64,000 nucleotides of DNA from Verrucomicrobiota bacterium (GCA_043744715.1 JAYTUE010000214.1:41332-105331), one strand, 5' to 3'. Shown: positions 1 to 64,000, counted from the stretch's first letter. Made by a program: numbers and translations. The notes: generated by a model from the letters alone, not told the origin.

Positions 1-912
1 GAACAGCTCGCGTCCAATCCGGCCATGGACGCGCCCTCCGGGAACGCCACCCCCAAGATAGGCTGGCAGATGCCCGACAGATGGCAGGCCAAGCCCGCCG
101 ACGGCATGCGCCTCGGCAGCTTCAGCGTAAAGGGCGCCGACGGGACCGTGGCGGACGTCTCCGTCATCCCGCTCGCGGGCGAGGCTGGCTCCGTCGACTC
201 GAACATCAACCGCTGGCGCGGCCAGATGGGACTGCCCGAGGTGAGCAAGGAAGATGCCGCCAAACTCGGCGAGGCCGTTTCCATCGCCGGCAGCGACGCT
301 CGTCTGTTCGACTTTGCGGGAACTCCTTCCGGCAAATCCAAGCCGGAGCGGATGCTCGTGGCCATGTTGGAACGGGTGGAGATGAACTGGTTCTTCAAGA
401 TGCAGGGCGACGACGCGTTGGTCGCCTCTCGGCGCGACGAATTCGTCGTCTTCCTCAAGTCCGTGCGCTTCCAGGCTGAGACGGAAATTCCGGCCGAGAC
501 CGCCTCTCCCGCGCCCGCTTCGTCCTCGTGGAAGATTCCTTCGGGCTGGTCCGAGATCGCGCCCGGTCCCATGCAGCAGGCGAAGTTCACCGCCGGCGGC
601 AAGGCCGAGGTCGCCATCAGCATCTTCCCCGGGCAGGCCGGCGGGCTCTTGATCAACGTCAACCGCTGGCGCGGCCAGGTGGGTCTCGGCCCAGTGGACG
701 AGGCCGCCCTCCCCAATCTCGTCCAGCAGGCCGACTCGCCTTCGGGCAAGATCGCCATCGTCGACATCAAGTCGGCCGACGGTTCCAAACGCCTTGTCGC
801 GGCCATCGCCATGCGCGGTTCCGAGTCGTGGTATTTCAAGCTGCTCGGCGACGCCCCCACGGTCGAAAAAGAACGCGCTGCGTTCGTGAAATTCTCCGGA
901 GACCCCCGCTGA
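1..912 (+). CDS. Hypothetical protein built from two tandem ~130-aa repeats, probably 5'-partial
   Basis: ORF track 25..912. The frame stays open back to nt 1, and the ATG-25 product has no signal peptide, so the gene probably starts upstream of the window. The two halves align: NINRWRGQMGLPEV...WFFKMQGDD versus NVNRWRGQVGLGPV...WYFKLLGDA. The stop TGA at 910-912 is 1 nt before the ccsB ATG. Confidence 0.6.
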   Translation, partial: EQLASNPAMDAPSGNATPKIGWQMPDRWQAKPADGMRLGSFSVKGADGTVADVSVIPLAGEAGSVDSNINRWRGQMGLPEVSKEDAAKLGEAVSIAGSDARLFDFAGTPSGKSKPERMLVAMLERVEMNWFFKMQGDDALVASRRDEFVVFLKSVRFQAETEIPAETASPAPASSSWKIPSGWSEIAPGPMQQAKFTAGGKAEVAISIFPGQAGGLLINVNRWRGQVGLGPVDEAALPNLVQQADSPSGKIAIVDIKSADGSKRLVAAIAMRGSESWYFKLLGDAPTVEKERAAFVKFSGDPR

Positions 913-913
913 C

Positions 914-2077
914 ATGAAGCGCCTCGTTTCAATCCTCACCTCGCTCCGGCTGACGATCGTCCTGCTGTCGCTGTCCACCTTGCTGGTCTTTGTCGGCACG
1001 ATCGCCCAGGCCAAATACGGCCTCTACGACGCGCAGGACAAGTTCTTCAAGAGCTTCTTCGTCCTGTGGAACGGCATCCCCGTTCTGCCTGGCGGGTATC
1101 TCCTTGGATCGCTGCTCGCCATCAACCTTGTCGCCGCCCAGGCGAAACGCACCGAGCTCACCAAGAAGAAGGCCGGACTGATCATGATCCACACCGGGAT
1201 CGTCCTGCTGCTCGTCGGCCAGCTGGCGACGGACATGATGTCCACCGAAAGCCAGATGCAGCTCTTCGAAGGCGACACGAAGAACTACTCCGAGGACTTC
1301 CGCGCCAACGAACTCGCGATCATCGACACCTCCGACCCGAAGGAAGACCAGGTCGTGGCCATTCCGGAATCGCTCCTCGCGAAGAAGAAGGACATCGGCT
1401 CCCCGGCCCTGCCGTTCAACGTGCGGGTGAAGGAATACTGGGCCAACGCCGACCTGCTGCGCTCGGGTTCCAGCGACGCCGTTCCGGCCAATGCGACCGA
1501 TGGCTTCCTCAAGAACGCCTACGTCCTGCCGAAACCCCCGGCCAAGGACATGGACAGCCGCAGCATGCCCGCCGCGCTCGTCGAGCTGACCGACAAGGCC
1601 GGCAAATCCCTCGGAAGCTGGCTCATCGCCGCCGGCATCCGGTCGGACGACGTCGCGAAAGTCGACGGCAAGGATTACCGCCTCTCGCTGCGATTCACCC
1701 GGCACTACAAGGATTTCCAGCTCAGCCTGCTCAAGGCCACCCACGAAAAGTATAGCGGCACGGAGATCCCCAAGAACTTCGCCAGCCGCGTGCGGGTGCA
1801 GATGAACAACAACCCCGAGGTTCGTGAAACCATCATCTACATGAATAACCCCCTCCGCTGGGCGGGCTACACGTTCTTCCAGTATCAGATGGCGGCCGAC
1901 GAGTTCGCCCTCCGGCAGATGAAAATGGACCGCGCCTCCTCCACCTTCCAGGTCGTGAAGAATCCAGGTTGGATCACCCCCTACGTCGCCTGCGTCCTGG
2001 TCGGGGTTGGCCTGTGTTGGCAGTTCGGCTTCCACCTCTTTGGATTCCTCCGCCGCAGAAAACTCGCCGCCGCATGA
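914..2077 (+). CDS. ccsB: Cytochrome c biogenesis protein ResB/CcsB (System II)
   Basis: 387 aa. N-terminal TM segment LTSLRLTIVLLSLSTLLVFVGTI, a large periplasmic middle region, and a C-terminal block NFASRVRV...IYMNNPLRWAGYTFFQYQM typical of the ResB family, followed by a final TM segment. ATGA overlap with the next gene. Confidence 0.8.
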   Translation: MKRLVSILTSLRLTIVLLSLSTLLVFVGTIAQAKYGLYDAQDKFFKSFFVLWNGIPVLPGGYLLGSLLAINLVAAQAKRTELTKKKAGLIMIHTGIVLLLVGQLATDMMSTESQMQLFEGDTKNYSEDFRANELAIIDTSDPKEDQVVAIPESLLAKKKDIGSPALPFNVRVKEYWANADLLRSGSSDAVPANATDGFLKNAYVLPKPPAKDMDSRSMPAALVELTDKAGKSLGSWLIAAGIRSDDVAKVDGKDYRLSLRFTRHYKDFQLSLLKATHEKYSGTEIPKNFASRVRVQMNNNPEVRETIIYMNNPLRWAGYTFFQYQMAADEFALRQMKMDRASSTFQVVKNPGWITPYVACVLVGVGLCWQFGFHLFGFLRRRKLAAA

Positions 2078-4014
2078 AAGCGCTCACCAAACATCTCCAC
2101 TGGATCCTCGCCGCCGTCTTCGGGCTCTGGTTCGTCTCCACACTCCGGCCCAGGACCGACGCCGGCATCAGGGCGAACGAATTCGGGCAGCTGCCCGTGT
2201 TGTTCAACGGCCGCATCCAGCCGTGGGATTCCGTCGCGCGCAATTCGCTGCTCCAGATCCGCGAAAAACAGGCACTGGCCTACGAGCTCCGCAATGGAGC
2301 AGGCGAGGTCACCTACAAGACCAACCTCGCCGCGCTCCAGTGGATGATGGAGGTCATGTTCACGCCCGAGGCCGCCGACGCCCGGCCCGTCTTCCGTATC
2401 GACCATCCGGATGTGAAGGGTCTTCTCGGATTGAACATCGAGGAGAAGCATTTCGCCTGGAAGGATCTTGAGCCGAGCTGGCAGAAGTTCTACTCGCAGG
2501 CCACCAACTCTTCCCGGATCGAGTCCTCGCTCCGCACGCCCTACGACCAAGGCCTCCTCAAGCTGCTCAACGCCGCCAAGGTCTACCTCAACCTCAAGGC
2601 ATCCGTGACCTCGCCGCAGATCCGTGAACCGCTGGAAGACCTGATCTCATTCCTCAAATCCATCGAACCCGGCCGCGCCGCCGCCCTGGCCCAGCAGGCG
2701 GGAAAGACGGACTACGACGAGGCCGCGCTCAGCACCCTGGTCGGTCATCTCGGCAACTACGACATGATGGCGAACCTCTCGTCCGTCCTCGCCGTCCCGC
2801 CGCTCCATGTCGGACACGAGAGCCACGACGGCCACGCCGGGCATGACTGGACCGGCATGGGTGCGACGCTGATGGGTATGGCGCGCGGCGAGAAGCTGCA
2901 TGAGGCGGTGAAATTCTATGCCGCGATGGCCAGCAACTTCCGGTCGGGCAACGCCGAGAAGTTCAACAGCGCCCTCGCCGACTACCAGTCCCTCCTCGGG
3001 AAGGATTTCGTGAAGGAAACGAAGAAGGGCCGGATGGAGGCGTTCTTCAACCAGATGGAACCGTTCTACAAGTCGAACATCGTCTACGTGACCGCGCTGC
3101 TGCTGGGCCTGCTCTACTGGATCGTTCCCACCGAATGGGCCCGTCGCTCCGCCTTCTGGCTCAGCGTGCTGGGGCTGGTCATCCACACCGCCGGCCTGAT
3201 CTTCCGCATGGTCCTCGAAGGCCGTCCTCCCGTCACCAACCTCTACTCCTCCGCCATCTTCATCGGGTGGGGTTCCGTCATCCTTGGCCTTGTCCTGGAG
3301 CGCTTCTACAAGGACGCCATCGGCATCGTCGTCGCCTCCTTCATCGGATTCGTCACGCTCGTGGTGGCGCACAACCTCTCCCTCGGCGGCGACACGATGG
3401 AGATGATGCGCGCCGTGCTGGACACGAACTTCTGGCTGGCCACGCACGTCGTCATCGTGACGCTCGGCTACGCGGCGACTTTCGTGGCCGGGTTCCTCGC
3501 GATCATCTTCATCTTCCGCGGATTCTTCAGCCGCGGTCTGGCGGAAGGTCCGCGCAAGTCGCTCATGCGGATGACGTATGCGATCCTCTGCTTCGCCACG
3601 CTCTTCAGCTTCGTCGGCACCGTCCTCGGCGGCATCTGGGCCGACCAGTCATGGGGCCGTTTCTGGGGCTGGGAACCGAAGGAGAACGGCGCGCTCATGA
3701 TCGTCCTCTGGAACGCGCTCATCCTGCACGCCCGCTGGGGCGGATTGGTCAAGGAACGTGGCCTGGCCGTGCTCGCCGTCTCGGGCAACATCATCACCGC
3801 CTGGTCTTGGTTCGGCACGAACATGCTGGGCATCGGCCTGCACAGCTACGGGTTCACCGACTCGGGCTTCATGTGGCTCATGATGTTCATCGTGAGCCAG
3901 CTCCTGGTCATCCTCGTGGGTGTCATCCCGTTGCGCTTCTGGGCGAGTTTCAGCGCTCCGGCCGCGCCGACTCCGATGCCGCCTCCCGGCAAAGCCAAGC
4001 CCGGCATGGCCTGA
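2074..4014 (+). CDS. ccsA: Cytochrome c biogenesis protein CcsA/ResC with a long N-terminal extension
   Basis: ORF 1969..4014. I moved the start to ATG 2074 (MKALTKHLHW), which overlaps the ccsB stop as ATGA; product 646 aa. The C-terminal ~300 aa are polytopic and carry the Trp-rich heme-handling motif WADQSWGRFWGWEPKENGAL (WWD-type, CcsA/CcmC/CcmF family). Confidence 0.85.
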   Translation: MKALTKHLHWILAAVFGLWFVSTLRPRTDAGIRANEFGQLPVLFNGRIQPWDSVARNSLLQIREKQALAYELRNGAGEVTYKTNLAALQWMMEVMFTPEAADARPVFRIDHPDVKGLLGLNIEEKHFAWKDLEPSWQKFYSQATNSSRIESSLRTPYDQGLLKLLNAAKVYLNLKASVTSPQIREPLEDLISFLKSIEPGRAAALAQQAGKTDYDEAALSTLVGHLGNYDMMANLSSVLAVPPLHVGHESHDGHAGHDWTGMGATLMGMARGEKLHEAVKFYAAMASNFRSGNAEKFNSALADYQSLLGKDFVKETKKGRMEAFFNQMEPFYKSNIVYVTALLLGLLYWIVPTEWARRSAFWLSVLGLVIHTAGLIFRMVLEGRPPVTNLYSSAIFIGWGSVILGLVLERFYKDAIGIVVASFIGFVTLVVAHNLSLGGDTMEMMRAVLDTNFWLATHVVIVTLGYAATFVAGFLAIIFIFRGFFSRGLAEGPRKSLMRMTYAILCFATLFSFVGTVLGGIWADQSWGRFWGWEPKENGALMIVLWNALILHARWGGLVKERGLAVLAVSGNIITAWSWFGTNMLGIGLHSYGFTDSGFMWLMMFIVSQLLVILVGVIPLRFWASFSAPAAPTPMPPPGKAKPGMA

Positions 4015-4046
4015 AGATTCATCCGAAGATCTCTCCCCAAACGAGG

Positions 4047-4080
4047 AACGCCCGGCCTACTTGGTCGGGCGTTTGTTTTC
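4047..4080 (+). terminator. Rho-independent terminator after ccsA
   Basis: AACGCCCGGCC-tactt-GGTCGGGCGTT gives an 11-bp stem with one G-U pair, followed by TGTTTTC. It lies between convergent genes. Confidence 0.55.
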
Positions 4081-4097
4081 CAGCGGATGCGTTCTGC

Positions 4098-5198
4098 TTA
4101 CCGCCACTTGCCTTCGCCCCGGGGCGGCAGCTCGGTGCCGACGGGGTAGATGAGGTAGACGGTCTGGCCGGATTTCGCCCAGGCCTTGCGGACGTTGTCG
4201 CGCGGGTAGACGCGGCGGACGCGCTGGCCTTTTTCCAAACGCGCCCATGGATCGTTGATGACGACGTCGCCCGTTTCGGTGAAGCCGGCGAAGACGACGA
4301 GGTGGCCGGCGGACGAGGTCTTGGGATTGTCGTTCAGGAGATTCGCCGGGGCGGAAATGACGACGGGCAGCCCCTTGCGGAGCCACGCTTCCAGATCGGC
4401 GAAGCCGTCGAAGCGGGTGATGCACGCGCGCATTCCGGGAAAGCTCCCGGCGTAGGCGGCGTTGAAGGGCCAGTTGCCCGTGCCGTTGTAGTTCTCGTCG
4501 AAACAGGCGCGGGCTACTTCGGGCACGTCCTTCGCGAGGTCGGGCCGGTCGAGTTTCGCCGACCAGTAGTTCAAGACCATCGAGACGGAGGCGGGACTGC
4601 ACCAGCCTTCGCCGCCGGCGTAGGCGACCTGCGATTTCTCGGGAACTTCCAGCGACTTGCCCTTCATGTCCGCGCTGATGCCGGGATCGGTGGCGAACTC
4701 GCCGACCTTACGGAAGGAAAGGGCGACGAATTTCAGGGTGGCTCCGCCGGTGACGCTGTTGACCAACGTCAGCCGCACCTGCGCGCTCCTCGCCGGTTTC
4801 GTCAGGACCAGCGTGTCCGTCCTGAGCATGGCGTTTTCGTCCTGTTCGCGGCGCGGACTGCGGCGGGGTTCGGCCACGTTGTCGGGCGTCCAGTCGGCGA
4901 TCTTGTAGAAGCGGGTGGAGTTGGTGCCGTCGATGGCCCGGGCCTCGACTCGCACGACGCTTCCGGCGGGCGCCTCGACGTTCCATGAGACGACAAGCTC
5001 GTCCCAGGCGAAGGGCGCTTCGGTTTCCGGCGAGGTGAAGACGAGTCCGCCGCCTTCGGGCAGGGTGGAGAACTGGAAGTCGCGGAAGGTGTCCCAAGCC
5101 TTGAACCAGACGGCGTTCTTGTCGGGCGATGCGTTGGAGGTCATGCAGCCGGTGAGGCCGAGAGTGCAGCCGAGGAGGATGATCCAGATGCTCTTCAT
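4098..5198 (-). CDS. Lipoprotein with a C-terminal peptidase C39-like (papain-fold) domain
   Basis: ORF 4098..5237. I moved the start to MKSIWIILLGCTLGLTGC (lipobox). The C-terminal GWCSPASVSMVLNYW ... AGHLVVFAGF ... VINDPW supplies the Cys/His/Asp arrangement of C39-like peptidases. Confidence 0.7.
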   Translation of the reverse strand: MKSIWIILLGCTLGLTGCMTSNASPDKNAVWFKAWDTFRDFQFSTLPEGGGLVFTSPETEAPFAWDELVVSWNVEAPAGSVVRVEARAIDGTNSTRFYKIADWTPDNVAEPRRSPRREQDENAMLRTDTLVLTKPARSAQVRLTLVNSVTGGATLKFVALSFRKVGEFATDPGISADMKGKSLEVPEKSQVAYAGGEGWCSPASVSMVLNYWSAKLDRPDLAKDVPEVARACFDENYNGTGNWPFNAAYAGSFPGMRACITRFDGFADLEAWLRKGLPVVISAPANLLNDNPKTSSAGHLVVFAGFTETGDVVINDPWARLEKGQRVRRVYPRDNVRKAWAKSGQTVYLIYPVGTELPPRGEGKWR

Positions 5199-5279
5199 CT
5201 CGCCGCGCAGCAAAGCGTCCGTCGACGGCGAAGTCACGCTCCGGCCGGTGGTTTGTCCGAAAGTAGGCCGGAGCTTCCG

Positions 5280-5591
5280 CTACTTCTTCTCCGCTTCGGC
5301 TTTCTCGCGGAGCTGGAGGACGTAGGCGGCGAGCTGAGAGCGCTGTTCATCCTTCGTCAGTTCGGAGATGCCGTTTAGGCCAAGACCATCGAGCAGGTCG
5401 TCGCCGATGCGGTGGTAGGCGAAAATGGCGCGGGCCTCGGTGGTGATGTGCGGGTCTTCGAAGAAGAGGGGATTCGTGACGGGCGAGACGGCCTTGTCCT
5501 TCCAGGTGAGGGCCTCGGCGGCGTTCGAGTTGGAGGCAAGCCCGGCGGCCAGAACCGCGGCGGCGGAGAGGGTCAATGAGGTTGTTTTCAT
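5280..5591 (-). CDS. Small secreted hypothetical protein, possibly a gene remnant
   Basis: 103 aa with signal peptide MKTTSLTLSAAAVLAAGLASNSNA. The N-terminal part (PVTNPLFFEDPHITTEARAIFAYHRI) and the C-terminal tail (LTKDEQRSQLAAYVLQLRE) look like the ends of two different protein types. Confidence 0.4.
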   Translation of the reverse strand: MKTTSLTLSAAAVLAAGLASNSNAAEALTWKDKAVSPVTNPLFFEDPHITTEARAIFAYHRIGDDLLDGLGLNGISELTKDEQRSQLAAYVLQLREKAEAEKK

Positions 5592-5716
5592 GAATCGGCC
5601 TCATGTTCAGGAAGGGATCACCACGCGCTCCCCGTCGATTGCCCAAGTCCCGGCGTGGGTTGCTGGTTGTGGATTGCGAAAGCCGACGGCAAGGAACGGC
5701 CGGTGGGCTGTCAGGA

Positions 5717-6433
5717 TCACTCGGGGACGAAGAGACCGAAGTATCTAAGCGTGGGATTGAACTCTGTGACCGGTCCGAGAATCAGGACGGCCGAGCCTTT
5801 TGGGACTAAGACGTGAGCGCCGAACGGTCTAAGTGAAGGATGATCCATCGGAGGAACAGTGGTGCCTGGAGCGGCGCCGATGAACACTGTTTGATGAATT
5901 CTTCCAACAAAATTGAGCGTCAAGCCGCCGAAGCTGTGTTCCTGAATCTCGAACCGCTCATCGTAGGGTCCCCCGTAGCGGGTAGGCGGGGGCGGGGGGA
6001 GCTCCGAAGCCGGAAAAGATTGCCACCGATATTTAACGAGCCCGGGTTTCCTGAGGATATCCTGAATGCTATCCCCCTCAACAATCCAAACACAGACGCC
6101 AAGGCTATTTGTAAGGAGCGGCGGTCCGAGATCACTTGGAAGGCTTACGGACACATCGAGGCGATATGAGCTGAAGGGAACAAACTGCGGCGGTTTGATC
6201 CACGCTGCGCGGAATCTCTGCCAAGCTGCACTGACGGGCTGGCGCAGCGGCCCGAGAAACTGCAGCCGCGACCGCTGCGTCGGCATCTCAGTGAGGAGTT
6301 CGTTTTTGGGCGCGCTGAACCCAACGATCAAACCTGCCAGTAGGATGACCGTCGCGACCGATGCGACGACTACAACGAACTTCTTCCGGTTCCAGAACCG
6401 CCGTCTCACTCCGGATGTTTCGTTCGTCTCCAC
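5717..6433 (-). CDS. Hypothetical single-pass membrane protein in a low-GC islet
   Basis: 238 aa. TM segment FVVVVASVATVILLAGLIVGF follows a basic N-terminus. I recognise no family motif. Local GC is clearly below the flanks: hand-counted 60-nt samples gave 43-55%. Confidence 0.5.
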   Translation of the reverse strand: METNETSGVRRRFWNRKKFVVVVASVATVILLAGLIVGFSAPKNELLTEMPTQRSRLQFLGPLRQPVSAAWQRFRAAWIKPPQFVPFSSYRLDVSVSLPSDLGPPLLTNSLGVCVWIVEGDSIQDILRKPGLVKYRWQSFPASELPPPPPTRYGGPYDERFEIQEHSFGGLTLNFVGRIHQTVFIGAAPGTTVPPMDHPSLRPFGAHVLVPKGSAVLILGPVTEFNPTLRYFGLFVPE

Positions 6434-6484
6434 CTTTCAAAACGTTTCACGTTTCACGCCGCGCTTATCCGGCATCGCCTCCCG

Positions 6485-7258
6485 TCACTTCTCATCCAAC
6501 CGTCCCGCCGCCCAGAGCACGCCGCGGCTGACGTAGTTGAGGAAGGCGGGATCGGCGAAGGTCGCGTCGGAGTGGCCGTAGGTGGTGCCGAAGACGCGGG
6601 CTTGGCCGAACTGGTTGATCCACGCCACGGGATAGGCCTTGCCGTCGGCTTCGCTCACGGAGGTGGCGAGGGCCTTGGCGTTGGGCCAGAGCTTCTCGAT
6701 GACGTAAAGCTCGTCGGAAGGCGTGGTCCAACCGTCCGGGACATTCTTCATGATCGGATGGACGGGCTGGAGCTTCTTCACGGGATACTTGCTCTGGTGG
6801 TCGTGGCGGCGGCTCGTGACGCCAAGGAATTCGCGCCAGTCGTCGATGTCGGTGGCGCGGTAGGTGTGCATGGCGCAGTGGATGACGACGGCGGGCACGC
6901 CGGCCTTGTGCGCGGCGAGGATCTTGCGGATGTAGACCGGGTCGGTGGTGTCGGCGAAGCACTCGTTGTGGATGACGACGTCGTAGCCCTTGGCCCAGTT
7001 CGGATCGTCGTAGAGCGGGAGTTGGGCCTTGGTGCCGTTGCCGCCTTCGTTGACGACGCGCCAGAGGACCTGGGCGTGGGTGGAAACGGCGTTGGTCAGC
7101 TGGGCCGCTTGGAATCCGTAATTGTGGCAGCAACCGCCGGTGATCAGCAGTGCACGGATGGGTTTGCTGGAAACGGTCTGGTGGCCGGAGACGCATCCGG
7201 CGAGCAAGACGCCCACGGCGAGGACGGCGGTGAAGTGGAGGAAGCGGCGGAGGATCAT
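6485..7258 (-). CDS. ThuA-domain protein (trehalose-utilisation-like), lipoprotein
   Basis: 257 aa. Motifs LLAGC, IRALLITGGCCHNY, YDVVIHNECF, VPAVVIHCAMHTY, GTTYGH match the ThuA family pattern. Confidence 0.75.
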   Translation of the reverse strand: MILRRFLHFTAVLAVGVLLAGCVSGHQTVSSKPIRALLITGGCCHNYGFQAAQLTNAVSTHAQVLWRVVNEGGNGTKAQLPLYDDPNWAKGYDVVIHNECFADTTDPVYIRKILAAHKAGVPAVVIHCAMHTYRATDIDDWREFLGVTSRRHDHQSKYPVKKLQPVHPIMKNVPDGWTTPSDELYVIEKLWPNAKALATSVSEADGKAYPVAWINQFGQARVFGTTYGHSDATFADPAFLNYVSRGVLWAAGRLDEK

Positions 7259-7365
7259 GCGCGGAGCTTCTGCGGGCGGCGGAAGACGGTCAATGACGCG
7301 GGCTGGCCAAAGAAAACGGCGTCCCGGAAAACCGGGACGCCGTTCGCGGGGCTATGGATCAAATG

Positions 7366-8346
7366 CTACTTCGTCTTGTTCACCGGGCTGGTCGGGGATT
7401 CGACCTGCGGCGTGGCGGGCTTGGTCGCGACGGGGCGCGGCGGTGAACCCTTCTTGGCGTCGAGGTTGGAGTAGGCTTCGTCGTCGCTGACGGGCGCGGA
7501 GTTGATGCCGCCCTTGGGCACGTCGAGCTTCGAGAGCCAGACGAGCGCGTTGAGCATGAGGCGGCGCTGCTGTTCGTTCTGCCAGTTGAGGTGGAAGTGC
7601 CCGCCGGTGAAGCCGAAACCGCGTCCGCCATCGGGACGTTCCACGGCCCACATCATCGTTTCGGGCCGGCCTTTATCGGCCTGGATGTGGGGATACGGGC
7701 CCGCCGGATAAACGTAGGGTCCGTTGCGCGTGGCGTCGGACGGTTTGGCGACGAGGATGTCGGTGACGCCCGCTTTGCCGTCGCGGAAGCGCATGTTGAA
7801 ATACCATTCATCCTTCGTCTTGAAGGGCTTCACCCCGCGTGTGACCGGGTGGGCGGGGAAGGCGGTGTAGTCGGCGTCCCAGATGGGGTTACAGGAGAAC
7901 TGGTTTTCGTAGTGGCCACCGACCCAGTCCTTCCATTCCGCACCGCCTTTGTTGGTGACGACTTCGACGGCGTAATGGGCGAGGCCGAGGCTGACGCCCT
8001 TCTTCATCAGGCCGCCGAGGACTTCGAGACGGTTGCCCTGGACGCCGGGGTGTCCGCCGCCGCCGTCGGAGTAGATGAAGACGGCGTCCGCGCCTTCGAA
8101 GACCGAGTTGTCGTCCACCTTCTTGCCGTCGATCATCTTCACCGGCCATCCGTTCGTGATGAGGACGGTCTTAAGGCCGGCGATTCCTTCGAGGCGTTTC
8201 TGGAGAAGGATGCTGCCGGCGCGGAACTCGTGCATGAGCGGCGGATGGCTGACGGGCCCGGCGATCATGACGAGCTTGCGATCGGCCGCGTGGACGGCGG
8301 CGACACCCATGGCGAGCGTTGTGACGAGGAGAAGGCGGAGTTTCAT
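7366..8346 (-). CDS. ThuA-domain protein, secreted
   Basis: 326 aa. Signal peptide, then KLVMIAGPVSH...ADAVFIYSDGGGGHP...FGFTGGHFHLNW. The tail is Pro/Thr-rich. Confidence 0.7.
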   Translation of the reverse strand: MKLRLLLVTTLAMGVAAVHAADRKLVMIAGPVSHPPLMHEFRAGSILLQKRLEGIAGLKTVLITNGWPVKMIDGKKVDDNSVFEGADAVFIYSDGGGGHPGVQGNRLEVLGGLMKKGVSLGLAHYAVEVVTNKGGAEWKDWVGGHYENQFSCNPIWDADYTAFPAHPVTRGVKPFKTKDEWYFNMRFRDGKAGVTDILVAKPSDATRNGPYVYPAGPYPHIQADKGRPETMMWAVERPDGGRGFGFTGGHFHLNWQNEQQRRLMLNALVWLSKLDVPKGGINSAPVSDDEAYSNLDAKKGSPPRPVATKPATPQVESPTSPVNKTK

Positions 8347-8363
8347 GGGGGTCTTGGGTCGGA

Positions 8364-9443
8364 TTACTTGGTGCGCTTGTAGACGGCGAGGATGCGCTTG
8401 GAGTCTTCCGGCGCGGAGAACTCGGTCGGGCGAGTCACCGAGCTGTAGCAGACCTTCATGGTGTCGCCGCTGACCTCGTAGATGGCGTAGAAGGTCTTGA
8501 TGTCCCCCTCGTCCATGATGACGTCCATGGCCTTGCCGTTGATCTTGAGCGCGCCGTTGATCTCATGGTCGGGAGTCACGGCCTCGAAGCGGCCGCCTTT
8601 GATCGAGAGCTTGATGCCGGCGGGATCATTCGACGGGCGGCCATTGGCGATGATCTCGGAGCCGACCCATTTGCCCTGCATCTGGTCGAGGGCGCTCGCG
8701 ACGGAGGCGGTTCCGATCTCGCGGACGCGGATGTTGCGGAACTCGACGGTCATCGGTTCACCGACGTGGATCTGGAGAGCGAGGATGCCGGACTTGGCGC
8801 CCTTGTCGGGCTGCTCGTCGGAGACGATGGAGGTGACGCGGCCGTTGATGATGTGGGTCAACTGGTAGTCGCGAGCGATGACGGTGTAGTCGTTCCAGTC
8901 TTCGGCCTTGATGTTGGCCTGGAGTTCCTCGGTCTTGCCCACGCTGCCGACGACTTCGACCTTGGTCTTCTTCGGATCGGCGGGATCGGCCTTCACGATC
9001 GTGATCTGTCCGCGCTGGGCGAGGATGCCGCGGCCGCGCTCCTCGTAGTTGATGCCGGAGTAGGTCTTGGCGGCCTCGAAGTCAGCCTGGTAACCACCGA
9101 CGATCGGCCCCTGCTCGCCCTGCTGCACGACTTTGGAGCGATATTGCACGCCGGAATTGCCGAAGGTCTTGTCGTTGTTGGGAACGATCTTGTAGCTGAA
9201 GCGCAGCTCGAAGTTGGCGAACTCGGCGTTCGTGTAAACGAGGAAGGTGTTGTGCTTCAGTTTGTATTCCGGAGTCGTCTGGCCATGGATGACACCGTCC
9301 TTTACCGACCAGAGCTTGGGGTTGCCGGTCCAGCCGGAGAGGTCTTTGCCGTTGAAGAGGGGTTTGAAGCCGTCCTCGGCCGCGTGCGCGGCGGAGCCGA
9401 TGGCGAGCGAGGAGAGCAGGGCGAGGCGGAGAAGTGGTTTCAT
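8364..9443 (-). CDS. DUF1080 (3-keto-disaccharide hydrolase-like) protein with a TIGR03067-like C-terminal domain
   Basis: ORF 8364..9509; I moved the start to MKPLLRLALL (signal peptide). Motifs FKPLFNGKDLSGWTG, FELRFSYKI, NSGVQYRS, LALQIHVGEPMTVEFRNIRVREI. C-terminal GKWVGSEIIANG...AIYEVSGDTMKVCYS...RPTEF. Confidence 0.75.
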   Translation of the reverse strand: MKPLLRLALLSSLAIGSAAHAAEDGFKPLFNGKDLSGWTGNPKLWSVKDGVIHGQTTPEYKLKHNTFLVYTNAEFANFELRFSYKIVPNNDKTFGNSGVQYRSKVVQQGEQGPIVGGYQADFEAAKTYSGINYEERGRGILAQRGQITIVKADPADPKKTKVEVVGSVGKTEELQANIKAEDWNDYTVIARDYQLTHIINGRVTSIVSDEQPDKGAKSGILALQIHVGEPMTVEFRNIRVREIGTASVASALDQMQGKWVGSEIIANGRPSNDPAGIKLSIKGGRFEAVTPDHEINGALKINGKAMDVIMDEGDIKTFYAIYEVSGDTMKVCYSSVTRPTEFSAPEDSKRILAVYKRTK

Positions 9444-9565
9444 GGTCTTGGGAAGTTGGTTTTGCTGAAGAGTGGAAGCGGCGAAGGATCGGAATGGTTC
9501 TGGTAGCATTGCTGTCAGGACCAGCCTCCCGGCGAGCGGCTGCCGGGAGGCTTCGGCGAAAGGGA

Positions 9566-10411
9566 TTACTTGAGGGCCTTCTTGAGGAACTTGAGGCCCT
9601 TGACCGCGATCTCATTGCGGGTGGGTTCCATCTTGCGCCAGATGGCGGCCGCGCGGGCGATGACCTTCACGTCGGTGGTGAAGCTCTCGATGACGACGTC
9701 GCCCTTGTATTTGATCTTCTTCAGCGCCTTGGCGATGGGCTTCCAGTCGATGTGGTCGTTGCCGGGAGTGCCGCGGTCGCTGCCGCAGGCGTGGAAGTGG
9801 GCGAGGTGTTTGCCGGCCTTGAGGATGGCGGCGGCCTGGTTCTTCTCCTCGATGTTCATGTGGAAGGTGTCGAGGTGGAGCTTCAGCGCGGGGCTGCCGA
9901 CCGCCTTGATGAGCTTCAAGCCCTGGTCGCAGGTGTTGAGGAAGTCGGTCTCGAAGCGGTTGAGCGGCTCGACGGCGATCTGCACGCCGCGCTTTTCGGC
10001 ATAGGCGGAGAGATCCTTCAGGTTCTTCACCACGAGCGCCCATTCGATCTTCTGCGCGGAGGCTTCAACGGCGTCGGCCTTGCCCACGACGCTGTAGACC
10101 GGGCCGATCAACGTCGGGCAGCCGAGGACGACCATCTGGTCGATGAGGGCCTTGCAGTAGTCCATGGCCGTCTTCTGTTCTTCGGCTGTGCCGCGGAAGT
10201 CGCGGCCGGGTCCCATGGCGGCGCAGACGGAACCGCAGGCGAGCTTGGCCTTGTCGAGCTCGGCCTTCACGTGCGCGGGATCGATGTGGGACGGATCTTC
10301 GATCGCGATCTCGATGGTCTCGAAGCCCCAAGTCTTGAACTGCTTGAAGAGCTTGGTGCTGGCGTTGGTGAAGGGGGAGGTGAAGAGGAATGAATTGATG
10401 CCGAATCTCAT
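9566..10411 (-). CDS. Sugar phosphate isomerase/epimerase (xylose isomerase-like TIM barrel)
   Basis: ORF 9566..10444; start taken at MRFGINSFLF. Typical blocks FETIEIAIEDP, IAVEPLNRFETDFLNT, LHLDTFHMNIEE, FHACGSDRGTPG. Confidence 0.75.
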   Translation of the reverse strand: MRFGINSFLFTSPFTNASTKLFKQFKTWGFETIEIAIEDPSHIDPAHVKAELDKAKLACGSVCAAMGPGRDFRGTAEEQKTAMDYCKALIDQMVVLGCPTLIGPVYSVVGKADAVEASAQKIEWALVVKNLKDLSAYAEKRGVQIAVEPLNRFETDFLNTCDQGLKLIKAVGSPALKLHLDTFHMNIEEKNQAAAILKAGKHLAHFHACGSDRGTPGNDHIDWKPIAKALKKIKYKGDVVIESFTTDVKVIARAAAIWRKMEPTRNEIAVKGLKFLKKALK

Positions 10412-10528
10412 AAAGCGTGTGGAATTCGCCGTGAGGCTAAACAAGGCCGGGGGTCAGTCAAAGCTTTTGCCCAGTAAGACGAGGCTGCTCCGTTGCCATG
10501 GCTGCCGTGGGTTCCGTAGTTTTACGTG

Positions 10529-11089
10529 ATGCGGACGGCATTCAAAGAATGGGCCATCGTGGTCGACGCGCTCGGGCGCGGGGAACAGATCCTCATCCTG
10601 CGGAAGGGCGGGATCGCGGAGGGCCGTGGCGGCTTCAAGCCGGAGCACGAACGGTTTCTTCTGTTTCCGACATTGTTCCACCAGCAGCGCGAGTCCGTCG
10701 TCCCGGCGGCGCAGGCGCGGTATGACGTGATCGCGCCCGGTCTGCCCGGCCCGGAGACGTTGCGCTTGGAATTCACGGCGGAAGTCGTGTTCGTCCGCCA
10801 GCTCCAGACTCTGGCGGAGGCGGAACGGGTGAAGGGCCTCCACCTCTGGCGCGATGAGCTGGTGGCCGAGCGGTTCGATTGGGGCCGGGACAAGAGTCTC
10901 TACGTGATGGCGGTGCGAATCCGGCGGCTGCCGCAACGGATCGATCTGCCGATGTTGCCCGCATATGGCGGTTGCAAGTCGTGGATCGAAACCGCCGTCG
11001 ACGTGGACGATTCGGCAGCGGTGTCGGTGCTGAGTGACGCGGAGTTTACGGCGAAGCTGGCGGCGGTGGAGAAGGCGTTGGCGGGCTGA
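10529..11089 (+). CDS. DUF1802-family protein
   Basis: The N-terminus MRTAFKEWAIVVDALGRGEQILILRKGGI matches the DUF1802 signature as I remember it. Either GTG 10526 or ATG 10529 could be the start. Confidence 0.55.
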   Translation: MRTAFKEWAIVVDALGRGEQILILRKGGIAEGRGGFKPEHERFLLFPTLFHQQRESVVPAAQARYDVIAPGLPGPETLRLEFTAEVVFVRQLQTLAEAERVKGLHLWRDELVAERFDWGRDKSLYVMAVRIRRLPQRIDLPMLPAYGGCKSWIETAVDVDDSAAVSVLSDAEFTAKLAAVEKALAG

Positions 11090-11130
11090 CTTGAATGGGC
11101 TTAACGGCAGCTCAGCCCTGCCATTCTAGG

Positions 11131-12546
11131 CTAGGTGAGGCCGCGCTGCTGCGCGGCCTTGGAATCTTCGGCAAGGATTAGTTCGACGGCTGCTTTCACA
11201 TCCGGAGCCGAGTAGTCGGGCGAAACCGCGTGCCGTTGATCGCCGCCGCCGTAGCCCGTGCTGACGAGGATGCTGCGGATGCCGGCGTTCTTGGCGGTCT
11301 GGATGTCGGTCGTGGTGTCGCCGATGAACCACGAACGCGTCAGGTCGATGTTCAGGTCGCGGACGGACTGCTCGACCATGCCGGTCTTTGGCTTGCGGCA
11401 ATCGCAGGCGATCTTCAGCTCGGGCCGTTCGCCGGGGAACCCTTTCTCCGGGTGGTGCGGGCAGAAGTAGATGCGGTCGAGGAACGCGTGCTCCATTCCC
11501 AGCAGGGTCTCCATCTTGTCGTGCGTGCGGCGGAGTTCGCCGTCGGAGGTGAAGCCCTTGGCGACGACGGGTTGGTTGGTGACGAGGACAGTGCGGTAGC
11601 CCGCGAGGTTCAGCGCATGCACCGCGTCCGCGGCTCCGGGAAGAAGCTCCAGTTCCTCCGCCGTGCGCAATCCGTCGCGGCTGACTTCCTTCACCAACGT
11701 TCCGTCGCGATCGAGGAAGACGGCGGGTTGTTGGACATCGAGGGAGCTGCGGGCGATTACGCCGGAGGCAAGCTGTCCGGCGATCTTGTCGTAACGCTCG
11801 GGGGTTCCGATATCTTTGATGAACTCAGGTGTGTTGTAGCCGAGCAGGCGCGCGCCGTTGCGGAGCATCGCGGGGAAGACGTCCTTGCCGAAATCCAACA
11901 GCGTCCGAGGTCGCGTATCCGGCATCTGGAATCCGGCATCTGGAATCTGACCCGATGCCTGATGCCTGATACCGGATTCCAGATGCCGGAACGGTTCGAG
12001 CGCGCCCTTCTCGAGGATGTAGAGCCCGGCGTTGACGAGATTCTGCCGCCAGACTCCGGCGGGATGCGGGCGGTTGTGGAAGGCGGTGACGTTGTCTTTG
12101 TTGTCCACTTCGACGAGGTCGGAATCGAGCGGGTGGTCGTTCGGGTGCAACACGAGCGACGCGGCGGCGTTTGCCTTTTCGTGGGCCTGACGGAGCCGCG
12201 TCAGGTCGAGGTTCAGCATCGTGTCTCCGTAGAGCACGGCGAACCGGTCGGCCAATAGATCAAAGCCGTCCAAGACCGCGCCGGCCGTGCCGAGGGGTTC
12301 ACGTTCCACAACGTGGCGGATGTGGACTCCAAACTTCGCGCCGTCGCCGAAGTGGGCGTCGATGATGTCCGCGCGGTAGCAGGAGAAGATGAGGATGTCG
12401 GTGAAGCCGTGCTTCCGGCAGAGCTCGATGTGGTATTCGAGCAATGGCCGGCCGGCGAAGGGGATCATCGGCTTGGGCAAATCGCCAAGCCGGGCGCGGA
12501 GCCGGGTGCCCATGCCGCCGGCGAGGATGATGGACTGATGGGACAT
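11131..12546 (-). CDS. Bifunctional sugar-1-phosphate nucleotidyltransferase / D,D-heptose 1,7-bisphosphate phosphatase (GmhB-like) fusion
   Basis: 471 aa. N-terminal IILAGGMGTRL...PKPMIPFAGRPLLEY...EPLGTAGAV...VLYGDT (NTP_transferase). C-terminal VFLDRDGTL...VTNQP...YFCPHHPE...CDCRKP...FIGDTTTD (HAD GmhB with its Cys/His zinc motif). Confidence 0.75.
   Translation of the reverse strand: MSHQSIILAGGMGTRLRARLGDLPKPMIPFAGRPLLEYHIELCRKHGFTDILIFSCYRADIIDAHFGDGAKFGVHIRHVVEREPLGTAGAVLDGFDLLADRFAVLYGDTMLNLDLTRLRQAHEKANAAASLVLHPNDHPLDSDLVEVDNKDNVTAFHNRPHPAGVWRQNLVNAGLYILEKGALEPFRHLESGIRHQASGQIPDAGFQMPDTRPRTLLDFGKDVFPAMLRNGARLLGYNTPEFIKDIGTPERYDKIAGQLASGVIARSSLDVQQPAVFLDRDGTLVKEVSRDGLRTAEELELLPGAADAVHALNLAGYRTVLVTNQPVVAKGFTSDGELRRTHDKMETLLGMEHAFLDRIYFCPHHPEKGFPGERPELKIACDCRKPKTGMVEQSVRDLNIDLTRSWFIGDTTTDIQTAKNAGIRSILVSTGYGGGDQRHAVSPDYSAPDVKAAVELILAEDSKAAQQRGLT
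11919..11989. repeat. 71-nt palindromic heptamer-phased repeat inside the nucleotidyltransferase CDS
   Basis: CCGGCATCTGGAATCCGG...CCGGATTCCAGATGCCGG are perfect 18-nt inverted ends. The interior is built from 7-nt units (GATGCCT, GATGCCT, GATACCG, GATTCCA, GATGCCG and their complements). It encodes RHLESGIRHQASGQIPDAGFQMPD in frame. Confidence 0.85.
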
Positions 12547-12642
12547 GGGTAAAGGGATGGGGGATGAATTATGAAGTATGAAGAGAACGGGTCAGGACGC
12601 AGGCGATGGTTTCATGCCTCATCCTTCATCCCTCATCCCTGT

Positions 12643-13605
12643 TCACAGCCCCTGTTCGGTCGCGACTTCGTTCACCGAGCGGTCGACGGCTTCGTTCGAG
12701 GTGAGGCGCGGGCTCCAGCCGAGGCGCTTGAGCTTGTCGACGGAGTATTGGAAACGAGGCACGTCGCCGATCCAGCCCCGGCTGCCGCCGGTGTAGTTGA
12801 TCTTGGCACCGGGGGAGACGCGTTTGACCACGGCGTCGGCCATGTAGCGGACGGTGGTGAGCGAGTCGGAGGTGCCGATGTTGTAGAACGCGAGATGCTC
12901 CGTCGCCGTGTCGACGATGTAGAGCATGGCTTCCACGAGGTCGGCCACGTGGAAGTAGGGCTTCTCCTGCGTGCCGTCGCCGAGGACTTCGAGCTCGGCC
13001 TTGTTGCGTTTCAGCTTCTGCACGAAGTCGTAGATCGCGCCGTGGGTGGAGCGGCTGCCGACGACGTTGGGGAAACGGAAGATCCAGGCGCGGGTCAGGA
13101 TCGTCTGCAGCGCGGTGGAGATGATGGCCTCGGAGGCGAGCTTCATCGCGCCGTAGTTGGAGATGGGGAAAAGCGGTCCGATGTCCTCCGAAAGTTTGGC
13201 CGGGTGTTCGCCGTAGATGGCGGAGGTGGAGGCGAAGGCGATGCGCTTGATCGAGAAATCCTTCATCACCTTCAGCAGGTTGAAGGTGGTCATGAACGTG
13301 TCGCGCAGGTCCACGTCGGGATTGGTGGCGCCGGCGCGGATGTCGGAATTGGCCGCGAGGTGCCAGGCCATCTCGTAGGCTCCGTCGCCGCCTTCGGTTT
13401 CGAGAGCGCGGCGCATGGCGGCGAGGTCGTTGACGTCGGCCTCGTGGAACTTGAACTGGCCGGTGGCGAGGGCCTTGGCGTTGTTGTCGCGCCGGCCGAG
13501 CTTGAGGTTGTCGACCCCGACCACGGTGTGTCCGCGGGCGATGAGGGCATCGACGAGGTGGCAGCCGATGAAACCCGCGGCTCCGGTGACAAGGCACTTG
13601 CTCAT
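12643..13605 (-). CDS. NAD-dependent epimerase/dehydratase (extended SDR)
   Basis: ORF 12643..13641; start taken at MSKCLVTGAAGFIGCHLV (Rossmann GxxGxxG). The catalytic YxxxK is present as YGAMK. Confidence 0.8.
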   Translation of the reverse strand: MSKCLVTGAAGFIGCHLVDALIARGHTVVGVDNLKLGRRDNNAKALATGQFKFHEADVNDLAAMRRALETEGGDGAYEMAWHLAANSDIRAGATNPDVDLRDTFMTTFNLLKVMKDFSIKRIAFASTSAIYGEHPAKLSEDIGPLFPISNYGAMKLASEAIISTALQTILTRAWIFRFPNVVGSRSTHGAIYDFVQKLKRNKAELEVLGDGTQEKPYFHVADLVEAMLYIVDTATEHLAFYNIGTSDSLTTVRYMADAVVKRVSPGAKINYTGGSRGWIGDVPRFQYSVDKLKRLGWSPRLTSNEAVDRSVNEVATEQGL

Positions 13606-13660
13606 GGGAAGAGTGTGGGTTGGCCCGGAGCCTGCGGGCAAGCGGGGAGGTTGGCCGGCG

Positions 13661-13732
13661 GTGTCCTAATCTGGGCTCTTAAACTTCTTCGTAATCCGAT
13701 TAAGAAAAAGATGAAGAGCATGATTAGGACAC
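13661..13732 (-). promoter_or_regulatory. AT-rich segment bracketed by an 11-bp perfect inverted repeat, upstream of the epimerase operon
   Basis: GTGTCCTAATC (13661-13671) and GATTAGGACAC (13722-13732) flank 50 nt of AT-rich sequence (ttaagaaaaagatgaagag). It lies 56-127 nt upstream of the ATG at 13605. No function is demonstrated. Confidence 0.25.
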
Positions 13733-13764
13733 TGCCGTTTGGTCGGGGGCGACTTAGCCGGGAT

Positions 13765-13954
13765 CATGCAGTTGCAGGACGATCCGCGAAGCGGACTCGG
13801 CAAAGTAGGGCAGTGCATCCTGCCTGCCCAAGACGCTCCCGGCATGGAACCAAACGGGTCGGGAGTGTCAGGGCGTTCATTGTTGCGGGAACCCTTGTCA
13901 GCACGGGGCAGGCTGGAAGCCCGCCCTACTCTCTACTGCATGGGTCCGGCTCAG
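13765..13954. repeat. MITE-like dispersed repeat, family A, copy 1
   Basis: Bounded by CATGCAG ... CTGCATG. Subterminal GTAGGGCAGTGCATCCTGCCTGCCC and GGGGCAGGCTGGAAGCCCGCCCTAC form imperfect inverted repeats. It aligns with the copies at ~23.83-24.01 kb and ~37.39-37.57 kb. Confidence 0.7.
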
Positions 13955-13986
13955 AACAATCAGGCACCATGGATGGAGTAGAACCT

Positions 13987-14066
13987 GTCAAAACTCTTTA
14001 GAAATGTCCCCTTAAGAACTCAGGAGAAAATGTCCAGAAGGGGACATTTCTAAAGAGTTCTGACAC
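13987..14066. repeat. Palindromic repeat, family F
   Basis: GTCAAAACTCTTTAGAAATGTCCCCTT and AAGGGGACATTTCTAAAGAGTTCTGACAC are ~27-nt inverted arms around a 24-nt spacer. One arm recurs, interrupted, at 47211-47371. Confidence 0.8.
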
Positions 14067-14084
14067 TGGCCCTGCACGCGCGGC

Positions 14085-14816
14085 GTGACAACGTTGGACG
14101 ACGATTTCCCGGATGTGCCGGAACAGATCATTTTCACCACGCCGCGCCTACGCGATGAGCTTTTCGCCGCCGGCATTCTCACATCGACCAACCAGGCCGA
14201 TTTCCTCCTGCAAGGTCCGCCCACGAAAGACCGCATCTGGACTTCCGCCGCCGCACACGTGATCCAGAAACGCCGACCGAACTTCATGGCGATCCACATG
14301 CTGATCACCGATTCGACCCAGCACAAATACGGCCCGAACTCTCCAGCCGCCTACACCGCGCTGGCACTCGCGGACACGCAGCTCGGCGATGTGCTCAAGG
14401 CCATCGACACCGCCGGTATCCGCGACACGACGACGCTCTTCGTCACGGCGGACCACGGCTTCGCGGGGGCGTTGAAGGCGGTGAATCCGAATGTCGCCTT
14501 CCGCAAGGCCGGCCTCATCCGCGTGGCCGCGTCGCCGGCGCTGATCAGCGCGAAGGCCCAGAGCATTTCCGAAGGCAGGATAGCGATGGTTTACCTGACC
14601 GATCCCAGGACCCGTAAGGAAGACGAGGCTAAGGTCATCTCCCTCCTGCGCGAGGCTGAAGGCGTGGCGGACATCCTCACGCCGGACAAGTTTTCCGCGC
14701 TCCACCTGCCAGACCCGGACAAGAACCCGCAGATGGCGAACCTCCTCGGCCAGTCGTTGCCCGACGTGGACGGCAAGGTCATCGAAGGCCTGCTGACCGA
14801 GGAGGCTGCGCGCTGA
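14085..14816 (+). pseudogene. Decayed nucleotide pyrophosphatase/phosphodiesterase (alkaline-phosphatase superfamily) gene
   Basis: The 243-aa ORF keeps the central metal-ligand blocks (MAIHMLITDSTQHKYGP, LFVTADHGF). It lacks the N-terminal signal peptide and the nucleophile region. It also seems to have an internal deletion near NPQMA/NLLGQSLPDVDGKVIEGL that removes the distal GxHG block. Repeats lie directly upstream. Confidence 0.5.
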
Positions 14817-14976
14817 CGGACTAAGGTATCGGGCGAAGTCGCGGAGGTAGGGCGCAGGCTCCCGCCAAGCCGCCTGGAAACTTCCTGCTATCACGGCACG
14901 CAAAAGCGGCAATGCAACCTCTCCCGGCCGTTGGATTCCCCGGCATAGCCTGTCCGGTCTTCGCGAGCCACAAGGC

Positions 14977-15002
14977 GGCTCGGCAGGAGCCTTCGCCCTA
15001 CC
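14977..15002. repeat. GCCCTACC-type short repeat, family B, partial copy
   Basis: GGCTCGGCAGGAGCCTTCGCCCTACC is identical to the core of the hairpin at 22196-22226. Confidence 0.8.
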
Positions 15003-15055
15003 ACATTGAAGCTTCCGCCAGGGTTTCAAGGCACCCCCTAGTTGGATCAATCAGC

Positions 15056-16522
15056 TCAAGTAGGATTGGAGATCGGCGCTACTTGCTGCACGTTGCCGAG
15101 TCCCTTCACCAACTCCGGGAAACGGCATCCATCGCAGAGGGCGTTGGTGCGGGCGCAGAAGTCGCGCAGGATCTGGAGAAGTCCCTGTTGGCTCGCGGCC
15201 GTGGCCTCCAGACCGCGGGCGTTTCCTCCGAGCAGCCGCACGCGGGCCTGCTTGAGCAGCGAGTTGTCTTCACCTGATGGCCAGGCCAGCCAGAAATCGG
15301 TGGCTCGAAGAACGAGCTTCTGGTTGCGGCCGGCTTCAGCGCGCGCCGAAAACCACGGCAGGATGACGTTCACCGCCAGGTCGGTGGCGCGGGCCGCGCC
15401 GAGCAACGGCTGGGGTTTGGCGAGGCGCGCGGAATCCAAGGTCCAATGCCGGCTCCAATGGTCATCGGGACTGGGCAGAAGTTTTTCCAGCAAGGCCTCG
15501 GCGGAACCGTCTTCGAGAAACCATTTCTCCAGCCGTGCCACGAAGTCCGGCTGCGCCAGCCAGCGTGCGGCGAGAGCGAGGCGGCGCTGGGGAAAGTTCG
15601 CCGGGCGCAATCCATGCCGCCGCCATAGGGTCGCGGGCAGGACCACCTCGTCCCAGCGTTCCCGTTCGCGCCACCAGAGGTTCCAGAGCTGCTGGAGATG
15701 GGGCGGAAGGGTGGAACTGACGCGCGCCTTCGATTCGTGCGGCAGCAGATTCGCGAGTCCCAGCAGGCGGGCTTCAAGAGCCAGCGCCGTGTCCGGTTTC
15801 TGCCTGTCTCCATCTCCATGGATCAACGCGGCGAGCCGTTCCATCGGCCAGGTGTTGTGCTTGTAGCCGAGCGCGCGGAAGAGGCCTTCCCAGAGGGCCC
15901 CGTCCCAGCCGATGTCGCGGGCGCGACGGGCGAGATCGCCGGCCTTGCGCTGGAAACGGACGAGCGCCGCCTGGCGGATGAGCGCGTTGCGCGAGTCGAC
16001 GGCCAGCTCCTTCAACGGCGCGCAGCAACGGCCGAGGAACTCTTCCTGCCACGGCTGGCCTTCGGCCTGAAGCCACGGCAGCAGTTCGTCCCACGGCGCA
16101 TCGAGATGGGGCTCCATGGCCAGCGTCGCACGCCCGGATTTCGCGGAGCCACTGGACCAGATCACATGCAGGACGACGTTGTCGAAGGCCGGATTCGTAT
16201 CGTGGTGATGGGCCTTCCATCCGGACGGTTGAAGGTCGATCTCGATGTCGCCGGTCAAGGGCCGCGAGCCTTCCACATGGATGACGGCGTCGCGGAAATC
16301 GGGACCGCCCTCGCGGCTGTGGAAGCCCGGATGCAGGATGCGGACGCGGCGTCCGTCGGTGAGTTTGAGGGCGTCGCGCAGCAGGCGCTGGTGATGCCAG
16401 GCCAGTTGGAGCCACTTCTCCGGCGGCGGCGAAACGCGGTCGCCGTCGTGCAGCGCATCGCAGGCATGGAGGCCGCGCCACTGCGCATAGAGGCCGGCGG
16501 GGATGGGGCTCGGAATGGACAC
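15056..16522 (-). CDS. DUF2851-family protein
   Basis: ORF 15056..16645. ILHPGFHSREGGPDFRDAVIHVEG...GDIEIDLQPSGWKAHHHDTNPAFDNVVLHVIW matches the DUF2851 core. The start is uncertain. I prefer GTG at 16522 because the longer version would overlap the divergent htrA start. Confidence 0.65.
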   Translation of the reverse strand: MSIPSPIPAGLYAQWRGLHACDALHDGDRVSPPPEKWLQLAWHHQRLLRDALKLTDGRRVRILHPGFHSREGGPDFRDAVIHVEGSRPLTGDIEIDLQPSGWKAHHHDTNPAFDNVVLHVIWSSGSAKSGRATLAMEPHLDAPWDELLPWLQAEGQPWQEEFLGRCCAPLKELAVDSRNALIRQAALVRFQRKAGDLARRARDIGWDGALWEGLFRALGYKHNTWPMERLAALIHGDGDRQKPDTALALEARLLGLANLLPHESKARVSSTLPPHLQQLWNLWWRERERWDEVVLPATLWRRHGLRPANFPQRRLALAARWLAQPDFVARLEKWFLEDGSAEALLEKLLPSPDDHWSRHWTLDSARLAKPQPLLGAARATDLAVNVILPWFSARAEAGRNQKLVLRATDFWLAWPSGEDNSLLKQARVRLLGGNARGLEATAASQQGLLQILRDFCARTNALCDGCRFPELVKGLGNVQQVAPISNPT

Positions 16523-16614
16523 GCGGTTTGCTTTTCCGGGGAGCCGCCCGAAAGTCAAGCTGCGGGTGGGTTGAACACCGTGGCCCACCCGCTGTCCGGA
16601 ATCCTGTTGAACTG

Positions 16615-17985
16615 ATGAGCATGAAACGTTTTCCCATCCCAGCACTTGTCGCCGCCCTCATCGCCGCAACCGGCTTGGGCGTGTCCGCGGCCGAGTCCGT
16701 GGCCGACGACATGCGCCGCGACGGAGTGGTCCGCGCCGTCGAGCAGGTCACGCCGAGCGTCGTCAACATCGCGACCAAGACCGCCGAGCACCTCGCCGTG
16801 ACGCCCGTTTACGACTGGTATTTCGGCGAGCTTCTCGGCCGCAAGCTCACGCGCATTCCCGAGCAGCGCAGCGCCGGTTCCGGCGTGATCATCGACGCCG
16901 ACGGCTGGGTGCTGACGAACGTGCATGTCGTGGAGAACGCGATCGGCGAACGCGACGAAATCTGGGTGCGCCTCTGGGACGGCAGCCGCGAACTCCGGGC
17001 CAAGGCCATCTTCGGAATTCCCGGCACAGACGTCGCGCTGCTCAAGCTCCAGTCCAAGCCCGGAGAGAAGTTCACGCCCGTCAAACTCGCCGCCGACAAC
17101 GACATCATCCTCGGCGAGACCGTCCTCGCCCTCGGCAATCCCCTCGGCCTCGGCAGTTCCGTGAGCAAGGGCATCCTGAGCGCCAAGCCGCGCCGCGCCG
17201 ATCCCACCGGCAACGAACTCGACAACGCGGACTGGATCCAGACCGACGCCGCCATCAATCCGGGCAACAGCGGCGGTCCGCTCGTGAACCTCAAGGGCGA
17301 ACTGATCGGGCTCAACGTGGCGATGGCGCGCGGCGGACAGGGCATCGGGTTCGCCATCCCAGCCAAACGCGTCGCCGCTGCCCTCGCGGAATTCTTTTCG
17401 CCGGAAGCGATGGCGCAGCGTTGGATGGGACTCCGTTTCCAGAAGGCGCCCGACGGCGGCTTCAGCATCAGCGACGTCCATCCGGGCAGCCCGGCGGCCA
17501 AGGCGGGAGTCAAGGCGGGCGACAAGCTCGAGATGATCGACGGCCGGCCTCCGGAGAACGTGATCGATGCGGCGACGAAGCTTTCCGAGAGCAAGAGCGT
17601 GGTGAGCCTGAAGCTGCTGCGCGCGGGCAGGAGCGTGACGGCCTCGTTCTCATCCCTGCCGCTGGCGGCGGTCCTCACGAACAAGCTGGGAGCGGAGCTG
17701 GTGCCGATCGACGCGGCCCTGTCGAAGCAAACGGGGCTGGCCCAGGGATCGGGGCTGATGGTGACGAGCGTGGAACGCGGCGGACCCGCGGAATCCTCCG
17801 GCATCCGGGCCGGATGCCTGGTCCAGGGATTCAACAACGGCAAGGTGAAGGACACGCTCGGAGCGGCCGCGCTGCTCTGGTCGGCCAAGACGGGCGACGT
17901 GGTGAAGGTGAGCTACACCCGTTTCACCCGGCGCGGCGGCCTGCTCCTGTCGCAGGACTCGGAATCGGATGTGGAGATAAGGTGA
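16615..17985 (+). CDS. HtrA/DegP-family periplasmic serine protease with two PDZ domains
   Basis: ORF 16528..17985; start taken at MSMKRFPIPALVAALIAATGLGVSA (signal peptide). Catalytic triad context TNVHVV, DVALLKL, GNSGGPLVN. Two PDZ-like segments. Confidence 0.85.
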   Translation: MSMKRFPIPALVAALIAATGLGVSAAESVADDMRRDGVVRAVEQVTPSVVNIATKTAEHLAVTPVYDWYFGELLGRKLTRIPEQRSAGSGVIIDADGWVLTNVHVVENAIGERDEIWVRLWDGSRELRAKAIFGIPGTDVALLKLQSKPGEKFTPVKLAADNDIILGETVLALGNPLGLGSSVSKGILSAKPRRADPTGNELDNADWIQTDAAINPGNSGGPLVNLKGELIGLNVAMARGGQGIGFAIPAKRVAAALAEFFSPEAMAQRWMGLRFQKAPDGGFSISDVHPGSPAAKAGVKAGDKLEMIDGRPPENVIDAATKLSESKSVVSLKLLRAGRSVTASFSSLPLAAVLTNKLGAELVPIDAALSKQTGLAQGSGLMVTSVERGGPAESSGIRAGCLVQGFNNGKVKDTLGAAALLWSAKTGDVVKVSYTRFTRRGGLLLSQDSESDVEIR

Positions 17986-18074
17986 GATGCGGGCCCGTCA
18001 GGGCATTGTGCGATGGCCTTGTCCGCTCCAGACAGGGCGGAACCTCGTCCAGCCTTCGAGTGGATTGTTCCGGC

Positions 18075-18524
18075 TTACTGCGGAGTTTTTTTGCGCCCCT
18101 GGGGGATCCGCAGCGGCGCCACGCTTTGAACGCGCCAGCCCTCCTTCTCAAGCTCCAGACGGTATTGGTAGAGGACCACCCGGCCCACCGCGTTGGAGAC
18201 GGCCACGTTGACGACGGCAGTCTCGTCGTCGTGCATGACGTCGCCGAGGGAGTAGCCTGTGTTCTCCGCGACGACCGGATAGTCCCGGCGGATCATCGCC
18301 TCGAAACGTTTCCGGTCGCTGCCGCGCCGCAGCCCGGGTGCGGCGAAGGCATAGGCGCGGTCGTAGTCCCCGTCGCGAATGGCCTCCATCTGCTGCTTCA
18401 CCGTCGAGGTGATGGCGGCCGCGACAGTGTCGGCGCGGGTGTTGATGTAGACGACGTAGAGTGCGACGCCGAGGCACGCGACCAGCACCGAGCCCACGAT
18501 CTGGATCAGGGCTTTCATGGACAT
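18075..18524 (-). CDS. DUF4864-like membrane-anchored protein
   Basis: ORF 18075..18671; start taken at MSMKALIQIVGSVLVACLGVALYVV. QQMEAIRDGDYDRAYAFAAPGLR...EGWRVQSV resembles the DUF4864 (SnoaL-like) pattern. Confidence 0.5.
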   Translation of the reverse strand: MSMKALIQIVGSVLVACLGVALYVVYINTRADTVAAAITSTVKQQMEAIRDGDYDRAYAFAAPGLRRGSDRKRFEAMIRRDYPVVAENTGYSLGDVMHDDETAVVNVAVSNAVGRVVLYQYRLELEKEGWRVQSVAPLRIPQGRKKTPQ

Positions 18525-18699
18525 GAGCTTGCGCCCGACGGACGGGAACGCAATCGCCCAACGAATCAGGAACGGGGCCGGCTCTTCGGGCAGACAGGGA
18601 TTGCGACGGTTTTCAAAATGGGAAATGAGAACGGGGTTGAGACGCCAAAGGGGAATTCTCCCGGTTGGCAATGGCGGGTGTTTGCTTTAGACCCTCGTC

Positions 18700-19335
18700 A
18701 TGCCGATTGACGCCGATGCGCCGACGATCGCCCGTTGCCTGCGGGGCGAGGCTGGGGCCTGGGACGAACTCTTCCGCAGCCACTACGACCCGACGGCCCG
18801 GTTCATCTTCCAGCTCTCCGGCGATTTCACCCGCGAGGACGCCGCGGAGATCGCCCAGGACACGTTTCTTTCGGTGGTGCAGAACCTCGGGACCTTCAAG
18901 GGCACGAGCCGGCTTCAAACCTGGATCTTCCGCATCGCGGCCAACAAGGCCCGCGACGTGATCGAGATGCGCCATGCGCTCAAACGGGGCGCGGGCCAGA
19001 CGATCCTCTCGCTCCAGGCGGAGGATCCGCAGACGGGATTGACGCCCGATGCGGTGTCGCCACTCCCGTCGCCGGCGGAATTGATGCAACGCGCGGAAAC
19101 CGCCGGGACGCTCACGGAGGCGATGGGCCATCTGTCGGCGCTTTGCCGGGAGGTGATCGAGCTGCGCTACTTCGGCGACCTGAGCTACGACGAGATCTCC
19201 AAGGAGCTCGAACTGAACGCCAAGACCGTCAGTTCGCGCCTGAGCAAATGCCTCGACCGCCTCGAGGACATCGTCCAGCAGCTTCTTTCCCGGAAGGGAT
19301 TCCCGGCCCAATCCGTCCAACCCTCATCGCGCTGA
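18700..19335 (+). CDS. ECF-type RNA polymerase sigma factor
   Basis: 211 aa. Region 2 (AAEIAQDTFLSVVQNLGTFKGTSRLQTWIFRIAANKARD) and region 4 (CREVIELRYFGDLSYDEISKELELNAKTVSSRLSKC). Confidence 0.85.
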   Translation: MPIDADAPTIARCLRGEAGAWDELFRSHYDPTARFIFQLSGDFTREDAAEIAQDTFLSVVQNLGTFKGTSRLQTWIFRIAANKARDVIEMRHALKRGAGQTILSLQAEDPQTGLTPDAVSPLPSPAELMQRAETAGTLTEAMGHLSALCREVIELRYFGDLSYDEISKELELNAKTVSSRLSKCLDRLEDIVQQLLSRKGFPAQSVQPSSR

Positions 19336-19336
19336 G

Positions 19337-20614
19337 ATGTCCGACGAACCCAAAAAACTGATCGAAGCCCACCTCGAAGCCCTCGCCGCACAACGGCGCC
19401 AGGCGGCCGGTGGCGTCTTCGAGCTGGACGCGGCCTCGCAGCGAACGCTGTTGGCCGAGGTGCGGCGCGTGCATGGACTGGACGAAGCGGCAGCTCAGAT
19501 TGAAGCCAAAATCTTTCGGCCCCTGCTTCCAGCGGCCATGGCGGTGGCGCCTGAGCCCGTGGAAGCTACCGCGCCGGAGGCGGAGGAGGCCCTGCGCCAC
19601 AACCTCCAGGCGGAAGCGCCGCGCGCGGATGAACCAGCCAAGGCCTTCGCGCCGCGTGAAGCCGGGGGCCTGTCCGCCTGGCGGATGCTGTGGACGCGAT
19701 TGGCGTTTTCGTTTGGATCCGTTGCGCTCGTCGGCCTTGCGGCGTTCATCATCCGCCTGCAGTTCCCGGCGGAGCGCGAAGGCAGCTCCTTCGCTAGACT
19801 TTCGGCTACACCATCGGACAAGGCGCTTCCCATCGGGCCGGAAGCGGAAGGGACGCGCTCCAAGGCGCTCGCGGATGCTCCGAAGAACACCGACGCCCTC
19901 CTGCGTCTCGATGAGGCCAAACCCGCCGCACCGCTGCTGGCCGCGAACGATGCCGCGGCCCCCATGCCGGCGACGGCACCGGCAGGCCGTTCCTCGCTCC
20001 GTCCCGAATCCGCGCCGGTGGGAAAATCTCTCGCGGCGTCGGGCATCCAGGAGAAGGACAAAGACGCCATGGCGGCCCCCTCTTCTGCGGCGGCGAGCAC
20101 ACCGACCCAGGCAGTGATCCCATCAGCGACCGAATCCGCCTCGAAGAAGATGGATCTCGCCGAAAACAAAGCGGAACGCCGGCTAGCTGCGCGCCGGCCT
20201 CTTGCAGCTCCAGCCGCTCCCGCGACAAATCCGGCAACAGCCGGTGCATTGGGAGGCGCGGCCGCGCCGTTGGAGCTGCCCGAGGGCACCTTCGTGCAAC
20301 GGGAGGTCCGGTCCGGCATGCGTCGGAACATCCAGTCTCCCCCGAAGCCCGACGTGCTGGCGTCCTTCCGCCTCGTTCCGCAGGGCGACATGGTCCGGTT
20401 GATCGATAAGGATGGCTCCGTTTACGTGGGCAGGCGCATCGCCAGTGGTTCCACGGTCCGCTTCACCGCAACCGGCATCAACGTGACCCTCGACCAGTCC
20501 GTCACCGTCGAGGCCGTGCTCATCCCCGGAACCGCCGAGGGCACCCCGCTTCTCCGAGGCCAGGTCAGATTGGACGCGCGCCGTTCGTGGCAGTTCGAGG
20601 CCGAGCTCCGTTGA
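19337..20614 (+). CDS. Putative anti-sigma factor (Ala/Pro-rich single-pass membrane protein)
   Basis: The start is 1 nt after the sigma stop. One TM segment (LAFSFGSVALVGLAAFII). The function is inferred from position only. Confidence 0.4.
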   Translation: MSDEPKKLIEAHLEALAAQRRQAAGGVFELDAASQRTLLAEVRRVHGLDEAAAQIEAKIFRPLLPAAMAVAPEPVEATAPEAEEALRHNLQAEAPRADEPAKAFAPREAGGLSAWRMLWTRLAFSFGSVALVGLAAFIIRLQFPAEREGSSFARLSATPSDKALPIGPEAEGTRSKALADAPKNTDALLRLDEAKPAAPLLAANDAAAPMPATAPAGRSSLRPESAPVGKSLAASGIQEKDKDAMAAPSSAAASTPTQAVIPSATESASKKMDLAENKAERRLAARRPLAAPAAPATNPATAGALGGAAAPLELPEGTFVQREVRSGMRRNIQSPPKPDVLASFRLVPQGDMVRLIDKDGSVYVGRRIASGSTVRFTATGINVTLDQSVTVEAVLIPGTAEGTPLLRGQVRLDARRSWQFEAELR

Positions 20615-20677
20615 AGAGCCGTAGGCGAGAATGCGCGGGGGTTGCCTCATTCCCCGGTCGCTTCTAGCCTTCTCCCA

Positions 20678-20980
20678 ATGCCGGACATCATGGATCCAGC
20701 CGTTCTGCCGGATGCAGCCACCAGGACCAAACCCTCGGAGAAACCCGATCCGGGCTGGCTGGTCATCGTCTGGAACGATCCCGTGAACCTCATGGACTAC
20801 GTCACGCATGTGTTCATGAAGGTCTTCAGCTGGCAGAAGGACAGGGCCGAGAAGCACATGATGGAGGTCCATCAGAAGGGCAGGAGCGTCGTCGCCCAGG
20901 AAACCTTCGAGAAGGCCGAGCACTACGTCCACCTGCTGCATGGCTACCACCTGCACGCGACCCTGGAGAAGGCCTCGTGA
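20678..20980 (+). CDS. clpS: ATP-dependent Clp protease adaptor ClpS
   Basis: ORF 20642..20980; start taken at ATG 20678. WLVIVWNDPVNLMDYVTHVFMKVFSWQKDRAEKHMMEVHQKGRSVV is the conserved ClpS core. Confidence 0.85.
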   Translation: MPDIMDPAVLPDAATRTKPSEKPDPGWLVIVWNDPVNLMDYVTHVFMKVFSWQKDRAEKHMMEVHQKGRSVVAQETFEKAEHYVHLLHGYHLHATLEKAS

Positions 20981-21534
20981 AGCTTCTTCGTAAAGGTCCG
21001 CAGACCATCTCGCTCTCGATCACGACGATGGACCGCCGGCTCATCGACGCCGTGCTCTCCTCGTTCGACCAGCTTCCGCGCAGCGACGGGACGCTCTCGA
21101 TTTCCGGGGAGCTGGCGGAAGCCGAGCAGGAGCTTCTCCACGCGGCCCTCCGCGAGCAGCGGGCCGAACAGTGGAAGTGGTTCTCCGACCTCGCCGCCGC
21201 CAAAGGCACGTGGACGCGGCACGGCCGGAACTGGAAACTGACCCTTGCTCCGGACCGCATGGAGTCGCTGCTCCAGATGCTGAACGACATCCGGGTTTCG
21301 TCCTGGAAGATCCTCGGCTGCCCGCCGGAGCTGCCACGCGGTCCATTCCCTCCCGACACGGTCAACGGCGTGGCCGGCTGGCTCCTGCTGACGACGGGCT
21401 ACCTCCAGTCGCACTTGTTGCAGGCGCTGGAAAGCCCCGTGCCTCCGCAGAAGGCCCGGAAGAAAGCAAAGTCTACCGCAGAGCTTCCGAAGAAGCCGGT
21501 GGCTAGGAAGCCGAAACGGCCGAAGAAGGATTGA
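20977..21534 (+). CDS. Hypothetical protein, possibly DUF2017-like, with a Lys/Pro-rich tail
   Basis: 185 aa. The GTG start overlaps the clpS stop (GTGA), and the stop is 3 nt before the aat ATG. MESLLQMLNDIRVSSWKILG and GWLLLTTGYLQSHLLQAL resemble my memory of DUF2017; this is unverified. Confidence 0.5.
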   Translation: MKLLRKGPQTISLSITTMDRRLIDAVLSSFDQLPRSDGTLSISGELAEAEQELLHAALREQRAEQWKWFSDLAAAKGTWTRHGRNWKLTLAPDRMESLLQMLNDIRVSSWKILGCPPELPRGPFPPDTVNGVAGWLLLTTGYLQSHLLQALESPVPPQKARKKAKSTAELPKKPVARKPKRPKKD

Positions 21535-21537
21535 TCG

Positions 21538-22200
21538 ATGCGCCCGGTCCAGCTCGACGGCCGTCTGCGCTTTCCTGATCCGCGACAATTCCCCGCACAT
21601 TTCCTGGGCTCCGAGCCCGTCGCCATGGGCGGTGATTTCTCCGTCGAGCGCCTGATGCTGGCCTACCGCAACGGCATCTTCCCATGGACCGCCCAACCGA
21701 TCGGCTGGTGGTCGCCCGATCCACGCGGTGTTATTTTTCCCGAGGAGTTCCACATCGCACGCAGCCTGGCGCGCACGCTTCGGCAAAAGCCCTACACCGT
21801 CACATCAGACCGCGCCTTCGAGCAGGTGGTGGCCGGTTGCGCCAGCGCCTCCCGGCCCGGACGCTGGATCACTCCGGAGTTCCTCGAAGCCTACGTCCGC
21901 CTGCACCGCGCCGGACACGCGCACAGCGTGGAATGCTGGCGGGGAGACGACCTCGTCGGCGGCATCTACGGCGTGGCGGTGGGCGGGGTCTTCTGCGGGG
22001 AATCCATGTTCCACACGGCGGACAACGCCTCGAAGATCGCCCTCGCCAGCCTGATGGAGATCCTCGTCGCGAAGGGATTCGCACTGCTGGACACGCAGAT
22101 GGTCACGGAGACGACCTTGCCGTTCGGCGCGACGGAGATTCCAAGGTCCGAGTATCTGACCATCCTGGATGCGGTGAAGGACCACCAACCGGTCTGGTAG
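21538..22200 (+). CDS. aat: Leucyl/phenylalanyl-tRNA--protein transferase
   Basis: 220 aa. Motifs LMLAYRNGIFPW, WWSPDPRGVI, AHSVECW, DLVGGIYGVAVGGVFCGESMFH, LLDTQ. Confidence 0.85.
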   Translation: MRPVQLDGRLRFPDPRQFPAHFLGSEPVAMGGDFSVERLMLAYRNGIFPWTAQPIGWWSPDPRGVIFPEEFHIARSLARTLRQKPYTVTSDRAFEQVVAGCASASRPGRWITPEFLEAYVRLHRAGHAHSVECWRGDDLVGGIYGVAVGGVFCGESMFHTADNASKIALASLMEILVAKGFALLDTQMVTETTLPFGATEIPRSEYLTILDAVKDHQPVW

Positions 22201-22226
22201 GGCTCGGCAGGAGCCTTCGCCCTACC
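22196..22226 (+). repeat. GCCCTACC-type hairpin (family B) overlapping the aat stop codon
   Basis: In GGTAGGGCTCGGCAGGAGCCTTCGCCCTACC the outer stem is GGTAGGGC/GCCCTACC and the inner stem is GGCTC/GAGCC. The TAG stop lies inside the stem. No strong U-tract follows. Confidence 0.75.
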
Positions 22227-22300
22227 ATTTCGACCGTTCAAGATCGTCGCTGTGAATAGCTCCGCCTTGCCTCTTGCGGATGCGTTCCTATCTTGCCGGC

Positions 22301-22945
22301 ATGAGACGATTTCTTGGGGCGATGGTGTTGTCGGCGGGTTTGGCCGGGAGCGTATGGGCGGCGGATCCGACGATCACCGCCGACATCGAACAGCTGAAGG
22401 CCGACGTGGAACGCCTGATGGCGACCAACCTGGAACAGCAGAAACGCATCACCGAACTCACCCGCCAGCTCCAGACCGTGCGCGAGGAGGCCAACCGCCA
22501 GAAGAGCGATCCCGCCGTGGGCACCTTGTCGGAGCAGGTCCGCAAGCTCTCCGACAAGATCGAGGAGGTGGACCGCAAACGCATCGGCGACGCCGGCGTC
22601 GTGAAGGACCAGTTCGAGAAGCTGGCCACATTGATCAAGTCCACTCCGGCCCCCTCCCCTCCACCGGTCCGTCATACGGAGGGAGGTTCAGCCCGGAATG
22701 AACCGTCCGAAGGCGAGGGTTCCAAGCCCAGACCTCGCCCGCCCGCCACCATTCCGGACAAGGGCTACGAATACGTCGTCCAGTCGAACGACACCGTTTC
22801 CGGCATCATCGGGCTCTACAACACCGAGTTCAAAAAGCAGGGCAAGAAGGGCGTCTCACTCCAGCAGGTGCTCGATGCGAACCCCGGCCTGGTGCCCGCG
22901 AAGCTGAAGGTCGGGCAGAAGATCTTCATCCCGATGCCCCAGTGA
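22301..22945 (+). CDS. Secreted coiled-coil protein with a C-terminal LysM domain
   Basis: ORF 22274..22945; start taken at MRRFLGAMVLSAGLAGSVWA. LysM segment: YVVQSNDTVSGIIGLYN...LQQVLDANPGL...LKVGQKIFIP. Confidence 0.7.
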   Translation: MRRFLGAMVLSAGLAGSVWAADPTITADIEQLKADVERLMATNLEQQKRITELTRQLQTVREEANRQKSDPAVGTLSEQVRKLSDKIEEVDRKRIGDAGVVKDQFEKLATLIKSTPAPSPPPVRHTEGGSARNEPSEGEGSKPRPRPPATIPDKGYEYVVQSNDTVSGIIGLYNTEFKKQGKKGVSLQQVLDANPGLVPAKLKVGQKIFIPMPQ

Positions 22946-22967
22946 TCCGCCAATCCGAGACGACGCG

Positions 22968-23351
22968 ATGAACGTTCAATCCTTCGTGCGCAAGGCGCAC
23001 CTCTACCTCGGCGTCTTCTTCACCCCCATCCTCGTCTTCTTCGTCGTGAGCGGCTGGTATCAGACGATGAACCCGGACCGGCGGAAGACCCCGCAGGATG
23101 CGGAGGCCGTCTTCGACCGGATGCGTTTCGTCCACGCGGAGTCCCTCCTGCCGAGCCAGACCGCGACCGGCTACTCCACGAAGACCTTCCGTTGGTTCGT
23201 GGCGGCCGCATCTCTGGCATTGCTTTTGACGACCCTCCTTGGCTTGTATCTGGCAATCCGCCACAGCCGCCGTCCCTGGCCAGTCATGCTCTGCCTCACC
23301 CTGGGCATCTTGCTTCCACTGGTTCTCCTTTGGCTGGGCCAGAAACGTTAG
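22968..23351 (+). CDS. Small integral membrane protein (PepSY-TM-like N-terminus)
   Basis: 127 aa. FVRKAHLYLGVFFTPILVFFVVSGW plus two further TM segments. Confidence 0.45.
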   Translation: MNVQSFVRKAHLYLGVFFTPILVFFVVSGWYQTMNPDRRKTPQDAEAVFDRMRFVHAESLLPSQTATGYSTKTFRWFVAAASLALLLTTLLGLYLAIRHSRRPWPVMLCLTLGILLPLVLLWLGQKR

Positions 23352-23417
23352 CCGCAGCAAACCCAGTCACCCAACCCGGCGTCGACGCCGCCTGCCCGGC
23401 GTGTCGCCCCCGAAGTT

Positions 23418-23807
23418 ATGCATCCGCTCCTGCAAATCGGTGCCGTCTCGTTCGTGGCGACCCTCATGGTGGTCCTCACCATCTACCGCACCACCTACCG
23501 CGTCACTGGCACCCATCTCCAGATCCGCGTGTTCGGCGTCCCCATCCGCCGCATCGCCCTCCAGCGCATCCGCCGCTACGTCCGCGAGAGGGACATACTG
23601 GCGGAACTCTGGGTCAACAGGCTCATGCCCGGCCGCCGCACCCTCGTGATCGAACTCAAGGACGGGCTCTTCCGTCAGGTGGTCATCTCGCCCCGTCTGC
23701 CCTACGTCTTCCGCCACGAACTCTCCGAAGCCCGCCGGGCGCTGAAGGCTGGCCCGGTCGAAGAAGCCGAAGAACCCGTTTCCTCACCGGTTCCCCAACC
23801 GAACTAG
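23418..23807 (+). CDS. Small membrane-anchored hypothetical protein
   Basis: 129 aa. One N-terminal TM segment, then a basic soluble part. I recognise no confident family. Confidence 0.4.
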   Translation: MHPLLQIGAVSFVATLMVVLTIYRTTYRVTGTHLQIRVFGVPIRRIALQRIRRYVRERDILAELWVNRLMPGRRTLVIELKDGLFRQVVISPRLPYVFRHELSEARRALKAGPVEEAEEPVSSPVPQPN

Positions 23808-23828
23808 ATCCAAGCCTCAAACGAAACC

Positions 23829-24012
23829 ATGCAGGGGGAATGCGGCCGCGAAGCGGCTGACGCAAGGGAGGGCAGCGCATCTTGCCTGCCCAAGACGCTC
23901 CCGGCCTGGAACCAAACGGTGCGGGAGTATCAGGACGTCCGTCGGTGCGGAAACCCCCTTGCCAGCACGGGGCAGGCTGGAAGCCCGCCCTGCCTTCAAC
24001 TGCATCGTTCCA
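23829..24012. mobile_element. MITE-like repeat, family A, copy 2, flanked by a 14-bp direct repeat
   Basis: (C)ATGCAG...CTGCAT ends with the same subterminal GGGCAG..CTGCCC and GGGGCAGGCTGGAAGCCCGCCCT blocks as copies 1 and 3. CCTCAAACGAAACC occurs at both 23815-23828 and 24013-24026. Confidence 0.55.
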
Positions 24013-24021
24013 CCTCAAACG

Positions 24022-24063
24022 AAACCGCCCGGCCGAGTGATCGGCCGGGCGGTTTCTGTTTTT
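24022..24063 (+). terminator. Rho-independent terminator
   Basis: AAACCGCCCGGCCGA-gtga-TCGGCCGGGCGGTTT is a perfect 15-bp stem followed by CTGTTTTT. Confidence 0.7.
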
Positions 24064-24086
24064 AAGTTCCCAGGATAGACAGCCGC

Positions 24087-26267
24087 TCAGTTCGCCGGGC
24101 GGATGGTCACGATGCGGCCCTTGGACATGCGCTTGATCGACAACCTCAGTTCACCGCCCGCCTGGGTCAACTTCTCGAAGTCCTTCACGGTCGAAACTGG
24201 CTGGTCGTTGATGTGGGTGATGAGTTCGTAAGGCTTCAGGCCGGAGATGGAGGCGCGGCTGCCGGGTTCGAGCTTGCCGATGACCACGCCGGGTTCGTCG
24301 TCCTTCCGCTGGAGATAATGGCGGACCTCGTAGGTCACGTCGCGCACCGTCAGACCGAGCGCCTCGGACTTGTAGCGGGCGGCGGACTCGTAGTGCTTCG
24401 GACTCCCTTCGACGGAGAAGGCGGCGCTCTTCAGCTGGCCGTCGGCGACGTATTCCAGGGTGAACTTCGTGCCGAAACCAAGGTCGGTGATGAGGCGGTT
24501 GATTGAGTTGTCCACGGCGGGCCAGGGAACGGGCACGCGGTCGAAGAACCGGTCGGTCACCTGGTCGAGCTGTTCCCACGGGAACGGGCCGCGGTTGCGG
24601 TCGTCGTCGACGCGGACGTCGATGGGCGCGGGTTTCGAGGGGGTCTTGATGCGGAGCAGGATCATGCCGCCTTCGACCCCGGCCTTGGCCGCAGGGGAAC
24701 CGGGATAGACGTAGGTCACGAGGGCGCCGCTCTGTCCGTCCTGGGTCTGGTCGGCGACGTTGTTGGCGCGGGCAAGGTCCTTGTCGAGAGGCTGCAGTTC
24801 CACACCGAGCCAGCCGACACGGGTCTCCTCGGCTTCGGACAGGGGCACGTTCGCGAGATCGGCGCTGCCGCCGAGATCGGCCAGAGCCTCCGCCAGATAG
24901 GCGGACGGAACCATGACCTCGTTCCGGGGGGAACGGCCGCCGCGTTCGAGGGACGGTCCTTCGCGGAGGCTCATCGGCAACGAGACGAGCTGGTTCTTCA
25001 GGTCGAAAAGGAAGATGCCTTCCTGGCTGGAGTAGAGCCGCGCGTAGGTGCGCCGCTTGGCACCGGTCTCGAACCAGAGCAGACGCTCGTGGTCGAAGTA
25101 GGCGGACCGCTGTTCGCCCCTGATGGTGACATCGGCCCGGAGCAGGAGGGTCATGCGGTGGTCGGTCAACGGCGCGGTGGAAAGAGTGACGGAACCGGGC
25201 GCGGACTTGGCGAGCGTGGCCACGACGGCCCCGTAATCCTTGAGCGACGCGGTGAACTTCGCCTCGATCACTTCCTTGCCGGCATGGACGCGGATGCGTT
25301 CCAGCCGTGCGGTGATCTTCGGGGAAAGCGCGGCGAGGACCACGACGCGGTCTTTTCCAACGAGAAGTCCGCTGACGGTCCGCTCTGTGCCGCTGTCGCC
25401 GCTGCCGTCCTCATCCTCCATCTGCATCTGCCGGCGCATCACGGCGGGGTTCGACGCCTTGGGGCTGCGCAGTCCGAGCGTGACCCGCACGATCGCGGGA
25501 TCGGCCACGGCCTGGAGCTGCTTGAGCTTGGAAGCCATCTCGGCCGGCGAGACGGAAGCCCATTTCTCCGGCGAGATCTTCCAGCCTGCGCCGAACTGGG
25601 TGAAGGGCTTGATGCCAACCCCGACGCCCTCGCCCTTGGCGTCGACGATGAGCATGTCGTGCTGGATCGTGGTGACGGCCGGATGGGTGTCCCAACGCCA
25701 GATGGATTCGCTGAAGGGCGCGATGCCCGTGCCCCATTCGCCGGTGTATTGGCTGTAGGTCACGCCGAAGAACGGGCCCTTGCCCGAGCCCTTGAACTTG
25801 ATCGGCGCGGCACCGGGAAGATCGCCTTCCAGTTCGAGGATGACCGCGTCCCTGTCGACGATGTAGGCGGCGGGCTTCGCGGCGACCGTCTTGTCGCCGG
25901 AGCGGACGAGGATCTTCTGGATGAAGCGCGGATGGATCATCGGATCCGTCAGCACAACTCGGCGCGGGGCGATGAGGAAGGCTCCCACTTCCCACGGGCG
26001 CTCGTCGTCGATGAGCTGGTCGAGGTCAGTGAGCTCGCCGCCGGCGGCCGCGCCACGGCGGCCCTGGCCGGGCAGGCGGCGTTGCGGGCCTTCGCCCTTG
26101 TCGAACTGGAGATGGTATTCCACGCGGACGAGGGACGGCGTGACGGCCTTCAGGATCGTCTGCTGGGACGCCGCGCCGGCCGCGGCCGGCGCGGCGAACA
26201 GGACGTTGGCGGGGGCGACAAGCGCGGCGGCGGCGAGGCACGAGGCGAGGGTGGTGGTGAGCTTCAT
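24087..26267 (-). CDS. Secreted PDZ-domain protein with degenerate HtrA-like modules (putative pseudoprotease)
   Basis: ORF 24087..26594; start taken at MKLTTTLASCLAAAALVAPA (signal peptide); 726 aa. Two C-terminal PDZ-like segments (GALVTYVYPGSPAAKAGVEGGMILL; GVVIGKLEPGSRASISGLKPYELITHINDQPV). The N-terminal part resembles the protease fold (PSLVRVEYH, GAFLIAPRRVVLTD, DAVILELEG) but I see no TNxHV or GNSGGP. Confidence 0.65.
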   Translation of the reverse strand: MKLTTTLASCLAAAALVAPANVLFAAPAAAGAASQQTILKAVTPSLVRVEYHLQFDKGEGPQRRLPGQGRRGAAAGGELTDLDQLIDDERPWEVGAFLIAPRRVVLTDPMIHPRFIQKILVRSGDKTVAAKPAAYIVDRDAVILELEGDLPGAAPIKFKGSGKGPFFGVTYSQYTGEWGTGIAPFSESIWRWDTHPAVTTIQHDMLIVDAKGEGVGVGIKPFTQFGAGWKISPEKWASVSPAEMASKLKQLQAVADPAIVRVTLGLRSPKASNPAVMRRQMQMEDEDGSGDSGTERTVSGLLVGKDRVVVLAALSPKITARLERIRVHAGKEVIEAKFTASLKDYGAVVATLAKSAPGSVTLSTAPLTDHRMTLLLRADVTIRGEQRSAYFDHERLLWFETGAKRRTYARLYSSQEGIFLFDLKNQLVSLPMSLREGPSLERGGRSPRNEVMVPSAYLAEALADLGGSADLANVPLSEAEETRVGWLGVELQPLDKDLARANNVADQTQDGQSGALVTYVYPGSPAAKAGVEGGMILLRIKTPSKPAPIDVRVDDDRNRGPFPWEQLDQVTDRFFDRVPVPWPAVDNSINRLITDLGFGTKFTLEYVADGQLKSAAFSVEGSPKHYESAARYKSEALGLTVRDVTYEVRHYLQRKDDEPGVVIGKLEPGSRASISGLKPYELITHINDQPVSTVKDFEKLTQAGGELRLSIKRMSKGRIVTIRPAN

Positions 26268-26290
26268 GGAATTGGTTTGGACCTCGGACG

Positions 26291-27700
26291 CTATTCCTTT
26301 TCGTAGTTGCGGGAGAAATCGAGGACGACCTGCCTCATGAGGCCGTTGCGCAGGATGGTGAAGACGGCGCGGGACTTGGCGGCCAGATTGGCGACGGCGT
26401 CCCTGTGGTAGCCCTTCACGTCGTCGAGCGTGGCGATGTCCTTGCCGTCGACCTTGAGGAGGATGTCCTTCTGCTGGAAGACGGTCGCGGCGTTGCCGGG
26501 ATACTTCACGCCGTAGACGAAGACGCCCTTCTCGCGCTGGAAGTGGAGGTCGGGATTGTCGAACTGGTTGATCGCCTTGACCGTGAAATCCCAACGCGGG
26601 CAGTCGAGTTCATCGCCTTCCACCTGGCCCTTGGCGGTGGGTTTCACCTCGACCTTCACCGGCTCTCCCTTGCGGATGAGATCCAGCCTGGCCGGGGTAT
26701 TCTTGGCGAGGAACCCGAGGAGGCGCCGCACGACCGGAAGATCCTCGTCGGTCATCGCGGTGACCGGTTCGCCGTTCACGCTGACGAGGCGGTCGCCCGC
26801 GAGGATGCCGCCGCGCCGGGCCGGGCTGCCGGTGTCGGTCTCGGCCACCATGACGCCGTTGGTCGCGTCGAAGTAGATGTTGCGGTTGAAATCCTTCAAC
26901 GGCTGCAACTGCAGGCCGGTCCAGCTCCAGTCCATCTTCCCGCCCGACCGGATGCGGTCGGTCACGGCCTTCACGACTTCGATGGGTGTGGCGAAGCCGG
27001 TGTCTCCGCCGGCCATCATGCCGCGCGTGTTGATGCCGATGACTTCTCCGGCCGTGTTGACCAAGGGGCCGCCGGAATTGCCCGGACTGATGGCCGCGTC
27101 AGTCTGGAGCCAGAAGCTGTATTCGCTCGTGCCCGGCAGGAACCGCTTGGTGCAGGAGACGATCCCGATGGAGACGGAACGCGACATGCCCCACGGCGCA
27201 CCCATGGCCATGACGAAAGAACCTTCCGTAAGCTCGACGGACTTGCCGAGCAGCGCGAATGGCAAAGGGGTGCTGCCTTCGGGCATCTTCAGCTTGAGCA
27301 GGCAGACGTCCACGTCCTTGTCCGAGCCCACGATCTTCGCATCGAAGGCGCGGCCGTCGGCGAGAAGGCAGCGGACTTCGACCGCCTTGTCGACGACGTG
27401 CCAGTTGGAAAGGATCTCGCCGTCCGCCGAAATGAGGACGCCGCTGCCGGAAACTTCCTGCGACGTCTTCTTGCCGCCGGCCAGGTCTTCGCGGACGACC
27501 TTGATGAAGACGACGGTGGGGAAAACCTTCTCCTTGGCCGAACGCACGACCTCGCGGAAGTCGAGCTTGTCCAGACCGCGCATGTTCTCCTGGGCCGCCA
27601 ACGCCGTGGCCCATGGCGCGATGGCCAGACCGAGGATGGAGAGGAGGCAAAGCGCCGCGAACCGCGGCAGAAGGTTTGGGGGCGTCTTCAAGATTCGCAT
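26291..27700 (-). CDS. HtrA/DegP-family serine protease with two PDZ domains
   Basis: ORF 26291..28078; start taken at MRILKTPPNLLPRFAALCLLSILGLAIAPWATALA. Triad context SNWHVV, DVCLLKL, GNSGGPLVN. Confidence 0.85.
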   Translation of the reverse strand: MRILKTPPNLLPRFAALCLLSILGLAIAPWATALAAQENMRGLDKLDFREVVRSAKEKVFPTVVFIKVVREDLAGGKKTSQEVSGSGVLISADGEILSNWHVVDKAVEVRCLLADGRAFDAKIVGSDKDVDVCLLKLKMPEGSTPLPFALLGKSVELTEGSFVMAMGAPWGMSRSVSIGIVSCTKRFLPGTSEYSFWLQTDAAISPGNSGGPLVNTAGEVIGINTRGMMAGGDTGFATPIEVVKAVTDRIRSGGKMDWSWTGLQLQPLKDFNRNIYFDATNGVMVAETDTGSPARRGGILAGDRLVSVNGEPVTAMTDEDLPVVRRLLGFLAKNTPARLDLIRKGEPVKVEVKPTAKGQVEGDELDCPRWDFTVKAINQFDNPDLHFQREKGVFVYGVKYPGNAATVFQQKDILLKVDGKDIATLDDVKGYHRDAVANLAAKSRAVFTILRNGLMRQVVLDFSRNYEKE

Positions 27701-27831
27701 GGCGACGGGAAACAGGTAGCCGCTGGGCCACACAAGGTCCAGCGGCGGCTTGGGAAAATGGGTCAATCTTTCCGGTCTCTCCCATGGACCACGCCCGCAG
27801 TCCATCCGTTCAGGCAAACTCGGCGGCCGTG

Positions 27832-28017
27832 TCACCAGACCTGCACGCTGTCGGCGGAGAAAGCCTTCGTCACCAGCTCCCGGTATTGCTCCGCCGTCGT
27901 GGTCGCGGTGAGCCGGATGGATTCCACGCGCGTTTCGGGCAGCGCGGACTGCACGGCGATGACCGAGTCCGCCAGGGGATCTTCCGGGCGGGTGAGGATG
28001 TGGAGGATCGTCTTCAT
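27832..28017 (-). CDS. DsrH/TusB-like small protein (short)
   Basis: 61 aa, internal ATG of ORF 27832..28284. MKTILHILTRP... ends in ...SVQVW, which resembles TusB/DsrH termini. It starts 8 nt after the DsrF-like stop. It is short for the family. Confidence 0.4.
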   Translation of the reverse strand: MKTILHILTRPEDPLADSVIAVQSALPETRVESIRLTATTTAEQYRELVTKAFSADSVQVW

Positions 28018-28025
28018 GGCGGGCG

Positions 28026-28376
28026 TCACATGCGAACAACGTAGGTCGAGTCCACCGCGAGCGCGGCCAACCGGGCATCGTCGATCGGCTGGAACTTCAA
28101 CGGCGCTTCGCCCAGTTCGGCCAGTTCCTGGGCGTCTTTCTGCACGTAGATCGGGCGGGGCCACTCGGCCACGATCGGGAAATATCGGGTGTAGTTGTCC
28201 TCGTCGACGAACTCGTCCACCCATTCGCTCAAGGCCAGCACCGCCGGCCCGCGCAGGTAGACGGTGATGTCCACCTTCTTCCACGTCCCCACGCCGGCGG
28301 CGACGCGGATGGCTTCGGCGGGGCGATGGCTCGTGCGTGGATCGCCCGTGACGATGAAGAGCACCTTGGGATTCAT
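28026..28376 (-). CDS. DsrF/TusC-like protein
   Basis: 116 aa. The layout of MNPKVLFIVTGDPRTSHRPAEAIRVAAGV...VDITVYLRGPAV...YVVRM matches the DsrE/DsrF fold family. Confidence 0.6.
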   Translation of the reverse strand: MNPKVLFIVTGDPRTSHRPAEAIRVAAGVGTWKKVDITVYLRGPAVLALSEWVDEFVDEDNYTRYFPIVAEWPRPIYVQKDAQELAELGEAPLKFQPIDDARLAALAVDSTYVVRM

Positions 28377-28384
28377 GCGGCTGA

Positions 28385-28702
28385 TCAGTTGAAGGCGAGG
28401 AAACGGTCGGTGCTGGAGATGATGTCGCTGACGATCGTCAACCCGGCAAACGTGGCGGCATCGCTCAAAGGGAAGTGGCGTTTGTGCGCACCGTAGGCGC
28501 AGCCATAAAGCTTCAGGCCGCGGGCCTTCAACGCCTGAAGCCTTTCATCGGCCACGCCGGGCACCGCGTCGTCCACGCAGTAGAGATAGACGTCGACGCC
28601 GACCGCGAGCGCGGCCTCCGCCGTGCGGATGCCGTGGGTGAAGTTGGCCTCGCCCGGTTTGCACGAGATCAGCAGGCCGAGCTTTTTGCCGCGCAGTTCC
28701 AT
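28385..28702 (-). CDS. DsrE/TusD-like sulfurtransferase subunit
   Basis: 105 aa. KKLGLLISCKPGE...VDVYLYCVDDAV...LKLYGCAYGAHKRH...GLTIVSDIISSTDRFLAFN aligns by eye with E. coli TusD, including the Cys that corresponds to the active-site Cys78. Confidence 0.6.
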   Translation of the reverse strand: MELRGKKLGLLISCKPGEANFTHGIRTAEAALAVGVDVYLYCVDDAVPGVADERLQALKARGLKLYGCAYGAHKRHFPLSDAATFAGLTIVSDIISSTDRFLAFN

Positions 28703-28824
28703 AGAACGAAGCTAGGCCGGGAAGGCGCCGGATCAAAACAGGAAACTCGGCCGAATCCTGCCGCTGCACTTGCCCGCAGGGGGCCGATCTGCAACTCCTT
28801 CCCCGGCCCCAAGCCCGAACAACT

Positions 28825-31734
28825 GTGAACGTCCGCACTTTTTCCCTGGCCGCGCTGGCCGCTATTTCCGCCACCGGCACGATCGCCCAAATCCTTCCGC
28901 CCGGCACCCGCCCGTCCGCCCCGTCGGTCCACGCGCTCACCGGCGCGAAGATCGTCGTGAAGCCCGGCACGGTCATCGACTCCGGCACCATCGTCATCCG
29001 CAACGGCCTCATCGAAGCCGTCGGTGCCAACATCGCCGTGCCGCCCGACGCGCGGGTCTGGGATCTCAAGAGCAACGTCGTCTACGCCGGCTTCATCGAC
29101 GCCCACCTCGTCTTCGTCGGGTCGAACGCCCCCGTCTCGACGGCCGCCTTCGAGCCCGTCGACCGCGCCGCCGCCCTAACCTCCGGAGCGGGCAACTACC
29201 AGTTCTTCGGCACGCCCAACGCCACGCCACAGTCCAGTCCAGGCGCGGAACTCGCCAACATTGCTCCCGAGCGGCGTGTGGCCGCGTCCTTCGCGCCGCC
29301 GGCCAAGGCCCTGCAGGAACTTCGCGAGATCGGCTTCACCGCCGGGAACGTCGTGCCCGACCGGGGAATCCTCCGGGGAACCAGCGCCTTCGTTTCGCTT
29401 TCCGGCGACAACCCGAACGACGCCGTCATCAAGCCCGATGTCTTCCAGCACATCGCCTTCGAGGTGAACAGCGGCCCCGGCCGTTCGGATGTCTTCCCCG
29501 GATCGCTCATGGGCGTGATCGCCGCCGTGCGCCAGACGTTCTTCGACGCGCAGCACTACGCGCTCGACCAGGCGAACTACGCGACCAACTCAACCGCGCG
29601 GAAACGCCCGCCCTTCAATCCGTCTCTCGACGCCCTGCACTCGGCCACGGAGAAGAAATTCCAGTTCGTCTTCGAGCCCGGCAGCGCCGTGATGGTGGAC
29701 CGCGCGACGCAGCTCTCGAAGGAACTCGGCCTCCAGCCACTCATCGTCTCCAGCGGCCAGGAATGGCGACGGCCCGATCTCGCCAAAGCCTCCGGCGCGG
29801 CCTTCATCGTGCCGCTGAACTTTCCGGAAGCGCCCAAGTTCCCCGAGGACGACGACTGGCACGGCGTCTCGCTCGACCAGCTCCGCGCGCTCGACTGGGC
29901 TCCGAGCAATCCGTCATTGCTCCGCTCCAACGGCCTCGAAGTCGCCCTCACGACCTACGGCCTCGGCGACAAGAAAACCTTCCTCAAAAATCTCCAGTCC
30001 GCCGTCGCGCGCGGCCTTTCCGAAGACGACGCCTTGGCCGCGTTGACCACGGTTCCCGCAAAACTATGCGGCGTGGACAAGCAGCTCGGCTCCATCGAAG
30101 CCGGCAAGCTGGCGAATCTCACCATCGTCGAAGGCACGAACTACTTCGTCGGCGACGCCAAGGTCCGCGAAGTCTGGATCGATGGCCGCGTCTTCCAACC
30201 CGCACCGCCCGCACCCAAGAAGGCTCCGGCTTCCAGCACCAACGCCGTCGCCAAGGCCGAAGCAAAGCCCGACGCGAAAGCCGAGGCCAAGAAGGCCGAA
30301 ACCAAGGCGCTCCAGGCCAAACGCGTCGCCCGTCATCCGCTCGACCTGAAGGGCGTCCTGACCAATCCGCCCGCCGTCTACATCAAGTCCGCCACCATCT
30401 GGACCAGCGGCGAGAAGGGCATCCTGACCAACGCCCCCATGCTCGTGATGAACGGCAAGATCATGGGCGTCGGTGCCATTCCTCGCATCGCGCTGCCGCC
30501 CGGCACGGTCACGATCGACCTGCCGGACATCCACGTCACTGCCGGGCTGATCGATTGCCACAGCCACTCGATGATCCTCGGCGGCGTGAACGAAGGCACC
30601 TTGCCCAGCACGGCCATGGTCCGCATCGGCGACGTGGTGAACTCCGAGGCCGACACCATCCACCAGCAGCTCGCCGGTGGATTGACCGTCGCCAACCTGC
30701 TCCACGGCTCGGCCAATCCGATCGGCGGACAGAACCAGGTCATCAAGCTCCGCGAAGGCGAAGGGCCGGAGGACCTGAAGTTCAAGGGCGCGCCGCAGGG
30801 CATCAAATTCGCCCTCGGCGAAAACGTGAAGCAGGCCAACTGGGGCGACAAATACACGACCCGTTTCCCGCAGACCCGCATGGGCGTGCCGGCCTTCTAC
30901 ATCAACCGTTTCACCGCCGCGCAGCAGTATGAGCAGGAGTGGGCCGACTTCCGCGCCGGCAAGAGCGTCGTTCCTCCACGCCGCAACCTGGAACTCGAAG
31001 CCATCGCCGAGATCATCGCCGGCACGCGGCTCATCCACTGCCACAGCTACCGGCAGGACGAGATCCTCGTTTTCCTCCGCACGATGGAGCAGTTCGGCGT
31101 CAAAGTCGGCACGCTCCAGCACATCCTCGAGGGCTACAAGGTGGCCGACGAGATCGCCAAACACGGCGCCGGCGCGTCGTCGTTCTCCGACTGGTGGGCC
31201 TACAAGTTCGAGGTCCTCGACGCCATTCCCCATGCCGGCAGCCTGATGCGCGACCGGGGCGTGCTCGTCAGCTTCAACAGCGATTCCTCCGACCTCGCCC
31301 GGCGCCTGAATCTCGAAGCAGCCAAGGCTGTGAAATACGGCAATACGCCCGAAGCCGAAGCGCTGAAGTTCGTCACCATCAACCCGGCCAAGCAGCTCCG
31401 CATCGACCAATGGGTCGGCTCGCTGGAGAACGGCAAAGACGGCGACTTCGCCATCTGGAGCGGCAGCCCGCTCAGCACCTCCAGCATCTGCCTCCAGACG
31501 TGGATCGAGGGCAGGAAATACTTCGACCGAGACGACGCCAAACTACGGGGCGACGCCCTCAAGGCCGAACGCCTCGCGCTGCTCGACAAGGTGAAGAAGC
31601 TCGCCGTCGATGTTGCCGTGCCCGACAAGGGCGCGGACTCCGCCCGCGCCGCCTTCTTCCATCGCGCGCTGGAAACCAGCCGCCACCTCGGCGTCGAGAT
31701 GTGCCAGGACTGCGAACTCCCGATGAGGAACTGA
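28825..31734 (+). CDS. Large secreted amidohydrolase-family protein with two amidohydrolase-like modules
   Basis: 969 aa, GTG start, signal peptide. Module 1 has VVYAGFIDAHLVF, with no HxH. Module 2 has VTAGLIDCHSHSMILGG, with HxH present, and a later HCHSYRQDE. Confidence 0.75.
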   Translation: MNVRTFSLAALAAISATGTIAQILPPGTRPSAPSVHALTGAKIVVKPGTVIDSGTIVIRNGLIEAVGANIAVPPDARVWDLKSNVVYAGFIDAHLVFVGSNAPVSTAAFEPVDRAAALTSGAGNYQFFGTPNATPQSSPGAELANIAPERRVAASFAPPAKALQELREIGFTAGNVVPDRGILRGTSAFVSLSGDNPNDAVIKPDVFQHIAFEVNSGPGRSDVFPGSLMGVIAAVRQTFFDAQHYALDQANYATNSTARKRPPFNPSLDALHSATEKKFQFVFEPGSAVMVDRATQLSKELGLQPLIVSSGQEWRRPDLAKASGAAFIVPLNFPEAPKFPEDDDWHGVSLDQLRALDWAPSNPSLLRSNGLEVALTTYGLGDKKTFLKNLQSAVARGLSEDDALAALTTVPAKLCGVDKQLGSIEAGKLANLTIVEGTNYFVGDAKVREVWIDGRVFQPAPPAPKKAPASSTNAVAKAEAKPDAKAEAKKAETKALQAKRVARHPLDLKGVLTNPPAVYIKSATIWTSGEKGILTNAPMLVMNGKIMGVGAIPRIALPPGTVTIDLPDIHVTAGLIDCHSHSMILGGVNEGTLPSTAMVRIGDVVNSEADTIHQQLAGGLTVANLLHGSANPIGGQNQVIKLREGEGPEDLKFKGAPQGIKFALGENVKQANWGDKYTTRFPQTRMGVPAFYINRFTAAQQYEQEWADFRAGKSVVPPRRNLELEAIAEIIAGTRLIHCHSYRQDEILVFLRTMEQFGVKVGTLQHILEGYKVADEIAKHGAGASSFSDWWAYKFEVLDAIPHAGSLMRDRGVLVSFNSDSSDLARRLNLEAAKAVKYGNTPEAEALKFVTINPAKQLRIDQWVGSLENGKDGDFAIWSGSPLSTSSICLQTWIEGRKYFDRDDAKLRGDALKAERLALLDKVKKLAVDVAVPDKGADSARAAFFHRALETSRHLGVEMCQDCELPMRN

Positions 31735-31849
31735 GAATGAAGATCCCGCCCAACATATTTGGAAGCTTTGGACCAAACCCGGGACTAAGCATGTCGTCTC
31801 TTCTTTCGGCAGCGCACAGCGCCACGAGGAAGGCCCGGATGGCCATCAG

Positions 31850-32002
31850 GAAATTAGCCGGTGGCGCGAGCCACCGGTATAGCAGCAGCGCGTATTCGCC
31901 CTGGAAGGGCGGCGGATCTTCTCTTCCATTCTCTCCATCGCCCCTTCAGGGCGAATGCTCTCTTGCGGATGTTTCCGGTGGCTCGCGCCACCGGCTAATT
32001 TC
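31850..32002. mobile_element. MITE-like element, family C, with 28-bp perfect terminal inverted repeats
   Basis: GAAATTAGCCGGTGGCGCGAGCCACCGG (31850-31877) and its exact reverse complement (31975-32002). The interior is also self-complementary (ATTCGCCCTGGAAGGGC / GCCCCTTCAGGGCGAAT). Confidence 0.6.
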
Positions 32003-32033
32003 CAAACGCGCCTCCGGCGCTGCTTCCACCTTC

Positions 32034-32061
32034 GATGTTGGATGTTCGATGTTGGATGTTG
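32034..32061 (+). repeat. Heptanucleotide tandem array (GATGTTS x4)
   Basis: GATGTTG GATGTTC GATGTTG GATGTTG. It contains four ATGs 7 nt apart. The one at 32049 is in frame with the downstream amidohydrolase ORF. Confidence 0.9.
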
Positions 32062-33338
32062 GGCGTTCCCTGATCTGCCTGCTCGCCTTCGCCTTCGCGG
32101 CTTCCTCGCACGCCGACTCGCTCCTTCTCCGCGGCGCCACCGTCCACACCGTCTCCGGCGCGACGCTGCCGTCCGCCGATGTGCTGGTGAAGGATGGCAA
32201 GATCGCCGCCATCGCGGCGTCGATCACCGAGAAAACCGACCGCACCAACGACCTCTCCGGCCTGCATCTCTTTCCCGGATTGATCAGCCCTTCGACCGAG
32301 CTGGGCCTTGTCGAAATCCCGTCGGTCCGCGCCTCTTTAGATCGCCGTGAGGTCGGCGACTTCAACCCGGATGTCGAATCGTGGAAGGCGGTGAACCCGG
32401 ACTCCGAACTCATCCCCGTCGCCCGCGCCAACGGCATCACCCACTTCATTCCCGTGCCGCAGGGCTCCATTCTCAGCGGCGTCTCTTCCGTGGTGGCCAC
32501 GGGCGGTTGGACGGTCGAGGACATGGCCGTCCGCAAACGCGCCGCCTACCATCTCGATTGGCCGACGATGTCCCTGGCGACACCCGGACGCCGGGGCGGG
32601 GGCGACGGCGCGTCGATCGAGGAGCAGTCGAAAGCCCGGCGCGAAAAGGTTCAGGCCATCGAGAACTGGTTCAACGACGTCGACGCCTACTCGAAGGGCC
32701 GTGCGGCCGGTTCTCAAGTTGTCCCCGCCTACGAGGCCGCCTTGCCGCTGCTGCGCGGCGAGCTGCCGTTGATCATCGGCGCGGATGATCTGCGCGAGAT
32801 CAAGTCGGCCCTCGCCTGGGCTGAGAAGCGGAAGCTCAAGATCGTCATCCTCGGGGGGCGCGACGCGGGCTTGGTCGCCGGGCAGTTGGCCAGGCAGAAG
32901 GTTCCCGTCATCTACAACCACGTCTTCCCGCTCCCCACGCGCGACAGCGACGGCTACGACGCGAACTTCAGCACTCCGGGCATCCTCCACAAAGCGGGCG
33001 TCACCGTCGCGCTGACCGACAGCCTCGGACGATTCACCTCCAGCAACGCGCGCAACCTCCCCTACGCCGCCGCACAGGCGATGGCTTTCGGCCTTCCCGC
33101 CGATGCGGCGATCAAGGCGATCACGCTCGTGCCCGCGCAGATCTACGGCGTCGCGGACAAGCTCGGCAGCATCGAGGTCGGCAAGGACGCGTCGCTCTTC
33201 GCCGCCACCGGCGACATCCTCGACATTCGTTCGCAGGTGAAACACCTCTGGATCGCGGGCGAGGAGCAGTCGCTCAAGAACCGGAACACGCAGCTCTACG
33301 ACAAGTTCCGCAACCGCCCCCGCACCGATAAAAAGTGA
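32049..33338 (+). CDS. Secreted amidohydrolase-family protein with a degenerate metal motif
   Basis: The last 429 aa of ORF 30939..33338. The upstream part of that ORF is repeat DNA and overlaps the previous gene. MLDVGRSLICLLAFAFAASSHA is a plausible signal peptide. LLLRGATVHTVSG...VLVKDGKIAAI...LFPGLISPSTELG is amidohydrolase-like but lacks HxH. Confidence 0.65.
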   Translation: MLDVGRSLICLLAFAFAASSHADSLLLRGATVHTVSGATLPSADVLVKDGKIAAIAASITEKTDRTNDLSGLHLFPGLISPSTELGLVEIPSVRASLDRREVGDFNPDVESWKAVNPDSELIPVARANGITHFIPVPQGSILSGVSSVVATGGWTVEDMAVRKRAAYHLDWPTMSLATPGRRGGGDGASIEEQSKARREKVQAIENWFNDVDAYSKGRAAGSQVVPAYEAALPLLRGELPLIIGADDLREIKSALAWAEKRKLKIVILGGRDAGLVAGQLARQKVPVIYNHVFPLPTRDSDGYDANFSTPGILHKAGVTVALTDSLGRFTSSNARNLPYAAAQAMAFGLPADAAIKAITLVPAQIYGVADKLGSIEVGKDASLFAATGDILDIRSQVKHLWIAGEEQSLKNRNTQLYDKFRNRPRTDKK

Positions 33339-33523
33339 CGGGAGCGCGATGGACTTCCCCCCGTGGCTGCATGGTTTTGGCGCAGACGCCGGAACCGGCC
33401 GGCCAGTTTATCCCAAACTCCGAAGTTGGAATCAGCGGATGAGAACGGACCGGGACGCGTGCGCTCCCATTTCTGTTTCGGAGTTCGGGATGAACAGCCG
33501 GCTCCGCTGGAGCCGTTCCCGCC

Positions 33524-36055
33524 TCAATGTCTCCGGAAGTTCAGCTTGTGGTCCATGCGGCGGGTCTGGCTGAACTCAAGCTTCGGCAGGTCGGTCAAGG
33601 TGGGGGATTCAGTTTCGTTCAGGATGGTTTTCGCCAAGGCCTTCAACTCGTTCCAGCGCGGCCATTCGAGCGCGGGGGAATGCACGACCTGCCGGAGCGT
33701 GCTGCGCCATTCGATGATCACGCGGTCGATGTCGCCGGGGCCGGTCCACTCGGTCACGAAGGCGTGCTTGGCCTCGGGGTTGCGATGGACGCTGCGGACC
33801 ACTTCCTCCGCGCCGAAGCCGTAGCTGGGCGGAATGCCGTCCTCCAGATAGCCGGGGATGGATTGGCTGCCGAAGAGCCTCCGGCAGGCGTAGGCCAGCC
33901 GTCCGTCGAAGCGCGCTTCGCCGCCGCTGAAGCGGAAGCCGGCGTCGAGGTTGGCGAGGTCATAGACGAGTTCCTCCAGCGGATATTCCTCGTCCTCCAA
34001 CGCCGCCGCCAGCGCAAGGCCGTCGCCCTGGTGGAAGAAGCTGACGACTTGGCCGCGTCGCGTCGGAACACCGCCTGCATTGACGAGACCGAGCCGTCGC
34101 CAGAGCAGCGCGACGCCGCTGGCGGCGGGAAGGCCCATGCAGGTATCGACAAGGGAACAGCGGGCGCAGTTGGCGGAAACGGTTTCCCGCTCGGGCGGGC
34201 GCCACAGGGCAACGCCGTGCCGGTCGATGGCGACCCGGAGCGGGAGCCCGCCGACGTCGAGATGGACCATGAGGCGCATCTCCTCCTCGACGACCCGCAC
34301 GACGGGCGTGTGCTGCGCGGCGAGATGGGCCTGAAGCGCGGGCAGGACGGTTTGCTCCCAATCCTTCTGCTCCAGCTCGCGGCGCTGCCAGTTGGTTGCC
34401 CGGCGAACCCACTTGGCCAGCACGAGATGGCCATCGGCCAGACGATCCGCCACCGTGCTGGAGCGTCCGAAGAGCGGCCGGCCATCGGCTTCACTCACCA
34501 CGACCATCAAACCCTGGCCGATCTTCTCCAATGCCTTGGCCGACGTGAGCGCGGGGATCAAGACCGGGGCGGTTTCGCCGGATGGAGGCGCGTCTTCTTG
34601 GATCAGTTTCACATCCTTCACCGGCACCGGCTTCATCTGGCCGAGGCGTTCCCATTCGCCGCGGCTGTTGAGGATCTCGCGGACGTGGGTGCGGACGTAG
34701 CGGGCGCGTTCGGCGTCGGTCTGGAGGCCGCAGGGAACATCCGGATGCTTCAACGACTCCTCGACTCCGAGGATGATCGGCCTGGTCGTGTAGAGTCGCT
34801 GCTGGACTCGCACGGCTTCCTCGAAGGGACGCCGCCCCTGGATCGACGCGGCGTGCATGAGGCCGAGCAGCGCGTTCCAGTCGATCATGCCGTTGCGCGA
34901 CAGCCACGCGGGCCGGCCGTCGGCCAGGCGCAGGCCGTTCTGCGAGACGAGCACGTAGCCGCATTCGTCCAATCCACGTCGCCCCGCACGCCCGAACATC
35001 TGGAGGATCTCGTCAGCCTTGATGGCGTGCTCGACGTTGTCGCGCCGGTAGGAATCGCCCGCGAGCACGACGCTGCGGAGGGAGAAATTGATTCCAGCCG
35101 CGAGGCCCATCGTCGCGACGACGACCCGGAGCTGACCGGCCTTGGCCAACGGCTCGATCACGCCGGCGCGCGTCGTGTAGCTCAGGCCGCTGTGGTGGTA
35201 GGTCACGCGCGACTTGAGCATCCGGGCCATCTTCTCGCCGACGACCTGCTTCTGCTCGTCCGTGAGCTGGAGCGGATTCGGGTTTGGCAGATAACGCTCG
35301 AGTTCGGCCGCGAGCGCTTCGGTGGCTCGGCGCTGCGGGGCGAAGACGAGGACTGGCCCCAGGTTTTCGGCGAGGGCCTTGGCCACGAAGCGCGGCCAGT
35401 AGCCCTTGATCTCGGACGGGACGAAGTAGTTCAGGCTGTTGCCATCGATCTCCTCCAGCGGCACGGGCCGCTCCTCATGGCGGACGAGCACGGCGCGCCG
35501 GCCGAGGCGTGTGAGCCACTTCACGATGTGATCGGGATTGGCCACGCTGCCGCTGAGCAGGAGCAGCTGCGTCTGCGGCGGCGCGAGCGCGATGGCCAGC
35601 TCGTAGTTCAGGCCACGGTCGGCATCGCCGATCATCTGATACTCGTCGACCACGAGCAGAGTCGGTCCGTCGCCGCGGATGAGCCGGTTCTTCTGCGTCT
35701 CCAACGTGGCGACGATGACGGGGGCTTCGAGATTCTCGGCGAGGTCGCCCGTGGCGATCCCGACGTTCCAACCGCGCGCGCGCCACTCGGCGAGCTTGTC
35801 ATTGGCCAACGCGCGCGTGGGGACGGTGTAGATGGCCTGGCCACGGTTCTTGCCGTTGTTCGACCACAGTTCGAAAACGAGCGTCTTACCGGCACCGGTT
35901 GGCGCATGGACGACGACATCCTGTCCGTCGCGCAACGCGGCGACGGCCTGCTGCTGCCAGGGGTCCGGCACGGCCACCTGGTTCAACGACGCGGCCGAAG
36001 GATCACCAAGATGACTGTGGTGGACGCGCTCAAAGCTGTCTCCGACGGTGTTCAT
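33524..36055 (-). CDS. Superfamily 2 DEAD/DEAH-box helicase (Ski2/HelY-like) with a ~400-aa C-terminal extension
   Basis: 843 aa. Motif I HAPTGAGKT, motif II VVDEYQ, motif III LSGS, motif VI QMFGRAGRRG. Confidence 0.8.
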   Translation of the reverse strand: MNTVGDSFERVHHSHLGDPSAASLNQVAVPDPWQQQAVAALRDGQDVVVHAPTGAGKTLVFELWSNNGKNRGQAIYTVPTRALANDKLAEWRARGWNVGIATGDLAENLEAPVIVATLETQKNRLIRGDGPTLLVVDEYQMIGDADRGLNYELAIALAPPQTQLLLLSGSVANPDHIVKWLTRLGRRAVLVRHEERPVPLEEIDGNSLNYFVPSEIKGYWPRFVAKALAENLGPVLVFAPQRRATEALAAELERYLPNPNPLQLTDEQKQVVGEKMARMLKSRVTYHHSGLSYTTRAGVIEPLAKAGQLRVVVATMGLAAGINFSLRSVVLAGDSYRRDNVEHAIKADEILQMFGRAGRRGLDECGYVLVSQNGLRLADGRPAWLSRNGMIDWNALLGLMHAASIQGRRPFEEAVRVQQRLYTTRPIILGVEESLKHPDVPCGLQTDAERARYVRTHVREILNSRGEWERLGQMKPVPVKDVKLIQEDAPPSGETAPVLIPALTSAKALEKIGQGLMVVVSEADGRPLFGRSSTVADRLADGHLVLAKWVRRATNWQRRELEQKDWEQTVLPALQAHLAAQHTPVVRVVEEEMRLMVHLDVGGLPLRVAIDRHGVALWRPPERETVSANCARCSLVDTCMGLPAASGVALLWRRLGLVNAGGVPTRRGQVVSFFHQGDGLALAAALEDEEYPLEELVYDLANLDAGFRFSGGEARFDGRLAYACRRLFGSQSIPGYLEDGIPPSYGFGAEEVVRSVHRNPEAKHAFVTEWTGPGDIDRVIIEWRSTLRQVVHSPALEWPRWNELKALAKTILNETESPTLTDLPKLEFSQTRRMDHKLNFRRH

Positions 36056-36134
36056 GGAAAGACGACGCGCCAGCGCCGTTGATCGGGGAAAGGTGGCTGA
36101 CGAAACGGGAACCGCCAGTTCTTGGGATGCGAAA

Positions 36135-36413
36135 CTATTTCCGGCCGTGGACGCGCTCCTTCTTCTCCTCCCACTCGGTCTGCAGAGCCTTGCGTTCGCG
36201 AGCCAGCTCGGCCTCGAGTTCCTGCTGCTTCTCGAAGTCGCCGGCCATCGCCGCCTCGCCGATCTTTCCCTTCAGCATGATCTCACGTTCGGCGATCTTG
36301 GCGGCGTATTTGGAATCCAGGTCGGCGATCTCGGCCTTCTGCCGTTCGGTGAGCTTGGCCATGGGCTGGGACTTGTTCAGCCGTTCCATCGCGAGTTCGT
36401 AGGCGGACTTCAT
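36135..36413 (-). CDS. Small coiled-coil hypothetical protein
   Basis: 92 aa, highly charged (MKSAYELAMERLNK...EAELARERKALQTEWEEKKER). It lies 79 nt upstream of the helicase on the same strand. Confidence 0.5.
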   Translation of the reverse strand: MKSAYELAMERLNKSQPMAKLTERQKAEIADLDSKYAAKIAEREIMLKGKIGEAAMAGDFEKQQELEAELARERKALQTEWEEKKERVHGRK

Positions 36414-36470
36414 GCGGCAACCATGGGCCCGATGCGGCCAAGTTCAAGGGATGGGTTTGCGGGGGCGACG

Positions 36471-36556
36471 CTTCGATGTTCGGTGTTCTGAACATCCAAC
36501 ATCGAACATCCAACATCGAACATCCAACATCGAACATCGAACACTGGACGTCGAAG
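36471..36556. repeat. Heptanucleotide array (SAACATC x ~7.7) with flanking inverted arms
   Basis: 36490-36543 reads GAACATC CAACATC repeated. The left flank CTTCGATGTTCGGTGTTC can pair with the first units. The outer pair is CTTCGA/TCGAAG. It is the complement of the GATGTTS array at 32034. Confidence 0.9.
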
Positions 36557-36600
36557 AAGCCGGCTTCCTGGTTCCGGTTCCTCTCGTCAGTCTTCCAGCC

Positions 36601-37371
36601 ATGTCGATCGGCAAGTCCTGCGAAGTGTTGTTCAGCCCGGCGGAGTTCATGGCGCTGCAGAAGCGTGATCTCTCGCAGGCCGTCTGCGTCGTGTTCGACA
36701 TCCTCCGCGCCACGACCTCCATGACCATGGCCCTGGCCTATGGCGCCGAAGCCGTCCTGCCGGTGAACGACATTCCGGACGCGCTGGCGTTGCGCGCGAA
36801 GTTTCCCGAGGCGCTGCTGGCGGGCGAACGCCACGGGCTCCGCATCGGTGCGGAGCTGACCGGAGGCGTGGAGTTTGATCTGGGCAATTCACCGCGCGAG
36901 TTCACCCGCGAGAAGGTCGCCGGACGCACCCTGATCATGACCACGACCAACGGCACCCGGGCGCTGCGGGCGTGTGCCGGAGCGAAGCAGGTGTTCATCG
37001 GTTCCTTTCCCAATCTCACCGCCACCGCGAACGCCGTTCTCGCGAGCGAGCCCAAGCAGCTCTTCCTCGTCTGCGCCGGCACCTACGAGGAGGCCGCCTA
37101 CGAGGACACGCTCGCCGCCGGCGCGATGGCGGAGTTGGTCGAAGGATTTTTTGGCGAGGCCAACACGGCCGATTCCGTCGCGATCGCGCGGACCATCTGG
37201 CTCGGGGCGCAGGCCGATCTCGCCGGGGCCATCCGTCATTCGCGCAACGGCCGCAGGCTCTTGGCGCATCCGAAGTTTCAAGGCGACGTCGCGGCCTGCC
37301 TCCAACGCGACACGGCGCCGATCGTGGCCACGATGAGCGACGGGGCCGTCGGCAGAAAGATAGGCACCTGA
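36601..37371 (+). CDS. comB: 2-phosphosulfolactate phosphatase family protein
   Basis: ORF 36412..37371; start taken at MSIGKSCEVLFSP. Motifs VVFDILRATTSMTMALAYGA, GERHG, FDLGNSPREF, IMTTTNGTRAL. Confidence 0.75.
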   Translation: MSIGKSCEVLFSPAEFMALQKRDLSQAVCVVFDILRATTSMTMALAYGAEAVLPVNDIPDALALRAKFPEALLAGERHGLRIGAELTGGVEFDLGNSPREFTREKVAGRTLIMTTTNGTRALRACAGAKQVFIGSFPNLTATANAVLASEPKQLFLVCAGTYEEAAYEDTLAAGAMAELVEGFFGEANTADSVAIARTIWLGAQADLAGAIRHSRNGRRLLAHPKFQGDVAACLQRDTAPIVATMSDGAVGRKIGT

Positions 37372-37384
37372 TCTGAAGTGAAAT

Positions 37385-37569
37385 CGTGGAAACGCAGCCA
37401 CGAAACGGCGTCGGCAAGGTAGGGCAGTGCTTCCAGCCTGCCCAAGGAAGTCTCAGAGCGAACACCAAACAACGTGAGTTTCTCACGCAATGGCTTCGTG
37501 GGTAAACCCCGGTCTTCACGGGGCAGGCTGGAAGCCCGCCCTACCTTCAGCTGCATGGTTCTGGCTGAG
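37385..37569. repeat. MITE-like repeat, family A, copy 3
   Basis: GGTAGGGCAGTGCTTCCAGCCTGCCC ... GGGGCAGGCTGGAAGCCCGCCCTACCTTCAGCTGCATGG. The left end abuts the comB stop. Confidence 0.65.
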
Positions 37570-37604
37570 GTCGCCAAGGTCTTGATCCAAAGCGCGCGCA
37601 TGGC

Positions 37605-37630
37605 GGGCAGGCAAGATGCACCGCCCTACC
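37605..37630. repeat. Solo family-A terminus
   Basis: GGGCAGGCAAGATGCACCGCCCTACC is the reverse complement of the left subterminal block seen in copy 2. Confidence 0.6.
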
Positions 37631-37643
37631 TTGATTGGGCCAA

Positions 37644-37682
37644 CCAACAAAAAGCCCCGGACGGCGCGTCCCGTCCGGGGCT
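37644..37682 (-). terminator. Rho-independent terminator of the surface-protein gene
   Basis: AGCCCCGGACGG-cgcgtc-CCGTCCGGGGCT is a perfect 12-bp stem, followed on the minus strand by TTTTGTTGG. It lies 26 nt after the stop. Confidence 0.7.
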
Positions 37683-37707
37683 GCGGATGAATTGGAGCTT
37701 CAGGCGG

Positions 37708-40029
37708 TCAGGGCACCGGCTGGACCGTGTAGAAGCCGGTCGGATTACTCACCGACGTGTCGATGAAGCTCGTCTGGACCGTGGTCGCCGTCACCTGCCC
37801 GACTTCCACGCCGGTCAAGGCGTTGGCGTTGTCGCGGCGCAGGATCTTGTAGGTCGTGCCGGGGATGGAGACGAAGGTGATGCGCGGGATCGCCTGGATG
37901 CCGACCGTGAAGCCGGACAGCGGATTCAGCGGATCGGTTCCGGCCAGATACTCCTGCAGGTTGGAACTGCCGTCGCCGTCCGCATCCGTTCCGGCCCCGA
38001 CTCGGGGATCGGTCAAGTAGCCCGCGCCGAAATACTGCAGCCTCCAGCTGTTGGGCACTCCGTCGGCCAGCGCGTAGACGCGGCCGTAGTCGCCGAGTGC
38101 AACGAGGGAAACCGGCGATCCGTTGAGGAACACGCCTGCCCGGATCGTCGCGTTGCTGGTGATGGTGAACGCGCCGCTGTAGAGCGTGGAACCAATCGTC
38201 GGATTCCCGCCGTTGATCGTGAACCGGACTTCGCCGACTCCCACGATGTTGGTCAGGCGGACCGTGAGCTGGTTGGTGAACAGGCCGGGGACGGGACCGA
38301 ACTTGACCCCATCCGCCAGCACCTGGGTGAAGGCACCGGTGGAAACGGTCGAGATCGGGAAGCCGTTGAGGAACAGACCGGCCCGGAAGGTGGTGCTGCC
38401 CGTCAGCGTCAGCGGCGTCGAGTAAAGGGTCGAACTTGCCGTGGGATCAGAGCCGTTGACCGTGTAGCGGATCTGGCCGGAGCCGACGAGATTGACCAAC
38501 GAAACCGTCGTCGTGTTCGTGAAGGATCCCGGGAGGGGATTGAATTGAACGTCGCTGGCCTTCGTGTAGGTGTTGCTGAAGACGGCGGAGACGGGGGAAC
38601 CATTCACGAACAGGCGCGCCCGGATAGTCGAGTTGCTCGTGATGGTGAACGAGCTGGAGTAGAGCAACGATCCTGCGGATGGATCGACGTCATTGATCGT
38701 AAACCGGATCTCGCTGCCAGCTCCCACGTTGTTGACCATCGAGACGGCCAGCTGGTTGGTGAAACCTGACGGGGAAGCGGGCGAGAACACGATGTCGGGA
38801 GGCGGAATCACGACTCCGCCCAATAGCTCGATCAAAAGATCTGAATTGAGGTAGGACGCGGAGTTGTTGTTATCAGCGCCGCGACCAGACGCGATTTCCA
38901 CAGTGTCTCCAGCAGTCAATGCCAACTGGTTCGTGTAACCGAACGTCGCAGTTCCGGAAAGAAAAGCTCCCTTGAGCAAAACCCCGTTCACGAGGACGTG
39001 GAAGTCTGTATCCCCCTGGCCCGACGGGAACGAGGGGCTGGCCCAAGCCGAAACCCGATAGTTGCCACTTGATTGGATCGTGTAGCGGGCCACGGCGTAG
39101 TTGTCCGGGTTACCAGCAGGTCCAGGATTGAGCGTGACTCCTCCTACCGGGATGACTGCCCCCGATGAGTAGGGATCGGGACCCACATTGATTCGGGCCA
39201 AAGACTCAAGATTCTGGATCCTCATCCATCCCAGGAAAAGCGAGTTCCCCCCGGCTGCGCTGTATCTTTCTGTGTAGGGGATCAAGGAACCATTGGTCGC
39301 GCCCTTGTAACCGAGGGTCCAGTTGTTCGAAGGGTTGGCCGAAATTGGGAATTGTTTTGAGAGCTGGTAGGACGGTCCCCCAAGGGAGTTCAGGGTGATT
39401 ATAGCGCCAATCTTTAGTCCAGATCCGAAGAGGCTATTGTCGAGACCGCGGCCAACCGCGAAATCGATTGTTCCGCCCGCCAAAAGATTCGTCGTGAATG
39501 AGTAGTTTGTCGCGACCGTTACGGGAAGGGCATTGGAGATATAGGCAGCCCCGTTTACCCGGATGTGGAAATCTGTGTCTCCGGAACTCGCCCCGTTTAG
39601 GTAATTGGTTACCCCGACGGTGATCGTGTAGGAGCCGTTCGTCGGAGCTATGAACCGAGCCGCACCGTAGTCGGCCGAACTATTGGGCTGGCCGCCGAAA
39701 AGCAGGACGGTGCCCGGAGGATAGACCCCCTGTCCGCCGTCGGAAGTTCCAGTGTTGAAATAGAACTTCACAATTTCCGGAAAAGAGTCTGGGCTACGAT
39801 TCCAGCGCATTTCCGCAGCGCCGTTTGGATAGTCTGTTCTTTGGGGGTTGGCCAAAGACGCGAACTTAGAAGTGATGTTGGTGAAGTAGCCGTATGACCA
39901 AACCCCTGTGGGATTCTGATTGGTCGAGTAGTCGGCTGATAGATTGTAGGTGGCGAGCTGAGCATTGACGCTCAACGTCGAAACAATCGCCGCGATGGCT
40001 GTGAAGATGATTCCCCTGAGTCTTTTCAT
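37708..40029 (-). CDS. Large secreted repeat-domain surface protein
   Basis: 773 aa, signal peptide, GGAG 9 nt before the ATG. Two ~190-aa N-terminal repeats share GDTDFH[IV].VNG and G.GxDN. Then come three ~80-aa chitobiase/hexosaminidase C-terminal-like repeats (FTN..TV.L.N.VG.G.IR[FY]T[IV]NG..P...S.LY). Then DADGDGSSNLQEYLAGTDPLNP and a terminal beta-rich domain. Confidence 0.7.
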   Translation of the reverse strand: MKRLRGIIFTAIAAIVSTLSVNAQLATYNLSADYSTNQNPTGVWSYGYFTNITSKFASLANPQRTDYPNGAAEMRWNRSPDSFPEIVKFYFNTGTSDGGQGVYPPGTVLLFGGQPNSSADYGAARFIAPTNGSYTITVGVTNYLNGASSGDTDFHIRVNGAAYISNALPVTVATNYSFTTNLLAGGTIDFAVGRGLDNSLFGSGLKIGAIITLNSLGGPSYQLSKQFPISANPSNNWTLGYKGATNGSLIPYTERYSAAGGNSLFLGWMRIQNLESLARINVGPDPYSSGAVIPVGGVTLNPGPAGNPDNYAVARYTIQSSGNYRVSAWASPSFPSGQGDTDFHVLVNGVLLKGAFLSGTATFGYTNQLALTAGDTVEIASGRGADNNNSASYLNSDLLIELLGGVVIPPPDIVFSPASPSGFTNQLAVSMVNNVGAGSEIRFTINDVDPSAGSLLYSSSFTITSNSTIRARLFVNGSPVSAVFSNTYTKASDVQFNPLPGSFTNTTTVSLVNLVGSGQIRYTVNGSDPTASSTLYSTPLTLTGSTTFRAGLFLNGFPISTVSTGAFTQVLADGVKFGPVPGLFTNQLTVRLTNIVGVGEVRFTINGGNPTIGSTLYSGAFTITSNATIRAGVFLNGSPVSLVALGDYGRVYALADGVPNSWRLQYFGAGYLTDPRVGAGTDADGDGSSNLQEYLAGTDPLNPLSGFTVGIQAIPRITFVSIPGTTYKILRRDNANALTGVEVGQVTATTVQTSFIDTSVSNPTGFYTVQPVP

Positions 40030-40161
40030 AAGTAGTTCTCCAATTGGCTAGTTGAAAATACACAAGGGCGGGAATGCGGGCAATGCCAATCTCTTTTCTT
40101 GGATAGAATTGTCAGAAGTTCACCCAGAACACCTGCTTCGCCTAAGAATCCGATGAGCCGT

Positions 40162-40986
40162 TCAGAATGCCGCGCCGATGCCGTCGCCTGGCCACCAATG
40201 CCGGTCTGGCTGATCCTGGAAATAGAGGAACTTGCGGCCGGTCTTCTCGGCGAATTCAGCCAGCTTGACGGACTGCTGCGAATTGTCGCTCAGGACGATG
40301 GAACCCGGGTGCAGGCAATGCTCGATGGCGAGGAACTCGGCCCACTCGTATTCCGGCCGATGGTCGCTGTCGTGGAGGAAGAGATCCACCGGTTGGCCGA
40401 ACTTCTTCAGCGTCTCCACGGAGTCGCCCAGCAGGATTTCGCCGACGTCGCGGTATTCCGGCAGGAACAGATGGCCGCAGTCCGGGATGATGTCGGTGGC
40501 GTAGACGCGTCCGGGCGAACCCTCGGCCGCGTTGCGCTTGAGCGCGGCGGCGATGACCACGGTTCCGAGGCCGCGGTCGACTCCGGTTTCGACAATGACC
40601 CTGGGCTTGAGCGCACGGATCAGGGCATACCAGCCGATGCGCCGGCCGTAGCGGGGTTCGGCATCGGAGTTGTGGCGGTCGGGTGAGGCCTGGGTGGCGG
40701 CCACCAGCTTGTCGCGCAGCACGCTGTCTTCTTCCAACTCCCGGCAATAGCGCTCGATCTCGGGCCAGGGTTTCCCGGCGACCACGGCGGTGAACTCGGC
40801 CAGATACCGGCGGTTCAGCGGCGTGAGGTGGTAGGTGTGGTTGTAATACTCCTTCGACGTGAAGGCCCATGAGGTCATCCGTCCGGCCTGCTTCAGGGCC
40901 TGGAGCCAGGCCCAGCCGAGCCTGTATGGAATCAGGGCCAGCCGACCGGCGGCGGTGTGGCGAACAAAGCTGCGGAGGGAACTCAT
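40162..40986 (-). CDS. Class I SAM-dependent methyltransferase (Methyltransf_24/CmcI-like)
   Basis: ORF 40162..41097; start taken at MSSLRSFVRH, a 4-nt overlap with the upstream gene. Motifs VIVETGVDRGLGT, VYATDI, LFLHDSDH. Confidence 0.65.
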   Translation of the reverse strand: MSSLRSFVRHTAAGRLALIPYRLGWAWLQALKQAGRMTSWAFTSKEYYNHTYHLTPLNRRYLAEFTAVVAGKPWPEIERYCRELEEDSVLRDKLVAATQASPDRHNSDAEPRYGRRIGWYALIRALKPRVIVETGVDRGLGTVVIAAALKRNAAEGSPGRVYATDIIPDCGHLFLPEYRDVGEILLGDSVETLKKFGQPVDLFLHDSDHRPEYEWAEFLAIEHCLHPGSIVLSDNSQQSVKLAEFAEKTGRKFLYFQDQPDRHWWPGDGIGAAF

Positions 40987-41741
40987 GCGGACTGGGGCTT
41001 GATGGCGAGACGGCCGGTGTAGTCGAGCCGGCTCAGGAACGGACGCGGTTTTAGCGTGGCAAAGTATTCGTCGACCGCGCGCTTCGCGCCTTCCCAATGG
41101 CCGTAGTCGTCGATGATGAGCGGACCGCCCGGCGCCAGCAGCGGATACAGGTGCCGGAGCTCGTGGGCGGTGGATTCATACCAGTCGGTATCGAGACGGA
41201 GCAGGGCGATCTTTCCGGGAAGCGTCTTGGGAATGGAGTCCTCCACCTTGCCTTTGACGAAGTGCATGCGTTCCACCGGATAGCCGGTCAACAGCATGTT
41301 CTTACGGACGAACTCCACGCCGGCGTAGCACCAGTAGTTTTCCACACCCTCCTGCCTGTCGGCCTCGTTCAGGACCGCCGCCGCCTTCGTGCCGTCGAAC
41401 ATGACATCCGCCTCGGTCGGGGCCGACATCCCTTCGAAGGTGTCATAGAGGTAGAGTTCGCGACTCGTATCCCCGAGATCCTTCAAGAGCTTGGCGGCGA
41501 TCATCATGCTGCCGCCGCGCCAGACACCGCATTCGACGATGGCGCCCGGGATGCCGTTTTCGTGGACGTAACGGACTGAATCCAACATCCCGAGATTGCG
41601 GCCTAGGCTGGCGGCGGTGTGCGGCTTGGCCAATTCAATCGTCGTCGCCTCCTCCGGCCTGAGTCCCGTGCTCATGCGGACGATCTCAAATCCACGCTTG
41701 TTGAAGAACCGCTGAACGATCGGCTTGATGTGGTCTAGCAT
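40983..41741 (-). CDS. TylF/MycF-family (macrocin-type) O-methyltransferase
   Basis: 252 aa. Motifs GAIVECGVWRGGS, LYLYDTFEGM, IALLRLDTDWYEST, LIIDDYGHWEGAKRAVDEYF. Confidence 0.8.
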   Translation of the reverse strand: MLDHIKPIVQRFFNKRGFEIVRMSTGLRPEEATTIELAKPHTAASLGRNLGMLDSVRYVHENGIPGAIVECGVWRGGSMMIAAKLLKDLGDTSRELYLYDTFEGMSAPTEADVMFDGTKAAAVLNEADRQEGVENYWCYAGVEFVRKNMLLTGYPVERMHFVKGKVEDSIPKTLPGKIALLRLDTDWYESTAHELRHLYPLLAPGGPLIIDDYGHWEGAKRAVDEYFATLKPRPFLSRLDYTGRLAIKPQSA

Positions 41742-41754
41742 CAGAAAGTCTTTC

Positions 41755-42624
41755 TCAGGGCTTTGGGGTCACTTTGAACCGCACCCGGTTTCGCAGGCTT
41801 TGCCGGTGGAGAAGCGTCAGGCCGTTCTTCGCGACATTGAAGACGCGGGCAAGGCCGGGAAGCACCCGGGAAAGGGCGCTTCGATCCGGCTGGTAGACCA
41901 CCTCCGGCTTTGTGCCGGGTTCCCAGCGGGGCGTGTAGTCGCTCTGCTGCGGAGCGGAGGCAAACATCGGAACAAGCTTTGTTCGGCGGGCTTCAACCCA
42001 AAGCTGAAGCGGCAGCGTCGTCACCACTTCGACTCGTTGGCGGATCTTCTCCGGATCGGAAACCTCATACCAACGGCCATAGGGACCAACAATGTGAGCC
42101 ACCATCCGGTCGACGACAAAGCCGTTGGGCTCCGAGAAGGCCCGGAAAAACAGCTCGGGGCTGAACTGGTAGAAGCCGTGGCCGCACCAGTTGTTGGTGG
42201 TGGTATGCATCATCACGTGCCCGCCCACGCGGACCATCTCCATGCTGTTCTTGAGGGCCTGCGGGAAGTTGAAGATGTGCTCGAGGGTTCCGCCGTCGTA
42301 GACGAGGTCGAACTTCTCCCGGAGCTCGGGTCCGATCGGCTGGTTCAGGTCGTGGACGTGCTCGGCTCCTTCGAACGACGAGGCGTCCATCGACTGCACG
42401 TTCGTCGCGCCCAACGCCCGGAAGACGGGCTCGGCGTAGCGCACCTTGGCCGGATCATTGGAAAGGAACTCGTCGGCCGGAAGGCCGTGTTTCCGGAGTT
42501 CCTTCACCATCGCGGCCGGGTAGACGTTGAGATCCTGGCGGCCAAGCATGAGGACATCTCGGTGGCGCACGCCCCGCTGGTGCGCGGCGATGAGTAAACG
42601 GACGGCGTTGATGTCGAGTCCCAT
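41755..42624 (-). CDS. Class I SAM-dependent methyltransferase-like protein
   Basis: 289 aa. VLMLGRQDL...VQSMDAS...FDLVYDGGTLEHIFN...VGGHVMMHT. Confidence 0.55.
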   Translation of the reverse strand: MGLDINAVRLLIAAHQRGVRHRDVLMLGRQDLNVYPAAMVKELRKHGLPADEFLSNDPAKVRYAEPVFRALGATNVQSMDASSFEGAEHVHDLNQPIGPELREKFDLVYDGGTLEHIFNFPQALKNSMEMVRVGGHVMMHTTTNNWCGHGFYQFSPELFFRAFSEPNGFVVDRMVAHIVGPYGRWYEVSDPEKIRQRVEVVTTLPLQLWVEARRTKLVPMFASAPQQSDYTPRWEPGTKPEVVYQPDRSALSRVLPGLARVFNVAKNGLTLLHRQSLRNRVRFKVTPKP

Positions 42625-42630
42625 GGCGGA

Positions 42631-43377
42631 TCAGGTCTTGGCCTTGGTCGCGCGGACGAGCAGCAGGTGGCCGCGCCGGGGCATCAGGCCTTCGAGCGGT
42701 TTGCCGAGCCACTTCGGGAAAGGCATCAGGCCGTAGGAAGAGACCTGCACGTCGGCGAAGCCGATCCTCTGGAAAAGCTCCTGCGCCTGGAGCACGCCGA
42801 GCGCGCGGACGTGGCCGGTCACGCCGGCGAAGGCGGGATGCGTCACCGGCACGTCTTCGCTGACGTGTTCCTGGTAGTGCAGCCCGAGCGGGTTGCCGAG
42901 ATACCAGCCGCAGCAGCGCATCAGGGTGAACGGCGTGTAGCCGAAGGCCATCGCGCCGAGATTGAGGAAGCTCGTGAGGTTCTCGGACGTGATCAACGCG
43001 GTGCCGCCGGGCTTGAGCACGCGGTGGATCTCCTGGGCGAAGAGGCGGGTGTTGTGCAGGTGCTCGATGACCTGCGAGCAGTGGACCACGTCGAAGCTTT
43101 CATTGGCGAAGGGCCACTCGCCATTCAGGTCGACATCGAAGGTCTTGATGCCCCGGGCTTCGGCCTTTTCGCGGAGCGGCGGCGAGGCTTCGATGCCCTG
43201 GAAGATCTCGGGCTGGTGTTTGAGATACTTGCCGAGGAACGCGCCGTCCGCGCAGCCGACGTCGAGCAGCGCGCGGGGACGGAGCTCCGCCGTCTGCTGG
43301 CCGCTCCAGTCGTTGCAACGCTGGCAGGCGTCCAGATACGCGGTGCTGACCATCCGTTGGAGCAGGCGAACGAACAT
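42631..43377 (-). CDS. Class I SAM-dependent methyltransferase (Methyltransf_11-like)
   Basis: 248 aa. Motif I LLDVGCADGAFL. Post-I and later motifs FDVVHCSQVIEHL, LKPGGTALITSEN. Confidence 0.8.
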   Translation of the reverse strand: MFVRLLQRMVSTAYLDACQRCNDWSGQQTAELRPRALLDVGCADGAFLGKYLKHQPEIFQGIEASPPLREKAEARGIKTFDVDLNGEWPFANESFDVVHCSQVIEHLHNTRLFAQEIHRVLKPGGTALITSENLTSFLNLGAMAFGYTPFTLMRCCGWYLGNPLGLHYQEHVSEDVPVTHPAFAGVTGHVRALGVLQAQELFQRIGFADVQVSSYGLMPFPKWLGKPLEGLMPRRGHLLLVRATKAKT

Positions 43378-43715
43378 TTAGGAAATCCGACGACCCGAAC
43401 AGGCACGATGGGGTCACCGGAAAAGCTGGCGGACGCTAGGGAATCCCGGAAGGCCCTGTCCAGCCATTCCCCGGATCACCGCGGGGCAAAGCCTTGAAAA
43501 GACGAATGAACGCAGCTGGACGTAAACCGGGCCTGACCGCGTCGATCTTGGAAAAATGGAACCCCCGGATCACGCGAAAGACACTGAGAATCCAAGGCAA
43601 AGGATGCCTTCCTTGAAGGCGAGGCGCACCGCAGTCCGACGGTCGGCCATAGTGATCCTCCATGCTCGTAGCGGAAGAACACCGACTGGCCGGGCGCGGA
43701 CGCCCGGCCTACGTC

Positions 43716-43994
43716 CTATCGCGTCGCTTCAACGAGCGGAACCGTCAGGCGGAACTTGCCGGATCGTTCGGCGAGCACTTGAGCGACCTGCTCCAAGGCG
43801 ATGCCGCTCTCCGGTCCCAGGAGGCCATTCAACTCATCCTGAAGTTTGGCCAAGCGGGCGGAGGCCGGACCCGGGCCGTCCGGGATGTAACGGAGCCGGA
43901 AATGGTCGCCGGATTCATCCGAGAGCCGTTCCACGTAGTCGCCGATGCGGTAGCGGACCAACGGCATGACGTCGTTGGACAGCGTCGTGACCAT
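43716..43994 (-). pseudogene. C-terminal remnant of a PaaK/CapK-type adenylate-forming ligase
   Basis: The 92-aa ORF begins VTTLSNDVMPLVRYRIGDYV, the conserved late block of phenylacetate-CoA ligase / F390 synthetase-like enzymes. The ~300 N-terminal residues are absent, and the upstream reading frame is unrelated. Confidence 0.5.
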
Positions 43995-44071
43995 GAGCTG
44001 GGCCGGAGGCGTTGGTGCTCGTCTTCCATCAGCAGATGGCCGGTCTCAGTCGAGCGGTTCGGCGGTGCCGT

Positions 44072-44110
44072 GAAAATGAAAAAGGCCCGCCGGACCAGCC
44101 GGGCGGGCCT
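44072..44110 (-). terminator. Rho-independent terminator after the hydroxylase gene
   Basis: AGGCCCGCCGG-accag-CCGGGCGGGCCT (one bulge), followed on the minus strand by TTTTCATTTTC. Confidence 0.6.
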
Positions 44111-44126
44111 GTGAAACGGAATGGGG

Positions 44127-44720
44127 TCAGGCGGAGACGAGCCCGCCTTCGCGCGGCTGGACGTTGGGAACGGCGGGTCCGATGGCCTGGGCGAACTTCG
44201 CCTTGGAGCGCAGGATCAGCGTGCCCAGCAGCAGGTCGGCCAGCGGCAGGACCACGTTGAAGTTCTTGTGCATGTAGCGGTGGTGGAGCAGGTGGTGGCC
44301 GTTCAGCCGGAAGAAGATTCCCGACCGCTCGATGGAGCGTTTCTTGGGCAGGTGCATGCACCAGTGGATGTATTCGTAGACGCCGTAATAGGAGGCGAAG
44401 GCGATGCCGGCCCCGAGCAGCAGCCACCAGTGGCCGATGAAGGCGCAGAGGGTGACGAAGGGCAGCATGCAGGTGGCGACGAGCACGGGGCCGTTCCACC
44501 ACGCCATGGGGATGGTCTTCTTGTCCTTCTCGTTGATCAGGTGGTAGGTGTGGTCCGCCTTGAAGGTCTGATGATGGACGACCGCATGGGCCTGGAAGGC
44601 GTAGTCGAACTTCCCGACCGGGCGGTGCATGAAGAACTTGTGGAGAGTCCACTCGTAGAACGAGGCGAACACGATGGCCGAACCAAAACCGGCTGCGGCC
44701 CAAAATAGGATTTCTTGCAT
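44127..44720 (-). CDS. Fatty acid hydroxylase / sterol desaturase-superfamily membrane protein
   Basis: 197 aa. Histidine boxes HKFFMH, HAVVHH, HWCMH, HHLLHH with TM segments between them. Confidence 0.75.
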   Translation of the reverse strand: MQEILFWAAAGFGSAIVFASFYEWTLHKFFMHRPVGKFDYAFQAHAVVHHQTFKADHTYHLINEKDKKTIPMAWWNGPVLVATCMLPFVTLCAFIGHWWLLLGAGIAFASYYGVYEYIHWCMHLPKKRSIERSGIFFRLNGHHLLHHRYMHKNFNVVLPLADLLLGTLILRSKAKFAQAIGPAVPNVQPREGGLVSA

Positions 44721-44958
44721 CTGTGGTTTTCTAAAACCCGGCGACAGACGCCGGGCACAAGGCTGGAACTTGGCTCACATCGCCCTCGCGAGAAAGCGAT
44801 TTTTTGGTGCTCTAGGACCCTTTTTAGGCGTCCTTCTTCTGTCCTGAAGGGGACCAAAACAAGGTGTGCCCGAGCCGGGTCAATTTCCCGGGAAAGTTCG
44901 GATCAATCCTGTCCACGCTGAAGCGGCCAGCAGTCCGGGTTTCGCCACGTCCTAGCCG

Positions 44959-45756
44959 TCAGTTGCGCCGGAAGACCTTGGCCGGGGTCGCCTGGTCGGT
45001 GGGGAGGATCAGCACCTCGTCGATGCACACATGCGGCGGCCTGCTGGCCATGAAGACCAGGGTCTCGGCGATGTCTGCCCCGCTCAACGGGGTCATGCCC
45101 TTGTAGACGTTCTTCGCCTTGTCCCCGTCGCCCTTGAACCGCACCAACGCGAACTCCGTCTCGGCCAGCCCGGGATCAAGCGTGCCCACACGGATGCCCG
45201 TGCCCAACAGCTCCATCCGGAGCGCGCGGGTGATCTGGAGTTCCCCCGCCTTCACCGCGCAATAGGCCGCGCCGCCCTCGTAGGCGATGCGTCCGGCGAC
45301 GGACCCGATGTTGAGGATCGATCCGCCCGGAGCCTGGATGAGGGGCACGAAGGCCCGGCACATCCGGAGGACACCGAGGAGATTGGACTGCACCATGGCT
45401 TCCCAATCCTCGTCACGGGCCTGGACGACATGCTCCGCGCCGTGGGCCCCGCCCGCATTGTTGATCAGGGCGTGAATCGCCCGGCCGGAATCCTCGGCGC
45501 TGGCGGAAAGGATGCCTCTGGCCCACTCGGCAAATACCTTCACCGACGCCGTGCTTCCGACGTCGACGACGTGCGCGACCGCCTCGGGCGCGCCCAGCTT
45601 CCGGCATTCCGCCGCAACGGCCTCGATCCGATCCAGCCTCCTCGCGCCCAGAAACAGGCGGCAACCCTCGGCCGCGAAGGCCCGCGCCGCCGCCGCTCCG
45701 AAGCCGGAGGACGCGCCCGTGATCAGGATCCATTTCCCACCAAGTCGTGATGCCAT
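44959..45756 (-). CDS. Short-chain dehydrogenase/reductase
   Basis: 265 aa. ILITGASSGFGAAAA, NNAG, and catalytic YCAVK. Confidence 0.85.
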   Translation of the reverse strand: MASRLGGKWILITGASSGFGAAAARAFAAEGCRLFLGARRLDRIEAVAAECRKLGAPEAVAHVVDVGSTASVKVFAEWARGILSASAEDSGRAIHALINNAGGAHGAEHVVQARDEDWEAMVQSNLLGVLRMCRAFVPLIQAPGGSILNIGSVAGRIAYEGGAAYCAVKAGELQITRALRMELLGTGIRVGTLDPGLAETEFALVRFKGDGDKAKNVYKGMTPLSGADIAETLVFMASRPPHVCIDEVLILPTDQATPAKVFRRN

Positions 45757-45844
45757 GCGGCGAGGCTAGAACGGACCTCAGGCGCCAGTCATCGCCAATC
45801 CCGCCCGCTTGAATTGCTCCCGCCCGCCCCGGACACTCCCCCCA

Positions 45845-46927
45845 GTGCACCTTGCCCGGCTCAGACTCCGTGACTTCCGCAACTACGCGCGCCTCGACGC
45901 CGCGTTCGCGCCGGGCTTCCACCTCCTCCTCGGCGATAACGCCCAGGGCAAGACCAACATCCTCGAAGCCATCTACCTGCTCGCCACTCTCCGTTCGTTC
46001 CGCGGCGTGGGCGGCGCGCAGATGATCCGGCACGGGCAGAAGGGCTACTTCGTCGGCGCCCAGGTCGTCGGGCAGGGCACGCACGAGGCGAAGCTCTACT
46101 GGTCCTCCTCCGAACGGCAGCTCTCCCTCGACGGCCAGCCCGTCCAACGCCTCGCCGGCTTCCTCGGCACGCTCCGCGCCGTCGTCTTCTGCACCGAGGA
46201 TCTCCAGCTCGTGAAAGGCACCGCCCGGATGCGCCGCCGTTTCCTCGACCTGCTCCTGTCGCAGACCCATTCCCACTACCTCCCGCTCCTCCAGCGCTAC
46301 GCCGCCGCCGTCCGCTCGCGCAACGTCCTGCTCAAGCACCGCCCCGTCGACGAAGCCGCCCTCGAAAGCTTCTCCCGCGAAGTCGTCTCCGCCGGCGAAA
46401 AGCTCGTGGCTTTCCGCCAGGAACTGTTGCCCAAGATCTCGCCTCTCGCCCGCCTCGCCTGCCGGCGCATCACGAGTGACGCCGAGGAACTGCGCCTCGA
46501 ATACCAGCCGTCGTTCCAGGGCGACTTCGCCGTGGCCCTCGCCAAGGCCCGCCCGCGCGAACTCGCCTTCCGCACCACGCTCATCGGGCCGCACCGCGAC
46601 GAACTCAGCCTCCTGCTCAACGACCAGCCCGCCGCCAAGTTCGCCAGCGAAGGCCAGAAGCGTTCCATCGCCCTCGCGCTCAAGATGGCCCAGGCCGAGT
46701 TCCTCACCGGCATCCACGGCTCGCCGCCCGTGCTCCTCATCGACGACGTCATGGGCGAACTCGACGCACGACGCCGGAAGGGTTTCCTACCCATCCTCGA
46801 ACGCGCCCACCACGCCCGCAGCCAGGTCTTCATGACCTGCACCGAGGAGAACTGGCCCCGCGACCTCGGCCTCGAAATGAACCGCTGGCAGGTGGAGAAG
46901 GGGGCGATCGCCCTCTCCACAACATAG
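45845..46927 (+). CDS. recF: DNA replication and repair protein RecF
   Basis: ORF 45809..46927; GTG 45845 (VHLARLRLRDFRNY) fits the usual RecF N-terminus. Walker A GDNAQGKTN. Signature SEGQKRS. Walker B LLIDDV. Confidence 0.85.
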   Translation: MHLARLRLRDFRNYARLDAAFAPGFHLLLGDNAQGKTNILEAIYLLATLRSFRGVGGAQMIRHGQKGYFVGAQVVGQGTHEAKLYWSSSERQLSLDGQPVQRLAGFLGTLRAVVFCTEDLQLVKGTARMRRRFLDLLLSQTHSHYLPLLQRYAAAVRSRNVLLKHRPVDEAALESFSREVVSAGEKLVAFRQELLPKISPLARLACRRITSDAEELRLEYQPSFQGDFAVALAKARPRELAFRTTLIGPHRDELSLLLNDQPAAKFASEGQKRSIALALKMAQAEFLTGIHGSPPVLLIDDVMGELDARRRKGFLPILERAHHARSQVFMTCTEENWPRDLGLEMNRWQVEKGAIALSTT

Positions 46928-47018
46928 CAGGGCCTAGTTCTCCCGACTGATGCATTTGTGGGAACCCTGTCTCAGCTCAGGCTTGTATTCGCGAGAGCCG
47001 ATCACTCGATAAAAAAAA

Positions 47019-47197
47019 TTCCTCGCTGTTTTCAGTGGGTAACCATGCGTCTTGCGGCTCCGAGTTGCTCTGGACTGCACGACCGCGTTCTCCCTCACCC
47101 CGGCCCTCTCCCAGCGGGAGAGGGCCGGGGTGAGGGAGAACGGCCAGCCAACCACGGGCGCGAACGGCCCCACCAACCCACTGAAAACAGCGAGGAA
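47019..47197. mobile_element. 179-bp MITE-like element with 22-bp perfect terminal inverted repeats and a perfect 25-bp central palindrome
   Basis: TTCCTCGCTGTTTTCAGTGGGT (47019-47040) and its exact reverse complement (47176-47197). The centre is TTCTCCCTCACCCCGGCCCTCTCCC-agc-GGGAGAGGGCCGGGGTGAGGGAGAA (47088-47140). Confidence 0.6.
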
Positions 47198-47210
47198 CCC
47201 ATTTTCTCGT

Positions 47211-47371
47211 GAGTTCTTAAGGGGACATTTCTAAGAGCCTGTCTGAAAAACCGCCCGGTCAGGGGACCGGGCCTACAGGGAAAACGGCAAACCTTCGGTT
47301 TATTGTAGGCCGTGTGCCCTCACACGGCGCCGCGGCGGAATTCTCAGACGGGCTCTAAAGAGTTTTGACAC
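47211..47371. repeat. Family-F repeat arm interrupted by another element
   Basis: GAGTTCTTAAGGGGACATTTCTAAGAG ... CTCTAAAGAGTTTTGACAC together equal the reverse complement of 13987-14022, split between CTTTAG and AAATG. Confidence 0.7.
47238..47352. mobile_element. ~115-bp MITE-like insertion nested in the family-F repeat
   Basis: Ends CCTGTCTGA / TCAGACGGG match 8 of 9 as an inverted repeat. It is flanked by TCTAAGAG / TCTAAAGAG, which looks like a target duplication. Internal hairpins GCCCGGTC/GACCGGGC and GGCCTACAG/TTGTAGGCC. Confidence 0.5.
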
Positions 47372-47455
47372 GCGCCGATGCCGATCAGCCGCTACGTTCC
47401 GTCAAACGAGGAGACGCCGCTTTCGGTCGTTGTCGAAAGTCCGTAGGTTCGCCCG

Positions 47456-48307
47456 GTGACCGTTCTTGAAGCCATCCAGCTGGGCTGCGCCCGTTTGGAA
47501 GACGCGGGCGTGGAATCGCCGCGTCTGAACGCGGAATTCCTCGTCGGCGACGTGCTTCAGATCCACCGGCTGTCGCTCTATCTGGATTCGCGCCGCGAAC
47601 TGACTGCGGAACAAACCGTCGCGATGGAAGAGCGCCTGCATCGCCGCGAAACCCGCGAACCGCTCCAGCACATCCTCGGAACGGCCGAGTTTTTTGGACG
47701 CCCATTCCGGGTCAGCCGCCACGTGCTCGTGCCCCGGCCCGAGACGGAGTTGCTGGCGGAATGGGCCCTGCAAACGATCGCCGCCTCGTCCGTCGAAGCG
47801 CCACGCCTCCTCGACTTTGGCACCGGCAGCGGCTGCCTCGCCATCACGCTGGCCTTGGAGCGAAGCGCCGCGTCCGTTCATGCGGTCGATATTTCGGCGG
47901 AGGCGCTGGCTGTGGCGAAGGGCAACGCGGCCATCCTCGGGGCCGACGTGGCCTTCCACTTGGGCGACGGTTTTGCGGCCTTGCCGAATGGTCTGAGCTT
48001 CGACGGCATCGTGAGCAACCCGCCCTATATCCCGTCGTCGGACATGGCCGGTTTGGAGCCCGAAGTCCGGGACCATGATCCACGCCTCGCGCTGGATGGC
48101 GGGGAGGACGGGCTCGGCTTCTATCGCCGTCTGGCTGCGGACGCGCCGCGCTTTCTGAAGGTCGGCGGTTGGCTGGCCGTGGAGTTTGGCGACGGCCAGG
48201 CAGCCGATCTCCTCAAGATCTTCGGCCATCGTCCGTGGTCCGGAGCAGAGGTCCGCAAGGACGACACGGGACGTGAACGCATGCTGCGGGTCTTCTGCAC
48301 CGCGTAG
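47456..48307 (+). CDS. prmC: Peptide chain release factor N5-glutamine methyltransferase
   Basis: 283 aa, GTG start. EPLQHILG, LDFGTGSGCLAI, and the catalytic IVSNPPYIP. Confidence 0.85.
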   Translation: MTVLEAIQLGCARLEDAGVESPRLNAEFLVGDVLQIHRLSLYLDSRRELTAEQTVAMEERLHRRETREPLQHILGTAEFFGRPFRVSRHVLVPRPETELLAEWALQTIAASSVEAPRLLDFGTGSGCLAITLALERSAASVHAVDISAEALAVAKGNAAILGADVAFHLGDGFAALPNGLSFDGIVSNPPYIPSSDMAGLEPEVRDHDPRLALDGGEDGLGFYRRLAADAPRFLKVGGWLAVEFGDGQAADLLKIFGHRPWSGAEVRKDDTGRERMLRVFCTA

Positions 48308-48411
48308 GCCCAGCGGCCGGGCCGAAAAGGAGTTCGGCGGTTCGCGGACGCAAAAGGATTTGTGCATTGTCCCGCCCCCGTCTACCCCTTGCGCGTCGAA
48401 CCACGTCTGAC

Positions 48412-49341
48412 ATGAGCGCATCCCCTCCCTCCTTCGCCGTCAACCTGGTCAACGTCACCAAACGCTTCGGAACTCAGGTGGCCGTGAACGACCTCTCACT
48501 CCAGGTCCCCACCGGTTCGATCTACGGCTTCATCGGTCCCAACGGCTCCGGCAAGACCACGACGATCCGGATGATCCTGCACATCTTCCTCGCGGACTCC
48601 GGCACCGTCGAAGTGTTGGGCCGGCAGGGCACGCGTTCGGCCAACGACGACATCGGCTATCTCCCGGAGGAACGCGGCCTCTACAAGAAGATGACCGTCC
48701 GCCGCATGCTCCTCTACTACGCCGCGCTCAAGGGCGTGGGCGAGAAGGTGGCCGGCCCTGAAGTGGACCGCTGGCTCGAACGCATGGAACTGACGCCTTG
48801 GGCGAAGAAGAACGTGGAAGCCCTTTCAAAGGGCATGGCCCAGAAGGTGCAGTTCATCTCCTCCGTCTTGTCCAAGCCCAGGCTGCTCATCCTCGACGAA
48901 CCGTTCTCGGGCCTTGATCCCGTCAATCTCGAGGTCCTCCGCAGTGCCATTCTCGACGTCCGGCAGCAGGGCACGACGGTGATCTTCTCCACGCATAACA
49001 TGACCACGGCGGAGGAGATGTGCGACTACATCTTCATGATCTACCGGGGCAACAAGGTGCTCGACGGCACGCTCGCCAGCATCCGCGCCACCTACGGCGA
49101 GGACACGATCCGGCTACGCGTCCAAGGCGGACGGGCCGCACTCGAAGGAGTGGCCGGCGTCGAGGTCACCCGTGACTTCGGCCAGCACCTTGAGATCCGC
49201 AATCCGGGCGATCCACAGGCCCTGCTCCAGCGGATCGCGGCGAAGGCCCGGGTGGAACTCTTCGAGGTCACCACGCCCTCGCTCCACGACATCTTCGTCC
49301 GTATCGCCCGGCCCGAAACCAAGGAGGTCGCCCATGCGTAA
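48412..49341 (+). CDS. ABC transporter ATP-binding protein (ABC-2/NatA-like)
   Basis: ORF 48367..49341; start taken at MSASPPSF. Walker A GPNGSGKTT. Signature LSKGMAQKV. Walker B LLILDEP. Confidence 0.85.
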   Translation: MSASPPSFAVNLVNVTKRFGTQVAVNDLSLQVPTGSIYGFIGPNGSGKTTTIRMILHIFLADSGTVEVLGRQGTRSANDDIGYLPEERGLYKKMTVRRMLLYYAALKGVGEKVAGPEVDRWLERMELTPWAKKNVEALSKGMAQKVQFISSVLSKPRLLILDEPFSGLDPVNLEVLRSAILDVRQQGTTVIFSTHNMTTAEEMCDYIFMIYRGNKVLDGTLASIRATYGEDTIRLRVQGGRAALEGVAGVEVTRDFGQHLEIRNPGDPQALLQRIAAKARVELFEVTTPSLHDIFVRIARPETKEVAHA

Positions 49342-50638
49342 GATCTGGACCATCGCCCGCACCGAATACCTCAACGCCATCCGTTCCAAGGCGTTCATCA
49401 TCGGCATCATCCTGCTGCCCGTGATGATGTCCGGCAGCCTCATCGTCGGACGCCTCACGAAGGGCAACACCGACATCCGCCCGCGGAAGCTCGCCATCGT
49501 CGACCAGTCGGGCTGGTTGGCCGAGAAGATCGAGACTCGCGCCGCCGCCCGGAACGAGAAGGACCTCTTCGACCCGGCCAACAGGACGAAGCAGATCCGG
49601 CCGGCGTTCGTCATCGAACGCATCGACGCCAAGTCCGCCGACGAGAAGGTCGAGGTCTCGCTCTCCGAACGCGTGCGGAAGAAGGACCTCTTCGCCTTCC
49701 TCATCATCCGGCCCGGCATCGTCGATCCGGCCGCCACGAACACCGTCTCCTACTTCACCGAGACCGCCTCCTTCATGGAGCTGCCGGGCTGGCTGAACGC
49801 CGTGCTGACCGACGAGATCACGCGGAAACGCTTCGAGGGTGCCGGCGTCGACCAGGGCCTCGTGGAGAAGCTGACCAAGCCGGTCAACGTCCGGCAGCTC
49901 GGCCTAGCCGAAGTGGACCAGTCGGGACAAGTCATCAAGGCCAAGGAGACCAACCGCATGGCCACCTTCATGATCCCCTTCGCCTCGATGATGATGATGT
50001 TCATGCTCGTCATGTCCTCCGCGCCCGCGCTGCTCAACAGCGTGCTGGAGGAAAAGATGCAGAAGATCGCCGAGGTGCTCGTGTCCTCCGTGACGCCCTT
50101 CGAGCTGATGGCCGGGAAGCTGGTCGGCACGGTCTTCGTCTCTCTCACCTTGTCCGTGCTCTACCTCGGCGGAGCCGCGCTGATCATGACGCAGATGGCG
50201 CTGACGGGTTATGTGAACCCGGCGCTCCTCCTCTGGTTCATCGTCTTCCAGCTGCTGGGCCTGCTCATCTTCGGGTCCATCTTCATCGCCATCGGTTCCG
50301 CTTGCAGCGAGATCCGCGACGCCCAGAGCCTGATGAGCCCGGCCATGATGATGATCGTCCTGCCGATGTTCTGCCTCGTGCCCGTGCTGGAATCGCCCTC
50401 CAGCACCTTCTCCCGCGCCATCTCGCTCTTCCCGCCGGCCACACCGATGCTGATGACCCTCCGCATCGCCTCGAAACCCGGTCCGCCGCTCTGGGAAATC
50501 CTCCTGGGCGTCGTGCTCTGCACGGCCTTCACCATCTTTTGCCTCTGGGCGGCGGCGAAGGTCTTCCGCATCGGCATCCTCTCCCAGGGCCAGGCACCCA
50601 CCATCGGCAAGATGATCAAGTGGGTCTTCTCGAAGTGA
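49334..50638 (+). CDS. ABC-2 type transporter permease (NatB-like)
   Basis: ORF 49172..50638; start taken at MRKIWTIARTEYLNAIRSKAF, overlapping the ATPase gene by 8 nt. A large extracytoplasmic loop is followed by 5 TM segments. Confidence 0.75.
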   Translation: MRKIWTIARTEYLNAIRSKAFIIGIILLPVMMSGSLIVGRLTKGNTDIRPRKLAIVDQSGWLAEKIETRAAARNEKDLFDPANRTKQIRPAFVIERIDAKSADEKVEVSLSERVRKKDLFAFLIIRPGIVDPAATNTVSYFTETASFMELPGWLNAVLTDEITRKRFEGAGVDQGLVEKLTKPVNVRQLGLAEVDQSGQVIKAKETNRMATFMIPFASMMMMFMLVMSSAPALLNSVLEEKMQKIAEVLVSSVTPFELMAGKLVGTVFVSLTLSVLYLGGAALIMTQMALTGYVNPALLLWFIVFQLLGLLIFGSIFIAIGSACSEIRDAQSLMSPAMMMIVLPMFCLVPVLESPSSTFSRAISLFPPATPMLMTLRIASKPGPPLWEILLGVVLCTAFTIFCLWAAAKVFRIGILSQGQAPTIGKMIKWVFSK

Positions 50639-50655
50639 GCGCGAGCTGTGGCTCA

Positions 50656-50702
50656 AGCGCCGGAGGCGCGTTGGGATATTAGCCGGAGGCGCGAGCCACC
50701 GG
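50656..50702. repeat. Solo family-C terminus within a repeat-filled convergent intergenic region
   Basis: AGCGCCGGAGGCGCGTTGG GATATTAGCCGGAGGCGCGAGCCACCGG is approximately the reverse complement of 31975-32021. The rest of 50640-50960 has no credible ORF. Confidence 0.65.
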
Positions 50703-50972
50703 AAAAGCCGCGCAGGAATGTCAGCCCTGACGGGGCCGAGGAGGATACGATCCGTTTGCATCTGCAAGGCGCGGAGCGCCGAAAGAAAGTAGCCCCCAGC
50801 GTGAGCTGTGGGTGATCTGGCGTTGAGGCCCTCCAGCCCCAGCGGGGCGGCAGAGCCTCTCGCCCGCCTTCCTCCATCACGATTCTTCCGCCCCTCCCGG
50901 GGCTAATCCGGCTCCCGATCTCAACCCACGGCTCTCGCCGTTGGCTACTGTCTGGCGGTGCTCAGCACCTTC

Positions 50973-52424
50973 TCAACCCAGCAGCTTCTTCCACCGCGCG
51001 ATCTGCTTCTTCACCTCGGCCGTGCCGGGCGCGCCGACGAGTTTGCGGCGTTGCATGGCCTTCTTGAGGTCGAAGACGTCGGCGACGTCCGGGCCGAACT
51101 GGTCGCTGGCGCTGCGGAACTCTTCCAGCGTCACCTGGTCGAGCGGCTTGCCCGCCTTCTCCGCCAGCGCCACGACGGCTCCAATGACATGGTGGGCCTG
51201 CCGGAACGGCATTCCCTTCCGCACGAGATAGTCGGCGAGGTCCGTGGCGAGGAGCTGCGGATCGGCGGCGGCGGCGTTGCAGTTCGCGGCCTTCACGTTC
51301 GTGTTGTCGAGCATCGCGGCCATGAGACGCACGCAGGCGCGGACGGTGTCGGCGGTGTCGAAGAGGCGTTCCTTGTCCTCCTGCATGTCGCGGTTGTAGG
51401 TCATGGGCAGCCCCTTCAACAGCGTGAGCAGGGAGACGAGGTTGCCGATGACGCGGGCGGATTTGCCGCGCGTGAGTTCGGCCACGTCGGGATTCTTCTT
51501 CTGCGGCATGAGCGACGAGCCGGTGGTGTAGGCGTCGGCGATCTTGATGAAGTTGAACTCGCTCGTGGCCCACAGGATCACGTCCTCGGCCAGGCGGCTG
51601 AGATGCACGGCGGCGAGCGCTGCGTCGGCACAGAACTCGACGACGAAATCGCGGTCGCTCACGCCGTCCATGGAGTTCTGCGTGACCTGGGGCCGGCCGG
51701 CTTCGTCCACGAAGCCGAGCTGCCGGGCGACGAGTTCCCGGTCGATCGGGAGAGTGGTGCCGGCGAGCGCGCCTGAGCCGAGCGGGCAGACGTTGACGCG
51801 CTTGTAGCAGTCGCCGAGGCGTTGCCGGTCGCGGTCGAACATCTCCACGTAGGCGAGGCAATGGTGCGCGAAGTAGACCGGCTGGCCGCGTTGGAGATGG
51901 GTGTAGCCGGGAATGAGCGTGTCGCCGGCGCGTTCGCCCAAAGCGACGAGCGAGGCCTGGAGCGAGGCGAGTTCGGCTTCGAGGGAACGCAGTTCGTCGC
52001 GGGTCCAGAGGCGGACGTCGAGCGCGACCTGGTCGTTGCGGGAGCGCGCGGTGTGGAGCTTGGCGCCGGCCGGGACGCGCTTGGTCAGCTCGGCCTCGAT
52101 GTTCATGTGGACGTCCTCCAGCTCGGGCTTCCACTGGAACGTGCCCGCCCCGATCTCCGAGCCGATCTGTTCCAGGCCGTCGACGATCGCGTCGCGCTCG
52201 GCCTTCGTCAGGATGCCGATGACGCAGAGCATGGTGGCGTGGGCGATGGAGCCACGGATGTCATGCCGCCACAGGCGCCAGTCGAAGGAAATGGATTCGG
52301 AGAAGGCAGCGACATCGGCGGCGGGGCCATGGGCGAAGCGGCCGGAGCGCGAAGTCACCGAGATGGGCGCGGCGGCTTGGGAGGAAGGTTTGGCGGTGGA
52401 CTTGGAACGGGCGGTCTTTTTCAT
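50973..52424 (-). CDS. argH: Argininosuccinate lyase
   Basis: ORF 50973..52631; start taken at MKKTARSK. SGRFAHGPAADVAAFSESISFDWRLW, GYTHLQRGQPV, and the signature GSSLMPQKKNPD. Confidence 0.9.
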   Translation of the reverse strand: MKKTARSKSTAKPSSQAAAPISVTSRSGRFAHGPAADVAAFSESISFDWRLWRHDIRGSIAHATMLCVIGILTKAERDAIVDGLEQIGSEIGAGTFQWKPELEDVHMNIEAELTKRVPAGAKLHTARSRNDQVALDVRLWTRDELRSLEAELASLQASLVALGERAGDTLIPGYTHLQRGQPVYFAHHCLAYVEMFDRDRQRLGDCYKRVNVCPLGSGALAGTTLPIDRELVARQLGFVDEAGRPQVTQNSMDGVSDRDFVVEFCADAALAAVHLSRLAEDVILWATSEFNFIKIADAYTTGSSLMPQKKNPDVAELTRGKSARVIGNLVSLLTLLKGLPMTYNRDMQEDKERLFDTADTVRACVRLMAAMLDNTNVKAANCNAAAADPQLLATDLADYLVRKGMPFRQAHHVIGAVVALAEKAGKPLDQVTLEEFRSASDQFGPDVADVFDLKKAMQRRKLVGAPGTAEVKKQIARWKKLLG

Positions 52425-52681
52425 CGGCGCCCGGAGTGTGGAAACGCGGCGAAGGCGAGTCACGCAGGAAGGAGGCCCAGCAGCGAAGCAACCGGGGGTT
52501 CGCTGACAACTTTCTGACAAACTCCGCACCCGGCCATGACAACCGCCTTGTCGGGTTGGGCTACATCGAAGGGGTATGAAAACCCGCATCCTCCTATCAA
52601 TCCTCGCCGCCACGGCGGGGAGAGCCCGCATCGCGGCCGGCTTCGCTCCATTTCGCCGAGTTCAAGAATGGGCGTGCCCGT

Positions 52682-52948
52682 ATGCAGGTGGTCGAATCGT
52701 TGGCGGCCGGAGAGCGCCGCGGCTTGAAGTTGACGGAAGCGACCGAGCCCGCTGCGGTGAAGAAGGGCCTTGAGGCCAGCCTGAAACGCAGCCTCGTGGC
52801 GACGGATCCCCGGGACGCGTTGAACATCGCCGTCCGTTGGACGTCGCCTTGGCGGCCCACGCGCAACGGCGACGAGTTCACCGTCTTGATCGATCCCGCC
52901 TCGCTGCCTTCCACCGGATTCTATTCGCTCGTCGTTCGACTGAGATGA
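52682..52948 (+). CDS. Hypothetical small ORF (doubtful)
   Basis: 88 aa in a 650-nt gap. I see no RBS and recognise no family. Confidence 0.2.
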   Translation: MQVVESLAAGERRGLKLTEATEPAAVKKGLEASLKRSLVATDPRDALNIAVRWTSPWRPTRNGDEFTVLIDPASLPSTGFYSLVVRLR

Positions 52949-53075
52949 ACGAAAAGGGGCGTCGTTGCTGGTGCCCTGCTGTCAATTTGCGGGAGTCTTG
53001 CGCCTTGGAAGTGTCATCCCCACGCTCCTCATGTGGTTTTCGGATGCCGGCTGAACGCCGTCCGACGGATGCGCG

Positions 53076-54398
53076 ATGACCAGCGGCCCAACATTTCCAA
53101 CCGTGTCGAAGAAAATCCCGTGGATCCATGTCACGGGATTCCTTGGGGTGGTCTGCTGGGGGGCGCTTGCCTGGCGGAGCCAACACGGTCCCGAGTCCGG
53201 CAAGCTGGCGTGGTGGCTCGGCGCGCACGCGGCCGGCTGGCTCCTCCTGGCAATCGCCTGGCGTGCCGGGCGTGCCGGGCGGCCCGGTTTCAACACGGGC
53301 TGCATTTTCGCCTGGGCGCTGGCCTTCCGGATCTGCGGACTCATGGCTGAGCCCGTGCTGGAGGACGATCACCACCGGTTTCTCTGGGATGGAAGGATGA
53401 TGGCCCTCACGGGAGATCCCTATCGCAGGGCGCCTGCGGAATTTTTCCAGGATTCAACGGTTGAACCCCGCTTCCAGCGGGTCCTCGACCAGATCAACAA
53501 TCCCGGATTGACCACGGTCTACGGGCCCGTCTGCCAGCTTGGTTTTGCCCTGGGACACGTCGTGGCCCCGGCGCAGCTCTGGCCGTGGAAACTGGTCCTC
53601 ATCGGGGCGGAGATGGCCGTGCTTCTGGCATTGCGCCGGCGGCTTTCTGAAACCGGGTTCCTGCTGCTCGCGTGGTGTCCGCTGGCGGTGGCGGAGTCCT
53701 CGTTCAACGCCCATCCGGACATGCTGGGCGTCGCGCTCATGGTGGCGGCGTGGACGGTCCGTTCCCCATGGCTCGCCGGAGTGCTCGCCGCCGCCAGCGG
53801 CGGCACGAAGGTCTTCGGCTGGCTGGTGGCGCCGTTCATCCTCGTGAAATCCGGATGGCGCGCATGGCCGGCGTTCGGCCTGGCCCTGGCCGTCCTCTAC
53901 GTGCCTTTCCTCCGCAATGGGGGACTGGCGGAGTTCGCTTCGCTTCGCACCATGGCGACAAGCTGGGAGTTCAACCCGGCCGTGTTCGCCCTGCTGGATC
54001 TGTTGATGGAGTCGACTGCCGCTCGCCTGTCATGCCTTTTCCTTTTCGGACTCCTGTGGGTCGTCGTCGCCTGGCGCTGGCTGCGAAATCGTCCGAGAGA
54101 AACGGGCTCGGAAACGGTGGCTCCCCCGGGAGGAATGGTCTTCGGCGGATTCCTCCTGCTCTCGGCCACGATCAATCCCTGGTATGTGCTCTGGCTTTGG
54201 CCCTTCGTGGCGATGCGTCCGACGCGCGCCGGCGTGGCGGCATTGGCCATGGTCACGTTGAGCTATTGCACCGGCCGGAATCTCGGGCTGGAAGCCATGG
54301 AACCCTTCGCCCATCCGGCGTGGGTGGGGCCGGTTGAGTTCGGGGTGATTTTGGTCGCGGCGGTCTGGGACAGGATGCGGCCCGTTCGAATGGAATGA
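53076..54398 (+). CDS. Polytopic membrane protein, GT-C-like glycosyltransferase candidate (DUF2029-like)
   Basis: 440 aa with ~10 predicted TM segments. The first loop, DDHHRFLWDGRMMALTGDPY, is reminiscent of polyprenyl-phosphate-dependent glycosyltransferases. The family call is tentative. Confidence 0.45.
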   Translation: MTSGPTFPTVSKKIPWIHVTGFLGVVCWGALAWRSQHGPESGKLAWWLGAHAAGWLLLAIAWRAGRAGRPGFNTGCIFAWALAFRICGLMAEPVLEDDHHRFLWDGRMMALTGDPYRRAPAEFFQDSTVEPRFQRVLDQINNPGLTTVYGPVCQLGFALGHVVAPAQLWPWKLVLIGAEMAVLLALRRRLSETGFLLLAWCPLAVAESSFNAHPDMLGVALMVAAWTVRSPWLAGVLAAASGGTKVFGWLVAPFILVKSGWRAWPAFGLALAVLYVPFLRNGGLAEFASLRTMATSWEFNPAVFALLDLLMESTAARLSCLFLFGLLWVVVAWRWLRNRPRETGSETVAPPGGMVFGGFLLLSATINPWYVLWLWPFVAMRPTRAGVAALAMVTLSYCTGRNLGLEAMEPFAHPAWVGPVEFGVILVAAVWDRMRPVRME

Positions 54399-54603
54399 AC
54401 GGGCCGGCGTTCCAAGCGGGCTTTCGCCTGTCAAAGAGTCGAGACACATCGAAGATTCCTATGGATTCATGAACGAAGAACTCGTTTCCTTGCTGAAGAA
54501 GAGGGTGGCCCGATACGTCGATTGTCTCCTGGCTTTGACCGCAGGATCCTTGGGGCAGTGCTTCGGGGGCTGGCGGAGAAGGTCCGTCATCCATACTGAT
54601 ACC

Positions 54604-56043
54604 ATGCGTTTCCTTGTCATCCTAACGGCGCTGCTGGGCCTGGTCCGCGCCGCTTCCGCCGTGGAACCCTACGGCGAGTCGCTTCGTCCCCAGTTCCATT
54701 TCACTGCGCGCAGCAACTGGCTGAACGACCCAAATGGCCTCGTCCACTACGCCGGCGAATGGCATCTGTTCTTCCAGCATAATCCCAGGGGAAACCAGTG
54801 GGGCAACATGACCTGGGGCCACGCCGTCAGCACGAACCTCTTCCACTGGAAACAGCTCCCCGACGCGATCCGGCAGGATGAACAGGGCGACATCTGGTCC
54901 GGCTCGGCCGTGGTCGATTGGAACAACACGGCCGGCTTCGCCGGCGGACCAGAGAAGGCCCTGGTCGCCCTCTACACGACGGCCGGAGGCTTCACTCCGG
55001 AGCGCGACAAGAAGACGTTCACCCAGAGGCTCGCCTACAGCACCGACAAGGGCCGCTCGTGGACGAAATCGCCCTCGAACCCGGTCATCGCCCAGCGTGG
55101 CGACGGCGACCGGGATCCGAAGGTCTTCTGGCATGAACCGACGAAGAAGTGGGTCATGGTCCTCTATGTGGGCGTGCCCGACGCGCAGGAGAAGGATCCT
55201 AAGGGCCATCCCGTCATCCGCCACACCGCGCAGATCTTCAATTCGCCGGATCTCAAGGCGTGGACCTTTCTCTCCACCGTGCCCGGCATCTACGAGTGCC
55301 CCGATCTCTTCGAGCTTCCCGTCGATGGGAACCGGGCCAATACCCGCTGGGTCCTCTTCGGCGCGGACGGCAACTACCTCCTCGGCCGCTTCGACGGCAC
55401 CGACTTCGTCTCCGAAGGCCCTAGGCAGACCGGCGACCACGGCGCGAACTTCTACGCCGCCCAGACCTACAGCGACGTGCCCGACGGCCGGCGGATCCTC
55501 GTCGGCTGGATGCGTGGCGGAAAATATCCGGGCATGCCGTTCAACCAGCAGATGGGCCTTCCCGTTGAACTCAGCCTCGTCACGACGCCCGCTGGAATCC
55601 GCCTCTTCCGCCAGCCGGCCAAAGAACTCGCCCAGCTCCGCACCGGCCAGCGCATCGAGCTCGGCGGCTCGCCGTTGCGCGCGGGTGAAAGCCTGCCCCT
55701 CAACCCGCAGTCCGATCTCGTCCAGGGCGAGCTGCGCTTCGCACCCGGCGCAGGCGGCGATGTCGTCCTCAATGTCCGCGGGGCCGAAATCCGCTGGTCG
55801 GCCGCGGATCGTTCGCTGCACGCCTTCGGACGGAAGGCCCCGCTCGCACCCGTCGACGGCAGGATCAGCCTGAACGTGGTGCTGGACCGGAGCTCCATCG
55901 AGATCTTCGGCAACAACGGCGAAGTCGCGATGTCCTTCTGCTTCATCCCCAAATCCGGCGACACCGAATGGCGTCTCACCGCCGTCGAGTCCCCGATGCG
56001 GCTATCCGGTTGGACGCTGCGCCGGCTCAAGTCGGTCTGGTGA
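54604..56043 (+). CDS. Glycoside hydrolase family 32 (beta-fructofuranosidase/levanase-like), secreted
   Basis: ORF 54469..56043; start taken at MRFLVILTALLGLVRAASA. NWLNDPNG (nucleophile block), FFQHNP, RDPKVFW, and YECPDLFEL (acid/base). Confidence 0.85.
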   Translation: MRFLVILTALLGLVRAASAVEPYGESLRPQFHFTARSNWLNDPNGLVHYAGEWHLFFQHNPRGNQWGNMTWGHAVSTNLFHWKQLPDAIRQDEQGDIWSGSAVVDWNNTAGFAGGPEKALVALYTTAGGFTPERDKKTFTQRLAYSTDKGRSWTKSPSNPVIAQRGDGDRDPKVFWHEPTKKWVMVLYVGVPDAQEKDPKGHPVIRHTAQIFNSPDLKAWTFLSTVPGIYECPDLFELPVDGNRANTRWVLFGADGNYLLGRFDGTDFVSEGPRQTGDHGANFYAAQTYSDVPDGRRILVGWMRGGKYPGMPFNQQMGLPVELSLVTTPAGIRLFRQPAKELAQLRTGQRIELGGSPLRAGESLPLNPQSDLVQGELRFAPGAGGDVVLNVRGAEIRWSAADRSLHAFGRKAPLAPVDGRISLNVVLDRSSIEIFGNNGEVAMSFCFIPKSGDTEWRLTAVESPMRLSGWTLRRLKSVW

Positions 56044-56055
56044 TGTTCGCCCGAC

Positions 56056-56763
56056 TCACTTCGCCAGCAGCGCATCCAGCTCGTTCAACCCGGTGTGGGA
56101 ACCGATCTCGTAGAAACGCGTCGCCACCTCGTGCCCGGCGAGCTGGTCGCGGCGGAGCAAGTCCTGCAACAGCTCCGCTAGATCGAAGGCTTCGCGGCCG
56201 GCGAACGGCTCGAAGGCTGCGGGCTTGAGCAGCTCCAGCCCGTAGTCGATGTGGCGCATCTCCGGCAGCGTCGCCTTCTTGTCGTAGATGCGGATGCGGC
56301 CGTCGGCGAAGACCACGTTGCTCGTGTCATGGCTGCCTTCGTTGCGATAGACGGTCATCAATCCCTGCTTGCCCGACTTCAGGAACGTCTCAGCCACGGG
56401 CGCAAAGGGAATAGGCAGATACGAATCGCCGTAGAGGACGAAGAAGGTGTCGCCCAGCAACGGCAACGCCTGCCGCAATGCCCCGCCGGTGCCGAGAAGC
56501 GTGGGGCCGTCGAACGAGTAATCCACCCGCAGGCCGAAGCGCGAGCCGTCGCCCACGACATCGCGCACCATCTCACCGAGGTAACCGACGCAGAGGACGA
56601 CATGGCGGATGCCCTCGCGCTGGAGCTGTTCGAGTTGGTGCTCGATGAACGGCCGCCCGGCCACGGCCACGAGCGACTTGGGAATCGTCTCCGTGATGGG
56701 CCGCAGGCGCGTGGCGAGCCCACCGGCGAGGATGGCGAGGGGAGGAAGGAGGATCGCGGGCAT
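56056..56763 (-). CDS. Sugar-1-phosphate nucleotidyltransferase, HddC-like (D-glycero-alpha-D-manno-heptose-1-P guanylyltransferase type)
   Basis: ORF 56056..56787; I prefer the start MPAILLPPLAILAGGLATRL (ATG 56763). Motifs PKSLVAVAGRPFIEH, LGTGGAL, VLYGDSY. Confidence 0.75.
   Translation of the reverse strand: MPAILLPPLAILAGGLATRLRPITETIPKSLVAVAGRPFIEHQLEQLQREGIRHVVLCVGYLGEMVRDVVGDGSRFGLRVDYSFDGPTLLGTGGALRQALPLLGDTFFVLYGDSYLPIPFAPVAETFLKSGKQGLMTVYRNEGSHDTSNVVFADGRIRIYDKKATLPEMRHIDYGLELLKPAAFEPFAGREAFDLAELLQDLLRRDQLAGHEVATRFYEIGSHTGLNELDALLAK
56639..56743 (-). repeat. 105-nt direct repeat, copy A (codons 8-42 of the intact nucleotidyltransferase)
   Basis: Matches 57678-57782 with 6 mismatches (about 94% identity). 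Confidence 0.85.
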
Positions 56764-56767
56764 CCGA

Positions 56768-57139
56768 TCAGCCGGTTGTCCATTCATAGTCGATTGGCGA
56801 ACCCAGAATCATCTCGGACTCTCGCAGCAACGCATCGTATTCCGCTTTGGTCAGATCCTCTTTGTCGCCCTTGAAATACGCATCGAGAAAGACCACATGG
56901 ATGCACTCGTCAATCTGGGACTGGCGGTAAACTAGGCGGTATCCGCCGCTCTTGCCGACATTCAAGCCGGGCACCCGCAGGCGCATCTTGCGGAGCTGGC
57001 CGTGCCCCGGAATGGAGACTCCATAACCCGGATTCAAGCCCAAGACTTTGCAGACATCGGGGCAGGCGTCGAACAGATGATGACGGGACTTCCTGCCGCT
57101 GCGGCGGACCCGGTGGGAGCAATGGAATCGAACGTCCAT
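56768..57139 (-). CDS. RelE/ParE-superfamily toxin (PF06296/DUF1044-like)
   Basis: 123 aa. LRKMRLRVPGLNVGKSGGYRLVYRQ...IHVVFLDAYFKGDKEDLTKAEYDAL is the typical core of this toxin group. The start is 8 nt after the antitoxin stop. Confidence 0.6.
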   Translation of the reverse strand: MDVRFHCSHRVRRSGRKSRHHLFDACPDVCKVLGLNPGYGVSIPGHGQLRKMRLRVPGLNVGKSGGYRLVYRQSQIDECIHVVFLDAYFKGDKEDLTKAEYDALLRESEMILGSPIDYEWTTG

Positions 57140-57147
57140 CGCCCTCG

Positions 57148-57639
57148 TCAGAGACCTTCCTTGTCCTCGCTCACGCCATAGGCCATCAGGGCCGGAGACA
57201 GTTTCTGGAGCTTGGCGGCATGGTGCCAGGCGGGTTCCTTGTGGCTCAGATCGGAGAGCGTCGCGGCCTTCTTTCTCCCGTGACTGCGGCAGACCTCGTC
57301 CATGATTCGTGCTTCTTCGGGCGAGAAAACAGCCATGTCCGCCGGGCGGAGCGACTGGATGGAATTGAGTCTGAAGTTTCCGACCTGCCGCTGCTCGCAG
57401 GTCACGGAGCCATCTTTGCTCAACTTCCTGATGTGCTTGTCACCCCGGCTGGGAACCGGGCCGTGCTCGTATTTGATGAACTCGGAACCCGTCACCGATT
57501 CGCCCAGATCGCGCAGCGCCTGGGTGTCGATGAAATACACGAGCTTCCAAAGCTTGGTCATTCCCAAGTCCTGGACATCGGGATGCCGGGCAATGAACAC
57601 CAGCAGCTCCTCCAGTTTTTTCGTGTTCAGCACAGTCAC
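57148..57639 (-). CDS. Panacea/DUF4065-domain (SocA/PanA-type) antitoxin
   Basis: The C-terminal ~161 aa of ORF 57148..57966, with a GTG start at 57639 or 57633. LGMTKLWKLVYFIDTQALRDLGESVTGSEFIKYEHGPVP matches the DUF4065 core. Confidence 0.65.
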   Translation of the reverse strand: MTVLNTKKLEELLVFIARHPDVQDLGMTKLWKLVYFIDTQALRDLGESVTGSEFIKYEHGPVPSRGDKHIRKLSKDGSVTCEQRQVGNFRLNSIQSLRPADMAVFSPEEARIMDEVCRSHGRKKAATLSDLSHKEPAWHHAAKLQKLSPALMAYGVSEDKEGL

Positions 57640-57664
57640 AACCTGAGTCCAACCCGATGGCCGG

Positions 57665-57802
57665 TCAAAGCCGGAGATGCTCGATGAACGGCCGCCCGGC
57701 CAGGGCCACCAGCGACTTGGGAATCGTCTCCGTGATGGGCCGCAGCCGCGTGGCGAGACCGCCGGCGAGAATGGCGAGGGGAATGTCGGCGATGATGGAC
57801 AT
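57665..57802 (-). pseudogene. 45-codon 5' stub of an HddC-like nucleotidyltransferase gene
   Basis: Reads MSIIADIPLAILAGGLATRLRPITETIPKSLVALAGRPFIEH, then LRL-stop. Homology to the intact gene ends exactly where the TA cassette begins. Confidence 0.65.
57678..57782 (-). repeat. 105-nt direct repeat, copy B
   Basis: See 56639-56743. Confidence 0.85.
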
Positions 57803-57835
57803 TGAATGGAGTCAGTCGTTTGGCGGTGGCTTCGA

Positions 57836-58462
57836 TCAGGCGCCGTTGCCCTTGCTGCCCCGTCGACGAGTTTCATGCACCTGTCTCGCATCCAGCTCCT
57901 GCCGCATCCGGGCCACGGCATTGGTGGAATAGGGAACTGTCCCGTCGCTTGCCTTCTGGAGCGCAAGCCGAAGGCGATCCATCATCTCCGAGTTCGATTT
58001 AACGCAAAGCCCCCAACCATCACCCATAACCGCATGGCAGTGCTGCTCTGAGCGTTGATGGCTGTCGGCCGGACAGAAGAGGAGGAGCGCTTTGGTCTCC
58101 TTTGCCACAGATGTGGGCAACCCATCGCCGACGAAAACGAAGCCAATGGAACCATCCTTGAAGAAAGCTTCTGGACACGCTGACGAAAACGAAGCCAACC
58201 ATTCTGCGGAGTGGTCGGATATTGGAGCCATGGCCAAGAATGCTCTCCGTGTGTCCGTCTCGGTCGGGAAGTTCGTCGCTGATTCTGCGAAAAAGAGCAG
58301 ACCCAACTTCAGCTGAATCACATGATTCGCGCAGCTTGAGACAAGGTGCTTATCGCTTGGCCATCGGTCCCGGACGAAAGCAAACCAGCCAACGACTGCT
58401 ATAGCCAAAACAAACGGTGCGGCTATGGCGGCCTTACGTCTCTTGGTGAACTTGGCGGCCAT
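57836..58462 (-). CDS. Hypothetical membrane-anchored protein in a low-GC segment
   Basis: 208 aa. N-terminal anchor KRRKAAIAAPFVLAIAVVGWFAF. SCANHVIQLKLGLLFF and HAVMGDGWG faintly recall DUF1559 / H-X9-DG pseudopilin-like proteins, but there is no prepilin motif. The start is 6 nt after the kinase stop. Confidence 0.5.
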   Translation of the reverse strand: MAAKFTKRRKAAIAAPFVLAIAVVGWFAFVRDRWPSDKHLVSSCANHVIQLKLGLLFFAESATNFPTETDTRRAFLAMAPISDHSAEWLASFSSACPEAFFKDGSIGFVFVGDGLPTSVAKETKALLLFCPADSHQRSEQHCHAVMGDGWGLCVKSNSEMMDRLRLALQKASDGTVPYSTNAVARMRQELDARQVHETRRRGSKGNGA

Positions 58463-58468
58463 GAGCGT

Positions 58469-59452
58469 TCACCCCTCCAGCACCTTCGTGCCCTGGAAGT
58501 CGAAGCGGAAGCGGACTTCGGTGAGGCCGGCCTGGCGCATGGCGTGGCGGAGCTTCGCCTTGTCCTCGTCGGCGTAGAACATGAGGAAGCCGCCGCCGCC
58601 CGCACCGATGATCTTGCCGCCGAGGGCGCCGCTGGCCCGGGCGGTCTCATACCACTGGTCGATCTGGCCGTTGCTCATGTTGCCGCTGCGCTCCTTCTTG
58701 CGCTGCCAATGCACGTCCATGAGCCGGGCGAACTCGCGCAGGTCGCCCTTCTCCATGGCGGCGGCGCTCTGCCGGCCGAGGTCCTTGATGAAATGCAGGT
58801 TCTCCAGCATCGCCTGGTCGTCCTGCTTCGACTTGTCGTGCTGTTCCTTGAGGATGGACGAGGCGGAACGGCTGTAGCCGGTGAAGAAGAGGAGGAGGTT
58901 GTCTTCGAGGTTGTAGAGCGTCTCCTCGGAGAGCTTGAGGGGCCAGGCCTTGACGTTGCCGTCCTTCTGGAACTCGAAGCAGGTGATGCCGCCGTAGGCC
59001 GCGATGTATTGGTCCTGTTTGCCGATGGGTTCGCGCAGGCGGTTGAGCTCGATGTAGCAGGCCTGGGCGGCGAGTTCAGCCGGATGGACGAGGTTCTTCT
59101 TGAAGCTGTGGAGGGCCTTCAACAGCGAAGTCGTGAAGCTGCCCGAGGAACCGAGCCCCGTGCCGGCCGGGATGTCGGCCATGCTGGTCATCTCCAGATA
59201 CGGGCCTTCCACGCCCACGAGGTCGAAGGCTTCGCGGATGATCGGGTGTTCGATCTGTTTGGCTGAGGCGACGCGTTCGAGCTTGGAATACTTCACGATC
59301 AGGTCCGGCACGAAGGTCTGGTGCAGGGTCGTGTAGATATACTTGTCGATGGCGGCGGCGACGAGGAAGCCGCCGTGGCGTTCGTAGTAGGAGGGAAGAT
59401 CGGTGCCGCCGCCGCCGAGGCTGATGCGAAGAGGGGAGCGCGTGATGATCAT
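58469..59452 (-). CDS. GHMP-family sugar kinase, HddA-like (D-glycero-alpha-D-manno-heptose 7-phosphate kinase type)
   Basis: The last 327 aa of ORF 58469..60724. MIITRSPLRISLGGGGTDLPSYY, the GHMP motif PAGTGLGSSGSF, and GGKIIGAGGGGFLMF. Confidence 0.8.
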   Translation of the reverse strand: MIITRSPLRISLGGGGTDLPSYYERHGGFLVAAAIDKYIYTTLHQTFVPDLIVKYSKLERVASAKQIEHPIIREAFDLVGVEGPYLEMTSMADIPAGTGLGSSGSFTTSLLKALHSFKKNLVHPAELAAQACYIELNRLREPIGKQDQYIAAYGGITCFEFQKDGNVKAWPLKLSEETLYNLEDNLLLFFTGYSRSASSILKEQHDKSKQDDQAMLENLHFIKDLGRQSAAAMEKGDLREFARLMDVHWQRKKERSGNMSNGQIDQWYETARASGALGGKIIGAGGGGFLMFYADEDKAKLRHAMRQAGLTEVRFRFDFQGTKVLEG

Positions 59453-59512
59453 GGCTGGCCGGAAAGGTGCGAAGGACGGCGGGCGAAAGGCAAGTGCGGG
59501 GATGAGGCCGAA

Positions 59513-59589
59513 CCTCGTTCTCGTCCTCGACCTCGTTCTCCTTCTCGGCGGATTTCGAGAAAGAGATGGAGAAGGAGGATGAGAATGAG
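59513..59589. repeat. Imperfect palindrome built from CTCNTT-like hexamers
   Basis: CCTCGTTCTCGTCCTCGACCTCGTTCTCCTTCTC-ggcggatttc-GAGAAAGAGATGGAGAAGGAGGATGAGAATGAG. It is followed by a GCCCTACC-type end (..GGCAGCGACCGCCCTACC) next to the DUF1501 stop. Confidence 0.75.
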
Positions 59590-59616
59590 ATGCGGGCGGC
59601 AGCGACCGCCCTACCA

Positions 59617-61056
59617 TCAGGCGATCAGCTTCTTCACCAGCTCCCCATGGATGTCGGTCAGGCGGAAGTCGCGGCCCTCGAAGCGGTGGGTGAAGCGGGT
59701 GTGCTCGATGCCGAGCAGGTGGAGCATTGTGGCGTGCAGGTCGTGCACCGAGACGGGATCGGAGACGATGTTGTAGCCGAAGTCGTCGGTCTGGCCGAGC
59801 ACGAGTCCGGGTTTCACACCGCCGCCCGCCATCCAGAGCGAGAAGCAGCGCGGGTGATGATCGCGGCCGAAGCTGGTCTTGGTGATGTCGCCTTGAGAAT
59901 AGGCCGTGCGGCCAAATTCTCCGCCCCAGATGACCAGGGTGTCGTCGAGCAGGCCGCGTTGTTTGAGATCCTTGACTAGGGCGGCGCTGGCTTTGTCCGT
60001 GTTCTTCGTCTGGCTCTTGATGCCGTCGGGCAAGCCGCCGTGGTGGTCCCAGTCGCGATGGCAAAGCTGGACGAAGCGCACGCCGCGTTCGGCCAGGCGC
60101 CGCGCGAGCAGGCAGTTGTTGGCGAAGGACGATTTGCCCGGTTCCGCGCCGTAGGCCTCGAGGACCTCCTTGGGTTCCTTCGCGAGGTCCATCAGGTCCG
60201 GCACGCTCGTCTGCATGCGGAAGGCGAGTTCGTAGTTCTCGATGTGCGTGGCGATGTCGGGATCGCCGAGCGCGCCGAGCTGACGGCGGTTGAACTCCTG
60301 CATCGAGTCGAGCAGCTGCCGGCGGGCGCTGCCGCTGAGACCGGGCGGGTTCGAGACGTAGAGCACGGGATCGCCCTGGCTGCGGAGCTGCACGCCCTGG
60401 AAGTTGCCGGGAAGGAATCCGTTTCCCCAGTAGCGCGTTTGCAACGACTGGCCGCCGCTGCCGCTCACGAGGACGACGTAGGCCGGAAGGTTCTGGTTCT
60501 CGCTGCCGAGGCCGTAGGCGAGCCACGCGCCCATCGTCGGCCGGCCGGGCTGCTGGTTGCCCGTGCCGAAGAAGGTGACGGCCGGATCGTGGTTGATCGG
60601 GTCGGTGTGCATGGAGCGGATCAGCGCGATGTCGTCCACGATGCCGCCGATGTTCGGGATCATGCTGCTCAGCTCGACGCCGGACTTGCCGTAGCGCTGG
60701 AAGTCGAAAGCGGGACCGACGCACTTGAGGACGGACTGGCCCGCCGTCATGCCGGTGATGCGCTGGCCCATGCGGACGCTGGGCGGCAATTCCTCGCCGG
60801 TCATCTCCTTGAGCTTCGGCTTGTGGTCGAAGAGGTCGAGGTGTGAGGGCGCGCCGGACTGGAAGAGGTAGATGACGCGTTTGGCCTTGGGCGCGAAGTG
60901 GAGCGTCTTGAGCGCGCCGCCGGCTCCGGACGGAGCCGGAGCCGCACCGAAGAGGGACGGCTGGAACAACGTGGCGAGCGCCATCGCACCCAGCCCGGTC
61001 GTGCTGCGGGTGAGGAAGGCGCGGCGGGTCAGGATCTTTTCGATGTCGGGCTGCAT
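59617..61056 (-). CDS. DUF1501-domain protein (sulfatase-like fold), Tat-exported
   Basis: 479 aa. Twin-arginine signal LTRRAFLTRSTTGLGAMALA. HFAPKAKRVIYLFQSGAPSHLDLFD and WDHHG are typical of DUF1501. Confidence 0.85.
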   Translation of the reverse strand: MQPDIEKILTRRAFLTRSTTGLGAMALATLFQPSLFGAAPAPSGAGGALKTLHFAPKAKRVIYLFQSGAPSHLDLFDHKPKLKEMTGEELPPSVRMGQRITGMTAGQSVLKCVGPAFDFQRYGKSGVELSSMIPNIGGIVDDIALIRSMHTDPINHDPAVTFFGTGNQQPGRPTMGAWLAYGLGSENQNLPAYVVLVSGSGGQSLQTRYWGNGFLPGNFQGVQLRSQGDPVLYVSNPPGLSGSARRQLLDSMQEFNRRQLGALGDPDIATHIENYELAFRMQTSVPDLMDLAKEPKEVLEAYGAEPGKSSFANNCLLARRLAERGVRFVQLCHRDWDHHGGLPDGIKSQTKNTDKASAALVKDLKQRGLLDDTLVIWGGEFGRTAYSQGDITKTSFGRDHHPRCFSLWMAGGGVKPGLVLGQTDDFGYNIVSDPVSVHDLHATMLHLLGIEHTRFTHRFEGRDFRLTDIHGELVKKLIA

Positions 61057-61057
61057 A

Positions 61058-61465
61058 TCAGGTCCATGGATCGAGAACGGCGACTCCGGCCCGGCCGAAG
61101 TCCGAGGCGTTCCGGCTCACCACGGTCAGGCTGTGCTCCAAAGCCGTGGCGGCAATGAGGGAATCGATGGCCGGAAGCGGATCGGGTAACGAACCCACAA
61201 GCCGTCCCCAACGGACTGCCACCTTGACGTCGATTTCCAGAACCCGGTTCCCGAACCATGTGGGGACATCGCTCCTAACCCAGCGTTCCAATCGTTGTCG
61301 TCTGGCCTTGTCTGTAACCTTCGCCAAGCCCTTCTCCAATTCGCCAAGCGTCAGGACGCTGACATGCAGCTCATCTTGATTGGCCAACAACCATGCGCTG
61401 ACTTTCGGATTCGGAGCCCTGTGGCTCAGTTCCGAGATGACATTGGTGTCGACAAGCCAACTCAT
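61058..61465 (-). CDS. vapC: PIN-domain toxin VapC
   Basis: 135 aa. The N-terminal WLVDTNVISEL and the later acidic residues (LGELE, AIDSLIAATA) fit a PIN domain. 4-nt overlap with the antitoxin gene. Confidence 0.8.
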   Translation of the reverse strand: MSWLVDTNVISELSHRAPNPKVSAWLLANQDELHVSVLTLGELEKGLAKVTDKARRQRLERWVRSDVPTWFGNRVLEIDVKVAVRWGRLVGSLPDPLPAIDSLIAATALEHSLTVVSRNASDFGRAGVAVLDPWT

Positions 61466-61707
61466 AGCTTCACGTCTCGTGAAAAGCTCTTGTCTCTCGA
61501 CAGGTCGAGTTCAACGCCGCGCAGCGGCTCGAACAGGTCGATGATGCTCTTCTTGCGGGCCTTGGTTTTGCGAAACTCCGCCGCCGCGACCACCACCACC
61601 ACCGGTTCGCCATGCCGCGTCACGGTCTGCGGGCCTTGGGTCAACGCGTTCTCGACCACCAGGCTGAACTGGTTCTTCGCCTCCTGAAGCTGCCACGTGT
61701 TCTTCAT
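61462..61707 (-). CDS. Phd/YefM-type antitoxin
   Basis: 81 aa. WQLQEAKNQFSLVVENALTQGPQTVTRHGEPVVVVV matches the Phd/YefM N-terminal fold pattern. Confidence 0.7.
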   Translation of the reverse strand: MKNTWQLQEAKNQFSLVVENALTQGPQTVTRHGEPVVVVVAAAEFRKTKARKKSIIDLFEPLRGVELDLSRDKSFSRDVKL

Positions 61708-61758
61708 TGTGCAGATGGTCTCATGGCTATTCTGGCTAGGCTAGCCAGACTTTGGCGC

Positions 61759-63999
61759 CTACTTGGTAATGGCCTCGTTCAGGTTGAGCAGCACGTTCGC
61801 CACGGCGGTCATGGCGGCGAGTTCGGCCTTGTCGATGGACGTGGGCGCGGGCGACTCGCCGACCTTGAGCAGCGCCTCGGCCGACTTGGGATCGCTTTGG
61901 AAGTTGGTGAGCTGCTGGTCGAATGTCTTTTTCAGCAGCGCCGTTTCCTCGGGTTGCGGCGGGCGTCCGAGCGTGTGGCGGAAGGCGAGCACGAGACGGC
62001 GGTTCAAGTCGGAGGGCGCTTCGGCGAAGACGCGCTGGGCCAGGCCGCGCGCGGCTTCGACGTAGGCCGGATCGTTCATGAGCACGAGCGACTGGAGCGG
62101 CGTCTGCGTGCGTTGGCGGAGGAAGGTGCAGACCTCGCGGTTCGGCGCGTCGAACGTGGCGAAGGACGGATAATGCGCCGAGCGCCGCCAGAAGACATAG
62201 AGGCCGCGCCGGTAGAGATCGCCGCCCTTGTCCTGCTTGTAGGTAGCGTCCACGCCGTCCCAGATGCCGGGCGGCTGGTAGGGCTTCACGCTGGCGCCGC
62301 CGATCTTCGAGTTGAGCAGGCCGGAGACGGCCAGCGCGTTGTCGCGGATGAACTCGGCGTCGAGCCGCACGCGCGGCCCACGGGTGAGGAGCCGGTTGTA
62401 GGGGTCCTTCTCCAGCTTCTCCGGAGACACGGCCGCCGACTGCCGATAGGCCGCGCTGGTGACCATCATGCGGATCAGCCCCTTCACATCCCATGCGCCG
62501 ACAACCTTTGAATCTTTCATTCTCAATTTTTCATTGAGCGGGGCTCCATCGCGGAACTGCACCGCGAGCCAATCCAGCAGTTCGGGATGGCTGGGCCATT
62601 CGCCTTGCGAGCCGAAGTCGTTCGCGGTCTTCACGAGGCCGTTGCTGAAGAGCATGGCCCAATAGCGGTTCACGGTGACGCGGGCGGCGAGCGGATTCTC
62701 TTTCGAGACCAGCCATCGCGCGAGGGTCAGACGATTCGTCGGGCCTGGTGGAAGAGCCGGAAGGAAGGCGGGCGTCGCGGCCGCGACCTTCTCGCCCTTG
62801 GTCCGGAAGTCGCCGCGCACGAGCACGAAGGTGTCCCGCGGCGGATCCATCTCCTCCATGATGAGCGACGACGGGATCTGGGTGTAGAAGGCGTCCTTGG
62901 ACTTCTTCGCATCGGCCAGGCTCTTCTCGGCGCGGATGAAGTCGACGGCATGGGTTTCCTTGTAGAAGCGCGCGAGGTCCGTGCGTTCCTCGGCGGAACG
63001 TTTGCCGCGCGAGCGGTTGATGATCGGCAGGTAGGAATCGAAGACGAGCAGGCGAACATCCTCGGCCGCCAAGGCGCGGTCGTAGATGCGGACGTCGTCG
63101 ATCGATCCGGTGAAGGGGAACTGGGCGTTGCGCGAACCGATGCGGATGGGTTCCGAGTTCGTGATGGAACCCTTCAGCTGGTCCTTCTGCACCTCCACCT
63201 CGAGGAGCCTGCTGTTGACGTAGAGCTTCACGCCGGCGGCCTTGGCCGAACCGTCATGAGTGGCGAAGACGTGGAGCCACTGGTTCGCGGGCAGGACTTC
63301 TTTCGTGCGGACCTTGAGCGCGTCGTCCGGCCACTTCGCGACGAGGTGCAGCTCCAGTTTGGATTCGCTGACGAGCAGGTCGTAGCCGCGATAACCCGGC
63401 TCCTTCTCGATCCGGCTGAGGACGGTGCCGTCCTTGCCCTGGAACTTGATCCACGCGCCGTAGCTGAAGGTGTTTGTCCGGTCGAAGGAGACGCCCGGCA
63501 CCAGTGCGACATGCGTCTTGCCGTCGAGCTTGAGAGCCTTTCCGACGCGGCCTTCGGCGAACTCGACCGCGTTCGTCCCGGTGAACTTTCCCGACAACTT
63601 GGCGAACCCGTTGGTCGCGGTGCCGTCCAGGGTTTCATCGAACGACAAGACAGCTCGCAACCCGGCCGGGTTTGGCTTCGTGGGCGGCGTCTCGACGACT
63701 TCGCGTTCCCACTTCTCCTGGGTTTCGCCGAGTTCGTTGATGCGGTCGGCCAGCGTCTTCTCGGCGTCCTTCTGGCGGAAGTCGGCCTCGACGAACTTCA
63801 TGGCCTGCTCGGGCGTCGGCACCGGCAGGCGCGGCGGCGGGTTGTCGGTGCGGATGCGGTCGAGGCCCTTCTCCGGCACGTTGTGGAAGAACGCGTAGAA
63901 TCGGTAGAAATCCTTCGCCGTGATCGGATCGTATTTGTGGTCGTGGCACTCGGTGCAGCCGACGGTGAGTCCGAGCCAGACGGTGCCGACGGTGTTCAC
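61759..63999 (-). CDS. PSD1/DUF1549/DUF1553-family protein with an inserted LamG-like domain, N-terminus outside the window
   Basis: The 746-aa partial ORF runs to the window edge. CTECHDHKYDPITAKDFYRFYAFFHN marks the DUF1549 end. LamG-like segment ...TGSIDDVRIYDRAL. The DUF1553 C-terminal region includes NVLLNLNEAITK. Confidence 0.85.
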   Translation of the reverse strand: MNTVGTVWLGLTVGCTECHDHKYDPITAKDFYRFYAFFHNVPEKGLDRIRTDNPPPRLPVPTPEQAMKFVEADFRQKDAEKTLADRINELGETQEKWEREVVETPPTKPNPAGLRAVLSFDETLDGTATNGFAKLSGKFTGTNAVEFAEGRVGKALKLDGKTHVALVPGVSFDRTNTFSYGAWIKFQGKDGTVLSRIEKEPGYRGYDLLVSESKLELHLVAKWPDDALKVRTKEVLPANQWLHVFATHDGSAKAAGVKLYVNSRLLEVEVQKDQLKGSITNSEPIRIGSRNAQFPFTGSIDDVRIYDRALAAEDVRLLVFDSYLPIINRSRGKRSAEERTDLARFYKETHAVDFIRAEKSLADAKKSKDAFYTQIPSSLIMEEMDPPRDTFVLVRGDFRTKGEKVAAATPAFLPALPPGPTNRLTLARWLVSKENPLAARVTVNRYWAMLFSNGLVKTANDFGSQGEWPSHPELLDWLAVQFRDGAPLNEKLRMKDSKVVGAWDVKGLIRMMVTSAAYRQSAAVSPEKLEKDPYNRLLTRGPRVRLDAEFIRDNALAVSGLLNSKIGGASVKPYQPPGIWDGVDATYKQDKGGDLYRRGLYVFWRRSAHYPSFATFDAPNREVCTFLRQRTQTPLQSLVLMNDPAYVEAARGLAQRVFAEAPSDLNRRLVLAFRHTLGRPPQPEETALLKKTFDQQLTNFQSDPKSAEALLKVGESPAPTSIDKAELAAMTAVANVLLNLNEAITK

Positions 64000-64000
64000 G

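Follow-up and report, generated by a model that had tools for sequence, protein, structure and literature searches.

The window, i.e. the whole 64-kb stretch of DNA analysed, holds two genes for sugar-activation enzymes separated by small accessory genes, a truncated gene copy and a toxin-antitoxin (TA) pair. All genes in the region are carried on the minus strand. Loci retrieved for comparison are denoted by L numbers. The features of the region are:

56056..56763, minus: MurU/HddC-like sugar-1-phosphate nucleotidyltransferase, intact, 235 aa, conserved right flank (Pfam NTP_transferase, E 1.3e-18)
56639..56743, minus: intact-gene repeat copy, codons 8–42 (direct repeat search, codon table)
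56768..57139, minus: HigB-2/RelE-superfamily toxin, 123 aa (profile match to HigB-2 structures)
57148..57639, minus: PanA antitoxin (Panacea domain), 163 aa, GTG start (Pfam SocA_Panacea)
57640..57676, minus: upstream spacer belonging to the TA module (homologous to the hddA-PanA intergenic region of L014 and L018)
57665..57802, minus: stub of 45 codons, made of nucleotidyltransferase codons 1–42, 3 out-of-context codons and a stop
57674..57679, minus: illegitimate junction (alignment with the hddA-PanA spacers of L014 and L018)
57678..57782, minus: stub repeat copy, codons 8–42 (direct repeat search, codon table)
57836..58462, minus: ORF208, accessory cassette with N-terminal hydrophobic anchor, left part of the gap
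58469..59455, minus: hddA-like GHMP sugar kinase, conserved left flank (Pfam GHMP_kinases_N, GHMP_kinases_C)

The kinase has been called HddA-like only, because its score against the NCBIfam HddA model (163.7 bits) is below the cut-off of 600. Among NCBIfam models the nucleotidyltransferase is matched best by MurU (134.5 bits, cut-off 250), and HddC scores 88.9 bits (cut-off 300). Equivalog scores for the HddA/HddC pathway of GDP-D-glycero-alpha-D-manno-heptose synthesis are not reached, and the two genes, labelled hddA and hddC hereafter, encode a GHMP sugar kinase and a sugar-1-phosphate nucleotidyltransferase. At the amino acid level the kinase is 99% identical to that of L001, and 95% to that of L006. 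The intact nucleotidyltransferase, residues 1–7 excepted, is 94–97% identical to its closest homologues, and starts 4 nt past the stop codon of the toxin gene. ORF208 matched no entry in Pfam and NCBIfam; orthologues are a 204-aa gene in L001 (64% amino-acid identity) and a partial ORF in L176 (72%). Relative to L001, dS is 0.77 in ORF208 and 0.17–0.19 in the flanking genes. The accessory interval is lower in GC, as noticed in the first-pass annotation: toxin, PanA and ORF208 measure 0.578, 0.589 and 0.568, respectively, against 0.637 for hddA, 0.657 for hddC and 0.642 for the window. GC3 values are 0.63–0.77 in accessory genes (0.63 in ORF208) versus 0.87–0.91, and core-like (0.85) in the stub. 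The neighbours assigned to known families are a GH32 hydrolase, an argininosuccinate lyase, a DUF1501 and a PSD1 protein; no Pfam family was matched by the 440-aa ORF at 53076–54398. Integrase and transposase families were found neither inside the bracket nor among the neighbours (50.9–64 kb), and PanA and the toxin are the only genes between the repeats.

The two 105-nt direct repeats (56639–56743 and 57678–57782), identical at 99 of 105 positions (94%), are separated by a 934-bp insert, and are the longest direct repeat within 54–60 kb. Direct repeats measuring 35 nt or more and spaced by 100–6000 nt number just two in the whole 64-kb window, and this pair is one of them. The stub is still matched by Pfam NTP_transferase (E 2e-6), and terminates in HLRL*. 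The repeat search and the codon table confirmed that one TA pair is bracketed by the two copies, one in a stub and one in an intact gene, and that the copies differ by 6 mismatches in codons 8–41 (5 third-position synonymous changes plus V34L), start with unrelated codons 1–7 (MSIIADI in the stub, MPAILLP in the intact gene), and that the stub stops 3 codons past the end of homology. A further synonymous change in a His codon (CAC/CAT, codon 42), counted in the initial description, has been withdrawn: it is the base at the junction, common to the stubs of seven assemblies, and hence no independent substitution. MSIIADI or MTSLADI is the usual N-terminus among the closest homologues; MPAILLP occurs in the window only, and no donor allele with this N-terminus was found among the 30 closest homologues or at any locus retrieved. 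The 45 nt upstream of the stub and its first 7 codons match L001 at 65 of 66 positions. This match supports the earlier suggestion that a resident-type 5' end was left behind, and the stub is the fossil of the native-type 5' end of the nucleotidyltransferase gene.

Homology to hddC stops after GAGCA (57678), and homology to the L014 and L018 spacers starts at CTC (57676); the T at 57677 fits neither side unambiguously. The transition is abrupt, with microhomology not exceeding 2–3 nt (CA/CAC). In the window and in six other assemblies the junction string reads CAT followed directly by CTCCGGCTTTGACC. The join is identical in all seven, CAT being fused to CTC(C/A)GGCTTTGACC, which denotes a single origin of the stub structure. 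The aligned L014 and L018 spacers read CCA CTCTGS CTTTGACC. The spacer hosts a −35-like box, TTGACC (57663–57668), which overlaps the stop codon of the stub; a comparable motif, TTGAC...GTCAA, is located upstream of PanA in L053, L054 and L056. The box is presumably part of the TA promoter. A sigma-70 consensus scan of the 55.9–59.7 kb interval returned no promoter match, terminator-like matches in the same interval were at chance level, and no notable attC-like inverted repeat was seen at either cassette boundary.

PanA scores 68.9 bits with PF13274 (SocA_Panacea; E 8.8e-19, cut-off 25.7), and the 163-aa protein has an exact database match, P0166. The toxin is sub-threshold against Pfam RelE as a single sequence (18.9 bits versus 27), and a profile made of 20 toxin sequences matches the HigB-2 chains 5ja8, 9tv9 and 8a0x in PDB (E 2e-7). 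PanA is found 0–60 nt upstream of the toxin at 68 non-redundant loci. Between the window and L176, dN/dS is 0.20 for PanA and 0.085 for the toxin. Gene order and substitution rates indicate that the two are kept as a pair under purifying selection. As in the type II systems of Kurata et al. (2022, PMC8832971), a Panacea antitoxin gene lies directly upstream of a small toxin gene. The Panacea domain pairs with many toxin families (PMC8832971), and the pair in the window, with a HigB-2/RelE-like partner, is in itself ordinary; what sets it apart from those systems is the location inside a two-gene metabolic unit.

No contig on record holds the exact HddC and PanA sequences of the window, and context was taken from relatives. 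In relatives with hddC 86–97% identical, the hddA-hddC gap is filled by ORF204/208, DUF4272, SUKH/SMI1_KNR4, a glyoxalase-fold gene, or the TA pair. Among relatives the homology ends precisely at the stop codon of hddA and, on the other side, inside the first 4–7 codons of hddC. The gap is a cassette hotspot, in which small accessory genes have been repeatedly swapped. Hotspots of integration between core genes, in which one interval holds varied accessory genes in close genomes, exchanged by homologous recombination in the flanks, are well known. In comparison, the interval described here is very small (1–2 genes), resides inside an apparent single operon, and is bounded on the right inside the opening codons of the gene downstream.

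Both parental arrangements are extant in relatives. Empty sites, featuring a single hddC 5' end and no TA pair, had been proposed as a check in the first-pass annotation, and were found in L001, L003 and L006. L001 is organized as hddA-ORF204-hddC, and aligns unbroken to positions 59584–57678 and then 56743–56046 of the window. The order hddA-PanA-toxin-hddC, devoid of the stub, was found in L014, L015 and L018. The same stub, with the same stop, is present in L176 (GCA_031428035.1) and in L177–L181, which derive from different samples and metagenome-assembled genomes (MAGs). These loci are collinear with the window, at ~91% DNA identity over 3.35 kb. As the stub is common to strains ~9% diverged, the event is old. 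Recurrence of stub and junction in six further assemblies also bears out the initial view that the structure was made by recombination and is no assembly artefact. In L176–L181 both hddC 5' copies begin with MTSLADI or MTPLADI, and the MTSLADI start of the L176-type stubs is preceded by upstream sequence unlike that of the window. Sliding identity comparisons to L001, L003, L006 and L176 showed that hddA and hddC in the window are both mosaic. In L179, a single 2.2-kb contig, the 3' end of a toxin gene is found directly upstream of the stub, in the order toxin'-stub-PanA-toxin-hddC. Two 116-nt repeats occur in the spacer preceding the stub in L176, and have no copy in the window.

About 60 additional homologous TA loci do not adjoin hddC. 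In a neighbour-joining tree of PanA plus toxin, the hddC-linked pairs (window, L176, L014, L018) form one clade. Between the window and L014, identity is 73% for HddA, 58% for PanA, 71% for the toxin and 73% for HddC; between L014 and L018 it is 83% for HddA, 74% for PanA and 79% for the toxin. The hddC-linked TA pairs co-diverge with hddA and hddC, and are long resident in the gap. The idea of a roving TA cassette that targets this gene is not supported, given this co-divergence and the stub-free arrangement of L014 and L018.

Synonymous changes account for 5 of the 6 mismatches between the repeats, versus 31–33% expected without constraint (P = 0.012–0.016). The synonymous bias claimed in the first-pass annotation, where it was taken as the mark of two alleles diverged under coding constraint, thus stands for the unpolarised comparison. 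It weakens on polarisation, when only three changes unique to the stub of the window are left (2 synonymous, 1 not; P about 0.23). Since later recombination can import synonymous allelic differences, the synonymous pattern alone does not exclude an in-situ origin. Stub-only states across six stubs are 9 synonymous and 6 non-synonymous (A10V, A13T, V34L, A35V, E41G, E41K), versus 19 and 2 among functional alleles (Fisher P 0.046). The six amino-acid changes, V34L included, all fall at residues invariant in functional alleles. The stub is a non-functional, slowly decaying fossil. Stub-only changes are still more synonymous than predicted by pure neutrality (P 0.019), and decay alone is therefore insufficient. 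The stub appears to have been partly refreshed through exchange (recombination or gene conversion) with the 5' ends of functional hddC genes, and such overwriting would be the reason why stub and intact copy differ mostly at synonymous sites. The stubs of the window and L176 differ by 0.10 per site; synonymous divergence is 0.50 in PanA and 0.99 in the toxin. The L179 stub is nearly identical to the intact copy of the same locus. dS is higher in the TA genes (0.5–1.0) than in hddC (0.27), which could alternatively reflect a weaker codon-usage constraint, given their lower GC3. A short gene fragment can persist for long and look selected because it is still recombining with functional alleles, and caution is needed in inferring origins from synonymous and non-synonymous patterns in short duplicates.

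The structure represents a genuine recombination scar of considerable age rather than a new type of mobile element. The origin that we tentatively favour, at somewhat less than an even chance, is one ancient illegitimate join of two versions of the gap, the TA-hddC side being tentatively taken as the resident one. Cassettes in the gap would be swapped by recombination, the hddA-like and hddC-like genes serving as homology arms. One version would be hddA-ORF208-hddC, the other hddA-spacer-PanA-toxin-hddC. Codon 42 of hddC in the former may have been joined into the spacer of the latter, ~11 nt past the position of the hddA stop in stub-free relatives and 8 nt upstream of the −35-like box of the TA module, to yield a product with both cassettes and a 42-codon hddC fragment between them. 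With TA-hddC as resident, to which we lean, the entering DNA would have comprised hddA-ORF208 and codons 1–42 of a foreign hddC allele, anchored by homology in hddA and ending illegitimately just before the TA pair (homology-facilitated illegitimate recombination). Having kept the TA pair, the recombinant would be spared any post-segregational killing, if TA addiction is presumed. Afterwards the stub would decay, and be partly overwritten by functional hddC 5' ends. The loci compared show the single origin, the two parental arrangements, the hotspot, the co-divergence of the TA pair and the decay of the stub, whereas the direction of the exchange, the homology-facilitated mechanism, any part played by TA addiction and a refreshing of the stub by conversion are inferred. 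The model is the one advanced for the effector-immunity arrays of type VI secretion systems (T6SS; PMC5361080). Against this explanation, events of the homology-facilitated type are rare in laboratory systems (PMC5361080). The MPAILLP start of the intact copy in the window is moreover absent from L176–L181, so that either an extra event in the lineage of the window or conversion of the L176-type copies is needed. The directional call is also opposed by the mosaic makeup of hddA and hddC relative to L001, L003 and L006, with a 99% L001-like HddA next to an ORF208 at dS 0.77.

The direction envisaged in the first-pass annotation is a possible, on balance doubtful, alternative. A genome with hddA-ORF208-hddC would have acquired spacer-PanA-toxin together with the 5' portion of a foreign hddC, through a homologous crossover inside hddC at the right end and an illegitimate joint at resident codon 42 at the left end. 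Alternatively, a fragment of 1,039 bp would have circularised and integrated through one crossover in codons 8–42. Either way the resident 5' end would become the stub, and the gene would use the imported one. Architecture and junction fit this route equally well, the L001-like native context of the stub (65/66 nt) agrees with it, and allele divergence (7/106) is in the range found between strains (3–8/106), as import would give. The LLP-PLAILAGG start of the window departs from the ADI-PLAILAGG of the close clade, and resembles the more distant, non-TA-linked L010 and L012, and loosely the TA-linked L014 and L018 (PLP). The canonical one-anchor joint, however, falls outside the paired anchor; here it would lie 105 nt inside it, so that the event calls for a circle or some more intricate route. 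The donor would also have had to end in the ~11-nt stretch that separates the hddA stop from the retained spacer, since homology in a donor extending into hddA would yield plain replacement. The seemingly foreign N-terminus is found in the window alone, both copies of L176–L181 starting with MTSLADI or MTPLADI, and the TA pair has long co-diverged with these flanks. The earlier statement that import restored the 5' end of the gene is weakened: ORF208 and a foreign 5' fragment may have entered instead, and if they joined a resident TA-hddC nothing was restored.

Tandem duplication in situ of a 1,039-bp unit (spacer-PanA-toxin-hddC codons 1–42) in a TA-bearing ancestor, followed by homologous replacement of the upstream TA copy by ORF208 through arms in hddA and in the stub, seems improbable. 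The copies would be identical at birth, and mostly synonymous differences would have been imported later by allelic recombination. The codon-42/spacer junction is the product expected of such a duplication, and all steps except the first are common types of event. The stub of the window is moreover chimeric (L001-like in the first 66 nt, with older stub-specific changes thereafter), as expected had it acted as a crossover arm. The gene order in L179 also looks favourable; the upstream toxin fragment of L179, however, is 7–9/130 nt away from L176-type toxins and 78% identical to the toxin of the window, and by falling in the L176-type allele group it is no relic of a duplication predating the split of the window and L176. 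L179 has a 60-nt exact stretch in common with the other stub type, and more probably reflects a later amplification via the repeats or a chimera of strains. Further difficulties are the lack of PanA or toxin remnants in the 540-nt spacer that precedes the stub in L176, and the instability of a 1-kb tandem duplication, which must last until the replacement. Much less credible is a cassette made of the TA pair and one repeat copy, mobilised in trans by a site-specific recombinase encoded elsewhere and attaching inside hddC, like the remnant of a cis-mobilisable integrative element or an integron cassette. Direct repeats of gene ends are a hallmark of integrases at tRNA genes, icd and dusA (PMC4482086), and related PanA-toxin modules are bracketed by duplicated gene ends more often than expected (5/68 versus 0.11). 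On the other side, the bracket and adjoining genes carry no recombinase, the repeats at other loci vary in target gene, length (45–142 nt) and distance to the TA pair and have no common boundary motif, L014 and L018 hold the same TA clade in the same gap without repeats, the left boundary is an ordinary intergenic spacer, and an inverted-repeat attC-like element was not seen. Integron cassettes and remnants of cis-mobilisable integrative elements have accordingly been rejected, for want of attC or att motifs and of a recombinase. The chance that two strain variants were misjoined during metagenome assembly is negligible: the window does derive from a MAG-type record, and the ambiguity of L179 reveals strain mixtures in samples, yet the same architecture was assembled independently, as distinct variants, in seven records from several projects, and the stub features substitutions of its own, found in no intact copy.

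Integrative elements such as phage 21 and e14 in icd, or those in tRNA genes, carry a copy of the gene end that differs mainly at synonymous sites, and the argument of the first-pass annotation follows this pattern. These cases concern 3' ends and integrase-mediated site-specific recombination, neither of which applies to the window, where direct repeats of a gene end are present and a recombinase is absent. The genomic islands and prophages inserted at dusA (Farrugia et al. 2015, PMC4482086) are closer, in that incoming DNA supplies a new 5' end to a protein-coding gene, the original 5' remnant is found at the far boundary, and direct repeats of the gene 5' end flank the insert. In contrast to the window, where the insert spans 934 bp, holds the TA pair only and lacks an integrase, dusA islands measure tens of kb, encode a tyrosine integrase, and excise as circles restoring the gene (PMC4482086); the joint in the window is, unlike theirs, an ordinary illegitimate junction. 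Incoming DNA that renews the 5' end of a protein-coding gene, as envisaged initially for this locus, had thus already been documented, and this precedent, along with the missing recombinase, makes the novelty of the case modest. Only one clade displays the stub-TA architecture, always with the same junction, and it does not recur at hddC in unrelated genomes. The displacement arrays of polymorphic-toxin loci (T6SS, Rhs/CDI 'orphan' modules) are similar in keeping the old cassette and in leaving fragments of conserved genes between cassettes. In the T6SS effector-immunity arrays of Vibrio cholerae a new cassette enters anchored by homology in a conserved neighbour, the other end being illegitimate, and selection is believed to favour retention of the old module, since losing it does harm (PMC5361080). 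Displacement arrays conserve the 5' body of the toxin gene and displace 3' ends; in the window it is two sugar-activation enzymes that are conserved, the fossil comes from a 5' end, and the module retained is a type II TA pair instead of an immunity gene, with a single displacement step seen.

The locus is a clean, datable natural case of accessory-gene shuffling in a tiny hotspot flanked by two conserved genes of uncultured Verrucomicrobiota-like bacteria, for which the parental arrangements and the recombinant are all available in public data. We regard as rather unlikely, as a more general proposal, that TA pairs bias cassette exchange. Replacing a resident TA pair cleanly would kill the cell, and survivors would thus be rare illegitimate recombinants, which add DNA beside the TA pair and leave a fragment of the conserved gene. 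If true, TA-bearing hotspots would grow by accretion and gather gene-end fossils; the fossils would provide extra crossover arms, through which the TA unit may loop out, amplify and re-integrate without a recombinase. Recurrence of scars at PanA-toxin loci, if it holds, would offer a testable link between TA addiction and gene accumulation in genomic hotspots. PanA-toxin modules tightly bracketed by duplicated ends of adjacent genes were found at 5 of the 68 non-redundant loci, versus 0.11 expected at random positions. The bracket in L029 (50 nt, 80%) is unlike a gene end, and does not rank as a solid case. The bracketed loci correspond to at least three independent events, which involve hddC at its 5' end (window) and, at their 3' ends, an MmeI-type restriction-modification gene (L056, L120) and one other gene (L053). 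In all three the fossil and the intact gene are located on opposite sides of the TA pair.

The genes of the region are all encoded on the minus strand, in this order of transcription:

58469-59455, minus strand: HddA-like GHMP kinase gene
57836-58462, minus strand: ORF208, no family match
57665-57802, minus strand: stub, a 45-codon partial copy of the transferase 5' end
57148-57639, minus strand: Panacea-domain antitoxin gene (PanA), GTG start
56768-57139, minus strand: toxin gene, 123 codons
56056-56763, minus strand: intact HddC/MurU-like nucleotidyltransferase gene, 235 codons, starting 4 nt past the toxin stop

The repeat formed by the intact gene and the stub (56639-56743 and 57678-57782) measures 105 nt, with 94% identity. 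Direct repeats of 35 nt or more, spaced by 100-6000 nt, occur just twice in the 64-kb window; the other instance (38107-38280 and 38587-38763) measures 177 nt, is 72% identical, and its copies are 480 nt apart. Between stub and intact copy, codons 8-41 show six differences, of which five are synonymous and one is V34L, and codons 1-7 are unrelated. Past codon 42 the stub reads LRL-stop. Repeat coordinates and codon-by-codon comparison thus bear out the first-pass annotation in its description of repeats, codons and stub stop. The additional synonymous histidine change it had counted (CAC/CAT, codon 42) is the junction base, which all stubs found have in common, rather than an independent substitution. 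The drop in GC reported near the cassette was also found, accessory genes measuring 0.57-0.59 versus 0.64-0.66 (GC3 0.63-0.77 versus 0.87-0.91); the stub has a core-like GC3.

Enzyme names are kept as "-like", because all scores of kinase and transferase against the curated HddC, HddA and MurU models are far under the cut-offs. As a single sequence the toxin remains under threshold against Pfam RelE; a profile of 20 homologues matches HigB-2 structures (E 2e-7), and HigB-2-like, within the RelE superfamily, is the better description. ORF208 contains a near-perfect 21-nt direct repeat (CGCYGACGAAAACGAAGCCAA) at 58126-58146 and 58178-58198, 52 nt apart.

The interval between kinase and transferase genes varies among related loci. 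In L001 (GCA_043775315.1), the kinase is followed by a 204-aa ORF208 orthologue (64% identity) and by the transferase, which has one 5' end, and the toxin-antitoxin (TA) pair is missing. This is the type of empty site envisaged by the first-pass annotation. Alignment of window and L001 runs from 59584 to 57678 and picks up again at 56743, so that the window surplus corresponds to 934 bases plus the 105-nt duplication. Other close relatives carry in this gap DUF4272 (L003 and L004), a SUKH/SMI1_KNR4 protein (L006), or a glyoxalase-fold protein (L012). Homology among relatives ends at the kinase stop codon and restarts within the first 4-7 transferase codons. Because of the variety of the genes hosted and the position of these limits, the gap is a small cassette hotspot, in which the first few transferase codons move along with the cassette.

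The unit made by kinase, gap and transferase (59584-56046 in the window; also L001, L003 and L006) has sharp homology limits, from approximately 130 nt 5' of the kinase start to approximately 10 nt past the transferase stop. It is flanked by lactate permease and trigger factor genes in L001 and L003, by DUF1501 and then a 266-aa gene with SBP_bac_5 genes in L006, by DUF1501 and GH32 in the window. Since DNA identity is 92-97% across different contexts, the unit as a whole may be transferable from one backbone to another. A second TA pair (61058-61707, minus strand), made by a PIN-domain VapC-like protein (135 aa) and a Phd/YefM antitoxin (81 aa), lies between the PSD1/DUF1553 and DUF1501 genes. 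L006 has only about 260 nt at this site, which makes this another TA insertion or polymorphism in the neighbourhood.

The PanA-toxin pair is not peculiar to the window. Its nearest toxin homologues (86%, 71% and 62% identity) also reside directly upstream of the same transferase gene. Three loci (L014, L015, L018) run from the kinase through a short spacer to PanA, toxin and transferase, and lack both stub and ORF208. The kinase-PanA spacer of these loci (CCA CTCTGS CTTTGACC...) is homologous to window sequence (CAT CTCCGG CTTTGACC...), and this homology begins exactly where stub homology ends; the equivalent point in the three loci falls about 11 nt past the kinase stop codon. In the window a promoter-like region of the TA pair lies at 57663-57668. 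PanA-toxin loci were fetched for 80 of 306 metagenome-scan matches and 80 of 309 genome-scan matches. Approximately 60 further loci in this sample, from Verrucomicrobiota, Planctomycetota, cyanobacteria and others, do not adjoin this transferase gene. In a neighbour-joining tree of PanA and toxin, the four pairs linked to the transferase make up a single clade, ((L014, L018), (L176, window)), and their identity values follow those of the flanking enzymes. On both grounds the TA pair is a long-standing occupant of the gap, rather than a cassette recently targeted to it.

The stub is similarly shared. L176 (GCA_031428035.1), reached via a PanA homologue at 82% identity, features in order the ORF208 orthologue, a 540-nt spacer, a 45-codon stub, PanA, toxin and transferase, with the same GH32 gene downstream, and is collinear to the window (90.8% over 3.35 kb). 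Five more stub-bearing contigs (L177-L181) come from other samples, that of L179 being ERZ28573537; GCA_038203875.1 also belongs to the clade. All stub carriers have in common the junction, CAT followed by CTC(C/A)GGCTTTGACC, and the same stop; the structure thus goes back to one event, before these lineages split. Synonymous divergence between window and L176 measures 0.27 in the transferase, 0.16 in GH32, 0.50 in PanA and 0.99 in the toxin. An assembly artefact is ruled out, as the structure is common to diverged assemblies with one junction; its presence in both the window and the diverged L176 lineage rules out a recent insertion. As regards recency and an arriving, mobile TA pair, the reading of the first-pass annotation is accordingly wrong or unproven, the pair being old in the gap and its clade occurring also next to no stub in L014 and L018. 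The L176 spacer (530-1070, from ORF208 orthologue to stub) hosts two 116-nt GC-rich repeats (608-723 and 912-1026, 86% identical), a feature found upstream of the stub also in L177, L178, L180 and L181. Neither the window nor any other fetched locus contains this repeat, possibly a small repeat element.

Of the two 5' ends, the stub carries the ordinary one. The closest homologues of the intact protein (91-97% identity) start with MTSLADI, MSIIADI or MNSLADI, and one (P0005) exactly as the stub; the MPAILLP start of the intact copy recurs neither among them nor in any fetched locus. The 45 nt upstream of the stub and its first 7 codons match L001 at 65 of 66 positions, which places the stub in the normal start context of the gene, and marks the start of the intact copy as unusual. 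The first 18 nt past the ATG of the intact gene (CCCGCGATCCTCCTTCCT; 56744-56763) have only 7 of 18 positions in common with the L176-type start, although DNA around this patch is about 90% identical to the L176 type.

In the product, the left half of a version A (kinase-ORF208-transferase) is joined to the right half of a version B (kinase-spacer-TA-transferase). Codon 42 of the transferase meets the B spacer at an illegitimate joint, where microhomology spans at most 2-3 nt. With B as resident, incoming A-type DNA would have been anchored by homology in the kinase gene, its illegitimate end falling just before the TA pair. We lean towards this route because the joint to resident DNA would lie just beyond the anchor, in keeping with known cases of homology-facilitated illegitimate recombination, because the TA pair is demonstrably old in the gap, and because a recombinant retaining it would escape any post-segregational killing. 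These reasons are not decisive, and kinase and transferase genes both show mosaic identity profiles. Alternatively A may have been resident, B-type DNA being anchored in the transferase gene and joined at codon 42 by its far end, as the first-pass annotation had proposed; a circularised fragment integrated by single crossover would give the same product. The first-pass annotation is right in viewing the stub as a fossil 5' end, left by recombination between diverged versions.

A third, less probable route would be tandem duplication of spacer, TA pair and codons 1-42 in a B genome, the upstream TA pair being later replaced. In L179 the stub is immediately preceded by a toxin 3' end (1-131), which weakly suggests a tandem second TA copy. 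This fragment, however, differs from L176-type toxins, as a third allele, at 7-9 of 130 nt, and is 78% identical to the window toxin; being closer to the former, it is no relic predating the window/L176 split, and more likely reflects either a strain chimera or an amplification that the repeats mediated at a later time. Insertion of the TA pair by a site-specific element is unlikely: a recombinase was found neither in nor near the bracket, att- or attC-like motifs are missing, on its left side the bracket is bounded by an ordinary intergenic spacer, and pairs of this TA clade occupy the gap of other genomes in the absence of repeats.

Taken at face value, five synonymous changes out of six have a P of 0.012-0.016 in the absence of constraint. 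Polarisation by outgroups leaves just three changes specific to the window stub (two synonymous, plus V34L; P ~0.23), the remaining three being intact-copy states or standing polymorphisms. Codon states found in the six stubs, and never in ten functional alleles, are synonymous in 9 cases and non-synonymous in 6 (A10V, A13T, V34L, A35V, E41G, E41K), all at residues invariant in functional copies. Among minor states of the latter, 19 are synonymous, and the 2 that are not both affect residue 33 (Fisher P 0.046 versus stubs). Stubs are therefore decaying. Decay is nonetheless smaller than expected: window and L176 stubs differ by 0.10 per site, neighbouring accessory genes have dS of 0.5-1.0, and synonymous enrichment of stub-only states over neutrality persists (P 0.019). 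From low divergence and enrichment we infer that functional 5' ends repeatedly overwrite parts of the stubs, through recombination or gene conversion. Hints of this are the first 66 nt of the window stub, L001-like, where L176-type stubs have a different upstream sequence and a MTSL start, and the L179 stub, nearly identical to its own intact copy. As later allelic exchange would yield the same mostly synonymous pattern, it is not safe to infer different alleles at birth from this pattern alone, as the first-pass annotation did.

Replacement of a gene 5' end, which the first-pass annotation set apart from the restoration of tRNA gene ends, is documented for dusA-specific islands, in which incoming DNA replaces the 5' end and the original persists as a remnant at the outer boundary (PMC4482086). 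These islands encode an integrase and excise precisely, in contrast to the window bracket, which has no recombinase. A closer functional analogue is the displacement model of T6SS effector-immunity arrays and Rhs/CDI orphan modules, featuring a conserved anchor, an illegitimate far end and retention of the old module (PMC5361080). Given these precedents, we regard the structure in the window as a recombination scar in a cassette hotspot, an event of a known kind.

PanA antitoxins pair with many toxin families (PMC8832971). Of the 68 non-redundant PanA-toxin loci fetched, 5 are tightly bracketed by direct repeats (minimum 35 nt) lying no more than 300 nt from either module end, against 0.11 expected from repeats placed at random positions in the same loci, a crude control on a small sample. 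The solid cases apart from that at hddC are L053, L056 and L120. In L053 the 45 nt that close the upstream gene, with its stop codon, recur 23 nt past the toxin. In L056 a 142-nt copy (98.6%) of the 3' end of a MmeI-type restriction-modification gene, with an alternative C-terminal tail, lies 16 nt past the toxin stop; L120 carries a 72-nt remnant of the same 3' end, and L054 and L055 have the same MmeI-TA arrangement but no fossil. L120 also carries the 5' end of a helicase-like gene twice (2460-2701 and 5070-5310; 242 nt, 87%), on either side of a block with PanA and toxin between two MmeI_C remnants, plus two more ORFs. Of these copies the upstream one is a stub, and the downstream one heads an intact 695-aa gene, reproducing the layout seen in the window at an unrelated gene. 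No motif is common to the bracket boundaries of these loci. In every bracketed case the fossil is found on the side of the TA pair far from the intact gene, which fits repeated illegitimate "add-on" events beside TA pairs. The recurrence of gene-end fossils around PanA-toxin pairs is worth following. Two convergent PanA-toxin modules, the second fragmented, reside on one contig in a further locus (L048, 1128-3000).
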